A stretch of DNA of 63,987 bases, counting the filler, from Reticulomyxa filosa (Eukaryota > Protista > Foraminifera), in NCBI GenBank assembly GCA_000512085.1. It is 23 parts of 23 records of this genome, joined end to end, with 100 filler letters (N's around TTAATTAATTAA, not from the genome) between each part and the next. Parts side by side here need not be neighbours in the genome. Positions count along the whole stretch, not along the records: positions 16,673 to 26,516 come from ASPP01024385.1; 22 more parts are not named here. One strand, written 5' to 3'. A model generated the notes under the pieces. The model made no database searches and had not been told where the DNA came from. It saw only the letters and a list, made by a program, of their open reading frames with translations. Every line of letters begins with the position of its first letter. Position 1 is the stretch's first letter. Below are positions 1 through 63,987 of the stretch, piece by piece. The position numbers were made by a program, and so were the translations under genes.

Positions 1-371
1 AAAAAAAAAATTTTAATATTTAAAAACTACAAGATTAGTAGATTATTTTTTTTAAAAAAATTATGTTTAAATTTATTTTTCATGGAGAAAATCGATTCTT
101 TTCGTATAGTGCCATTTAGGTATGGCAGTTTTTTTTGCAATCTACTGTATTTTGTGTCAACAGACTTGATACAGAATTGGAGTAAAATTTTCTTTCTTTG
201 CGAGACATCTCACATTACTTCCTCCTTAAAAAAAACCATCAATTCAACTTTTGAATTTATATATTGCAAATGTTTTTGTTTGAATAATTTATTGCAATGT
301 AAAATACCTTTTTTGTTTTTCCCAAAGGGTCGTGTCTTTCCTTTTTAAAAAACTTCAGCAACATTAACAAC

Positions 372-1622
372 ATGGGTAATCGAGCCACAACACAAAAACC
401 TCGTGAAAGACAAACTAAGCAAACAAAACAAAGACAATATCTTATTACTTCAACTTCTTTTCAAAATTTGAAGGCTTTGCCCACATCGCTTTCTCACTCT
501 CAATGTGTGCTACACAAATACGAAATCCTCATTTGTGGAGGTTATCAACAAAGAGTTTGTTATTCTTATCATACACTCAAAAACGAATATAAGTTTATCT
601 GTGAGTATCCAAGTGATGTCCGATTATATGGACACTGTGTAGTGAAACTTGTAGATAACAACAAAGACAGAAATCAAATTACTTTGTTGTCTTTTGGATC
701 TTCTTGTGATGGAGGAAATAAGCATACATTGGTAATGAAATATGTAAGTGTTTGGAGCAATATATCAAAAAAATCAAACAATTACAATGAATGGATTCCT
801 TTCACAGACAATCACAATAATCCAATTATCATTGGAAGAAATCAAGATAATTATTATGGAGCGCGTGCAGTGATTTGTGGAAGCAATAATCATTTGTTAT
901 TTATCACTTATTGGAAAATAATATTAGTGTGTTTAATTTAAATACATTTCAATTTATTAAACATCATACTTTACCAAATAATAATTATAGTGGTTATCAT
1001 TGCTTTGTATTAAGATCAAAAAATAGACAACAAATGATGAAAACAAATAAACAAAATTGTCAAATGCTGTTATTTTGTAAAAAGACAGGATTATCAATTG
1101 AATATAATGAAGATAATATTTTTAAATTTCATCAACTACCTGTTTGTGATATTGCACCATTTGATTGTTATCATATGTGTATATCAATGATGTCATCTTG
1201 TTCTTTGGTGGATATAAGGGACTTCAAAATTAGTCCACAAATATTCAATTCGCGAAAACAAATGGACGATATTTCAAAACACTTTACCCAGTCCATTATG
1301 CCATTGTGTTGCAATATTGAGTAACGACAGCACTAGTATACATATAATTGGAGGACAATATGATAAAAAGATAACATTATCAACTCACATGAAGACAAAA
1401 GTGCGTGTATGGGATGTTTCACAGTTGGTAATGATTTGTTTATTTATTTATTTTGATCAAAAGCAAATAAATTTTATTGTATAAAACTTATTGACAAATA
1501 ATAAACAGTCAAAAAATGAAATAAAATGTGTTATTCGATATTGGATTCGAACTTTACAAATAAAATTAGGATGGATATATGATTTTGATAAAATTATTTT
1601 CAAATTCAGTATAAAGAAATAA
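372..1622 (+). pseudogene. Kelch-like beta-propeller protein of a lineage-expanded family, frameshifted (pseudogene or sequencing errors)
   Basis: ORFs 372-941 and 911-1324 carry kelch-like blades (SQCVLHKYEILICGG, GHCVVKL, GARAVICGSNNHLLFITY). Further blades (IHIIGG) continue out of frame to about 1427. GT-AG intron 1428-1508; last exon SKNEIKCVIRYWIRTLQIKLGWIYDFDKIIFKFSIKK* ends at 1622. N-terminal MGN is a possible myristoylation site. Confidence 0.7.
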
Positions 1623-2791
1623 AGTTTAAAATAGATATAATTGATCTTTTCATAAAGAAGCATAATTAAAATGTCTATAAATAAGTCTTCTTTAATATGG
1701 CTTTGATTTTGGTTTTATTTCATCTTTATTGATTTTTGTAAAATTTTTTTAAAAAGTTGACATCAAATATGTAAAATGCATAAAAGAATGTGTAATTTTA
1801 TCAGTATTTGTCGTTTTTGTAAAACAAGTGAATATTGAATAAAAAAATGATAATATCAATAAATGAAAATAGTCAGAAATTAGTAACGTGTCATTAATGC
1901 ATTGCAATTTTAAATCATAAATTACTTTTGTTTTTATGAACCACACATTTGACAACACAACTTTTACTTTTGTTTCAAGTCAATTAACCAATTTTAAAGA
2001 CCAAAATAATGAAAAAACAGAAAAGAAGACAAAAACAAATATAATTATTTTAATAATCATAAAGACACTATATTATGACAAAGAAATTAAAATGCTGCAA
2101 CATTTAAATTTCTTCTTGCTGTAATCTTCTGTATTGTTATTATTGTGTATATTCTTGCAATGTAGCAATGATTAAACACTTAAATGAACTATTAAATAAT
2201 AAGGATATCTAACAAGCAGACACTTGCAATTTGTAACAAAAAATTCTGAATAAAAGTAATTCACATCAATAACAAGACAACAAAAAGAATATCAGTAGAT
2301 ATAATCAATAATAATTAGTGATAGCATAAGAAACAAAAATCTCTACGTTCTTTGTTTAAGGTTTTGAAGTTTTTAATATATGGAATAGTGCAAGCTCAAA
2401 TCGTGATAGTATCTTTATCAAGCCTCTATCTTGGCTTTTTTTTAATATCATATGATTTGATATTAAAAAGTTCAACATAGTTTTTTTCTCTGCGTCATCT
2501 AATATGACCCCCCAAAAAAAGACAGCTAAAGTTATTTCATTATTTGTATATATAGTAACATTAGAATTAAACTAATCATTTCTTAAACCTGAAAATTCTT
2601 ATTTCCTTCATTCCTTAAATTATTGCATTGCAGGAATTTTTGGCACAAGAAAAAAATATTGCCGCTTTAATGTTTACAAATAGCATTGAATTATGTTTTC
2701 TAGTAATTGATTTATTTAGTGCAAAAGAGTAAACCAAACAAGCACTCAAGATTGTTAATTGCCATACACCAAATGAACAAGATTTGATGTT

Positions 2792-3878
2792 TCACAATGC
2801 CTCCCACAATAGGATTGCCTGCTCAGAAGATGTAACAATAGTATTACCATCAGGTGAAATATCTAGTCCTGCAATAAGATAAGAATATCCTTCCAAAACC
2901 TGTATTTGAATTCCCAATTTTACATCCCACAAGCGTATTGTGCGGTCCAATGAGCAAGATATAATAGTTTGATAGTCTGGAGAATATTGCACACCTCGTA
3001 TTCCACGTGAATGTCCGGTCAGCCTTCGAATTGTAGTTCCCGATCTTGTATCCCATATTCGAATTGTTTTATCATCTGAACAAGATATGATAAACAAGCC
3101 ATCTGAAGAAAATTGTATGTTACGCAAGCAGCCTAAATGTCCGCGCAATGTGTGAATTCTTTCATAAGTATTGGCGTTCCATATCACAATGGTTCTATCA
3201 AAAGAAGCTGATGCAATAAGCTGATTATCTGGTGAAAATCCTACATCATTAATATATCCGGAATGTCCTTCAAGCACTTTGATTTCTTGTCCAGATTTCA
3301 CATCCCACAAGCGAACGGTTTGGTCATACGAACCTGATACAATAGTTGTGCAATCTGATGAAAACTTTGCATTTACCACCACATTTGAATGTCCTTGCAA
3401 TTGTTTTAGTTCTCTCCCAGTGCTCGCATCCCATAATCGAATTGTTTTATCATCTGAGCATGATACAATTAATGTTCCATCAGGCGAAAATTGCGCGCTA
3501 TTTACCTTCTCTGAATGTCCTTTCAATATATGAAGTCTTATTCCTGATTCGACTGCTCTTATTTGAAGCGTTCCATCACCAAATGATAAAATTACTTTAC
3601 TTCCATCTGATGAAAATTTTACACGACACACATGAGCCGAATGCTTACAAAGTCGTTTCGACAGTTTGAAATATTTCATCTGTTTATTATTATTATTATT
3701 ATTATTATTATTGTGAATGAGTCACTCTACAAATTTATTTTTTTAAAAAAAGGAAATCCAAACAAGCAAATACAAGAATATATCGAGAAATGATGCAGTT
3801 AAAATCGTCAATCCATCCAATAGTAACCAATGAATTTTTTACCCATTGTTTAATTATCTTTTCAATTTTCTGTTGTAC
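2792..3878 (-). CDS. WD40-repeat protein (7 repeats), 5' end cut by contig edge
   Basis: ORF 2792-3679 has repeated GH..V....FS.DG..I.S.S.D.TIRLWD units. An upstream exon at about 3774-3878 (QQKIEKIIKQWVKNSLVTIGWIDDFNCIISRYIL) is joined by a GT-AG intron ending cag|ATG at 3679. Confidence 0.9.
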
Positions 3879-3885
3879 CTAGTTT

Positions 3886-3924
<39 letters not shown>

Positions 3925-4024
3925 NNNNNNNNNNNNNNNNNNNNNNNNNNNNNNNNNNNNNNNNNNNNTTAATTAATTAANNNNNNNNNNNNNNNNNNNN
4001 NNNNNNNNNNNNNNNNNNNNNNNN
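3925..4024. other. Artificial contig linker N44-TTAATTAATTAA-N44 (first of 22)
   Basis: Identical 100-bp spacer with stops in all six frames. It starts at 3925, 5807, 6988, 8248, 9740, 10851, 12463, 15172, 16573, 26517, 29053, 30752, 32267, 33768, 36798, 39292, 43073, 44334, 45887, 47381, 61516 and 62863. Confidence 0.99.
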
Positions 4025-5226
4025 TTTTTTTTGATTTAAACGGGCAAAAAGGGAAACTTCGTGGAACTATGGACTTCCCTACACAATTACAAAAACTCGC
4101 CATGTAATTAAAAATGATGTTTTTTGTAGACATAAACAAAATAAAATCTAAACAAAATTGGAAAGTGGTACTGATATACGGTTCACGAACTTTGTGATGG
4201 ATCAACACCTACAAGCAAATCTAATAGATAACTTTGCAGATTTTGATTTGGTCAAAAATGTGTGTTACAAACGGAGAATTAAATTATTTTTGGAGGATGA
4301 AAGTATATACGTTCTGTCAATCTAAAATTTGTAAAAGCATGATATCCAATAGAAGCACCCAAAAAACAAATACATATTAACTGTTAAAGTCCCAAAATAT
4401 TTAGAAAGAAAAGATTGAAAATTGTCGTTGATTTAAAAAATGAAAGGTGGAGGGCATGTGAGTATACAACCAAAAGACGGTTCGTAGATCACAACTAAAA
4501 GTGGGCAATGTCTGTTTGTTCCAAAAAAAAGAAAGAGCGCTTGTTGTAACCACCCACAAGACAAAAATAAAATAATATAACAATAATAATAGTAGTCACA
4601 TGTATTTTATATGAGCATGTGAAGGGAAAAGGAGGACGGACGGAAAAAAAACAAAACAGAACAAAATCAAAGACAAGGTCAAAAAGGTAATTTTTCACAA
4701 CGACAAAAAAAACAAATGAAAGAAAAAAAAGCAAATAAACAAATCACAAAAATGCTTAATTCCCACTAAACACACACCGATACAAAGAAGAAAAACCAGA
4801 TAAAATAATGACCCGACAAAAAAAGCAACAAGAAAACACGTAAAAAATAGAACTCGACTCAATCAAAGTGAAGAAGGACTGGACAAATACCACAGTAAAC
4901 TTCACATAAAACCAATTTGTTAAAATGTTTTTAATCCAAAGCAAATCAAAAACAAAAGTACAAAATAACTAGTAAAATAATTTATTTTTTTTAACAAACT
5001 TTTTTTGTTTGTGTTTTTTTTTATACGTATTTATATAATAAAAATGACTTTTTTCAGTTCGGACCTCATACATCATTACTCTCTTCACTATTTTGATTGC
5101 CAGATGCCTATGATGATATTTTTGTTTTTTTTGAAATATCGTGGTTTCGACTTCTCCATCAGATTGCCTTCAGGTTATAGAATATGAAAAAAAAAAATTA
5201 TGTCAAATTAAAAAAAAAAAAAAGGA

Positions 5227-5740
5227 TTAACGTAAGAAACAGTGAAGAAGAAAAAAACAAAAAGGAAAAAAAAAAAAAAAAAGAACGTAAACAAAAATGA
5301 CGCCTTCTTCATCATCATCCTCATCATCATTATCCGAGTCCGTGTCGTTTGAAATTTCAGGAAAATCTATTGACTCAGTACGTTCCTTGGAGGGGTCACC
5401 TGAGGCTTCTGGTCGGGAAAACGATGGTCTGGCAACCAATTCTTTCTTTTTTTTTTCTGACTTTGGTTTTGTATTTTTCGCAATTGCGTCACTGTGCAAA
5501 ACTTGAGTTTGAACTTGTTGCGTTTTGTTCATGTAATCCAACATTTGCAAGGCTATTTTCTTTTTATTGGGAGAATCGAATCCTATTTCCACCCATTGAT
5601 ATTGACTTTGCGAATCATTTTCCAAAAAGTTGATAAAAGTTGGACTACACGCTCCCAAATCTTTTCTTAATTTCAACTGACTTACGTTAATCGGAACACA
5701 GGTTCGAATGCAATTTCCTGTGATATCATTAGCTTTGTTA

Positions 5741-5793
<53 letters not shown>

Positions 5794-5806
5794 GTTATTA
5801 TTATTA
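5227..5806 (-). CDS. Partial hypothetical protein exon (poly-Asn start, acidic tail)
   Basis: Open frame runs from the (AAT)n at the contig edge through KLRKDLGACSPTF...DSDNDDEDDDEEG into a T-rich intron-like tract. No family recognised. Confidence 0.4.
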
Positions 5807-5906
5807 NNNNNNNNNNNNNNNNNNNNNNNNNNNNNNNNNNNNNNNNNNNNTTAATTAATTAANNNNNNNNNNNNNNNNNNNNNNNNNNNNNNNNNNNNNN
5901 NNNNNN

Positions 5907-6987
5907 CCCCCCCCCCACATAAAAAAAAAGTATTGTTAGTTCTTTATAGGAAAAAAGAAATATATTTGCAGATGGAATTCCAAATGATAGTTATAAATAT
6001 TTTTTGTCTATTATTTAAAAGATTTATAAACAGTAACTTTGTTTGTGTGCATATAGGTCAGGAGCAACAAAACTGTGGCAGCGTATGCATCTATATTGAA
6101 AGTGGGGTTGGAAAAAAGGGGAAAATAAAGAATAAGGGGGGAAGAAAATGGAATAATAAAAAAAAAAAAAAAGGTGAATAAAAAAAAAAAAGGTAGTAAT
6201 AAGGAAAAAAATGGATAATAAAAAGAAAAATGGAAAAAGAAAAAAAAAGAAAAAAGTGATAGAAAAAAAAATAAAAAAGGACATTTATAGGAAAAAATAA
6301 TGAAAAAGAAATAATAAGAAAAAAAAGAAAAAAGATTATAAAGGAAAAAAAATTTATATTTAAAATAATTAATTTTTTAAAATGTTTGAAAGTGATTATC
6401 CCGCGCGGGATAACAACATGAATTAAGTACGTTTTTCTCTTTGTGTGTGTTTGTTTAAAAAAATGTATGTGTTGTTGAATGTTATAGAACTCGAAGGTAG
6501 AAATGTGTTCGTTACGCAATGCTTTACTCGATCACTTCAACTCGTAAATGCGCATAACTTGGTTAATATTTGTTGCTTCCTTTTATGTGCATTGATGATC
6601 ATGATGTGTGGTGACTCCAGATATTGACAAGGCAAAGATGTAAGTAAATATTTCAATTGATATGACTTTCGTGTTGACTTGGTGGAAAATATTATTGCAA
6701 TTTAGTTTATGACTGGATTGTTTTTTTGGATGTAAGAAAACTGTTGTTATCGTCAAGTAAGATTGGCAGGAAATGGTTGGCTTGATTGATTCGAGTGCAT
6801 TTGAAAGAAGGTTAAAGTTTGATTATTATCTTTCTCTCAAAACAATTAGAATCAATTTGCTGTTTTTGTTTTGTTTTTACAACAACTAGAATATGTTAAG
6901 TCCACAGATTGCAATCACAATTGGAGAAGAAGAAATGAAAATATCAAAGCAATAACGTAAACATTGATATGAACTATGCGTGATAAT
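5907..6987. repeat. Dispersed repeat copy, homologous to about 48190-48620 and 50300-50390
   Basis: Shared blocks: tacaacaactagaatatg(t/c)taagtccacag (6878-6907 vs 50358-50387), the same long A/G-rich tract, and tatccc...ggataacaaca followed by taagta (about 6396-6430 vs 48559-48590). Confidence 0.7.
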
Positions 6988-7087
6988 NNNNNNNNNNNNN
7001 NNNNNNNNNNNNNNNNNNNNNNNNNNNNNNNTTAATTAATTAANNNNNNNNNNNNNNNNNNNNNNNNNNNNNNNNNNNNNNNNNNNN

Positions 7088-7520
7088 TTTCAAAATATAA
7101 ATGGATATGATTGTTATACATCCAGAGATTTACTTGAAGGACTTGTAATGAAATTGAATGAAACACAAATCGACTCTGTTTCCACATGTTTGATTAATGG
7201 ACTCAAACGTAACAATAAAGAGAATCGAAAATTGTATGTAGTTGGGTTTCTTTCAATGAAATTAAATAAAAAGCAATTGGATGATGTTTTCAAATGTTTG
7301 AATGGAGCAAAAGATGAACATAAATATATTGTGCATTATGGAAAAAATAACTTGAAACAAAATTGAATGCCAAACAATTGTATTTATTGCCGATATATTT
7401 GTTGGAAAGAGCAAAAAAGAAATGTGAATCGTATATTCAAGGTACATTATCAAAAATATCCGAAGATTTTCTTCAAAACAATTGAAAGTAGAATATGAAG
7501 AAATATATAATGGAATGGTA
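7088..7520 (+). pseudogene. Degraded HEAT/ARM-like repeat protein fragment
   Basis: Two similar units, MKLNETQIDSVSTCLINGLK and MKLNKKQLDDVFKCLNG, followed by out-of-frame continuation. Confidence 0.5.
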
Positions 7521-8347
7521 CAAACTCTTGTTCAAAAGCAAGTAATTGCATCGATCTTATGTCTGGTAATGATGCAACTCTTATTCCCAGATAATTTTGA
7601 GTGTTGTTGAAAAAATAAAATGAATTTATTAATTTTTGTTTACTGAATCTTCCAAATAAGTCAAATTTAATCACGTTTCTTTTTTCATTACGCATCAATA
7701 TTATCTTAGATTACTTCATGTCAAATTTTCATTTAATTTTTCACACTTTAAAATGCACTTTTTCCAAAGATGATCCACTACAAAGATAATTGTATTGAAT
7801 CAAAAAATATAAAATCACCAATTAATGATTATTCAAAAATTGATGAAAAAATATTCACATAAAATTGCAGTGAGACATGCAAAAAATATTATTAATAAGT
7901 AGTTGATTATCGTATAACTTAGAAAAATTTGATTATTTGGTGCAAGAAGATTGGAGAAACAGTTGATCGTACAATTGATCATATTAAACAAACAATGTAG
8001 TGAATTCAATGAAAAAACTACAACTATAGGCTCATGCCTTTGAATGAATAAAGTGCTATTGGCGCAAGTATGATGAACAGAGCATAACGCATCTGACGAA
8101 CAGTCAGTCGTGATGAACATCATCTTTGCGCGAAGAAGTGCCCTTTCCAAATGAGTGGACTTTAATTACACTTGCATAGCCAACGCAGTCTCTGCACGCG
8201 TGAACAAAACAGTTCGTATTGTAAACTCCATATCTACAAATTGCAACNNNNNNNNNNNNNNNNNNNNNNNNNNNNNNNNNNNNNNNNNNNNTTAATTAAT
8301 TAANNNNNNNNNNNNNNNNNNNNNNNNNNNNNNNNNNNNNNNNNNNN

Positions 8348-8490
8348 CAGTGTTTGTACCTTTGTCCTCTGAGTATTCCATCGCCACTGTTTGCAATAGG
8401 TTCAAGTTGCTCCAATCCTATAATTGGCACATCTACATGTTGGTAATGCCGAACCTGTCGTCTTCCCGAATGTATTTGATCACACCTGTA
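8348..8490 (-). pseudogene. CAP-Gly domain fragment, frameshifted
   Basis: Minus strand reads GVIKYI... then, in a shifted frame, VPIIGLEQLEPIANSGDGILRGQRYKH. This matches the CAP-Gly pattern G.V.Y.G...G.EL..P....DG...G.RY. Confidence 0.5.
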
Positions 8491-9839
8491 AAAAAATTAA
8501 CAGATTTTTTTTTTAAGCTGTCAAAAATCGGTATGCGATTCAACATGTACGTATGCTTAAAAAAAAAAACAACACCGTCGCTGTAGTGTATCCGTCACTG
8601 GTTGCAATTGTGGTACCATATCTTTCTTTTCGAGGATCTTTTTTTTCATTGAATCTGCTTTGGAAAATCTTGACTTCAAAAACAACTGCAAACTTTATCG
8701 ACGATCATTAAGTTTACTTCTTTCCACTGTTGAGAATTCTGTAGAAGCGTCATTTTTTTTTTGAATTGTATTATTTTGATAAAGATCAGATCTTTAAAAA
8801 AAGATGGGTATACGTTGTTTCTCTCCTTAGCAACTACTTTGTCATCATCTACACAAAAAAAAAGTTATGTTTGTTAATCCGATTCTCACCACTGGAATCA
8901 TCAGAAATTATAATTTTGTTTAAATATCTTTGTTGCAATGGCAGTAAGTCGATTTTTTTTAGGTGTTGCTGAAGATTTATCATTGAGTTGATTGTGTATA
9001 CATTTACCTGTGATTTCTTGTATTTTGTATCAGATATTTTTCCTACTGATGATAATTTCAACTTCATCTCAAATTGAACCATTGCTAATTTTATTATGCT
9101 TTGTTTTTTAGAATCATTTTCTATAAGATAACCAATGCTCTGGATGATCAATATATTAAAATATTAGAGATTTCAAATGTTTTGAAATGAGATTGATCAC
9201 AATGAAATGATAAAAAAAAAATACATAAAAACGTGATCCTGCTAAATAGATTGGATGAAATAGCAAAAAAATTAATATACTCTCTTGACTGTGAAGATAG
9301 ATGTACAACGTCAATCTGAATGTTGCCAATGTCAGGAGAGACCACAATAGGATAGCGTATTTGTTTTGGCATCTTCTTTTCGAATAGTGTTGTTGTCTTG
9401 GGTACACACTTTCTTTTTCGGTAACTTTTGCACTTCGCAAAGGAGAGCATTGGTGAAGGAACTATCAAGAGCGAGTTCCATATTGTAGAAGTTTGCTTTA
9501 TTAGATTGTTTGAAGAGAAGAGCCAAAACCACAGTTGTAATATCCAAGAGAGTTTTTTCTAAAAAGGGGAAAGTTTTTCTCTTCAATAGAAAAATAATTA
9601 CTCAATGAAAAATAATTAATCATTCAAAAAAAAAAAAATTTAATTTTTAATTATCTGTAATTAATCCGTTTTTTGGAATTATAATTGTAGAAATGCAATA
9701 CAAAAATTTAAACAATTATTTTTTTCAAATTTTTTTGTANNNNNNNNNNNNNNNNNNNNNNNNNNNNNNNNNNNNNNNNNNNNTTAATTAATTAANNNNN
9801 NNNNNNNNNNNNNNNNNNNNNNNNNNNNNNNNNNNNNNN

Positions 9840-9874
<35 letters not shown>

Positions 9875-10713
9875 TCAAGTGATGAAGGAGACAAAAGGCA
9901 AAAGCAAAAGCAAAAGCAAAAGTTCACATCGAACAAATGATAACGATAACGACAATGCAAAAAAAAAAGACGAACACACACATGACCAATCCGACAAAGG
10001 GCGTGTCACTTCTTCAAAGGACAGGAAATCACACAGTCGATCTAAATCAGGTATCTTTGTTTTTTTTTATACTCTAAAAAAAAAAAGTTGAGAATAGTCT
10101 TCGAGGTTCAATAGATACATATGTGCGTATGTGAATGCTTATACTCTTTCTCTCTCTCTCTATCTCTATCTCTATCTTTCTATCTATCCTCCCCCATGGG
10201 ACAGACAGACGTGGCGACGGCAGAAACAGAGATCGCGACTATGAGCGAGACAGGGACAGAGACAGAGACAGAGATCGTGATAGAGCTCGTAATCGAGATA
10301 GGGATGTGACGAGATATTCCAATAGAAGGTATCGTGGGACCTATCGCTACAACGCACGAAGCAAGAGCAAAAGCAGGAGCAGAAGTCGAAGTGCCAGCAA
10401 CAGCCGAAGCAGAGACCGACGCAGAGACTATCGCAGACGAGGATTACAGGGTGAAAGGCACAGAGACCGTGTCAGAGACAGAGCACGCAATAGAAATAAA
10501 GGCGGTAGCCGAAGTCGCAGCAAGAGTGGAAGTGGATCGGAAAGTGGAAAGAGTAAAAGCAAAAGCAAGAGCAAGAGCAAGAGCAAAAGCAAAAGCAAAA
10601 GTAAGAGTCGCACAAAGAGCAATGAGTCTAATGACAGCAAAAGCAGCAAATCTACCCACTCCAAAAGTGAATCCAAGTCACGCAGTGCTTCCAAATCAAG
10701 CAAAAGCTCGTGA
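9840..10713 (+). CDS. Arg/Ser- and Arg/Asp-rich (SR-like) protein, C-terminal part
   Basis: RDRDRD, RSRSRS and SKSKSK low-complexity tracts. Probable intron from about 10051 (g|gtatct) to about 10205. Stop at 10713. Confidence 0.6.
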
Positions 10714-11021
10714 GGTGGTCTTAGCTATTTCTTCGTCATTTTCTCTTTTTCTTTGTATCGCTATTCGCATCATGAACTAAAAGATATGACACACGGGGCA
10801 AGGCAAGAGAGGAGAAAAAAAACGTCTTTTTTCCCCTCCCCTCAATAAAANNNNNNNNNNNNNNNNNNNNNNNNNNNNNNNNNNNNNNNNNNNNTTAATT
10901 AATTAANNNNNNNNNNNNNNNNNNNNNNNNNNNNNNNNNNNNNNNNNNNNTAAGTCGCACTTCTTTATACGTACAATTGTATACATAAACGTATGGCCAA
11001 TGTATATGATGATTACTGCAG

Positions 11022-11593
11022 ATGCTTGGCGTCCAATATGAACCAAGAGCCGGAACAAGAAGTAAAAGGCCACTTTGCAAGGCTGGACAAAGACGGGGAC
11101 GGGTTTTTGGACTTGCCCGAATTGGAACAGTTTTTGTTGGATATGGGCTATGCCCCGAGCGCGGTGAAGGAGGAGGCGAAAAGAATCCTTACAAGTGCCG
11201 ATCAGAACAAAGACGGTACAATTGACTTTGATGAGTTCAAGGCTGTGTGGCAACGCAACATGTTATCGCAGCAAGATGAATACGTTCACAGAGTCTTTGC
11301 TGTCTTTGATGACAATGGAGATGGATTCATTGATGCCTCGGAACTCCAAGGCGTTTTGGGAGAGGATTTCAAAACTATCTATGAAATGATTAAGGAAGTT
11401 GATGAAAATCACGATAATAAAATTAGGTAGCTTTTTTTCTTTTTACATATACTTATTATATGCATATATTTTATTGTGAACTTTTCGTTTGATGTTTTTG
11501 TATAGTCTTGAGGAGTTCAAGAAAGCAATGAAAGAGGATGTTGGAAAATTGGATGGAGGACTTGCCGGAGTTAGTAAAATTAAAGGCAATTAG
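11022..11593 (+). CDS. Calmodulin-like 4-EF-hand C-terminus, probably of a CDPK-type kinase (partial)
   Basis: EF loops DKDGDGFLDLPE, DQNKDGTIDFDE, DDNGDGFIDASE, DENHDNKISLEE. Intron 11427-11505 restores KIS|LEEFKKAM. Acceptor ctgcag at 11021 indicates upstream exons are missing. Confidence 0.85.
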
Positions 11594-12019
11594 ATTTAAT
11601 CAGTTATTCAAGAAATGTTTTTCAAAGCAAAGCGCGGGCTCCTTTGTTGTTCCTTTTTTTTTTTTTTTCTTTCCAAAAGTTGCTTGTGCTTTTTTGGAAC
11701 GGATGTGAAATACTGTAATTCCCGCTTTTGGACAACTTTAGAACACGTGATTTACATTTTCTGCATCTCTTTTTGGTGCTTACTTTGTTTGAATTTTACT
11801 GGCTCATCTTTGTTTATAAAGAATGAACCAGTTTTTATTGGACACTGGACAAAACAAAGTTTTTTTTAGTTTTTTTTTTAAAAGCAAAGATACACATTCT
11901 TGATTTTCCTAAATTGAAAAAAAATAGTATTTTTATGTCTCTTTTGAGTATAACGCAAATTGAACGTGTGCAACCTAGACACAAAAAAAAAACTTGTTTT
12001 CAGACTTACGACTAATGTG

Positions 12020-12421
12020 ATGAACGAGCAGCTTCTGCTCTATGGTTGGTCTGCTGTCTTTGTGGCCATCTTGCTTTGGCTGTTCCTGAATTACATCCAG
12101 CCACACTTGAACAGTTGTTGCCGTACTTCACAACAACAAGCCAGTTCAGTACAGACAGCACCAGATGAAAAATTAGAAGAAATTCGGCGTAAACAACAAG
12201 AGAGATTCGATCGACTCACAGAAATTCACATAAATACAACAAAGCCTCCTCAATCCAAAGATGAAGAGAAATTTAAAAAGACAGTTGCATTTCGATATGC
12301 GACCACAGGTTCTTACTCTAGTGATCGTCCCAAACCTGGAGCAAATGCTCCTGAAAATGGAAACTATCGACCAAATCCTAAAAATCGCTGTAGCAAACCT
12401 CGTGGAGGTGGATGAGGTTAG
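12020..12421 (+). CDS. SELENOS: Selenoprotein S-like membrane protein with UGA-encoded Sec at the penultimate position
   Basis: N-terminal YGW plus TM helix (LLYGWSAVFVAILLWLFL), a coiled segment (DEKLEEIRRKQQERF), and a G/P/R-rich tail ending YRPNPKNRCSKPRGGG-TGA(12413-15)-GGT-TAG(12419-21). This gives GGUG*, as in vertebrate SelS. Confidence 0.75.
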
Positions 12422-13991
12422 AAGGCTTGGGCAATATTATAATAAAAGAGGCTTTTTTTTTTNNNNNNNNNNNNNNNNNNNNNNNNNNNNNNNNNNNNNN
12501 NNNNNNTTAATTAATTAANNNNNNNNNNNNNNNNNNNNNNNNNNNNNNNNNNNNNNNNNNNNAAATTGGGTTCTCATTGGTGACTATTGAGAATCCCAAG
12601 GGATAAAAAATGGGGCACCCCCATTGTTAGGAATAATCAATAAATAAAGTTGAATGTTTTTTTGATTTGCAAAGTGCATAAGAAAAATATAAGGCCATAT
12701 TTCTTTGAAATGAATCATTTGTGTAACTGAACAGAGTCTACATTCTATAACTGTAGAAAATCTAAAATTATCATCAAGTTAATTACGTAAAGAGAATGCA
12801 GTGATGAACTGAATTCTTTTTTTCAAAGACTGGTGAAAGAATAGATTTATTTGTGAATACTCTTATGATTAACAATAAATTATGTAGAATTATGCAACAG
12901 TATATACGATCGAAAAAAAAGTTATTTATAAGAACAGTGATGTTCCTTCGTTAAATTTGGCAAGAATTGAAAAGTTGAAGTTTGAAGTGCTAAATTGAAA
13001 CTCTCAGTTGACCCCTTCATGGATAATAATTCGGTCATGTCCCCTTGAATGAGTCCAGTTCATCATTCAATGAAGACAATGCTTTCTATAAGCGCCTTGG
13101 TATAAAATGGACTTTATCACAAGTACTTAAAGAAGAAGCTGGAATAAAGTCTTGTCCTTTGAGTCAATGGATACATAACACGAGCAGTGGACTGAACAAT
13201 ATGGAACTGTTTCATGTGAACACTTCAAAACAATTTGGCGAGTCGTTTGAGAGTGAAAAATTCCAAGAAGAATGGATGGAAGAATAGTTACAAAAGCGAC
13301 TGTAGCAACAAAGACGAATACTCACTTTAAATCTTCTATATTGTGTAAATATATATACATATATATTTATTTATTTATAGATCGAATTTGAAACAATAGC
13401 ATCAACTAATTCCAGACAACAGTCACACAACAAACATTGAGGAAGAAAGTCGAAACATGATACCATTGTCGACGACGTTGAACAATGGCGACTCAAACCG
13501 AAAGGCGAGCAGCGATTGTGAAGACAATCACCACTGACTACCAGCGTAACACAAACACCAGTGACGAGTGAAAACTCGAAAGCTCAAATGCAAGTGAATC
13601 GGAACTACAAGTATCATATCGTCAGCTAGAGCTATGCATCGCCTAGCATATTGACTTCTAATCTGACTTTGCCAAGATCGTCGTATCTTTCGCAATATCG
13701 ACCCATGCCCCGTAATGAAGATGATCCCGCTAGTGGTCATGGATCATGACCATGACTGCGAGCGCAGACAGACAATTTTCAAATCAGTTGGCCATATATC
13801 AAAAAAAAATGATTATATATTTACTCAACGTGTTGTTGCAATTCCAGCTGTCGAAGATGAAATAAATACGATTTTGGAAAAATTGTAAAATAATCTAAAA
13901 TACAATTATTGCGGCAATATATGCCATATTAATTTATTTTTAAAAATTATCATAGATCACACAAAATTGTAAACATATAACAAACTATTTT

Positions 13992-14096
13992 GAAGAATTT
14001 ATTGAAGATTATGAAGAACTTACTGAAGGTGAAGAAGAACTTACTGAACTAGATGAAAAATTTATTTAAGGTGATGAAAAATTTACTAAATGTGAT
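13992..14096 (+). repeat. Minisatellite, 5 x 21 bp
   Basis: gaagaatttattgaagattat / gaagaacttactgaaggtgaa / gaagaacttactgaactagat / gaaaaatttatttaaggtgat / gaaaaatttactaaatgtgat. Confidence 0.8.
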
Positions 14097-14740
14097 TATG
14101 AAGATAACAATGATAAATACAATGAAAATTTAAACGATATTAAAGATGTTTTATTTAAATTTGATGAAATTTATACCGATATTGTTATATTATACAACGA
14201 CTTATCTAATTTACAACTTCAATTAATATAATAATTTAAACACTATTCTGCGAAAATATTAAAATAATAAATAAATGGACACAATAAGTAACAAATCTGG
14301 TGACATCGTCTACAATATATGATTGGCTAATGTTGAAATTTCGGACGATGTAATATTTTAAATGTGTTGAAGCTGGTACTTGGATATTATCAATATATTG
14401 GGTTAACAGTTGCATTAAAGAATCGAAAATTATAAATGATTTTCCATTTGAGATAATATTTGTATATTTTGTTTTGTTTTTTATTGAACATTTTTTATGT
14501 TATATGTATAAATATATTATCTGAATCCTAAGTTTTTTTACTGCAGTGAAATTTATTAACAGAAAAGTGTTTTTAAGGATCTGTATACAACTTGTTATGA
14601 GATTTATATTTTGACAATTAAAATTGACATATTATTTATTCAATAAATACTTTGCCGGAAACATAGTTAAATAATATGCAATATGGCATATGAATATACT
14701 AATATTACGCTTATATCAAGTTGATGTTTATCAAACTGAT

Positions 14741-14831
14741 TACAGTAAGTTGCAAAGAAAACTGAACGTATAAAACGATATCATATGATGATATCGTTTT
14801 ATGCGTTCAGTTTTCTTTGCAACCTACTGTA
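14741..14831. mobile_element. 91-bp hairpin MITE-like element with Tc1/mariner-type ends
   Basis: 44-bp arms (2 mismatches) around a 3-nt loop. Termini are TA-CAGT...ACTG-TA. Confidence 0.75.
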
Positions 14832-14899
14832 TATATATATATTTATTTATTTATATTTATATTTTAATATAAATTATAATATAAAATATATATTGCAGG

Positions 14900-15171
14900 A
14901 CGTAAAAAGAAACACGAAAATTTAACAGATCATAAAAGAAGAAAAAGAAGAAAAATTGCTTCTGTCATTTTTGCCAACAGAAAAGCAAAACAAAATAACA
15001 TTGTTGTATCAAGGAAGTGTTTATGGATTTACAGCAGCCAAGTTTCATCAAAGATTTAACGAAAAAGGTGCGACATTGACAATTTTACAAGACGAATTTG
15101 GCCATGTATTTGGAGGTTTTACAAATATGAATTGGAGAAGCAGTAGGCATATTAGTACTTTAAATGATATA
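14900..15171 (+). CDS. TLDc-domain protein fragment
   Basis: LLYQGSVYGFTAAKFHQRFNEKGATLTILQDEFGHVFGGFT is the TLDc core (LLYRGS.DGF....FH..CD.KG.TL.......G.IFGGF). Confidence 0.75.
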
Positions 15172-17189
15172 NNNNNNNNNNNNNNNNNNNNNNNNNNNNN
15201 NNNNNNNNNNNNNNNTTAATTAATTAANNNNNNNNNNNNNNNNNNNNNNNNNNNNNNNNNNNNNNNNNNNNTTTTTTTTTTTTTGCTGTATCATGGATAC
15301 CACTTTTTTTTTTTTATACATCACAAAATTTTTTTAATAAAAGGTGTGGTAAAAATATATCAAATGTACTCGCAACGTATAAATAGTTTTATGTCACTAT
15401 GCATATAGGACATAAAATACAAATCATACATGAAATAGTTATTCATTGAACCATCCAATACCTCACGTGACTCCGGCTCGTCGATTGAATAGTTCACGAT
15501 TATACTCCAAGTCAATGACAAACATAATTTTAAATCGGTCCCCGGTGATTAATGCTTTTTTTTTTTTAATACAGTTGAAAAAAAAAATACAATTCAATTT
15601 ATTTAGGACGTTCAACATTTTAAATCTTACCCCTTTATCTCTCTATCTCTATCTTCTACTCCCTCCCTAATCCTTTCTTCTTGTGCAATACATGATGACC
15701 TTCTTCATCATATGTAATAACCATATTTCGACGGTCCCTACTACTTATAAGACGTATACACACTTGTAGAGCATCCAAACGGTCAAATTTATGTCTTGGT
15801 TTGCAGTGATTGTATTTGATGTCGTTGAGTGGTCGTTTCTCCAAATTATCTAACAGATGGATTATTGTTACCACTTGCGAATATGCGTCTGTGATCTCTT
15901 CAATGAACATGTTTTGACTCGCCAGGTGTGCGTTTATCCAACCCATGTCTCTTTCGTGGTTGTGTGTGATAATCCTCTATCTTTTTCTCCAATGTATAAT
16001 TTGCATTGAGCCATTCGCTGTTCAAGAGTTTTGAAAATAATTTAAACAACTTACAAAAAATTCAACGCATGCAATCTCAGTATACAAATACACGCACTTG
16101 ATTACAAAAAACATGTATCTAAAATTAGATCTTATTGCATTTGACATTTTTTTTACAGAAAAATAAAGATCATTTGAAACAACAGTCTGAAATTTTGAAA
16201 AAAAGTATTAGTATTTCTTATGATTTTTACAATTTTTGTCAAGAAATAAGACTAATGAACAAGTACAAAAAGCATTGACTGTAGAACAAAAAAGTTGTAT
16301 TGATAGTAATTTTTCAAAAGTAAAATTGCAAATAATTTCGTTCCAATTGAAAAAATAATTGAAAATTAAAAAAAAAGTGAAAATTCATATAAGATAAGGG
16401 AGCAAGACAATAATAATTACAATATTGATTCTTATCTGCACACATTCTTTTGTTGGCTATTTTCATTTAAACAACTTTTTACAGAATCCATTTGTGTCAT
16501 CATTTTAAAAAATTTGCAATATGAAATTGAAAATTTATAACATTAACATTATTTGATTCTATATTTTTTTTTNNNNNNNNNNNNNNNNNNNNNNNNNNNN
16601 NNNNNNNNNNNNNNNNTTAATTAATTAANNNNNNNNNNNNNNNNNNNNNNNNNNNNNNNNNNNNNNNNNNNNGAAATTGCATTTGACAGAAGATGATCAA
16701 ATGCCAACAAGTCAAATTATTTTTTACCAACTAGTTTTTTTCTTTCCTCAAGGATCATTTCAATTTCATATTTTAGGAATTGAGATAAACTTTGTTTATC
16801 CTCTTTGGAAAGATAAAAGGGCTCTGTAGGCAAGCTTCAATTGTTTTTTTCTTTTTCATTTCGCAAGACAGCAAATGAAAACGTGCTTTGTTTGATGAAA
16901 TTTTGTTATGTTGGACTACACTGAGCGTAGCTTTTTTTTTGGCACTCCAGTCAAATCTCGTGGCAAAATGTTTAGTGAAAATACTATTGTTTTTTTCAAG
17001 TGACTATTGACGCTCAATGCAAGCGACGTAAAAAAATGAATGAGTAGAAGTCAATTGATCTGGTCGACTCCGAGGAGAATTGGGCATGTGACAGATTTGA
17101 AGAGCTGTCAATGCCACTTTGGTGTTTCAGCTTTCATTGATATGTTGCAAGCGAAGAACATGATGTCTTTTGGAGAATTTAGCACCTGA

Positions 17190-17420
17190 GCTCAAGGTAT
17201 TATCGACGTCATGTGGTATAATAAAAATATATTGCCGTCATTGTGTCCATGATTATTTGCACACTTAATGAGGTTGACGCTGTCCATGAGCACATCAAAT
17301 TCATCATACACATAAAACAGAGACTGTCTAAAGTTTTGCAGCGACATTATCGCCGCTGCCGTTTCTTGTGGATGTATCATCTGTTCTCCTAAAGCAAGCA
17401 ATGAATAAGATATACATTAT
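17190..17420 (-). pseudogene. SMC5/6-type ATPase C-terminal fragment
   Basis: LLALGE...FYVYDEFDVLMDSVN resembles the SMC6 Walker B/D-loop (DEFDVFMD.VN). An out-of-frame IIPHDV-like H-switch region follows. The fragment is isolated and degraded. Confidence 0.55.
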
Positions 17421-18703
17421 ATATTATATTTTAGTAATTCTTTTGGAAAAACAAAAATAAAATAACAATGTATTTCTGCTTGTAATGCTTGTTTGATCTG
17501 TTCACACTGTAACTTCTTGGATTATCAGTCAATTTACAGTTATACTTAATTAAGACCATTACAGTCCATTAAAATTGATTGCAGTCCAACTCTGTACCAC
17601 GTCAAGCTTTTTTCACCGGAATTTCACCCATGGTTTACAATTCATTTGTATATATAGTCCCAGATTGGTTTTGTAACTTCGAATTTTTCAAATTTGTATC
17701 TTTTTTTTTATAAACCCTGAATTGGTTTGGACGCTTAAGTTCTATTTTTTATTTTTAATCTTTGAAATTAGTAGTCATTTTTGTTAGATTTTGATATGAC
17801 CCAATAATTTTCTTTCTAATTTGAAAACACAATTTAACAGCCAGGTTTTTTTTTACAGTGTTTGGAAAAAAATAAAAAGAAGATAAAAAAAGACAAAAGC
17901 AAAAAGAAAATATTTGTTCCAGGCGGCGCCAATGGGCACCGCCTGGATTAAATTTTTCTTTTTCAACTTTTTTTTTAGTTATTTTATGTTATCTAAAGGC
18001 CTATTTTTTTGAATTTATATACATTAGCACTTTCTTTGCTAAATATAACCAGACCTTTTGTAAGTGCAAGCTATTTGTTCGGAAAATTGTGTAAAGTGCT
18101 ATTTTTATTTAATGCAAAAAATATATCCTCTCCAACCAAAAGTTATTAAAACAGCTCCAATAAATTGGATATCTCTCAATTTTTTAGTGAAACAAAGCAA
18201 ATAGTGCAAAGGAAATTTAAAGTTCAATAGTTATGAAACAATTTTTATTGTCTTGCTTCTTATGGATACAACAGCAAAGACAGGCATAGATAGAAACAAG
18301 AACGAATTGCTGTGTAGATTTCTAGCTTGCTTTATTTTGTTCTCCATAAAGAGACAGTATTTAAGTATAATTTCAAAAAAATCAACAAATCAAGTTTTTT
18401 CAATATTTCTTAATTGTCAAAAATTTGAATCTTTTGCTAATTTTTGAAAATGTTTGGGAAAAAGTAACAGTCTTGCGTAAGGTGTTTTCAAAAAATATTC
18501 CACTAAATTTTGGAATAATTTTTTCAAAAACAAAAAATTTTACTAAACGAATATCTTTATGAAATGCCGTTTTATGTTTCAACTTTTTTTTGCGTTTCAC
18601 TGTATTTTGGACTATTTGCTCCTTATATTAACAAATAAACTAACTCATCAGAAACAAATACTCAAAATAAATTTTATTCACAAGCAAACAAAAATTAACA
18701 AAA

Positions 18704-21700
18704 TCAAAATTTTCCTCCGCGTTGTTCCACAAGCAATTTCTGTTGAAATATTAAACCATTTACATTTTTCCAAATACTGCTTTTCATCGCTAATCCAAGA
18801 CTTTGAGCACGCACTTGCCAAATACATTTCACTAAACTCGTTGCATTTACATCAATTATTTTACAATTCTCACTGCCCCACAGTCGAATTGCACTATCCT
18901 CTGAACATGATACCAGCTTCGAACCGTCAGGTGATAAATGTATTCCGTTAATATCCCCTTCGTGTCCTTCTAATGTTAGAATTTGCCGTCCGGAAGATAC
19001 GTCCCATAATCGAATAGTTTTGTCGGTTGAATAAGAAATAATTTTAGAACCATCTGGCGTAAATTGAACGCGCTTTATCATATCTGAGTGGCCTGATAGC
19101 AGTCGAATTTGTTGACCGGACGATGAGTCCCACAATCGAATCGTTTTATCCTGTGAGCCAGATAGTATTTTGGAACCATCTGGAGAAAATTGCACCTCGG
19201 ATATATATCCTGAATGTCCTTTCAGTAATAGAAGCTGCTTCCCAGATAATACATCCCACAATCGAATTGTTCTATCTTGCGAACACGACACAATTTTAGA
19301 TTGATCTGGTGAAAATTGAGCTGCAGATACATGAATTGAATGTCCTTTAAATATTCGGAGCTGTTTGCCGGACAACACATCCCATAACCGAAGCGTGTTA
19401 TCATCTGAACAAGACACAAGTTTTGATGCATCAGCTGAAAATTGGATCCGTAAAACTGGACAGGAATGTCCATCTAGCAAATGAAGTTGTTCTCCTGATG
19501 ATATGTCCCATATTCGAATGGTATTATCACTTGAACATGATACAAGTTTGTGACAGTCTGGTGAAAATTGTATGTCGTTGACAGTATCAGAATGTCCTTC
19601 CAGAACTTGGAGTTGTTTTCCAGAAGATACATCCCATATTCGAATTGTAAAGTCTATTGCAAAAGATACAATTTTGGAGCCATCGAATGAAAATTTTGCT
19701 CCATTCACGCCATCTGTATGTCCTTCTAACACTTTACTTTGTCTTCCCGATCGTACATCCCACAACCGAAGCTTTTCATCTAATGCACATGATACAACTT
19801 TGGAGCCATCTGGTGAAAATTGCACACCCGTTACACTTGCTGAGTGTCCTTCTGATAAGTGGATTTTTCTTTCTAAAACTGAGTCCCATATTCGAATTGT
19901 TCCATCCCATGAGCATGATAAAATTTTCGGATCGTTTGGAAAAAATTCTACTCCATACACACCATCTGAATGTCCTTCTAACTTCTGAACTTGTTTTCCG
20001 GATGATACATCCCATATTCGAATTGTTCTATCAGATGAGCCTGATACAACCCTGGAGCCATCAGTAGAAAATTGTGCTGTCCTGACAACGGTTGAGTGTC
20101 CTTCTAATACTTGAAGTTGTTCTCCAGACAATAAATCCCATATTCGCAATGTTGCATCAGTTGAATATGACACAATACTTAAACCATCTGAAGATATTTG
20201 AATTCCCTGTATAGCATTTGAATGTCCTTCCAATATTTGGCTTTGTTGACCCAAAGACAAATCCCATATTCGAAGAGTTGTATCATCGGAATATGATATA
20301 ATCTTTGATCCATTGGATATAAATCGCACACCCTTTACCTCTTCTAAATGTCCTTCTAAGATTTGAATTTGTTTCCCAGAAGATACATCCCAAATTCTGA
20401 TTGTTTTGTCATCTGAGCATGAAACAATCTTGGAGCCATCTGGTGAAAATTCTACTGCATTCACAGCTGCTGTATGCTCTTTCAATAAGTGTATTTGTTT
20501 TCCAGAAGATACATCCCATATTCGGATTGTTTTATCCTCCGAACATGATACAACTTTAGAGTTATCTGGTGAAAATTGTACTGCAGCTACAGGCTCTGAA
20601 TGTTCTTCCCAGATTTGAATTTGTTTACCTGATAATGCGTCCCACAATCGTACTGTTTTATCTTCTGAACATGACACAACTTTGGAATCGTCATGTGAAA
20701 ATTGCGCTATATTTACATTATCTGAATGGCCTTTCAATAAATGAATTTGTGCTTCTGATGATGTGTCCCATATACGAATACTATTATCCCGTGAGCATGA
20801 CAAAATTTTTGTTCCATCTGATGAAAAGGAATTTTGTTTACTGCATTTGAATGACCTTTTAAGTATGCATATTCTCCAAAGTATACACCATTCATTGATG
20901 CATTTGTAAAGTTTGTATTGTTTAAGCAACTTTGATAAAAACGAACATTATCCAAATTAGCATTACTAAAGTTAGTTCCTTCAAGGAATGCACGATCTAA
21001 AATTGCGTGAGGAATTTTGATATTGTTCCAATTTCGATAATGCATATTTACGTTTGCTGAATTGAGTATGGTAATAGCATTCGCCGCTGCAATACTAACA
21101 TATCCATTATTTTTTGATGCTTCAATAATTCTAAATAATCTCGATTTTAAATTTACAAATATTGGACTATTGTCATGAACTCTCTCTGCAATAAATTGAA
21201 TAATTCCTAATTCTTCATTCAATAATTTATAATTGATAGATAATTTTTGGATGTGCATTTCAAATTGTTGTTGAAATTGTTGATTATTAACACCAACGAC
21301 ACTGGGCTTCCATGAAATAATTTCAAATATGGTTTTTTGTGCTGCGTAATATTCTTGACAAGATTTATGTAAAAATTGATATTTATTTTCGCCAATCCTT
21401 CTTAATACATATTTTGCAATACTGTCACCATTGAAGTATTTTTCCCAAACATCTTGTGTCTTTGCAATTGAAGATTCAGCTTTTTCATTGGTTGTTTTTA
21501 TTTCTATTTTTTCATCTACAATACTTTTAGTTTCATCTTCTTCTGTTATTGGATCTAATTTACTCCAAATTTCATTATTGTTTTCAGGTTGAAATTCTGG
21601 TTCAACTGCAACTTGAGTTCCTTGGAAAAACATTTCAAATCCCAAATCAAGACAATATTGTTTAAATGTTGATTTTATTTTATTGATACTTGATTGAATT

Positions 21701-24045
21701 CGTAATTCGGATAATTTAGAAGTTATATTTTGAATATGGATGTCAATCCAATGATCATTAAATACTTCATATACTTGTGCTTTCGAGATATTAGCATCTG
21801 CGCCATATTGTTGTACTAATGATGGCAATACAGTTAAAATAAGTTGAAGAAGAAATGGTTCTTCCACCATTTTTTGCAAATTTGAATAATTTTTCAATGT
21901 TTCTTCATATTTTTTGGGCGTCCAATCATTTTCATCATTCTTTTTTTTATATTTCGATTTCATTTTTGCAAATTTTTCAATGTAGCTATGCATTTGTAGT
22001 TTTGTAAATGGCCATAAATACATCATTTCTGTTATGTTTTGAGTTTGATTTGCGCCAATTAAAACTTGTTTAATATCGTCATCACGTAATACTTTACTTC
22101 TACAAGTGACAATAACTTTTGCATTCCATTGGTTCAAATTGAAACGGTCATAAAAATATTGTTCATGACTATCACTTTTACGATAAAAATCAAATATTTC
22201 GTCAAATCCATCCATAATAAATACAAATGAAATTTTTTCGCGAATTGCGTCCATAATATCTTTGCTAATATGTTTGCCTTGCAATGCTTGCAAGATAATA
22301 TCTTTTTCATTTTTTTTATTATAACTTTTTGCAAATGAGATATAAACGGGAATTGGATTTTTTTTTGGATCAGAAACATAATTGTTCCATAGCGATTCTT
22401 CCAAATGACGACAAAATATACTTTTTCCTGATCCTGATTTTCCTTGAATTATCATTAGTTTTCTTTGTTGTAATGACGGCTGTTCGCTTTGCTTTTTTTC
22501 TTCTTCTTTTTCTTCTAAAAATTCAATGACATGTTGATGACAATCATATGTTTCCTGATCTTCGTCGTCATCACCATCCACATGTGGATAGTTATTTGCT
22601 TGTAATGGAATATATGTTTCAAGTGCTTGAGCTATAGCGATATCTTCTTCCATTTCCTGTTTTCTTGATTCTTGTAATAATAATGCAAAATCAACACAAC
22701 TTGCTGGATTTTTATCTCCAATGATGTATTTTTTGTAATATTCATATAAAACCACATGAATTGCTTTTCCCTTTACTTTCTCTGGAACAAACGTACAAAG
22801 TTGTTTATATACAAATTGTGCAATATTCAAAGATACACTATTATTAATTTCTAATTCTGTTTTCTTAAACAATTGTGATGGCTTTAATATTCCAATATCT
22901 AAATGAGATTTGTAGCGATTTGCAATTTTTTGTATTGCCTTATCATCAACCCATTCACAAATAATATCATTAATTTTTGTTAATGTTTCGTCACTTGCTT
23001 GCTTCAGATCTTCTTCTCCTTGATTTTTTGGTCCCCATGCTCTGATATGTTCATAAAACAAATGACTTAATTTTGGATTTTCAATGACAGTATATCCTTC
23101 CAGAGTTGTAAAATTCTTCAATGTTGCTTGCATTTCCACAAATACATCATGCTTTGGAACAAACAATTTAATATTGTGAAATCTGTGATGTGTTTTCGAC
23201 TGTCTGTCAAAGAAATCTTTATCTTCAGATACAATCAAATTGAATTTTTCTGCTTTCTTCATTACTGCCACTGCTGTTTGTAATTTAGTTGCATTATCAC
23301 ATAAAATCGTAAATCTTCCAACATCAAATACTTGATTATAGTCACCTTTATAATCACATTGAATCTTTTCCAATAATCTTACCTTATCTTTCACTTTTGG
23401 TGGTTTCACCACAGTTATTAAATATTTCTGCAACTCTGCCACCAAGTTGATGATCTCATTGCTTACCATCGCATTTTCACTGCGACCAATCAAATCTTCC
23501 AGACTTGTCGCATGTTGTCTGATCTTTTCAGCTTTCAATGTATATGTCAATCCTGCCTTTATTGCGTAAAAGCATTGATAGTGATTTTCTTTCACAGGCA
23601 CCGTACCATCATTTGCACAAATGGAATGTTCGGAATTGAAAAATAATACCTTTTTAATGGAGGTAACTGTGGATTGTCCACAATCTGGACAACGATAGGA
23701 TGTCTTATCTGAAGTGAATGAAACACTACCAAAACCAATATGTACCCATACTGGGAGCTTCGCTTTTGCTGCCAGACAGTCTTCATTTACGCAATAACCT
23801 TGCAGGTTAATACCTGGTTTTGTTTCCCCAACTTCCGCTTTTTCCTCTTCTTTTTGTAATTTGTCTGATTTTTGTCTGCTTCTCCGCTCTTTTCTATTCC
23901 TTGATTGTCTATTGCTTTTTTTTTTTTTACAGATATATGAAACAAGGTCATATGCAAATATGACAGGAAAAATAGCAATAGTGAGGAAACCAAATGATAT
24001 GCAATTGTCAACCTGATCATCTTTAGTTTCTGTTTGTCCTTCCAT
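18704..24045 (-). CDS. NLR/STAND-like protein: Cys4 Zn-binding domain + RelA/SpoT-like nucleotidyltransferase + NACHT + pentapeptide repeats + 16 WD40 repeats; split by one frameshift near 20830
   Basis: Walker A IIQGKSGSGKS, Walker B FIMDGFDE, sensor VIVTCRS, EEPFLL, winged-helix YQFLHKSCQEYYAA. Pentapeptides ILDRA-FLEGT-NFSNA-NLDNV. 16 WD40 units. C-terminal GL..QKLLVEQRGG tail. ORFs 20734-24045 and 18704-20929 join in the first WD repeat (GHSNAVNKI/..FSSDGTK). Confidence 0.9.
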
Positions 24046-24839
24046 TTTGTTCTTTGATACAGATGTTGTGCGTAGATTGTCAAGGCTACGAAAAAACGAA
24101 AAATAACTTCTAAGTTAGGTTGTATTCCAAATACAACTAAAACAAGAAAAGATATGTAATTTTTTTACCGGTTGAATAAATATTAGCAAAAAAAAAATGT
24201 AGACCGGCCTCAATAGTTTGTGGAGAGTTTTTTCTTTGATATCTTTTGACTTGCTTACTAAACTGATGTTTGAAAAAATTTCGATTTGATATTACCAGTC
24301 CAAATATAAAGGGAATTTAAATGAAGTCAAGAGACATACGCAATATTTTTTCAAAGTAAAATGAAAAATGAAAAATGTGCGACAATGCAGCTTCCATGTT
24401 CCCGTTTGGCAGCTGATCTTGCAGATGGCAATCTTCCATTTCCAGCAGCTACAAACATCAAGAGAAAAAAACCGAAATAGGCACTGACACTGAAGGAAAA
24501 AAAAATTCTTTTCGAAAAGCGACATATATATATTTTTTTTTTTAGTTTCAGAAAAAAAAAGTCAAACTTAAAAAACTCTTGGGCTCTCCAACAAATTTGT
24601 TGATATTGGTAGTATTCGGCAATCTTTGCTGTAATTTCAGAAGCTTGTCTACCAAAAATAAAATAATCCAAGCACAAAATGGTGTGAAAAAGTGTGTACT
24701 CCGATCGTCCTCTCCCCACTCATTTCCCCTTGGTGTGAGAGACGAAAAAGAAGAAGAAAGGGGGGGGGGGGAGAGAAGGGAGAGATGAAAACATGTACAA
24801 CTTGTATATGAGACGGGTGGGAATATATGCGAACAATGT

Positions 24840-25356
24840 GTGTATGTGGGAAACAAAAACCAGCGACCAAAGGGAGGAGCAAAGCGCCGTGGGACGGGTG
24901 GGGAAGGCCAAAAGCGAGCCAAGCCAGCGAAGCCTCCAAGAAAGGCATCAATGAACGGAGCCGAGATAAGTAGTAGCAATAACATCAGTAATGGCAATGG
25001 CAATAATAATAATAATAACAATGACAAAAAGATACGAGCGTCGCCATCGTCGCTGATTGTGACGAACAAGTCGAATGTGGCATTGCATACATATCAGCCG
25101 GCAAGCCTGCCCTCGTCTCTGCGCGCGAGCGAGACGAATGAGCGCATCCCTGCAACAGTGGGTGCACCGATTGCAATGGCGAGCGGGCCTATGCTCATGC
25201 ATAGTGAGAAACCAAAAAAGGGGATTACAATGAACGGACGAACATCCACGTCGTTATCGTCGTCATCCTCGTCGTCGTCGTCGTCCTCGTTGTCGTCATC
25301 GCCATCTCCGAATAAGAACGAAGGAGACACAGTGCATGATGATAATAATAACAACG

Positions 25357-25387
<31 letters not shown>

Positions 25388-26470
25388 GAATGAAGATGAG
25401 GATGAAGAAGGGGATATTATGGGGATGGTATATACGGTGGCGGTCAATTCGAAGAAGCAGGACAATAGCAATAGCATGGTGATATCTCGCAAGCTAAGTC
25501 AAAGCAAGACCAGGCCCGCATTGGAGGTGGACTCACGTTCGAACGGAGGTCATTACGACGAAGAAGACGATAATGACGATGATAATGACGATAGTGATGC
25601 CAAGGTTGAACATGTACATACCAAAAATCAGAAACAAAAGGATTTGTATCAGGTGACGTTCAAAACGCAAGTGCTAGGCATCGAGATCGTGCCTTATCGT
25701 CGCGACGAAAAGATCGGGGCCGTCGTGGTGAGCAATCGACACTCGAGCAAAGCGGCCAAGCAGGTGGTGCCCTACTCGTACATCACCAGCGTCAACGACG
25801 TCATCGTCGCCGACTGGGACCACCACGCCATTTTGCAGCTGCTCAAATACGACCCCAAAAAAAAAATCGACCACTTACTATCACCTTCCACAAGCCATCT
25901 GTCGTCTATCCCCGTTCCTTCTTTTCCGACGAAGACAACAACAACAACAACAACAACGACTCTAAAAAAGTTATCTCTTCTGCTTTTGCTTCTGCTTCTG
26001 CTGTTGCTACTGTTGTTCCTCCTCATTCGCATCATAATTTTAATCCCTCACAGAAATGCACGCATGTCAATTGTCAGAAGAAACCTGTCTCTTCTACAAC
26101 GACAGACTCGCAAGTGCAAGTGACTAAACAGGTGCCGTCGCCGGATACTTTGCTTGCTACGATCATCCGCAACAGCAACGAGGACGGGAAGAAGCACCAG
26201 TCGCTCGAGGAACTGAAACTGCTGTACGACGAGAAACTCAAAGTGGTGCATCAACACTATCGCCAACTCTATCATATCCACGCGGACACGCTCTCGTTTC
26301 AAACCATCCTTCACGACGCCGTCACCGACAAGGCCCAACAGCTCGCCGCGCTCTGCAAGGAAAACCTCCTGCTCATGGCCAAACTCACTCTCTGCGAACA
26401 AATGACACACTCCTTGCAACTTCACTGCTTTCAAGTCAATCAGCGCTTGCGAGACAAAATCAACCAATTG
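24840..26470 (+). CDS. Low-complexity protein with a PDZ-like domain and a C-terminal coiled coil (partial; homopolymer frameshift near 25860)
   Basis: LYQVTFKTQVLGIEI...YITSVNDVIVADWDHHAILQLLK, then after the A-run in another frame RPLTITF, which completes a PDZ-like fold. That frame is continuous with ORF 26114-26470. Confidence 0.6.
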
Positions 26471-26473
26471 TTA

Positions 26474-26516
<43 letters not shown>

Positions 26517-26616
26517 NNNNNNNNNNNNNNNNNNNNNNNNNNNNNNNNNNNNNNNNNNNNTTAATTAATTAANNNNNNNNNNNNNNNNNNNNNNNNNNNN
26601 NNNNNNNNNNNNNNNN

Positions 26617-29011
26617 ATTGGAAATTAAAAAAGTAATTGGCGTAGAAGAAGAAGAAGATTCTTGAAGTTATTGGTGATCATACATGGGAAAAATTAATCG
26701 ATACTCCAGCGATTCCTCTGACAAAAATAATAGTTGCGGTCACGTGCAAGATTTAAAGTATTTAAAAGAAAATAAAAGTTGCGTGTATTGTGGTAAGTCA
26801 AGTGAAAGCGTAATTAAAGTGTACTCGCATCAACAATTAAACAGAAAAAAGAAGAAAAAAAAGGGGATATATTTAGAAAAATTTTCTTTAATACTTAATT
26901 ATCTTTTTTGTTGTATTCTAGTATAGTGTTTCATATTAAATCCATTTTATTAATCATTTTCTTTTCTCTTTCGAATTGCTTAATTGCTTTTTTGTTTATA
27001 TGAATAATCTTTTCACTTCTGCATTTTTTCACACAATTTGCTTTTTTTCATCTTTCTGCAATTGTACTTTTTGCAATTTTTTAAACATTGGTTGAATTGT
27101 AATTGTATTTAATAAATTAATTATTATTTTTAAATAAAAATATTTCACAGCAGGGAGCAATTCAAATCACTTCAAATTAATAAGAAACAAAAAAATTAAA
27201 AAACGTCTTGTTTGGATTCTAAATGTTATGCCAACAGAGTTGACTTTTGGCGCTTTGACAAAAAAAAAATCGATGCAAGTCTAGAAATTATTATCACAAT
27301 TGGAGCTTTTTATGATTATTCAACACGTGAGTTACCTCAAAGACTGTTGCATCATTTCTTGCGCAAAATGACAAGGGCACGTACTAAAAAATTGATCGGA
27401 AATGCTTTTTAAATACATAATGGATGAGTAACGTGTTATAATTGAAATAACATTAAATTCTGTAGCACGGACAGCACTCCAATTTCCGAAAGTTTTATTA
27501 CATTATTATACATATCAGTATCACTTAAATATAAACAGTAATATTTTTATTTATAATTATTATTATTTTTTAGAGTATTATTTCATGTAAACAGTTCTGA
27601 TATATCTTAAACTCACTTTATACTAAAAAAAATTTTCTATATGCAAAATAGTTAATAACTTTTATATTTTAAAAAATATCTACGAATCGTGTATTTTTAA
27701 TATGTGTGTATAAACATTTTCTGAATTAAGTATTGTGATTATATTTTTTGCATAATACACATATTGCCTTTTCATAATAAACTTTATCAAAATAACAAAC
27801 TTTATCTTTTTTTTGATATATCACTTTTTTAAAAACTTTGGTCTTTCAGTGCTTATTTATAGTCTTGTTAAATTCAGTTGCTGACAATTTATACAGAATT
27901 GTATTTCAATTTCAATGATTGAATTATCAATAATTAAATAACGAAATTATTGAATTTATAAAATATTTATAAAGAAAAAAAATTGTATCTATAGTATAGG
28001 GCGTGTACAAATTTCTTTTATGAAATTTTACAATGGTCTCAACTCATGGGAGAAAAAAAAATTATCTTTTCTATCAACTCCATTAAGAAATTAATAAATT
28101 TTCACAAAATAAAAATATTTGATGTGCGCAAAACTAAATTAAAAAGAAAACACAATAATGTTTAAAAAAAATTAAAATTAAATAATTGTTTTTCATATAG
28201 AAAATCGATTATCTTCATAAAGTAGCATAATAGGTGTACCATTTTTTTTTTACAAAACACAAATTTTTTTTGTTCTTAGATGGGAAGTAAAGAATGGAGT
28301 TGATAGAAAAGATAATTTTTTTTTCTCCAATTGTGATAATAATTTCTAGACTTGCATCGATTTTTTTTTTTGTCAAAGCGCCAAAAGTCAACTCTGTTGG
28401 CATAACATTTAGAATCCAAACAAGACGTTTTTTAATTTTTTTGTTTCTTATTAATTTGAAGTGATTTGAATTGCTCCCTGCTGTGAAATATTTTTATTTA
28501 AAAATAATAATTAATTTATTAAATACAATTACAATTCAACCAATGTTTAAAAAATTGCAAAAAGTACAATTGCAGAAAGATGAAAAAAAGCAAATTGTGT
28601 GAAAAAATGCAGAAGTGAAAAGATTATTCATATAAACAAAAAAGCAATTAAGCAATTCGAAAGAGAAAAGAAAATGATTAATAAAATGGATTTAATATGA
28701 AACACTATACTAGAATACAACAAAAAAGATAATTAAGTATTAAAGAAAATTTTTCTAAATATATCCCCTTTTTTTTCTTCTTTTTTCTGTTTAATTGTTG
28801 ATGCGAGTACACTTTAATTACGCTTTCACTTGACTTACCACAATACACGCAACTTTTATTTTCTTTTAAATACTTTAAATCTTGCACGTGACCGCAACTA
28901 TTATTTTTGTCAGAGGAATCGCTGGAGTATCGATTAATTTTTCCCATGTATGATCACCAATAACTTCAAGAATCTTCTTCTTCTACGCCAATTACTTTTT
29001 TAATTTCCAAT
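26617..29011. repeat. Long inverted duplication: arms 26617-27305 and 28325-29011 (about 690 bp, near identical), spacer about 1 kb
   Basis: Identical 80-aa ORFs at 26684-26926(+) and 28705-28947(-). The arm differences I could see are one GAA unit and homopolymer length. Confidence 0.95.
28049..28328. repeat. 36-bp inverted repeat pair enclosing about 280 bp (MITE-like)
   Basis: ggag-A-run-ttatcttttctatcaactccatt at 28049-28084 and its reverse complement at 28293-28328. Confidence 0.7.
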
Positions 29012-29152
29012 AATTCTTCTTCTTTATTTACTAATTTTTCTTTTAATATTTCNNNNNNNNNNNNNNNNNNNNNNNNNNNNNNNNNNNNNNNNNNNNTTAA
29101 TTAATTAANNNNNNNNNNNNNNNNNNNNNNNNNNNNNNNNNNNNNNNNNNNN

Positions 29153-30751
29153 TTATGGTTCAATCAAAGGTCCCATTCGTATTTGGGGATAATTTACTCT
29201 TTTTTGTCGAATAAGAAATGAAAATGTTTTTGTTTGAAAAGTTTGACTAAAAGAAAAGTAAGTTGATATTAAACATGTTTGATTTAATTGAATGCAAGCA
29301 TTGAAAGATGTGTTTTATCTTACTTTGTTGCTAAAAAACTGAAAAAAGCTTCATTCAATGTTTTTTGAAGAATTGAAAATCATAATAAATTAAATTGTGT
29401 ACAAATATCGAAATAAATTGCAAAAGATTATAAGTGTTGAGAACAAAGATATTAAAAAAAAATTTTTTGAGAATTGTTTTACGTTTATTCCATACGTTTT
29501 TGGTAACAAGATATTTTTAATGGAGAAAAAAAAATGATAAATAAAAAAGCTTTATTCACATATGTTCATCCCCAAACATAAATTGGGCAATCTTTTTTTG
29601 ATTTATTTTTTTTTTCAATTGTTCAATTTCAGTAAGATGATATCCTAATTAATGGTATATTTAAATGTTCATTCATATTTTTATTTTACTAAAACACATA
29701 TTACAATCATGTTCAATATATTTGTTTTTTGTTTTTTTTTTTATTATTCAATTATTTCAAATTTTTGATGAAATTGTCTTTGACATACAGTTTATTAATT
29801 TTTTGAGTTGCCTTTACTTTAACAGTTATTAGAAATTGTTTTGGACAATTCTCTCTTGTAATCAGCGCTTCATTCACATTTTCATGTTGTTTTCCATCAC
29901 TTGCCATTAACATATTTCCATTGTCTTTACGTTCACCAAATAATCATAATCAAACCATTCACATTTTAAAGATTTTCTACATGCTATTGTCATTTTATTC
30001 ACTGATAGCAATCATTATTGCAAATACATTTTTTATTGTTTTTGTTTTCCCAAGTATTACTGGTTGTTGAAATAATTTTAAATATAGTTTCATTATTTTC
30101 AAATTTGTTCTTTACATCTTCGTCTGATTAAACAATATTGTTTTTTATATTAATTTCTTTCAATATGAATTAAATGTATTGTAATTGTATTCATTTTCGA
30201 ATATAAATGATAATCTCTATCAGATTTACATCCACAAATGATTATTTCGTGTTTAAATAGCATACATTGAGTTTTCTGAAGTGTAATTTTTTTAAAGTTT
30301 GAAATTATTATGTTTCTCTTTAAAAAAAAATTTGAATGATAATCATAGAAATAAAAAATATTATCATTATTTGATACAAAAAATTTTACTTACAAAATGG
30401 ATTTATTTTATTGAAAATAAATAAATATGTATTATATTGCTTTGTTTCTTTTGATATCATTGTTTTAAATATTTTCATGGATCCATGATTTTAACAAAAT
30501 TATTGTCAATTATGTCAATATCAGTGAATCAAATAGTCAATGATTTAAAACTTTTTATGAGCACACTGAATATTGATTATTCAATATTTCATTTGTCCAT
30601 AAAACAGTTCGTGTGTTAGATATTGAAAGTAATAAACAAGTTTAATCATTCAATAAAACATTCGATCAATAGTTTTAATTCTTTATGCTTGAATAAAAAA
30701 CGCAAGTCTTGTAGAGCAATTGATAGGGAAAACGTATGCATCACAAGACTA
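29153..30751. pseudogene. Mosaic of degraded fragments of expanded gene families
   Basis: WD40-family C-terminus YGSIKGPIRIWG* (+, about 29154-29192). RING/TRAF-like QHENVNEALITRENCPKQFL (-, about 29830-29890). Kelch N-terminus TQCMLFKHEIIICG (-, about 30230-30275). WD40-family N-terminus WIHDFNKIIVNYV and KTVRVLDIESNKQV*SFN (+, about 30478-30655). Confidence 0.6.
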
Positions 30752-31088
30752 NNNNNNNNNNNNNNNNNNNNNNNNNNNNNNNNNNNNNNNNNNNNTTAAT
30801 TAATTAANNNNNNNNNNNNNNNNNNNNNNNNNNNNNNNNNNNNNNNNNNNNGAAGACTGAGTAATATTGTAAAATAAGTCAATCAGTCAATCAAAAAATT
30901 AAAGGAAAGATATCCTTGTGCATTAAAACCATTTTTGAAAATAAACGTTCCAAAACGTGCAAAACACAAGGAAAAAACGTCAGCCACAAGCATTCAAAAT
31001 ATGTCTCATTGACAACTAAATCAACGTTTATACGAAACAAAAGCGAACAATTGAAGCTAAAAACTCTTGTCAATAGTATTATTTCATT

Positions 31089-31750
31089 TTACTCTTCATC
31101 CCAATTCATATTTTGAGCAGCAAAATCAGTGTCAATAGCATGACAGTTCAATATTGCATACAATAATTTCTTTTTCATAATTTCCTTAGATGAATACTTA
31201 GGTAACTCGAGAGAAAAGAAACAAGTGTCTATTAACAAAAAAAAAAAAAAAAAAAAGTTTTGTATAAAAAAAATAATGGAAAGAAAAAAAACAACAACAA
31301 AAATGACATACGGCTGACGGGTAAAACATTATCATCATTCAATGGAGATGTTTGAATACCAAATGGATCTTGGAAATCTTCAGAACGAGCAGGGAGTCGG
31401 CTTTGTCCCCACACAAAACGTAAAAAGTTGCTACGTTGTTGATGGGTGAATTCTTCTAAGACTTGCCAAAAATATTGAACATGTTTATCGGTTGCTTTGA
31501 CGCCATACTTATAAACAGTGTTGGCTCTGAGCAACTCCAAATCAATTTCATGTTTCCCACAAACCATCAATTCGAGTTCTTGCCACGTAAATAACGGTAA
31601 CAAGGCAATTGGTACAATTGTGGCCAGTCCTCGCCGTATTGCATCTACTTGAGTACTAAACTCATTTAATCGATACTGCTCCAGATATTGTACATATTCC
31701 TTTCGATTTTCCCATCTGTTTTTTGAATGATTTATTTGAATGTTGTCCAA
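31089..31750 (-). CDS. HECT E3 ubiquitin ligase C-terminal lobe (HERC-like), partial
   Basis: LFTWQELELMVCG, FWQVLEEFT..QRSNFLRFVWGQSRLP. Intron 31229-31311 restores LPVS-H-TCFFSLELPKYSS...LLYAILNCHAIDTD with the catalytic Cys. Stop at 31089. Confidence 0.9.
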
Positions 31751-33427
31751 ATTGCATACAATTTTTTTCTTTTTAAAGATCTTTAAAAAATAGGATTGCT
31801 TTGGATAAATAAAATGAATTTAAAGATATGTTCATTTTGTAAAATTTGAAGTTAAATCACGTTGATGGGTGACAGTTTCCATTTCTTCTTCGGTCGTAAG
31901 ATCGGGTATTATTTGAAATTAGTAATGTCTTTTCATATCACTTTCTTTTAATGAGACATTAATAATTGGCAAAAGCAATAAATTCCAACATGGCAATTAC
32001 TCCAGCATCAACTGCAAAACCACCACAAAAATTATCAACAGTATTGAAATAATCATACATCAATGTTTGTAGATTGTCATCCGTTTGTGGTTGAAGTTCT
32101 TTTTGTGTATTATCCATATTGTTGTTTTTATCAGATATACTAATTCCGTTTAAGAATCGCTGAAACAGAACATAAACTCGGGCAGATTATGGTGAAAGTG
32201 TTTATGTTATTGTGAACATAAAATATTTTTAAGAACAAAAAGTTTGCAATTGTAGTGTAAAAAAAANNNNNNNNNNNNNNNNNNNNNNNNNNNNNNNNNN
32301 NNNNNNNNNNTTAATTAATTAANNNNNNNNNNNNNNNNNNNNNNNNNNNNNNNNNNNNNNNNNNNNTGTACGCGACGTATGTACATCAAGTACAGTACTA
32401 GCTGACCATGGAAAACAACAATCTAACGACGCCTAAATACGGCAAGGACGTGCTAAGCGAGCAAGACCGTGTGCTTGAAGCCTTATGCAGTGCAAATCAT
32501 TATGCCATTGTTCCAAGTCGTTGCAAAATTCCTGGTTGCTAAAAGGATACAGCTACGAAGAATCGAAATCGATATATTATTGCGACTGCTCCAATATGCC
32601 AACTTTGTCTTTGACCTGTCTTCACGACGTATGTACATGCTCAATCAAACCTGCAATTGCATTCAAACGCGCAGTCACAATTGCAGTCGTATTTGCAATC
32701 GCAATCGCAGTTACAGTTATCTCGTCAGTCACGAATCGAATGAGATATTGTAAGTTATCATAATACTACAGGAGCTGGTGTTGATGAACTTGCATTTCAC
32801 CAATTTGCACTTGGACATATTCTTGCCTCATATCTTGAAAAATGGATCGATGACTCTTCATTGAAACGACAACACAAGCATTTGGACTTTAATCAATCTT
32901 GCTTTTTAACATGTCTGCAAGAACTATCTCCGGTTATATCAAATAATCATCTTGTCGCTGATTTATTAATTATTTAGGAAATATGTAAAAAATAAAAACA
33001 ATTAAACTTTACATAGCAATTTGGATAAAGGAAAAATAGATGAATAAATAAAAATAATTAAATTTGTACAACAAAGCAAGCATTTATCACATTATTACAT
33101 TTTATTGTACATTTTCTATAACTCTTGCAAAAAGTTTTCTAAATTGATGTAGAATTCCATAACATAATAAGGCAATTGAAGATTATGTTAGAAATTTTTG
33201 GGGTTAATTACGAAGGCATATTTGATTTATATAACAAGGAAAAATAAAAAAATTGATTGTGTATGTTATTCGTTTCATCAATAAAATTTGAACCAACTCA
33301 GTTTTCACGTATTTTTATGCTGCCATTCATGAAATAGCAATTCTCAACCACATTATGTATGATTCAATTCAATATCGTGTATGTGGTAAAAAATAAATTG
33401 TAATATTCTATACTTGAATAGTACAAG

Positions 33428-33767
33428 TATTATGAACGAATTCGAGCATGGAAACCTAATAATTAAATGGAAGAGGAATTAACACAAGCAAGTAACGAAA
33501 TATTGACAAAGATTAATGATATAATCTGTGAATGGATTGACGAAAAGGAAATTTAAAAAAAATTGCAAATCGATCTAAACCACATTCAGAAATTTGTATA
33601 TTAAAACCTCCACAATTGAAGAAATAAACGAAGAACAAATTAATTCTCAAAAAGATATTTTATTAAAATTAATTAAATTTGTATGTAATCAACTTTGTAA
33701 ATTCAATCCAAAGGAAATGAAAGGCAAGAATATTTATGTGATTTTATTTGAATTTTTAAGAAACACA
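33428..33767 (+). pseudogene. Decayed paralogue of the 18704-24045 NLR-like gene (end of NTase domain and linker)
   Basis: YYERIRAWKPNN*MEEELTQASNEILTKINDIICEWIDEKEI*...FVCNQLCKFNPKEMKGKNIYVILFEF aligns with FYEHIRAWGPKNQGEEDLKQASDETLTKINDIICEWVDDKAIQ...FVYKQLCTFVPEKVKGKAIHVVLYEY. Confidence 0.9.
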
Positions 33768-33867
33768 NNNNNNNNNNNNNNNNNNNNNNNNNNNNNNNNN
33801 NNNNNNNNNNNTTAATTAATTAANNNNNNNNNNNNNNNNNNNNNNNNNNNNNNNNNNNNNNNNNNNN

Positions 33868-34410
33868 CTGCTTATAAAATAAAGAGAATTGGATTTTCAG
33901 CAAGATAATGCGACATGCCATAAATCGAAAAAAATTATGAAATGATTAAAACAAAAAAAAAAATGAAAACAATGAATTACTGCAAATTAATCTGATTTAA
34001 ATCCAATTGAAAATCTTTGGTGGATAGTAAATACAATGATTCACAAAAAATGACTATTTAATACAACTGAAGAAATTTGGAACCAATTCGAAACAGAATG
34101 TGAAAAAATAGAAACAAATATTTGTGAAACCTTAATAAAGTTAATACCAAAAAAATAATACAATTTTTTTACTAAATGCAGAATTCGCAATTCAAAAAAT
34201 TACAAATAAATAAAATAAAATTTCTAAGTTCTTATGCCATTTTTTTGTTGCTGCTTGTCACATCTTTTTGTTTTGTTTGCTATAAATTTATTTCTTTATT
34301 GGTGCCATAATAAAGAAAGTAAAAGTTAAGTTTATTTTTATTTGTGAGTTCGGACTGAGTTGAAGAACAACAATCAAAGTTTTTCGTTGCTTTGGTTAAC
34401 AATATTTATA
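33868..34410 (+). mobile_element. Tc1/mariner (IS630-Tc1) transposase remnant with 3' end
   Basis: WIFQQDNATCHKSK and SDLNPIENLWWIV are the second D and the E of the DDE catalytic motif. Stops and frameshifts are present. Confidence 0.85.
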
Positions 34411-34839
34411 AAAAGCAGTATTTTCTTGATTGTACTATAGATTCGGAGCCTTGCAACGGCAATTTAATGTCCGGATGTATATCCAGTTATGCTCTCGCAA
34501 TGTTTATGTAACTCCAAGAAACGTTCTTTTTTTGCGGATTCAGACTATGTTTCTGTTTTTATAAAATTATTGTTTGAAAATTTTTTTTATCAATAAAAAT
34601 AGTCAAAGTGGAGATATATTGAATGTGTCATGTCATACTATTTGAAGCGGCGTAGTTTAATGCGTAAAGCATGACAAATTTATTATGCAAAATGTTGAAA
34701 TAAAAAAATGACAACACCAATTTCAAGTAATGGTGTAAATATGCATTTATCAAATTAAAAAGCATGACGTTGTAATTTGCATACGTAATATTAAAGATGC
34801 AGAATTTATAATCAAATTAAAGATAGTACTATTTTTTTT

Positions 34840-35140
34840 TATAGTACTGTTCACAAAATAATAAAAACTTTTTGCTTGTTGTTCTTCGGCCCAAGTCCGA
34901 AGTAACAAAATCAAAAAGTTTCAAATAAACAAACTTAACTTTTTTTTCTTTATTGTAGAGTCAATAAAGAAAGAATTTTGAGAACACAAACCAAAAAAAA
35001 GAGCAATTCAGAACTTTGCTCATAACTTAAAAATTTATTTCGTTTTTGAGTTTTTTTTGAATTGCGAATTCTGTATTTGGTTAAAGATAATTTCAGTAAA
35101 AAAAATTTTATTACACTCTTTGGAAATTATTGAAAAACTT
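34840..35140 (-). mobile_element. Second, inverted 3' end of the same Tc1-like family
   Basis: Reverse complement of about 34863-35085 matches 34165-34385 (cagaattcgcaattcaaaaa; ttctttattg; aagttaagttt; ttcggact..gaagaacaacaa). Confidence 0.65.
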
Positions 35141-35684
35141 AATTGGACTTGCAAAAAATACTTATAAAAATTACAACAATTATGTGTTTAAATGTCATGC
35201 CCTTTTTAATTAATAATAATGTTTGATTTTTTAGACAATTTTATCTTGATATGCTTGTCTAACTTTTACTCTGTCAATGGTCTACTTTATGGTGAAAAAA
35301 ATATCGTGTAAATGGTCGGAACAGCATGCTGCTCAGTGTATACTAAAGCAGTTTCTTTTGATGCTGCCCTTCAAAAAAGTGGTTAAATGTCCAGATGTCT
35401 TCAGTTTAAAATAATCTAAATTTTTAAAGATCTTTTTATTTCTTTTTTTGAGAATTGTAAAAAAATAACCATTTGTCATAGTGAGAACACAAATAATTCC
35501 AAGCTAAGTTCCAGCAAGAGAAAACTAGCAAAATTGATTAAAATATGTTATATTTCATAATAAAAACAATAATTTGCAGTTGTTAAACAAAATTTCGCAG
35601 TTTTTTTTTTAGCAAATCAATTTTTTGTAGCCACTAATCTGTGATTGCAAATCTGTTTTAATATATCAATAAATAAAAAAAGAA

Positions 35685-36797
35685 ATGACAAGAGGAAGCG
35701 TCATATATACTTTTGTAGGGTTAGGGCTAATGCCGTTTCTCTGGGTCGTTGTTTGTTTTTTGTTGAGGGTGATCCATTTAAATCGAAGACATATAGTAAT
35801 CCGCGCGCGAGGCTATCGATTTACAATGGCATTAGTAGTATCGTGGCTATGCTGTTCGGTGACAAGTTATATTCGTATGCTATTACTGTCAGTGTGGAGT
35901 AGCAATAGTGTGATGATGGCAATGAGGAGTTTAACGGATTCATTTGCAGCTGTAAGCGTATTTCTAATATTTTCAAGGTCGTTTTCAACGTATTACAAAT
36001 GGAGAGAGCAAAATAGTATGTGTGATAAATATTTGCGTTTAAAAGCAAAAAGATTTTATTTTCCACTCCTTCTGCGATGTAATTCGGTTTACACCAATCG
36101 ATTTCTGATTACTGCGTTGGGTATTTTGGTCCTTCTTTCTACGTTGCCCTGGTTTATGTCAATAAAACTATATATATACGTATTAAATGTGGCATTCACA
36201 CTGATTACTATCTACGGAAGCGTAGGGTTGGTGTTGACGCTGTTTATTAACGATGCACTTGCTGTTCGAGCAGAAATGATTATCATTTTGGCTGTTGTGT
36301 TGCTCTTATTTCCAACAGAAATAATGTTCCCTCATGACGAAGTCATCCGAAATTGCACCTTAAATTTGCTTACTGTATTTCTTGCCCTAGTCAATGTTAT
36401 TGTCCCCCTCGTCAAAGTGTTCCGATTCCAGCAGAAATCACTTCATTACAAATGGTTTGAATTTTTAGGTCTTACGTGTACGTATTCCCATGAGTCTTAC
36501 TTGCCTGAAGCAAAGACAGTCACCAATCTTTCGACACCACCAATTGGTCTGCTCAGACCCCCGTCTATTGCTATCAGCATTTCCAGTAGTGAGACAAGCC
36601 AAACACAATATCCAGTCCGTTTGATTGACTTTCTGAAACGTGGTCAGTCGGAGTATATCACTTTCGCCGAGTTTTTGGTTCAATGTTTTGCCAGCGAAGT
36701 TTTGCATTATCTCTTTTGTGTTCTTTCACATGACCTCTTTATCTTTTTTTAGAAACCTGCTTTTTTTTTTTTAAAAAAAAACCTTATTTTGGTGGAG
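35685..36797 (+). CDS. 7TM-RGS protein (multi-TM domain followed by start of an RGS domain), partial
   Basis: About 7 hydrophobic helices, then LIDFLKRGQSEYITFAEFLVQCFASE and, after a short intron, NLLF. This is the RGS F..FL..EF..ENL.F motif. Confidence 0.7.
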
Positions 36798-37404
36798 NNN
36801 NNNNNNNNNNNNNNNNNNNNNNNNNNNNNNNNNNNNNNNNNTTAATTAATTAANNNNNNNNNNNNNNNNNNNNNNNNNNNNNNNNNNNNNNNNNNNNACA
36901 TCATCTAATTAAGAAACCAAGAACCAAAAGAAAGAAACTGAATAAGATGGAAGAAGAGAAAATCAAAGACAATGCGAAACTGGACTTGAAGTCAATTACG
37001 AACAACACACTTGCTTTGAAAAAAATTGTATTTTTGGAAAGAAATATCAATGTCCCGAAAAAAAAAAGTAAATTTATACTTTCTTGACTCCAAGTTGTTA
37101 TACAAAAAGCAAAGAACTTGGAGTAATTATATCAACAAAGCCCATAATTTAGCCAATTTGTTTTTTTTTAAAAACAATTCTCAAAAGAACACTTTGGAAA
37201 TTTAGCTTTAACTTTGGAATAATATCCAAGAAGACTGCACTTGCTCTTTGAAATGGGAGTCAACTATTATTGAGTTCTTCAGCAATAGGCCAAACACTAC
37301 CGAGCATAAATACTGGAATAGTTGAAGAAATCATATCAGTGCTGATTTGGATGCCACCAATTTGCGGCAAAAAAAAAAAAAAAGGAAGAAGAATGAGAAA
37401 GCTA

Positions 37405-38649
37405 TTATTGAAAAGAAGCAACAGGATCTCCTAAAATGTTGAGTATGGGTTCAACTCCTAGCCCAGGCTCATGACTTGCTTTCATGCGACCATTGTCTCG
37501 AATTGGCGAGCCATGAGCTGTTTTGACTGTGTTGTAGCTGTTGAAATCGGTAGAACTAAAGCGATATTTTTGCGGCGTGCTATGAGCTAAATGTGCAATA
37601 GCAGCCGTGGTAATATCACCTCCCCAGGTGTCTTCAATGCACATGGCAAGACCAAACCGTATGCACAAATCCCTCAGTTCTTTGGCTTTCGTCAGTCCCC
37701 CTAATTTGCTAATTTTGAGATTGATGACATCAGCCCCGCGATCATGAATGCATTGCACCAATTGCTGGACGCTGTCAATGCACTCGTCCAATATCAACGG
37801 ATGATAACTACTTTGCCTACGTATACACTGGTTTTCAGCATACGACGGACAAGGTTCCTCAATGTAAACATTGGGCAAGTGCTTGCAGCTGTGAATGATT
37901 TGCAATGCTTCATGTGTCAACCACCCTGTATTCGCATCCGCCACCAACACGTCATTTGCATCGGTCAAAATTTTTTCTCGTACAATTTGAATACGTGCAA
38001 TATCTTCCGGAACTGTCGAACCCATTTTCAATTGGAATTTGTTGTATCCTTCCGATTTGTACTTGCGCACATTTTCGGCCATCTCTTTTGGCGGAAGTTG
38101 CGAGATTGCGCGGTACAAGTCCACTTCCTCACCGTGTCGACCGCCCAACAAGGACACCAATGGCAAATTACACACTTTGCCTAAAATGTCCCAACAGGCC
38201 ATGTCGATAGGTGATTTCACATAATTGTGACCCTTCAATGCCTTGTCCATAAAGTGGTTCAATGCCGACAAGTTTATTGCATTCATACCCAACAACTGTG
38301 GTGCGAGCTCATGCAAACCACTACGCGCACCAAGTGCATAACTTGGCAAATAAAATGGCCCCAATGGGGTCACCTCACCCCATCCCGTTATTCCCGTTGC
38401 TGTGTCGATTCGAACCACTGTGGAGTCGAACACTGACACTGACTTACCTTCACTCCATCGATAACTTCCCTCTTTCAACGGCAAGTCGCACTTATAAACT
38501 GTTATTCGGGATATTGGGTGCACTTCGTTTTCTACTTTTTTTGGTTTTCCACTTCCTCCTTTTGAACTAAAATAACGAGTTATTTCAGTGAACAAAAGCA
38601 CTTTTTGTCGGTGAGGATAGGATCCAAAAATTGACTTGATACCCAACAT
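37405..38649 (-). CDS. Enolase-superfamily (mandelate racemase/MLE) enzyme, cis-3-hydroxy-L-proline dehydratase-like, with putative mitochondrial presequence
   Basis: DLPLKEGSYRWSEG..V.VFDSTVV, LYRAISQ, KFQLKMG, ADANTGW, YIEEP, LDE, NLKISKLGGLTKA, IEDTWGGDI, TDFNSY, PGLG. Intronless. First ATG at 38649 (MLGIKSIF...TRYFSSK). Confidence 0.85.
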   Translation of the reverse strand: MLGIKSIFGSYPHRQKVLLFTEITRYFSSKGGSGKPKKVENEVHPISRITVYKCDLPLKEGSYRWSEGKSVSVFDSTVVRIDTATGITGWGEVTPLGPFYLPSYALGARSGLHELAPQLLGMNAINLSALNHFMDKALKGHNYVKSPIDMACWDILGKVCNLPLVSLLGGRHGEEVDLYRAISQLPPKEMAENVRKYKSEGYNKFQLKMGSTVPEDIARIQIVREKILTDANDVLVADANTGWLTHEALQIIHSCKHLPNVYIEEPCPSYAENQCIRRQSSYHPLILDECIDSVQQLVQCIHDRGADVINLKISKLGGLTKAKELRDLCIRFGLAMCIEDTWGGDITTAAIAHLAHSTPQKYRFSSTDFNSYNTVKTAHGSPIRDNGRMKASHEPGLGVEPILNILGDPVASFQ

Positions 38650-40182
38650 CTCTCTTCTCTTATATGGAACTTTTTTTCCTCCGTCCCTTCCCTTTTTTAC
38701 TTCTTGTGTTTTTGCCACAAATAAAATCTTTATTTAAAAAGGCAAAGTCAATAACATTTACGCGTAATCGTTCCTAAGCATTTGTTGCTGTTATGCACGA
38801 GATAGAAAATCTATCATAGTGAAGTAGCAGTGCGCTTCTTTTAATTCTGTCGCATAAAGTGCTTTTACCATAAGAAAAATTTCAACTTAAAAGTCAATAG
38901 ATGAAACTGTTTGAAGAACATAAAACTAGAAACAACACTTTGGGGTAAAAGGGAGCTGAGCCATAGTTTACCGTTTGGTGACGTTTCTGATATCAAGTGA
39001 ATACTATCCATGGCAAATTCTTCTCTTATGAGCACCATATTAGGTGTTCCTGCTTCCTATTTGAAGACAGAAGATGATACCACTGATAATGTAGACGACG
39101 ACATTTTGGCAGCAAAAAGAAAAAACGAAGTGTCAACAGGAGTTAAAATAAAAAAAAGAGAGCTATAAAATTATTTAAAAGGGAAAGAGAAAAAGAAAAA
39201 GCTTTGAGAATTTATTTTAAGACCAAAATGTTTGAAGAAATTTGGATGTAGTTGGACAAAACAAAAACAACTACTTAAAAAAAAAAAAAAANNNNNNNNN
39301 NNNNNNNNNNNNNNNNNNNNNNNNNNNNNNNNNNNTTAATTAATTAANNNNNNNNNNNNNNNNNNNNNNNNNNNNNNNNNNNNNNNNNNNNTTTCAGAAC
39401 GTAATTCCTTTCATTCTCATTCAATCTTCTCCTCGATATCATTACTCAAAAAGTGGCAAGTTTTTTTATGGTTTTACAACATTACAAGCTATTCACAAAT
39501 AGTATAAAAATTACAATATATAGAATAATGCGTTATTACTCTTATATGACAAAATACTGCAAAATATTTACTGTATTTGTCATATCCTTTGCATTTTCAT
39601 AAACATTAAAAAAAGTTTCTTATTTTATGTTATTTAATAAATATACTTATCACGTCAGCACAAACTAATGTTCAGCGAAAAACATTATGTATAATTTGGA
39701 CTTTTTCTACATAGATTCTATGTATAATAAACGACAGTAATCCAATTAAGATTAATTTTTGTTTTTTCTTTTCTGAAAACAATAATAAACTAATGATTCA
39801 AATTTAATATAGTAAGTGAAGTATATAAACTGCAACTATTTATGTTTATGCTAATCAATAATGCGAAAAGAAAACTAATATATGCAAGTTTCAATTATCA
39901 TCTAAATTTTTTCATAATTTCATAAAGTTTTCTGTTTTGTGCTTTGATCAGTTGTATGATATCGTTCAAAATTTTTTTCATTGATCAATTGTTTTGCAAA
40001 AATTATTTTTAGAAAAAATAGTTGTATACTCAAAATTTCTGTGTAATTGTCAACACAACAAATTTTTAGCAATCACTACAGAATTATGCCGCCATTCACA
40101 GCTTCTAAAACGGTATTTTGAGGTTATATTCGAAAAACTTTAAAGTTCCTCAAGCATATAAATTTGAGGAAATTATAGCAAA

Positions 40183-41730
40183 ATGAAAATTCTGAACAGA
40201 AGGATAGGAAAAGACAAAGCGGGTTTCATTCATGTGGAATGTGAAGAACCAGAAGATTTTTGGCACATATACAATCTCCTCCGCAAAGGCGACATAATAA
40301 CATCGACGACAATTCGCAAAATTCAGCACGAAACAAATACGGGGAGTGTAAGTTCACAAAAAAAGACGATTAAGCTATCACTTCGAGTGGACACAATTGA
40401 TTATGATACATCCACATGTGTGATTCGGATAAAAGGAGTCAACGTGAAAGAAAACAAATACGTTTCAGTTTGGAATTATTGTTTTCATTTGTTATTTATG
40501 CATTAAAAAAAAAGAAGAGAAAAGAAACAAGGTTACGTATGAACTTTTTTTGAAATCTGATTGTAATGTGATTTGATTTTGGCAGCTGGGACAATCGCAT
40601 ACAATAGAATTGAACTTGCATCGTCCATTCAGCATAGAGAAGAAGGAATGGGATAGCATGGACTTGGAGAGGATATATATTGCAAATGATCCGACAAAGT
40701 CAGCAGATTTGGCGGTGGTAGTGATGGAATACGGATTGGCGCACGTGGTATTGGTAACTGCACATATGACACTAGTTCGTGCGAAAATCGAGAAAACGAT
40801 TCCACGAAAGCGAGCTGGCAGCAGCAGCCGACACGACTTAGCGATTGAAAAGTTTTACATGCAAGTGTTGGAAGCCATCGTTCGACACATTGACTTTGAT
40901 GTGGTGAAATGTGTAGTGTTGGCAAGTCCAGCATTTATAAAGGATGATTTTTATGAATTTATTTGGAAAACAGTGTCACAAATATCGGATTCGAGTGACG
41001 CGAATGACTCTTTGTCCAAAAAAAAGGGGGGCTCCAGCAAAGCTGCGTTGTCGGACGAAAAGAACACTCCATACAAAGTGCTTTTGGCCAACAAGTCCAA
41101 GTTTATTAAAGGTCATTGCAGCAGTGGACACAAGGGTGCTGTGAAAGAGATCTTGCAAGACAAGGATATGCAAAAACAGTTGTCCGATACTAAGGCATCG
41201 AGTGAGGTCAAGTTGTTGAATGAATTTTTCAAGTTGCTCAATGATGATGAAACCAAAGCTATGTATGGCTTCAGACATGTGCAAAAGGCCAATAACAGCA
41301 AGGCCGTTCAGACTCTACTTGTCACCGACAAACTCTTCCGTTCTGCCAATTTGGCCACTAGGAAACAATATGTCGCTCTGGTCGATAGTGCTCGCAGAAA
41401 CAGAGCTGATGTTTATATCTTTTCTAGTCTTCACGTTTCTGGAGAACGTTTTGTCAATTTCTTTCTTTTTTTTTTATTGAAACGGCCTGAAATGATCGTG
41501 TCCAAACTGTTGGGAATTTGGTGCTTCTCATAGAACTGGATCAAATTACTGGTGTTGCTGCGTTTCTTAGATTTCCAATGCCTGAGTTGCTGGAAATGGA
41601 GGATGAAGGGGAAGAAGAACAAGTAGGAGAACCCACAGAGAATAAAAAGGATGAAGAGGAAAAAAAAGAATCCGAAGCTAGTGACGCTACTGATGATGGA
41701 GATGCGGAATATTCGCAATCTGATACGTGA
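40183..41730 (+). CDS. PELO: Pelota/Dom34 ribosome-rescue factor (3 exons: 40183-40467, 40586-41447, 41534-41730)
   Basis: EEPEDFWHIYNLL..GD, GQSHTIEL, LASPAFIKDDF, SSGHK, YGFRHV, LLVTDKLFRS, SSLHVSGEQLDQITGVAAFLRFP. Both GT-AG introns restore the frame. Confidence 0.95.
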
Positions 41731-42173
41731 TCGATTTTGCATGTCTATGGAAATAAAGAGAAACAGGGAAGAAAGAGAATTATTACAAAGTCCTTTGGGC
41801 ATTTCAGAGTTGCAAAATTGAATATAACAAACATTGTGTTCTAATCCAATCTCTTCGGACATACCAGTAACACCTTTATACTCGTTTGTGGACATTGTTC
41901 AGAAATATTAAAAAATCGTTTAACAGTAAAAAGTTCAATTTTTTTTGAGCTAACTTTAATCGTATTTGTCAGTACAACCAAACAATTGTTTACAAGCCGA
42001 ATAAAACTTTTTAATGTATAAGCTTTTATTCAGTAAAACAATTTTTTTTTGCTGATCCGTTAGAAAACTGTTTCTGAGGGACAGAAGAGCCCCTTTTTTT
42101 CCTCATTACTCGATCTTGCACGGCTGTGACAATAATAAAATTTTTAAAAAACAAAAGTAATAACTAACAAATA

Positions 42174-42848
42174 ATGGGCAATCAAGGAAGTAGTACTAAA
42201 GATGGCACGCCAATGCGTTTCAGTGATTACTACACGACAGGGGAGAGAATAGGAAGTGGCACATTTGCGGTGGTGAAAAAGTGTTACCGAAAGACGCAGA
42301 TGGACCAAGCGTTTGCAGTGAAGATAATTGACAAAAAGCATCTGACAGGAAGAGAATTAGTAGGTCTGAAATACGAAGTGAAGATCCTGCAAACGATGGA
42401 ACATCCATCAGTGATGAAAGCGGTGGACGTATTTGAAGACAAGCGAAAGGTGAGAATTGTGTTGGAGTTGTGTGAAGGAGGCGATTTGTTCGATCAAATG
42501 TTGAAGGAAAAGGATAAACGATTGAGCGAAAAGAGAGCGGCTTGGATCACCTGCAAATTGGCACGTGCATTGAAATACTTACACGAACATCACGTTTGCC
42601 ACCGTGACTTGAAACCCGAAAATGTGCTGTTTTGCAAAAATGGAAATATTAAGATCACCGACTTTGGGTTAGCCCATTATCTCAAGCTGCCTCCTGCCTA
42701 TCACATCATGCATACGTGTTGTGGAACACCTCACTACGTCGCTCCTGAAGTTCTGGGGGCTGAGCAATACGGTGTCCAAGTTGACTTCTGGAGTTTAGGG
42801 GTTATTCTATACATTATGTTGTCGGGCTATCAGCCGTTTAATTCCAAG
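42174..42848 (+). CDS. CaMK-group Ser/Thr kinase, N-myristoylated, partial
   Basis: MGNQGSS, IGSGTFAVV, AVKII, HRDLKPEN, DFG, CGTPHYVAPE, DFWSLGVILYIMLSGYQPF. Runs into an intron and the contig end. Confidence 0.9.
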
Positions 42849-44433
42849 TTTTTTATTTATTTTTTTCTCTCCTTTTGCTTTTTTTTTTCTCCTCCCCCTT
42901 TTTTTTTTTAAATACCCTTTGGGAAGGTATACGTCTTTTTTTTTTTTTTTAAAAAAAAAAAAGGTTGAATGTAAGTTTAATTGCTGATATTGTTTATTGT
43001 TTATGCTGAACTCTCATATATATATATATATGTATGTATACACATATATATGTATATGTATATATATATATANNNNNNNNNNNNNNNNNNNNNNNNNNNN
43101 NNNNNNNNNNNNNNNNTTAATTAATTAANNNNNNNNNNNNNNNNNNNNNNNNNNNNNNNNNNNNNNNNNNNNAATCTTAAAACAACAACTGGTATGTTTT
43201 ATTTTCTTATTTCTATTTCACAATATAAGCAAATAATAAATAATAAATCAGAATAATCAAACAATTGAAATTGAACAATTGAAAAAAGAACTTAAATTAA
43301 AAAATGAAAGACTTTATCAAATTGATGGAAATGATAATGAAGAAAAAAAGGAAAATAATTTCAATATGTCAAACTTTAATTTATTTAGTTCATCTGGATT
43401 AGTAGATATTACAGTTGAAGATGCATTACAAAAAATTGAATTGATATTAATTTCAATGAAAAAGTTAAATGGAACGAAGCGCAAATTGCTCCTTGTAGTA
43501 GCTCATATGAAGTAAAAAAATGTAGAGTAGATCACGAAATCCTACATATTAAATTCATAAAAAAATTATAAGTAATGAGGAATTGAATTTAATAATTTAA
43601 TTGTAAATAGTTATTTATATAAATTATCTGTTATTATTGAAGGATTTTGGAAATGTATGATCGAAGATAATTCAAAAGAAACAAAAAACGATTGGATAAC
43701 AATATAATTACAATTTATATTTAAATCAATAATAAATAAAAATATATATGCTACTGTTTGTGGAACTTTATCAGGATTAAAAACAAAAGAAGATGATTTA
43801 AATAACGTATTTGCTTATAAAGATCTTCTTTGGTCATTAAATAATAATTTATTTGGTGAAAGTGAGACATATGAACCATTTATTGTATTTGATTATAAAC
43901 CACCAAATGCATTAGAAGCATTTAATAATGAAATTGGAGTGCTACAGGCGATATAGTTGCAAGGTTGCTGCGAATTATCACAACAAAAAATAAATACAAC
44001 AAGTTAATATATTATTGATTAACGTATTAATATGTTATTATATTTTTATAAATAAAACAAAATAATCAGAAATAAAGAAAAGACAATAGCGCTAAAGATA
44101 AACAAAAGTTAGTTCATACAACTAGTGAAGTAGAAGCATTAAATGATACAAATACTATTGAACTAAGTAGATTAGCAAGACTAATTGGTAAACGATAACT
44201 GACGATATTAGAACGATATACTTTGTTTTCATTACTCATACAGCAATTTATTTGAAAAATACAATATTTTGCAGAAAAAACTGACACATCTTATGATAAT
44301 GATTTCATCAGTAAATAACAAAATTTTTTGAAANNNNNNNNNNNNNNNNNNNNNNNNNNNNNNNNNNNNNNNNNNNNTTAATTAATTAANNNNNNNNNNN
44401 NNNNNNNNNNNNNNNNNNNNNNNNNNNNNNNNN

Positions 44434-44468
<35 letters not shown>

Positions 44469-44479
44469 TTGAGATTTTG

Positions 44480-44790
44480 TTCAAATGTGACTTTACGTAA
44501 CGTCCCACTTTTGCTTTCGGTCTGGCCATAAGGACAGTACTAAACACATGATTCTCGTTGGATAAATAGTTCCCCAAGGATAATTCAAAGGAATCAATTT
44601 CGCAGCTGCTTCTGGTTGGTTGATCGGTAAGTTGGGATCCTTTTCAAAACTCTCGTCATATAGGTGTGCTCCGATTTGAATCCTCTCTTCATTTTGTGAC
44701 TCGTCCGAGTTGTCGGCCAGAAATGTAACTTTTCCAGAAGTGGAGCTATCAACAACAATGCCTTGCATTTACTTTGTTCCGTCAGTTGAG
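44480..44790 (-). CDS. Hypothetical protein exon
   Basis: Roughly 90-aa ORF with higher GC flanked by intron-like A/T tracts. No family recognised. Confidence 0.3.
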
Positions 44791-45629
44791 TTTTTTTTTA
44801 TAAAATTATCATTTATTATTTATTTTTTTTTTTTTTTTAGTTCTTTGTGTTTATGTTAATGTTTACCCACTAGGAACTGGAATAATAAAAAACATAAGGA
44901 TACAATATGCGACTGCGAAACAAAGCAACCAAAACCAATGAGATCGGTAGTGAAACACTTTATCATTTGTCAATGTTGACGACCAAGTGCCATTTCTTGT
45001 TTTTTTGTTTGAGAAGAAAACAACACTTTAGAATTTGCTGAGAAGACTGGGAAAAGTTGAGATGTAGTGCACACCTGCCTTATGGAGGTACTTCGTGCAC
45101 GATTTCTCATGTTGTAAATCAAGTTGATGATTAAGCTGATGAATTCTTGAAAAATTTAAATTAGAATTATTCTCAAAAAAACTTTTCCCTTAAAAGTACT
45201 AACAGCCTCATCGATTCGAATTTGTCGCTACAATATTGTAATGCAGAAGGTACATTATCGAACTGAATATTGCAATTAACTCCAGGTCATTCCCGAATTT
45301 ATTCTCCATTATTAGAATCTTTTCAAAAATCCCTTTGTTTTTCGTCACATAATAAATGAAGGCTTGCTGGGCCTGTTTATCAAAGTTAATGACATTCACG
45401 CTTACTAAAATATTCTTCACTGACTTATAATCCCACTCTTTACTTTAAGAGATCGTCATTTTAGACGGATCAACAAAAAATGTTTTTTGTTCAATTATTT
45501 ATTGTTTTGGTTTGCTTCCTTTCGTTATAATTTGTTTTCAAAGTTTGTCATATAACAAAAAAGAAACTTTGTTTGTTGCACCAAAAGAGATATTGTGATT
45601 AGCATTTGCTTCAGTTTTATTGTAATGTA

Positions 45630-45886
45630 TTCAACAAACCAAAGATTTTTTACAAGAACATGGTGTTTGTATTGATGCCTTTCAAGGAAATCGTAAAACT
45701 TGTTTGCGCAGCGTAATGTTATTTGATAAAAAAATATTCCATTTGATATTCAAATTCAAGATTTGCAACAATTATTTGGTAAATATGGTCAATTAGGAAA
45801 TGTTTTATTACCTGAAACAAAACAATGGCTATTATTCAATTTCTTGATCCCATTGATGCTAAAAAAGCTTTTCAGAATTTAGCTTT
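45630..45886 (+). pseudogene. RBM19/Mrd1-like RRM fragment
   Basis: FLQEHGVCIDAF...KNIPFDIQIQDLQQLFGKYGQLGNVLLPETK/MAIIQFLDPIDAKKAFQNLA resembles the central RRM of RBM19/Mrd1. Frameshifted. Confidence 0.65.
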
Positions 45887-48800
45887 NNNNNNNNNNNNNN
45901 NNNNNNNNNNNNNNNNNNNNNNNNNNNNNNTTAATTAATTAANNNNNNNNNNNNNNNNNNNNNNNNNNNNNNNNNNNNNNNNNNNNAAAAAAAAAATAAA
46001 AAAAAAAAGCGTGCACACAAATAAAAAAAAATAAACTTCATTCCATCCTTTTCTCAAGTTCTCCACTTCCTCTTCTGTAAACGTTGTTACTGCCATAGAT
46101 AGATTTCACACGGTGGCCAAACTTGCGACTAACACAACAGTAGTTCAAACGTGAAACAAAAAAAGACTTCAAATAATGCAAATACATCCTCCCATTCTTC
46201 TAGTGGGTCCGTATACTAGCCACTGACGCAGTCGTCTTCGTAATCAATATACAAAAGGGATACGAATTTTTTTAAAAAGAATTTAACACTTTGTCCTCCT
46301 TCTATCAAAAACTGAAATTTTCATCTATTTCTTTTTTAATGACTAAATTAAAGCAAAATTAACATAATTTTCTTCTACTTGTTTTACTTTTTTGGTGTAA
46401 CTTGTAAATAAAGAAAAAATCTTAGGTAAAAATCATTAATACAAGTAAAAGACGTGAGATTAAGCAAAAATAAGTTCAATATCACAAAGAAAAAAGCAAA
46501 ATAAGACAAAAAACTATTTTATCTCGCTTCAATTTTCCTTTTACGATAAACTTTCAAGATATTTAAAATAAATTTTTTTTTTTTATGTATAAGCTTTTTC
46601 GCTATCATTCGGACTTGACAAATCAAATTTGAGAAAAAAAAAAAAAGTAAAAAGACTAGAGTGTAAGTTTGCTTGAAAGTGAAAATTTCAAAACATCATG
46701 TTGATAATCATTATACAAACCAACCTCAACATTACGAATTTCAAAGGTCACCATTTGTGTTGTCAACTAGGGAACACAAAAATATTTTTGATATATATAA
46801 TTTCTGAGAAAGCAATCCGATTGAACCAAGAAAAAGATAAACATGTTACGAACAAAGACAAAAACACCTAAAATGAGCATTCAGCGGAACGCTCCAGGCT
46901 TTGATATTGGACGTGCATCAACCTCGGCACGGGTGCAAGTGGACAGAATGTCTGCTCAAATAAAAAAGAAATTACAAAACCAGTCTGCAAGTAGCATTGC
47001 CCAGTTGATATTTGTTTGATTTTTGATGTTTGAAAGAAGGCAAAGTCAGAAGAGTATACAAACAAATGAAAACAAAGAACGGTTCGATCCGAAATTGGGT
47101 GGTGTGGACTTGTGGCATTGGCAGCATGTTTGTTGATTGTATGTTACGTGGCCATTTGGACAGTTTCACAAAGTGATCATCAGCAACTGTCCGAATTGAC
47201 ACATTCGAAAGGTCACTCTTCACATGGTCGCCAAGGTAACGAGGGGATGGGATAGAAACCTTTATTAAAAAAAAAAATAAAATAAAATAAAATAAAATAA
47301 AAGCTGTCGATGGAAAGGTGAAAGAGGTATTTGGTCATAATTTGGATGTGGATCCAGAACATTGGCCTAATCACGACATTNNNNNNNNNNNNNNNNNNNN
47401 NNNNNNNNNNNNNNNNNNNNNNNNTTAATTAATTAANNNNNNNNNNNNNNNNNNNNNNNNNNNNNNNNNNNNNNNNNNNNAATTTTTTTTGTTGTGACTT
47501 GTATATAGGAATACGTAAAGAGGACAAATACGGCCAAATTATATTTGAATTTGGAGATAGCATACAATAAATGGCACTTGCTGTGGCAATCAATATGAAC
47601 GGTACATTGTAATGCTATAAACCAAAGAAAGTAAATTTTTTTTTGTTTATGCCTAACTTAAGCTGTAGATTGTGTGTATTGAAAATAGAACTTCCATTGT
47701 GATGAGAAAAAAATGAATGCGGAGTAGAAACTACTTCCGTCTCCGAAAGGAGAACATCATGTTTGTTTTATTATCTTTTTTTTTGAATATATTTAACTAT
47801 TGTATGATTTGTACTATAGGTTCCTCCGTCCGTCAACAATTGTTCCAACCTATTCACACACAAAAAATAAAAAATGAAAAATAAAATCGGGGTTGAAATC
47901 CACCCCGTCTCCAAAAGGAGTAAAAAAAGTATTCATATATTTATATTTATGTGTTTATATACTTTTATCAATAATGTGTTTGTGTTTGTGAAGAAATATA
48001 AAATAGGAATTCCCCATCCAAAGAAAAAATATATATATGTACTTATCTTTATGTGATATACCTCCCTCCCTTAAAAAAAAAATTAAAGTATTTGTCACAG
48101 GAAAAGAAATTTGAAATTGTAAATAGTGTTCCAATAATCAAGTTATAAATATATTCGCCTGTCCCAAAAAATTATAAATGTAACTTTGTGTGTATGTAGA
48201 TATCAGGTTCCAAAAAAAGTTCAAGATTTTATGTTTGTTTTCTTGAAAGGGGTTTGGGGGAAAACGATGAAAAAAAAGTAACAAGTTGGGAAAAAAAAAT
48301 GGAATAATAAATTAGAAAAAAAAGGGGGAAGTGAATAAGAAGGAGAAGAAAAAAAAAGTATAATAAAAAAGAATAAAGTAATAGAAAAAAAGAAAAAGAA
48401 AATGGAAAATAATTGAAAAAAGAAAATAGAAAATGTGAAAAAAAAGAAAAGAAAAATAGGGGAAAAAAATATTTTAAAAGGAAAATAATAATGAAAGAAA
48501 AAAAATAATAATATTATTATAATTTTTTAATTTTTTTTATGTTGGGAAGAATGTTTGGTATCCCGTTTGAGGATAACAACAGTTAAGTAAATATTTTTTT
48601 TATTTGTGTTTGTTTAATAAAACATATTTCTGACATTATATATATTTACATCAGACCGATGATCAGACAGCACATGGAATATGTCAATAGATGAATACAC
48701 ATTATTCGTTGTTTGAAGGCGGCTTCTCTGGAAATATGTTCAATTCAATCTGGCATTTCAAAATATCAACAATACGCCTGCTAGGATTATATGCTCATAT

Positions 48801-50699
48801 GTTTATTCTTGAAAGTAACGTCGGCTCAAAAAAGAGTGACAATAGTTGTACAATCAATCCAATTAATCTGTATATTCGATGTCGAATAAATGTGGCATTT
48901 TGACAATAACATGCTCTTTCAAGTCATTTTGGATATCTTCGAATTGACAATTAATGTTATCGAGATGTCATAACGAAACAATTCAAGTCGAATTATGCAT
49001 ACTCAATTTCTCAATCGAAAGGAGAAAAAGGTCAACTAGCTGAAGTGAATTATGAACAAGTAGTTACCTTCCCCTTTTTAATTATCACCAATTGATGTGC
49101 CATTTCTGTATATATAGACTTCAAATAAAATATGTTTCCAAGTGGACAATTGGTGATTATTAATAATTTCAGAACAGATTTGGCATGTAATACATATTCC
49201 ATTTCTGACAATGTCTTGGCTGAATCGGAACATTCAACGTCTTATCCTCGATACCAGGTGATATCAGTATTGTTATAAGCAACATGAACCCCTCAAATAA
49301 TTTTCTTCAAATCGTGCTTCCACGGACAATCAATCAAATATGGCCAATCGACTTACCAGTACGGTTTCCAATTATTGATACCATCCGTCAAGTAAATATA
49401 TCATTATTCGGGAAAAAGTTTGAACACGAGTACATTTTGAAACGTCCAGAAAATAAATGAATCGAGATCACATTCAGCAATCTTGGGATTGGCTCCACAA
49501 ATTTACAATTGGCATGCGAGAAGCAATCCACAATCACACCGTCTGCTTTAAAGTGTAATCCGTATCGCGAGTGGTCATCGAGAATGACAAAGACAGCATG
49601 CTCTATTTGAGGGTATATGTTGTTTTATCACATTTTAATTTGTTGTAATATGTTACCCAAAACAATGTGAGAATGAGTCTTTTCATTGCACAGTGATTTA
49701 CCTTAGATTTAGAATGAAAGAAGAAGACAAGAAGAACAGAAGAAGGACAATAATAAAAACAAGAACAAGAAGAAAAAGAGTAGCTTAAGGAAAGAGGAAA
49801 AAAGGCAAAAATATCGACCAATAGTATTAGTGATATATGGATCATTTCAAGAAATATAACAAGTGGCGATAAGTCGTTCAAAAAGTGTAACTTATCGATA
49901 GAAGAAAGGAGATAATGTTAGTGAAGAATCAACGCAACAAATATTGACATATGTTTCATCAAGATAATAAGTGAAATGAAACAATGAAATGTTATGTGCT
50001 TGCAGTCACATAACAATACTCAGATTAGCACGCATTACTTTCATTCAATTCACTCCAGATCAACAATGCGCAATCATCAATCAAACATCAATCGTCTCCA
50101 TTTACATGTATTTGTGATTATGCTATGTGTTGTTCCCCAGATGTCGACACACCAAATACGCATCGAATCATTCCCAAGATACAATTGGTGGAAAATATTA
50201 AAATTGTAGTATACTGCCAGTCAAGTAAAATTACCAGAGAATGATTAGCATTATTACCTCGAATGCATTTGAAAGAATATTGAAGTTAAAAAAACATAGA
50301 TTTTTTTTTTTCTTTCTAAGCAGCTTAAATTAATTTGTTGTTTGTTGTTTTTATTGTTACAACAACTAGAATATGCTAAGTCCACAGGAGGTAGGTGGTG
50401 AAACCAGTGTTGCAAAAATGCGGAAGCAAGTACTGCTGTCTTGGTGAGAACGGAGGCATCATAAAAATAAAGAAAATGTGACGTGCAAACGGTATTCAGA
50501 TAACAGTAATAATATATTGACAACAGCGAACAGTGTTAATGCAAAGATACATAACGAGATTGGGCCTGGAAATAATATCGGTCTGTTCACAATATCTGGG
50601 ATACCATTTACACTCAATTAAACAAATTGGTAGATCTTTTCCATGGCGACATGAGTCAAGAAAGTAATGGTTATCTCATAATGAACAAACTCTCAATAC

Positions 50700-53600
50700 G
50701 ACATCTTATCTTGTAGTATTAATTAGTTACACTGCGCAAGGTCATCGAATGAGCTGTGTTAAAAGCTTAGCACGCACATTGGTGGCAATTATACCGTCGA
50801 TCAAGGATCACCTCACAGCGTTTTCGTACGTGTTCACCAAATGTCCTGAGAATAAATTACAAAAATTTTGCTCAGAAGTGAAGCAAATTTGCACTGACAT
50901 GCCGGATGATGAACCGGACAAAGGATACGTTGCAATTTTGGCAGACATTGCCAAAAGGACAAAAAAAAAAAGGCATACATGCACCAGATATATTGAATGA
51001 CCCTCCAAATACTTTATTGGAGGAACTTGCCGGTCTAGACAAATTCATCGAGCATCCAGAAGAAATGTTTCGTCCCTTCGTTTCTGAAGCCTCCAATTCT
51101 GCCAGCTCATGCACAAGTGCAAGAATACAAAGAAAAATATTGAGAAGGCTTTCCAAGATGGCGATTACCAACTTACTAAAGACAAAGTTGGACGAACTCA
51201 AAAATTTGAATTTGATTTTGGAAAATACAGCTATTGGAAACAAGTACAATGATTGTGTAACAAAGTTAACCGAAGAATGGAATAAAAAATGTAAACGTAC
51301 CCAATTGAGGTTTAACACATGTATCACTTCCTCACGTTCAATTTGCATAAATGATGTTTTGGCTTATCAAAATGTAATCCACGAACTTACACCTGCAAAA
51401 GAGTTGCAAGCTTATTTGCCTAAAGCAATTTGTGCCGATTCTTTGAACCAAAATCTCAAAAAACAAATCGGCGATTTAGTAAGCATTATTGAAATCCAAA
51501 TGGAAAAGGACATGAGTGCCTTACGAGCACCTTTGGACAAAATTGCACAAGTACAAAAATGCTTCTATGACTTTACTATTTCTTACACCAATGTTTGTCA
51601 AAAGCTGCAAACAAGGTTTGTACAATATATCGATGAAGCAAAAGAGTTTATTAAAAGGGATCAATTTGCAGAATTTCGAAAGGGGGTGGAGAAAATTGGA
51701 ACGATTGTGCCTCTTGAGGAACATTTGCACTCTTTGGTTGATATTCGAAAAAAGATTGCGGATTTGGAAATAGGGCTGTTGGTATATTTGAAATATGTCA
51801 AGGAAGAAGGACTCTACGTGTTGAAAAAGTCAATAAAAGAGAATACTAACAACCTCACACAAAGTGAAAAAAAGGGGGAAGACAAAATAATTGAACTGGA
51901 TCATGTTCGAATTGAAAAACTCGATAATGCTGATATTAGCATTTTGCAAAAAAAATTTGCCATTTTGGAAGCCGCAGCAGCTGCATTTAAGTGCACATGT
52001 GGGTCTTGACAGATCGACAAAAGAGTTGTTCCGTTTGTTTGTGAACGAAGTGGTTGGGTATTTGGAAAAGGTGGGACAGAAGATTTTGTATCTGTTTGAA
52101 AAGCAAAGATATGAAGCATTTGATAGAATAAGAGATTTGATTTGGGTCGTGGATGGTCTCCGAAGCATGGTACCAGTGAAGCAAAGAACGGAAGGAGGAT
52201 ACAATCAAATGACAAGAAAAATCTTTGCGTTTGTGCGTGAAGTGGATAATGATATTGATGGAATGATTAATTCATTGAATAAGCCGAACACAGTATTGGA
52301 CTACAATGGACTGTGTGATGTGTGTGTGAGTCGATCAAAGTGGATTGATGGGTATCAAAAAGGAGGAGGAGGAAGAGGAAGTGATAGCTTGATGGATATA
52401 ATTAAAAAGAGTTTGACATGACATTTGCAAGAGTTGCAACAATTGAGCGAGGAATTGGATCACCGTAATCAATTGGAAGAAGCACGCAAAGTTATTGCGC
52501 ATTTGAAAAAGTTGCGTCGATGGAAAAGATTAGTTCCAGAACTAGCACATCTTCGTCAGGAGATTGTGTGTCATTTGGAACAGCCAAATTCGAGATACAT
52601 TGGTCGCTATTCAATATGAATTTGTATTGGAAAAGAAAAAATTGCGAATGAGCAAGAGGAGATTAAGCACAATCTGACCCAGTTCAAATGGTATGCAGAG
52701 AGGATGTGCGTAGAGCCAATTCCTATTTGCACGATAATGGGATTCGAAAGTGTACAAAATATTGACCTCGGAATTAGTAAAAATAGAAGAGGAATTGCAA
52801 TGTGCAAACGCAAATATTATCAATTCAAATGTAAATGCAAATGCAAATGCAAATGCAAATGCAAATGCAAATGATATGACTGCAATAAAAATGGAGCAAT
52901 ATCAACATGACGATATGCAATCGATTAAAAAGCAAGCTAAACAATTGGGGTGATATTAAAACTGAATGCAATCGATCCCGTAGCAATAATAGCAATATAT
53001 GAGATTTTTTTTTTAAAAAAAATGGCATTACACAAATAAATAAAAAAAAAGTATGAAGAATTGTTAGGAAATGGGAATGCGGGGATTGAAAGTGATCTGC
53101 GAGTCATCGAAGAGCTTCCACTTCACTGAGCATGAAATTCAAAGACTAATGAAGAATGAGCACGAATTGAATGGGAGGATTCGACAATGTGAACATGAGA
53201 TTGCGAAGCTGAAAAAGCAGCAATGGCTATTCTTTTGACGTGTATTGGACCCGGTGCGAGCGGAAAAGATCTTGCTTTATTTGAGAGAATGCAAAGTGGT
53301 GGCTTTTCATTTACAGCCACGACAGGTGCAAAGACCAAGCAAGACAAAGATATCTGGTAATGAAGACATAATGGAAATGGATAAAATACTATTTCTTCCA
53401 TTAAATCAATATATTTGCAATACATTTGCTTTGGTCGAGCGTTTTTTTGCGAGAATATGCAAACACATGGTCCAGCACCAACTGAATTTGTTACAGTTTA
53501 CGGGAAAGCGATAGCAATGACAATGCACAAATGACCGAGCAGGTGGAGATAATTTACAATCGATTGAACGAAGTGGAAAAAAAAAAACTGAAAGACTATC

Positions 53601-56600
53601 ATTGTACGATATTCGAATACTTCCCCAAAGATATCATGGAAAAATATCGACATCAGACTACGACAGACTCATTTAGATCTCTCCACTGCAATGCTCAACT
53701 CAGAGAAGCAGACGAGTCTAAAGCCGTTGAAAAGCAAGATTGCCGTGGCCAGAGCCTTATGCACATTGGACAGCTTTGTCACATCGTGGCTGTCAGTTTT
53801 ATACTCTGTTTCTGGAATTCCAAAGGAAAGTCGACGACGATATCGACACAAGGCCAGTTTTGGAGGCAATCGACATCAACCTGAAGGAGATCGAAATGGT
53901 GGAGAGACAGCTCCAGCAAATCAAAGAGGCAAAACAATATGTGATTGAGTTTGTGGATGAAATGGCACAAAAAGATATCGGAAAAAAAAGGAGGAGGATA
54001 CGAAAATTTGCATTTCAACAATGGATGGAAGTGGTGCTGGGCACGGTGGATGCACTTGTGAATGCCTCCAATTTTTTTGGAGGCAGAAAATAAAATCAAG
54101 CTGATTCGAAGAATTATTGGCATTTTAAGTAATTATTGCGAGCCCCATCACTCCTTCGAAGAAATCAATGGAACATGCCAATGATATTAAGAATCGTGTC
54201 AATACGCTCGAGAAAAAAAATTGTAAACAAGCTGAATGAAAATGGTGAGACAATATGAAGAGATCAAATTGGAGGAACGTACACTGAATCCCTATTCCTC
54301 ATGCCCTCCCAAAGAACTGTATGAAAAATTGAACAAAGCCATGGAGACCACTGCCATGTACAAAGAAACGTGGAGAAAAATTCAAGAAGATATTACCCAA
54401 AAAATTCGGGCGCAATTAAAGGATGTTTCAAGCAAAGTCGGCCAATTGAATCAATGGAAAATTGAAAAACGCATTCAATTCTGTAAGACAGTATTGAAAA
54501 CATTGCCAGAACTCATGAAAAGTGATGTTGAAGAAGAAATTGTGGCTTGCGAAAAGAAAATTCAATATAAGATTAAAAAAAAAATGAAAGAGACGAAGTA
54601 AATGGTGTAATCAAATCCAGAAATATTGAGGGTATTTGTAAATTACTCAAACAAAGGCACATTGAATCAAATGGAGCTGATCCAAACGCATTTACAGAAA
54701 TGACTCAAACAATTAGTAGCAGCTTAGAGAAAAAGGGTGGGCCGGGGATGATATAAAAGGGGCACTGGAGCAACTCAAAGAATTGTTTCGTTATAAGCGT
54801 GCATTCCAAAGATAAAATACCGGAAACTCAATCGGTGTCTCAACATTGCTCGTGATACATTAACCAATAATTTTGACAGATGCCACATGCACCATTGTCA
54901 GTCATTTTGCTTTTTCAGAGCATTTTGATATAGACACGAATACAATTGAAATTGTGGGAAAATGTCTTGCATTGGTGCTAGAGTGCATGACATTGAAAAA
55001 AGACACGCTCGAAATGAAAGAAAACGAATACAAAAAAGAGTTTGACGATTTCAATGACAAAATTAAAAGACTTGGACAATAAGCTCATTTCTTCTTTTAC
55101 TTTGTTGCGAGCCAAATATGAAAAAAAACAGTTCAAGATATGAACGATAAAAGAGTTGCTAATTGCATTGGATACTATAAAAATAGCTGCCAACGAAAAA
55201 AACCACATTCTTTAAAAAAGTGAAAATGTTCATGAAAAGAAAGATATGCTGTAATATCCCTGACGAAGTGGAACTGTGCACCTATTCCGATATAATATGT
55301 GGCTTTAATTCTCGGCTGGAAAAGATGGTTGAATTGATTACCGATGGGGATGTCATCAACAACAAAACCCATGACGAATGATGTTGAAAGGGACCAGGTT
55401 TTCAAACAATTTCAAAGCAAAGCTCAAGTTTATAGAACAGATATCGCAATGGAAAGCCCATGTGACGACTGTGAAAACATTGGAGAATTGCCCGGTCACA
55501 TTAGAAAAGGAAATTGAAAATTGCACGCAAAAAAAAAAAATGGGCTCCACTTGGACTGCCTCTGATTGTGACTATATCAATCGGGGCTACTGTTGTCTGA
55601 CTTTTATGAGAAAGCATTCCCATCTTTTTGGCTATCGTGAAATCTCGAATTGAAGCTATTGACACTCTGGTGAATCATCGAGTCAGTCATTTGGAAAAAG
55701 AAGCGATGAAAGACTTGAGATGTGAAAAAATAATATAATCGTTGCATATGTTCAGCTTCAAGGATAACATTAACAAACGTATCGATGAACTGTTGAATGC
55801 TTACAAGCGAGGGTCGAAAGATGGTGATATTCCAAAATTAGCACTGAGCTTAGAGCAAGATGAAACTGGAATGGGCGAAATGATTGTTGCCGAGTACAGC
55901 ATATTCAAAGGGATATACCATTGCAATTATTCAATCAGAAAACTAAAGCACATGGAATAGAGTACGTGTTGCAACATCATTGAAATCAAAGGTGATACAA
56001 TAGACAAAACAAAATTTTCCAAAAGATATCAGAAATTTTCCGACATGTACCAGAAAATAATCAGCGATAACTTAATACAAAATAGAAATAATCTCGCAAT
56101 GATTACAAATAATGTAAAAAATGTATCCTAATATCGAACAAAAGTTTGATAACATAAAGTGGGATGCGAATATTCGAGATAAAATTCAAATCATGATGGC
56201 ATACATTTTTGCATTGTGGACGCTCCAAAATGCACAATATTATTATGACGCCAAATACACACATGATCAAAAAGGATTATTTGATACAGCCGCATCCCGC
56301 CCAAGTGATTGCCATATTTTTGCCTGTTAGGATTTGACACGAGTAAATCTGAATTGACCAACAATTTGGTTCAAATCGGAACATGAGAAGGGAAATCAGT
56401 AACGTTGGCAGTCACTTGTTGTGTATTGGCATTGCTTGGCTTTGATGTGAATTGCGCTTCGTACAGCGAATATTTGAGCACCAGAGATTTCAAATGTTTT
56501 GAGCCATTATTTAATATATTGGGTGTGATTGATCATATCCATTATGGCACTTTCAATAATTTTGCGAACGAATTATTAATGAAGGAGGAGATGTACGCAC

Positions 56601-58785
56601 ACTCGTTGAAGACCTAATTCTTCCAAACAAAGAAAAGAGCCTCTCCAAAATTTCACGAGTGACTCGTGCAAAAATTCTCTTGATCGACGAAGTCGATGTG
56701 TTTTTCAACAAAGAGTTTTATGGCGGCTGCTATTCACCTGCGGCTACTATACGACATGACTCCGTTACTAAACTGATTGATTTCATTTGGAAAAATAAAT
56801 CAGTCGATTTAACTTTGAAGGCTGTGAAAGAATCAAGTGAATACAAAGCATGCTTTGATATATTGGAGGGATGCTGTCCATTGCTGGATGAAGCGATTAA
56901 AGATATGTTGAATGATGTTCAAAAATTTGAGTCTCATGGATATCAGGTGAGCAATGACAAAATTGGATATAAAGAGCAAGATAGTATTTGCTACAATGTG
57001 CGCTATGGATATAAGACCTTGTTTGCTTATTACCACGAGCATGAAGAAAAACGTATCAGTACTGAGAGTTTCAAAAACAACATATGTCTTTCTTTTCAAA
57101 TTGGGAATTTTTCGTATGCCGAGGTTCCCAAAAATTTCTCTTACATTATGGGAGTGAGTGGGACATTGAAAACATTGAGTGAGTCGGAACAAAAAGTGAT
57201 CGAAAATGACTACAATATATCCAAGCATACATATATACCATCTTTGTTTGGAAAGAATAATCTTGTCTTTGCAGAACAACAGGACATTCGTATTGTTGAT
57301 GAAAGTGATTACTTCATCGCACTTGAAAAAGAAATTGAGGATAGACTTGTTGGGAAAAATATAGGAACAAAACGAGCTGTGTTGGTATTTTTTGAAACCA
57401 AAAAACAATTGATGGAATTCTACGAGTCATCTAACTTTCTTCCAATCAAAGATAACGCGATTGTAATGACCGAAGAAAATTCTTTCCAAGAGAAGGAGTC
57501 ACTAATCAAGCGTGCCGTCACATCTGGTCAAGTAGGGCTATTCACCAAAGAATTTGGAAGAGGAACCGACTTTGTATGTCGGGATCAAATTGTATCTGCC
57601 AATGGTGGTCCTCATGTGATTCAAACTTTCCTCTCTGAAGAACTGTCAGAGGAAATGCAAATTAAAGGACGTACGGCCAGACAAGGAGGATATGGTTCCT
57701 ACAGCTTGATATTATGTGACAAATCACTTGAAAAATTTTTGATCACTGTAGAAGATATTGCAAAGGCAAAAAAATTTGGAAACGTTTATATGATGCTTGA
57801 TGAAAAGAGAAATAAATTCTTCAAAGATCAATATGCAGAGAACCAAAAATTTGTGGAAAAGATTAAACAAGAACACAAATCAGCAAACGATTTGATTACA
57901 ATGCTAAAGAGCAAAAGAATCTCTGAGGTGAAGATAAAACTTTGTGAACAAAATCGAGGAGCGACAGACAAAGCGTCTTCACGTACAGTAGTCCTGATGG
58001 ATGCAACTGGCTCCATGTCTCATTTATTACAAAAAGCAAAAAATACAGTCAGCACTATGTTTGAGCGTATCACCGACATTTTAAGAGAGAGTGGATATTC
58101 TCCCAATATTTTTGAGATGCAATTTGTGGTTTACCGAAATTATAATGCGCCGGAAGACAAGATTTTACAAGTTTCTCCTTGGGAATCAAAGCCTGACAAT
58201 CTGCGCAGTTTTATGGAAAATGTAATAGCAGAGCATGGAATGGGTAATGAAGCGATTGAAGTTGGATTAGCTCATGTCAACAGAGAATGCGAAATAGAGG
58301 AAGTTTCACAAGTTATCTTGATTGGAGACGCACCAGCAAATACAAGAGAAGAGGTAACAAAAAGAAGAATGACTTGTTCTCTCATGCAATCCAATTCGGT
58401 ACCGAAAATAACGCAAAAGAAGAAAGGTTTCCTCAAAGTTTTGAAGAAAAAAAGGATGAAAAAAGCTCCTGAGAGCGAAATAAATTATTGGCAAAATACG
58501 GAATTATTCTCCAATCCTACGTACTATGAAGATGAATTGTTACTCTTGAAAAAACGTGGCATTCCTGTGCATGCTTTTTTTGTGGATACAAAAGCAAAAC
58601 AAAATTTTGAAGGAATAGCTCGTATTACGGGTGGTCGATGCAAAGATTTGGACATTAATTCTGTGAAAGGTGCTGATTTATTGACAAACCTAATTTCCGA
58701 GGAAGTGCTCAGAAATGCTGGTGGATCAAAAGGTGATGCACTTGTTGATGCCTATCGAACAAAGTTTTCCAAGTCATATACATGA
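50700..58785 (+). pseudogene. Giant SecA-like SF2 ATPase + vWA protein; many frameshifts and stops 5' of 56659, intact 708-aa 3' ORF
   Basis: Walker A LVQIGT*EGKS (TGA 56384-86), SYSEYLSTRD, YGTF, Walker B LLIDEVD, GVSGTL, GRGTDF, QIKGRTARQG (SecA motifs). vWA MIDAS RTVVLMDATGSM, NEAIEVGL, ILIGDAP. Chained helical ORFs across 50749-56330. Confidence 0.8.
52828..52875 (+). repeat. (AATGCA)n microsatellite encoding poly-(Asn-Ala)
   Basis: aatgta aatgca x6 aatgat. Confidence 0.8.
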
Positions 58786-59041
58786 TGTTTTTTCCTTTTT
58801 TTTCTCGTAATTATCTTAAAAAATTGTACCTGCATGATAAACAGTGAAATAATTATAAAATTATAAAGAAATATTCAAAAATGACATGTTGCCTCATTTC
58901 TGCCAAAAAAATACCATTGAATACTGCTTTCTTTTTTCAAAGTAAAAATTCTTTAAAAAATCTAATAATATCCAAATTTTAGCTGAAAAATGAAAATAAA
59001 AACAAGTTGTTATCAAAATAAAACTTTGTTCATTGAGTTCA

Positions 59042-60423
59042 TCACCAAATACGAATATGGCCTTTATGTGGACCATAACATAGATGAATATCATAACTAT
59101 CATTTAATTTTTGTTTCATTATTGTTTCCTTTTTTTTTCAGTTGTATAAATTTAAGACATAATATTCCATCATCTTCATTATCTCCTTTTATCATATACA
59201 CTTTCTTTTCTGATCGAATATCCCAAAAACGAATTGTATTATCCATTGACCCAGAACACACCAGATTACCACCAACATCTTCAATACTCTTCTTTATTTC
59301 AAAAGGCGTATATTCAACAGCATATACACCATATCTATGTCCACTGAAATGTTTAATTTGTCGACCGGATCGAATATCCCACAACCGAACACTATAGTCA
59401 TTTGATCCAGATAATATTGTATTTGAACCACCATTAATTCCTAATTCATTTGATCCATATTTTACACTCATAATCCAACCTTCATGTCCTTTAAATATAT
59501 TCAATTGTTTGGTTGTTTCAATATCCCATACACGAATGGTATTATCATGTGATCCAGAACAAATTGTATATCCATTTCCACCAATTACACCAATACTGTT
59601 ACTTTCATTATTGTTATTACTTTGTAATGGTGAAAAATCCACACATCGAACAGTTTCTTCGTGTCCACTAAAGATATTCAATGATTTGGATATTTCAACA
59701 TCCCATAAACGAACAGTTTTATCACGAGATCCAGAACACAAATATCGACCACAATTAAATGATGAAAATTCAATACCACAAACACCATCAGCGTGTTCGT
59801 TGAATATTTGCAATTGTTGATTATTTTTGAAATCCCAAAAACGAATGGTGTTGTCTTTTGATGAAGAACAAATGACATGTTGACGATTATAGTAATAATA
59901 ATATCGTGAAAATTTCACACAATACACCCAACCTGAATGTCCGTTAAATGATTCAATTTGTTTATTATTATCAACACCCCATACACGAACTGTTTTATCA
60001 TCTGATCCAGAACAAATGAACTGATTACCATCAAATGTTGAATAATCAATGCTGTACACAGCATCTGTGTGTCCAGTAAGTGTTGTAAGCAATTTGCACG
60101 AAGAAGAAAAAGTATCAAATATAAAGACGCTAATGGCCTATGTTAAATATTAATAACTATTTTGTTTTTTAATCTAAAACAAGAAAAGCACAAAGAACAT
60201 AACATAATTGACAACAATTTTGTTAAAATCTTTGATCCATCCTAATTTAATTTTTAATATACGGTTCCAATGCTGAACAATTATTTGGATTTTTTCTTCT
60301 TTTGACTATTCAATTACAAATCACATACAATTACAACCAAAAGACAAACAAAATTCTGAAAGAGTTAAAAAACACCAATGGCTGTTGCTTTGAAGTTTGT
60401 GTTTCAGTAATATGAGTGGCCAT
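59042..60423 (-). CDS. WD40-repeat protein of a lineage-expanded family (3 exons; frameshift near 59100)
   Basis: GH...V..IDYS, CSGSDDKTVRVW repeats and the IGVIGGNGYTICSGS insert. Upstream exon EEKIQIIVQHWNRILKIKLGWIKDFNKIVVNY. ATG at 60423. Family C-terminus LCYGPHKGHIRIW* lies in a shifted frame ending at 59042. Confidence 0.85.
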
Positions 60424-61187
60424 CCTCTGAGTTTATTTTGTTGATCTAAGAAAAACAATGTCCAATATTTTATATCAATCAATTCTCAAAAATATTTTGA
60501 AAAATTTTTGAAAAGAGTACAACTGTACTTTGAACTTAAACAAAATGATTTTGTTTGCTTTGGTTATTGAATATACTGGCGTTTGTGATAACAAAAGGAA
60601 GATAAAAAGAATCACTTTTACCAAGTAACATTGCGTAAACAAAGCAAAAAATCATATTTGATTTTTTTGTAACAAAAATTGAAGAGAGAATCATTACGCA
60701 GAAATTTCCACATGAATACTAAAAATAGAAATAAGAATATCCAAGTATTGTATGTCTTTTTTCGTTATTGTGCGTTTTGATTTTGCATATTTGTCTGTGA
60801 GCTTTGATTTTGGTTTTATTTTTATGCGTTTATCTTGAAATAAGATTATTATTGTTTTTGTTTTTTTTTAGCACTGTTCCTCAACGACCCCAAAAGGGAA
60901 CGGACGGTATTGACAATAGTGCCTTTGCTGAAAGATACCAAAGAACGAATGAACACATAAAAGCATTCAGCAACAACAAACTCAAACAAACAAGGCACCC
61001 CTCTCTTCCAAAATATTTTTGCTTGCTCTCTCTCTCGACAATATAGGCAACTTTGAAAAGCTAATTTCAAAACAAATAGCATTTTAAACTTAATTTTCGC
61101 TCTCTGACCCGCTATCATCTTTGAAATTGGTGTCCAATAGTGTTTCGACCACTAGCAATTGCTAAGAAGAAGATCACAGCCCATTTT

Positions 61188-61515
61188 TTATTTTTTTATT
61201 TTTTGTAAAATAGAAATTGCCTCGCAAAAGCGAATAAATAATAAAAAAAAGACAAGCAAAAATACCTGTGTCAAGTCATGTATTTTATCTTCATACATTT
61301 CTTTCATGTATTGTAATTTCATGTTTTCCTTTTGCAACTCCACGACCAAGCGTTCAGTCCGATCGCTAGGCTGTCTCGCCAATGAAAGTAGCTGATTTGG
61401 ATCAGAGGAATGAATAATAACGCTACTGCTGCTGGCGGCGTCAATGAACGACTGTTCCTGGTCGTCTTTGATCTCACTCAAAGACTTGGCCGGTTCCAAG
61501 CCCTGCTCATCCGTG
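61188..61515 (-). CDS. Partial coiled-coil protein exon
   Basis: ERLVVELQKENMKLQYMKEMYEDKIHDLTQ followed by a gtattt donor. No family recognised. Confidence 0.35.
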
Positions 61516-61615
61516 NNNNNNNNNNNNNNNNNNNNNNNNNNNNNNNNNNNNNNNNNNNNTTAATTAATTAANNNNNNNNNNNNNNNNNNNNNNNNNNNNN
61601 NNNNNNNNNNNNNNN

Positions 61616-62380
61616 CGTGTCGAGCAGGACGGTCTCCATGATGGACCGCAGCCCGCGGGCACCGGTCTTGCGCAGGATTGCCTTCTGGGCGACCGCGCGC
61701 AGTGCATCATCGGAGAACTTGAGCTTCACGCTCTCCATGTCGAACAGTCGCTGATACTGCTTGATCAGCGCGTTCTTGGGACGCGTCAGGATCTCGATCA
61801 GCGCGACCTCGTCCAGGTCCTCGAGCGTGGCGATCACCGGCAGGCGGCCGACGAACTCGGGGATCAGGCCATAACGCAGCAGATCCTCCGGCTCGAGATC
61901 CTTCAGGATTTCGCCCGGCCGGCGATCCTCCGGCCCGCGCACCTCGGCGCCGAAGCCGATCGATGTGCCCTGGCGGCGCATGGAGATGATCTTGTCGAGA
62001 CCGGCGAAGGCGCCACCGCAGATGAACAGGATGTTGGTCGTGTCGACCTGGAGGAACTCCTGCTGCGGATGCTTGCGGCCGCCCTGCGGCGGCACGGAGG
62101 CGACGGTGCCTTCCATGATCTTCAGCAGCGCCTGCTGCACGCCCTCGCCCGAAACGTCGCGCGTGATCGACGGGTTGTCGGACTTGCGACTGATCTTGTC
62201 GACCTCGTCGATGTAGACGATGCCGCGTTGCGCCCGCTCGACATTGTAGTCGGCCGCCTGCAGCAGCTTCAGGATGATGTTTTCGACGTCCTCGCCGACA
62301 TAGCCTGCTTCGGTGAGAGTCGTGGCATCAGCCATCGTGAACGGCACGTCGAGCATGCGCGCCAGCGTCTGGGCAGAAGC

Positions 62381-62411
<31 letters not shown>

Positions 62412-62763
62412 TGATGTTCGACTTGGCGATCTCGACGTCGTTCGCCTTGCCGCCGTGACTCAACCGCTTGTAGTGATTGTGCACGGCGACGGAAAGAATG
62501 CGCTTGGCGCGGTCCTGACCGATGACGTAATCGTCGAGGATCTGCCGGATTTCCTTCGGGGACGGCACGCCGTCCTTCGACTTGACGAGAGTCGTCTTGC
62601 TCTCTTCCTGATGATGTCCATGCAGAGCTTCGACGCATTCATCGCAGATGAACACGGTCGGCCCGGCAATAAGCTTGCGGACCTCGTGCTGGCTCTTGCC
62701 GCAGAAGGAGCAGTAAAGGGTATTCTTGGAGTCGCCGCCGTTGCTGCCGCTGACCTTGCTCAT
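61616..62763 (-). CDS. clpX: Bacterial ATP-dependent Clp protease ATP-binding subunit ClpX (Alphaproteobacteria, Rhizobiales-like), partial, with frameshifts
   Basis: [35 protein letters not shown] zinc finger, [37 protein letters not shown] loop, TGARGLRS. Shine-Dalgarno-like GGAAGGAAAG before the ATG. GC far above the flanking contigs. Confidence 0.97.
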
Positions 62764-62962
62764 ATCACTTTCCTTCCAGCACGCCGTTCATCTCTCGGAG
62801 AAGATGGCCGGACCACTCAAACCACCCTTGTCGGACGCACTTGGCACCCTTCAAAGGCTCCANNNNNNNNNNNNNNNNNNNNNNNNNNNNNNNNNNNNNN
62901 NNNNNNTTAATTAATTAANNNNNNNNNNNNNNNNNNNNNNNNNNNNNNNNNNNNNNNNNNNN

Positions 62963-63505
62963 TGTTGCTGTTGCTGCTGTTGTTTGTGTTATATCCATCT
63001 CCGTTCCTATCCCCAATGTTGTTGGAATGGCCACAGAGTCGACTGGATTAAACACCAACTGTGTGTCCATAAACGACGGGGTCAGAAGTGGTGTTTGTGC
63101 CGCATGCTTGTTGTCGTGGAAAGGCAATGTCACCTCGGCCTCTTCGTCCAGTGTGAGCAACGACGACACTGAAAACTTGGACAAAAGTCCGCGGGACACT
63201 ACTAAACTCAAATGGAATAACAAAAAGTCCAACTCGTGCAAGTCGCTAAACTTAAAGTCTTCTCGATCAATGCACTGCTTCCATTCCTTGAATATCACCA
63301 ACAACTCTTCGTCTGTTAATGCCGTGTCCGGCTTCACCTTTCTCACCGTCTCCATAAACTTGTCCAAACTCATGTCTTGCAACAACTCTTTGTGGCCGTT
63401 CACGTAGCGTCGTAAGTCACCTCGGTGCACCCGTCGCAGCAATGGACTGTTGTGTACTACCACTCCATGTTGACTCACGCGCAACGAATGAATCCTCGAA
63501 AGCAA
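62963..63505 (-). CDS. Partial hypothetical protein exon
   Basis: Open frame of about 180 aa to the contig edge with a possible degenerate EF-hand-like helix pair (SLDKFMETVRKVKPDTALTDEELLVIFKEW). Confidence 0.35.
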
Positions 63506-63987
63506 ATCCGTTCTTTTAGTTTGTTATTTCTCCCTAATTTTTTTTTTGTTTTTTTTTTTTTTTAAAATTATTTATACATATACATGTACATATATGTAAT
63601 ATGTATACGTATTGTTTGATACGTTTATAAAAGTCAAAACTCATGCAAATTTGCCATGGGGTTCGCCTCGTCAAATAAAAATAGTCTGCTGTTTGCAAAG
63701 GAAGGGGATACCAAAGGCAGATTGGCTGGGTTTGACAGGTCCACAAAGGACATGGGCACAAATTCAGTGCCAAAGGCCAGAAGATTTCCGTCGCACTCGC
63801 TGCCATTGGCGTCGATTGCAGGGTCGTTCCATTGTGTCAATGGGTTCTGTCGGCCCTGTGGCGATTGTCGGTTCGACCGCAATAGGGTGTACATTTCAAA
63901 GTCGCTTCGAGAGACCAGATTATCTAACAGTAGTTGATTGAATCGATCAATCGGAGAAGATTCCTTTTTTTTTTTTTTTTTTTATTT

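What the first reader, a model, noticed from the sequence alone, without database searches (positions are those of the whole stretch)
23035..23412. NLR-like receptor with a RelA/SpoT-like nucleotidyltransferase effector: candidate protist immune or signalling system
Seen in sequence: N-terminal to the NACHT, residues about 212-337 read KPPKVKDKVRLLEKIQCDYKGDYNQVFDVGRFTILCD...DKDFFDRQSKTHHRFHNIKLFVPKHDVFVEMQATL...SHLFYEHIR. Established: RelA/SpoT-type synthetase folds have, in order, a basic K...R..EK motif, D..R/G, a YR/H strand, ExQ and a downstream His helix. All appear here with plausible spacing, including the catalytic D and ExQ. RelA_SpoT domains are known N-terminal effectors of some fungal NLRs, and toxSAS enzymes make (pp)pApp or pyrophosphorylate tRNA. 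Inference: ligand binding by the WD40s triggers NACHT oligomerisation and switches on a nucleotide-messenger or toxic transferase. A paralogue remnant at 33428-33767 shows this is a gene family. I know of no description of such a system in Rhizaria.
Basis: partly seen in the sequence, partly recalled or inferred. Interest (0 to 1): 0.9.

Follow-up and report, generated by a model that had tools for sequence, protein, structure and literature searches.

The report
Amoeba immune-receptor family carrying alarmone-toxin enzyme
A giant freshwater amoeba (Reticulomyxa filosa) has about 60 immune-receptor-like genes, each carrying an enzyme domain most like bacterial toxins that turn ATP into the alarm molecule (p)ppApp, and the module seems to have crossed between bacteria and this amoeba lineage.

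Summary
Observation confirmed. The piece is a Reticulomyxa filosa contig. Residues ~175-366 of the minus-strand gene fold as a RelA/SpoT (RSH) synthetase. Best match is the (p)ppApp toxin Tas1/Apk1 (Foldseek E 1e-7; clade profile E 1e-24, next RSH 5e-11). Gene order: Cys/Zn domain, RSH, NACHT, pentapeptide, 16 WD40 repeats. This copy has a one-base frameshift before the WD40s; a paralogue is intact over 1773 codons in eukaryotic context. About 60 paralogues keep K219, K227, D241, R244, E304 and Q306 invariant. The RSH core is the best-conserved part (dN/dS 0.14, one pair), while WD40 surface positions are hypervariable. ATP-donor motifs are Apk-type. The acceptor-base motif is altered (GYRD/GYSG becomes HHRF), so the product is uncertain. 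Nearest relatives are signal-peptide-bearing RSH-NACHT proteins of bacteria that look like endosymbionts (a related NACHT carrier is Bacteroidota). One has the same Zn-RSH-NACHT cassette beside recA, so the module crossed domains; direction is unproven. RelA_SpoT-NACHT-WD40 is already annotated in fungi, and alarmone synthetase effectors in bacterial NACHTs, so this is a new variant of a known kind. No activity or expression is shown.

The parts
23530..23814 (-). Cys-rich, all-beta putative Zn-binding domain (aa 78-172; GxNLxGxC...C...CPxC)
   Evidence: Cys invariant or nearly so in A4; all-beta at pLDDT ~94; ESM Atlas nearest clusters eukaryotic (rotifer, 0.94), weaker hits ubiquitin-fused; function unknown
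22948..23523 (-). RSH synthetase domain, Tas1/Apk-like (aa 175-366; the finding's core is 23035-23412)
23365..23391 (-). syn1 motif K219-x3-R223-x3-K227 (Tas1 type, ATP phosphate binding inferred)
   Evidence: K219 and K227 in 59/59, R223 in 58/59 paralogues; all three invariant in the diverse alignment A3; Tas1 alignment
23308..23325 (-). syn2 motif D241-V-G-R244-F-T (Apk-type R-x-T; Mg-binding Asp inferred)
   Evidence: D241 and R244 in 59/59; Apk signature RYT vs RSH AVR (PMC12226406)
23173..23190 (-). syn3 motif H286-H287-R288-F289-H290-N291 (acceptor-base site; Tyr->His and Gly/Asp->Phe; Asn as in Apk GxN)
   Evidence: H 51, Y 7, D 1 at position 287; Tas1 reads GYSGVN; GYRD in distant relatives
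23122..23136 (-). syn4 motif E304-M-Q306-A-T (catalytic Glu inferred; lacks the RSH-type Arg)
   Evidence: E304 and Q306 in 59/59
23041..23064 (-). C-terminal helix H328-x2-Y331-E-x2-R335 (HxxYExxR of the Tas1 clade)
22606..22947 (-). Helical linker between RSH and NACHT (aa 367-480)
   Evidence: helical in the model; column identity 0.72
21970..22458 (-). NACHT NTPase (aa 530-692) with intact Walker A (GKSGSGKS) and Walker B (DGFDE)
   Evidence: Pfam NACHT 33.9 bits, above cut-off; K541, S542, D612, D615, E616 conserved
21076..21969 (-). NACHT-associated region, presumed HD1/WHD/HD2 (aa 693-990)
   Evidence: position and homology to bacterial and Mortierella NACHT-WD40 proteins; not folded here
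20872..21054 (-). Pentapeptide repeats (aa 998-1058)
   Evidence: Pfam
20824..20832 (-). One-base frameshift inside the first WD40 repeat, at a T run (assembly error or real lesion, undecided)
   Evidence: three-frame reading; 23 paralogue models are continuous here; NCBI model P0002 bridges it with a gap
18860..20870 (-). 16 WD40 repeats of 42 aa (presumed sensor); stop codon at 18704-18706
   Evidence: hypervariable positions across 359 family repeats; same C-terminus as intact paralogue L092
23909..24012 (-). Probable intron read through by the ORF (the hydrophobic aa 12-45 are probably not a TM helix); true N-terminus unresolved
   Evidence: GT...poly-A...AG layout like the paralogue L092 intron; splicing at the obvious AG gives a stop, so the 5' end may also be damaged (worked out by hand from the sequence)
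24370..24448 (-). Possible upstream exon with a UBA/CUE-like motif (NGNMEAALSHIF)
   Evidence: by eye; a paralogue N-terminus gives a weak Pfam CUE hit, E 9.5e-4; tentative

Best explanation
This is one member of a large foraminiferan family of NLR-like STAND receptors whose built-in effector is a Tas1/Apk-type pyrophosphokinase. Shown: fold, clade, conserved catalytic residues, purifying selection, intact NACHT motifs, diversified WD40 surface, nuclear location of a paralogue, and an intact full-length paralogue. Inferred: the WD40 propellers hold NACHT off until a non-self or modified-self ligand binds. NACHT then exchanges nucleotide and oligomerises, releasing the RSH domain. The domain transfers pyrophosphate from ATP to the 3'-OH of an adenosine nucleotide, giving (p)ppApp, which drains ATP and shuts down or kills the affected part of the syncytial cell, or acts as a messenger. 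The His-for-Tyr change probably slows the enzyme. The RSH-NACHT module was most likely taken from secreted effectors of intracellular bacteria and then multiplied. This particular copy may be a decaying one.
For: Tas1 is the top hit by sequence, by clade profile (E 1.2e-24 vs 5e-11 for the next RSH) and by Foldseek. Apk signatures at syn1, syn2 (RFT) and syn3 (Asn), and no RSH Arg at syn4. Eight residues invariant across a 29%-identity alignment are all kept. 6 of 7 candidate catalytic residues are invariant in 59 paralogues, p 1.7e-4. The RSH core is the most conserved region, 0.87 vs 0.75 for NACHT, with dN/dS 0.14. Three WD40 positions reach 3.4-4.0 bits of entropy. L092 has a 1773-codon intact frame next to MRG and disintegrin/WW genes. 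FaRel Y175A still makes ppApp and is toxic (PMC7229694); I take Y175 to be the syn3 Tyr from my own knowledge. Trees: RSH nests among bacterial NACHT-linked rows; AU tests reject eukaryote monophyly, p 1.6e-4; the NACHT groups with bacterial secreted NACHT-WD40 proteins, SH-aLRT 100.
Against: No biochemistry and no expression data (no sequencing run was listed). Syn3 is HHRF, with Tyr and the small residue both changed, and syn4 lacks the Apk His. VIA scores SAS2, Tas1, Rel and SAS1 as tied. Syn motifs alone did not set specificity in swap experiments (PMC12226406), and SaEAS, the second Foldseek hit, makes both alarmones (PMC12691689). This copy is frameshifted. No cognate hydrolase or immunity protein was looked for genome-wide. 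The deeper tree nodes are only moderately supported, the root is by midpoint, and the AU groups were named after seeing a tree.
Confidence: 0.5

Rival explanations
1. An active NACHT-gated pyrophosphokinase with a changed acceptor: (p)ppGpp, the tRNA 3'-CCA end, or another nucleotide or cofactor. The conserved HHRF loop would be a re-tooled pocket.
For: The ATP-donor residues are invariant while the acceptor loop differs from every characterised RSH, yet it is itself strongly conserved (H286, R288 invariant) and shared with the bacterial relative P0083. CapRel scores Z 11.4. Specificity is not readable from motifs (PMC12226406).
Against: The closest characterised enzymes (Apk1, Apk2) are adenosine-specific (PMC10083569, PMC12226406). 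Guanosine signatures AVR, SxH and IR are all absent. tRNA-targeting toxSAS are more distant (Foldseek rank 24; not listed at E<=10 with the clade profile).
Confidence: 0.27
2. The domain no longer turns over and serves as a nucleotide-binding regulator or an integrated decoy (for instance for bacterial immunity proteins or effectors), with signalling done by another part such as the Zn or CUE-like N-terminus.
For: Loss of the near-universal syn3 Tyr and a bulky Phe beside it. Dozens of constitutively present ATP-draining enzymes would be risky. One paralogue has a tandem duplicate with a further degenerate loop (P0001).
Against: Every Mg/ATP-binding and catalytic residue is invariant in 59 copies. 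A decoy would be expected to diversify, yet this is the slowest-evolving part.
Confidence: 0.13
3. An active enzyme in a non-immune role (stress or nutrient signalling, self/non-self control of network fusion, or managing symbionts and prey), with the NLR-like layout incidental.
For: No infection data exist. Paralogue P0059 joins Zn-RSH to an extracellular repeat region plus a transmembrane helix without NACHT, so the domain is also used in another receptor type.
Against: Lineage-specific expansion, hypervariable repeat surface and broken copies are the usual marks of conflict genes (established for fungal NLRs, PMC4986451).
Confidence: 0.08
4. The genes are bacterial symbiont sequence mis-assembled into the R. 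filosa genome.
For: The closest outside relatives are bacterial.
Against: About 60 divergent copies. Spliceosomal-type introns and eukaryotic neighbours (L092). A eukaryote-type low-complexity gene lies in this same piece. AT-rich, poly-T-intron relatives occur in two independent metagenomes (L005, L006).
Confidence: 0.02

Closest known systems
Tas1/Apk1 (P. aeruginosa T6SS effector, PDB 6ox6) and MuF-fused Apk2 (p)ppApp synthetases
   Same: RSH fold; KxxxRxxxK, YKGD, DxxRxT, syn3 Asn, ExQ, HxxYExxR; best hit by sequence, profile and Foldseek
   Different: Eukaryotic nuclear gene; internal domain before a NACHT, not a C-terminal toxin tip; no PAAR or MuF; no adjacent immunity gene seen; syn3 HHRF instead of GYSG; about 20% identity
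Fungal RelA_SpoT-NACHT-WD40/ANK NLRs (Dyrka 2014, PMC4986451; PMC12258605)
   Same: Same three-part architecture; proposed direct enzymatic effector
   Different: Rare in fungi (<1% of annotations) but the shared effector of about 60 genes here; no hit that I could identify among the 78 profile matches was fungal (most were unnamed); ppGpp was assumed for fungi and nothing tested; extra Zn domain and pentapeptide repeats here
Bacterial NACHT/NLR-related anti-phage proteins (Kibby et al., bioRxiv 10.1101/2022.07.19.500537)
   Same: Alarmone synthetases are listed among NACHT effectors; repeated transfer of NACHTs from endosymbionts to eukaryotes is proposed
   Different: Reticulomyxa, Rhizaria and foraminifera are not mentioned in the text; no PADLOC match; the bacterial relatives here carry signal peptides, so they look host-directed, not anti-phage
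Mortierella/Mycoavidus NACHT-pentapeptide-WD40 family
   Same: NACHT-pentapeptide-WD40 backbone, host expansion mirrored in an endosymbiont
   Different: Separate NACHT clade, 25-28% identity; no RSH domain detected
tRNA-pyrophosphorylating toxSAS (CapRel, FaRel2) and housekeeping SAS (RelP/RelQ)
   Same: Fold, catalytic Asp and Glu; CapRel is also a fused sensor-toxin
   Different: Lower sequence and profile scores; the guanosine-type signatures AVR, SxH and IR are absent

Membership tests
RSH synthetase superfamily (PF04607) | Pol-beta-like RSH SYNTH fold | tested here: met
RSH synthetase superfamily (PF04607) | Pfam gathering score 27 | tested here: inconclusive
   21.2 bits for this copy; 30.2 for paralogue P0001, which has two copies
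RSH synthetase superfamily (PF04607) | syn1 Lys/Arg, syn2 Asp, syn4 ExQ | tested here: met
RSH synthetase superfamily (PF04607) | syn3 Tyr stacking on the acceptor base | tested here: not met
   His287 here and in 51 of 59 copies; Tyr in 7
RSH synthetase superfamily (PF04607) | ATP-dependent 3'-pyrophosphoryl transfer | not testable with these tools
   needs enzymology
Apk1/Apk2 (p)ppApp synthetases | syn2 R-Y/x-T | tested here: met
   RFT
Apk1/Apk2 (p)ppApp synthetases | syn3 GxN | tested here: inconclusive
   FxN: Asn kept, Gly replaced by Phe
Apk1/Apk2 (p)ppApp synthetases | syn4 YH (rather than IR) | tested here: not met
   AT; Tas1 itself reads VN
Apk1/Apk2 (p)ppApp synthetases | N-terminal PAAR or MuF delivery domain and adjacent immunity gene | tested here: not met
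   so Apk-like, not an Apk1/Apk2 member
NLR-like STAND receptor | NACHT with intact Walker A and B | tested here: met
NLR-like STAND receptor | N-terminal effector plus C-terminal repeat sensor in one polypeptide | tested here: met
   met for the family (L092 intact frame; 36 models with all three parts); this copy is frameshifted
NLR-like STAND receptor | Lineage-specific expansion and variable sensor surface | tested here: met
NLR-like STAND receptor | Ligand-triggered oligomerisation and immune output | not testable with these tools
   inference only
Fungal RelA_SpoT NLRs | Common descent of the RSH-NACHT fusion | not tested
   no fungal RelA_SpoT NLR sequence was recovered for a direct comparison
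cGAS/CD-NTase (SMODS) | Best structural match to cGAS-like NTases | tested here: not met
   Z 8.3 or less vs 11-13 for RSH

The most novel reading that the evidence does not exclude
Foraminifera captured a secreted NACHT-gated (p)ppApp-type toxin from intracellular bacteria and made it the output of a ~60-gene innate-immune receptor family. That would be a nuclear-encoded, non-plastid eukaryotic immune pathway whose effector is an alarmone pyrophosphokinase making (p)ppApp or, through the HHRF pocket, an undescribed pyrophosphorylated product.
Probability: 0.4. Interest if true: 0.85.

Novelty: new variant of a known kind. Interest (0 to 1): 0.64.

Why it matters
In the papers read here, RSH synthetases are known from bacteria, phages and plastids, plus untested annotations on a few fungal NLRs. 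A conserved, expanded family in a plastid-free protist gives a direct way to test whether eukaryotic cytosols make (p)ppApp-type nucleotides and whether NLRs can use an alarmone enzyme as their death or signal output. It also adds a case, with close extant bacterial relatives sharing the multi-domain cassette, for the idea that eukaryotic NLRs come from symbiont effectors. Foraminiferan immunity is essentially undescribed in the literature searched.

Tried and rejected
cGAS/SMODS or generic NTase: rejected on structure. Canonical (p)ppGpp SAS: the signatures are absent. Contaminating symbiont DNA: rejected (introns, eukaryotic neighbours). An N-terminal TM helix: probably intron read-through. 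Programmed frameshift: not supported, since paralogues are continuous. Searches that found nothing: HHRF-type relatives in GTDB genomes, JGI metagenome contigs and IMG/VR, phages and plasmids, PADLOC. The RecA beside P0083 gave no close genome (58-63% to many phyla), so that bacterium is unassigned. The Tas1 paper was not held. Literature searches found no paper with Reticulomyxa plus NACHT, or with Reticulomyxa plus STAND and effector domain; the genome paper is probably not in the library. The Zn domain has no convincing solved-structure match (Z under 6 within a multi-domain model; not searched alone).

Full report
Origin and gene. The piece (16673-26516, 9844 bp) matches a Reticulomyxa filosa contig: NCBI protein P0002 is 100% identical over the query region and sits on a contig of the same length. 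On the minus strand an ORF of 1103 codons (24045-20734) is followed in another frame by a WD40 ORF ending at 18704. The order is: a Cys-rich domain (aa 78-172), the domain in question (aa ~175-366), a helical linker, NACHT (530-692, Pfam 33.9 bits), pentapeptide repeats and 16 WD40 repeats of 42 aa. The two ORFs are one gene broken by a one-base frameshift at about 20824-20832, inside the first WD40 repeat at a T run; 23 paralogue models are continuous there. Paralogue L092 has one uninterrupted frame of 1773 codons from the Cys domain to the same C-terminus, with GT-AG introns at its 5' end and MRG and disintegrin/WW genes beside it. The architecture is therefore real and nuclear. Whether this copy is broken in the cell or only in the assembly is unknown, because no sequencing run was listed. 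The hydrophobic aa 12-45 are probably intron read-through.

The domain is an RSH synthetase of the Tas1 clade. Pfam RelA_SpoT matches at E 3.6e-4, below the cut-off, and paralogue P0001 passes it. Tas1 is the best PDB sequence hit (E 0.015) and the only hit of the paralogue profile. The AlphaFold model (pLDDT 84) gives Foldseek hits to Tas1 (E 9.6e-8), then SaEAS, RelP and RelQ. VIA gives Z 11-13 for the top seven RSH chains and 8.3 or less for cGAS-like enzymes. A profile search of 1.8 billion proteins returned foraminiferan copies and then a clade with the pattern KxxxRxxEKxxxDYxGD, DxxR, GYRD, ExQ, HxxYE, fused to eCIS-core, phage MuF, TPR, ankyrin or DUF285 domains, including Guillardia and Triparma proteins. 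A profile of that clade hits Tas1 at E 1.2e-24 and the next RSH at 5e-11.

Active site. PMC12226406 gives signatures separating adenosine (Apk) from guanosine enzymes: syn2 RYT vs AVR, syn3 GxN vs SxH, syn4 YH vs IR. This protein has the Tas1-type syn1 (K219, R223, K227), syn2 D241-x-x-RFT, syn3 with Asn291, and syn4 E304-x-Q306-AT. None of the guanosine signatures is present. All eight residues invariant across a 29%-identity alignment are retained. In 59 near-complete paralogous domains K219, K227, D241, R244, E304 and Q306 are invariant and R223 is kept in 58; only 24 of 126 columns are invariant, p 1.7e-4. The RSH core is the most conserved part of the protein (0.87 vs 0.75 for NACHT and 0.72 for the linker), with dN/dS 0.14 against L092 (one pair, dS near 0.8). 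The departure is syn3: GYRD/GYSG becomes HHRF, with His in 51 and Tyr in 7 copies. The bacterial relatives show a series TTHYRD, THYRF, THHRF. A FaRel Tyr-to-Ala mutant still makes ppApp and is toxic (PMC7229694; that this is the same Tyr is my own knowledge), so an attenuated or re-tooled enzyme is more likely than a dead one. Motifs alone do not fix specificity.

Family and sensor. Seventy R. filosa proteins match. Of these, 61 have the D...ExQ core, 56 also have Walker A and 36 also have five or more WD40 repeats; many of the models are partial. Across 359 repeats three positions stand out, at 4.0, 3.4 and 3.9 bits. From my own knowledge these are the top-face ligand hot spots (R1-2, R1, D-1), as in fungal HNWD receptors. 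Related Cys-RSH genes occur in AT-rich eukaryote-like contigs from two metagenomes (L005, chimeric with bacterial DNA; L006) and in L004, so the family is not confined to one genome. The Cys domain's nearest Atlas clusters are eukaryotic (rotifers, 0.94; weaker ones ubiquitin-fused). Several paralogues have a CUE-like N-terminus (weak).

Bacterial link. P0083 lies in a gene that begins with a signal-peptide-like stretch just downstream of a bacterial recA. It matches aa 62-559 (Cys domain, RSH with the same HHRF, start of NACHT) at 36% and has two in-frame stops (L002/L003). P0120 is signal peptide-ankyrin-RSH-NACHT among transposases. P0108 is signal peptide-RSH-TPR followed by an ankyrin-NACHT ORF. 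The nearest NACHT relatives found are NACHT-pentapeptide-WD40 proteins P0144-P0148 (32-34%, vs 25-28% for Mortierella and Mycoavidus), several with signal peptides. One lies beside era, der and dnaG on a contig whose Der is Bacteroidota. The NACHT tree groups R. filosa with these at SH-aLRT 100. The RSH tree is a ladder of P0108, P0120/P0110, P0083, L004, then foraminifera (supports 82/49, 83/75, 99/99, 86/91; midpoint root; eight distant or redundant rows of A3 left out). AU tests reject both eukaryote monophyly (p 1.6e-4) and monophyly of the four bacterial rows (p 0.009), with groups named after seeing a tree. At least one cross-domain transfer follows. Bacterium to foraminiferan is the simplest reading, but the eukaryote-type Cys domain in L002 allows a transfer back. 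That these bacteria are endosymbionts is inference from their repeat-rich secreted proteins and transposases, by analogy with Amoebophilus (PMC3482391). The recA host could not be named.

Mechanism. Most likely (0.5): WD40 ligand binding activates NACHT, which releases an ATP pyrophosphokinase making (p)ppApp, depleting ATP or signalling in the affected part of the syncytium. Rivals are another acceptor (0.27), a non-catalytic sensor or decoy (0.13), a non-immune role (0.08) and contamination (0.02). Every step after fold, conservation and architecture is inferred.

Comparison and novelty. RelA_SpoT-NACHT-WD40 is annotated in fungi as a rare class with assumed ppGpp synthesis (PMC4986451; PMC12258605). 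Alarmone synthetases are listed among bacterial NACHT effectors, along with the endosymbiont-donor idea (10.1101/2022.07.19.500537). No held paper links Reticulomyxa with NACHT. The protein works like a fungal-type enzymatic NLR with an Apk-like effector. It is not an Apk1/Apk2 member (no PAAR or MuF, altered syn3 and syn4). What is new is the Apk clade of the effector, its scale in one protist, the altered pocket and the close bacterial cassette. Verdict: new variant of a known kind, interest 0.64.

Noticed in passing
L091:4946-7999 (P0059): R. filosa paralogue in which Zn-RSH is the intracellular tail of a single-pass membrane protein with an extracellular repeat region and no NACHT: a receptor-type alarmone synthetase candidate.
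   Followed up: partly
P0001 residues 118-338 and 500-719: Paralogue with a tandem duplication of Zn-RSH; the first copy has a more degenerate syn3 loop.
   Followed up: partly
N-termini of P0011, P0015, P0042, P0046, P0055: Many paralogues begin with a GGMQ motif (like a ubiquitin-fusion junction) followed by a CUE/UBA-like helical domain, hinting at ubiquitin-linked control.
   Followed up: partly
window 24840-26516 (+): Eukaryotic gene with Asn/Ser/Asp low-complexity tracts and a PDZ-like segment near 25650-25850, divergent from the NLR-like gene; cut by the contig end.
   Followed up: no
window 17192-17401 (-): Short ORF with a Walker-B-like YDEFDVLMD motif resembling SMC5/6 C-terminal heads; possibly an exon or remnant.
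   Followed up: no
P0129 (Guillardia theta), P0135 (Triparma laevis), P0115/P0123 (DUF285 fusions), P0125/P0138 (TPR fusions); Atlas clusters in diatoms and Nucleocytoviricota: Tas1-like RSH domains with GYRD-like motifs occur in other eukaryotes and giant viruses, often doubled or TPR-fused; apparently an undescribed eukaryotic spread of this clade.
   Followed up: partly
L087 and L089 (ENA ERZ26692640): A Bacteroidota contig and a plasmid-like contig from one sample carry near-paralogous giant NACHT-WD40 genes among tandem WD40 and TPR effector-like genes and transposases.
   Followed up: partly
L005 near 4624-4659: Public contig ERZ25039517 contig_125688 is chimeric: ~30% GC eukaryote-like DNA joined abruptly to ~59% GC bacterial DNA.
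   Followed up: yes
P0002 (NCBI model of this gene): The model bridges the frameshift with an apparent false intron, drops a few residues near aa 845 and adds a spurious C-terminal extension.
   Followed up: partly
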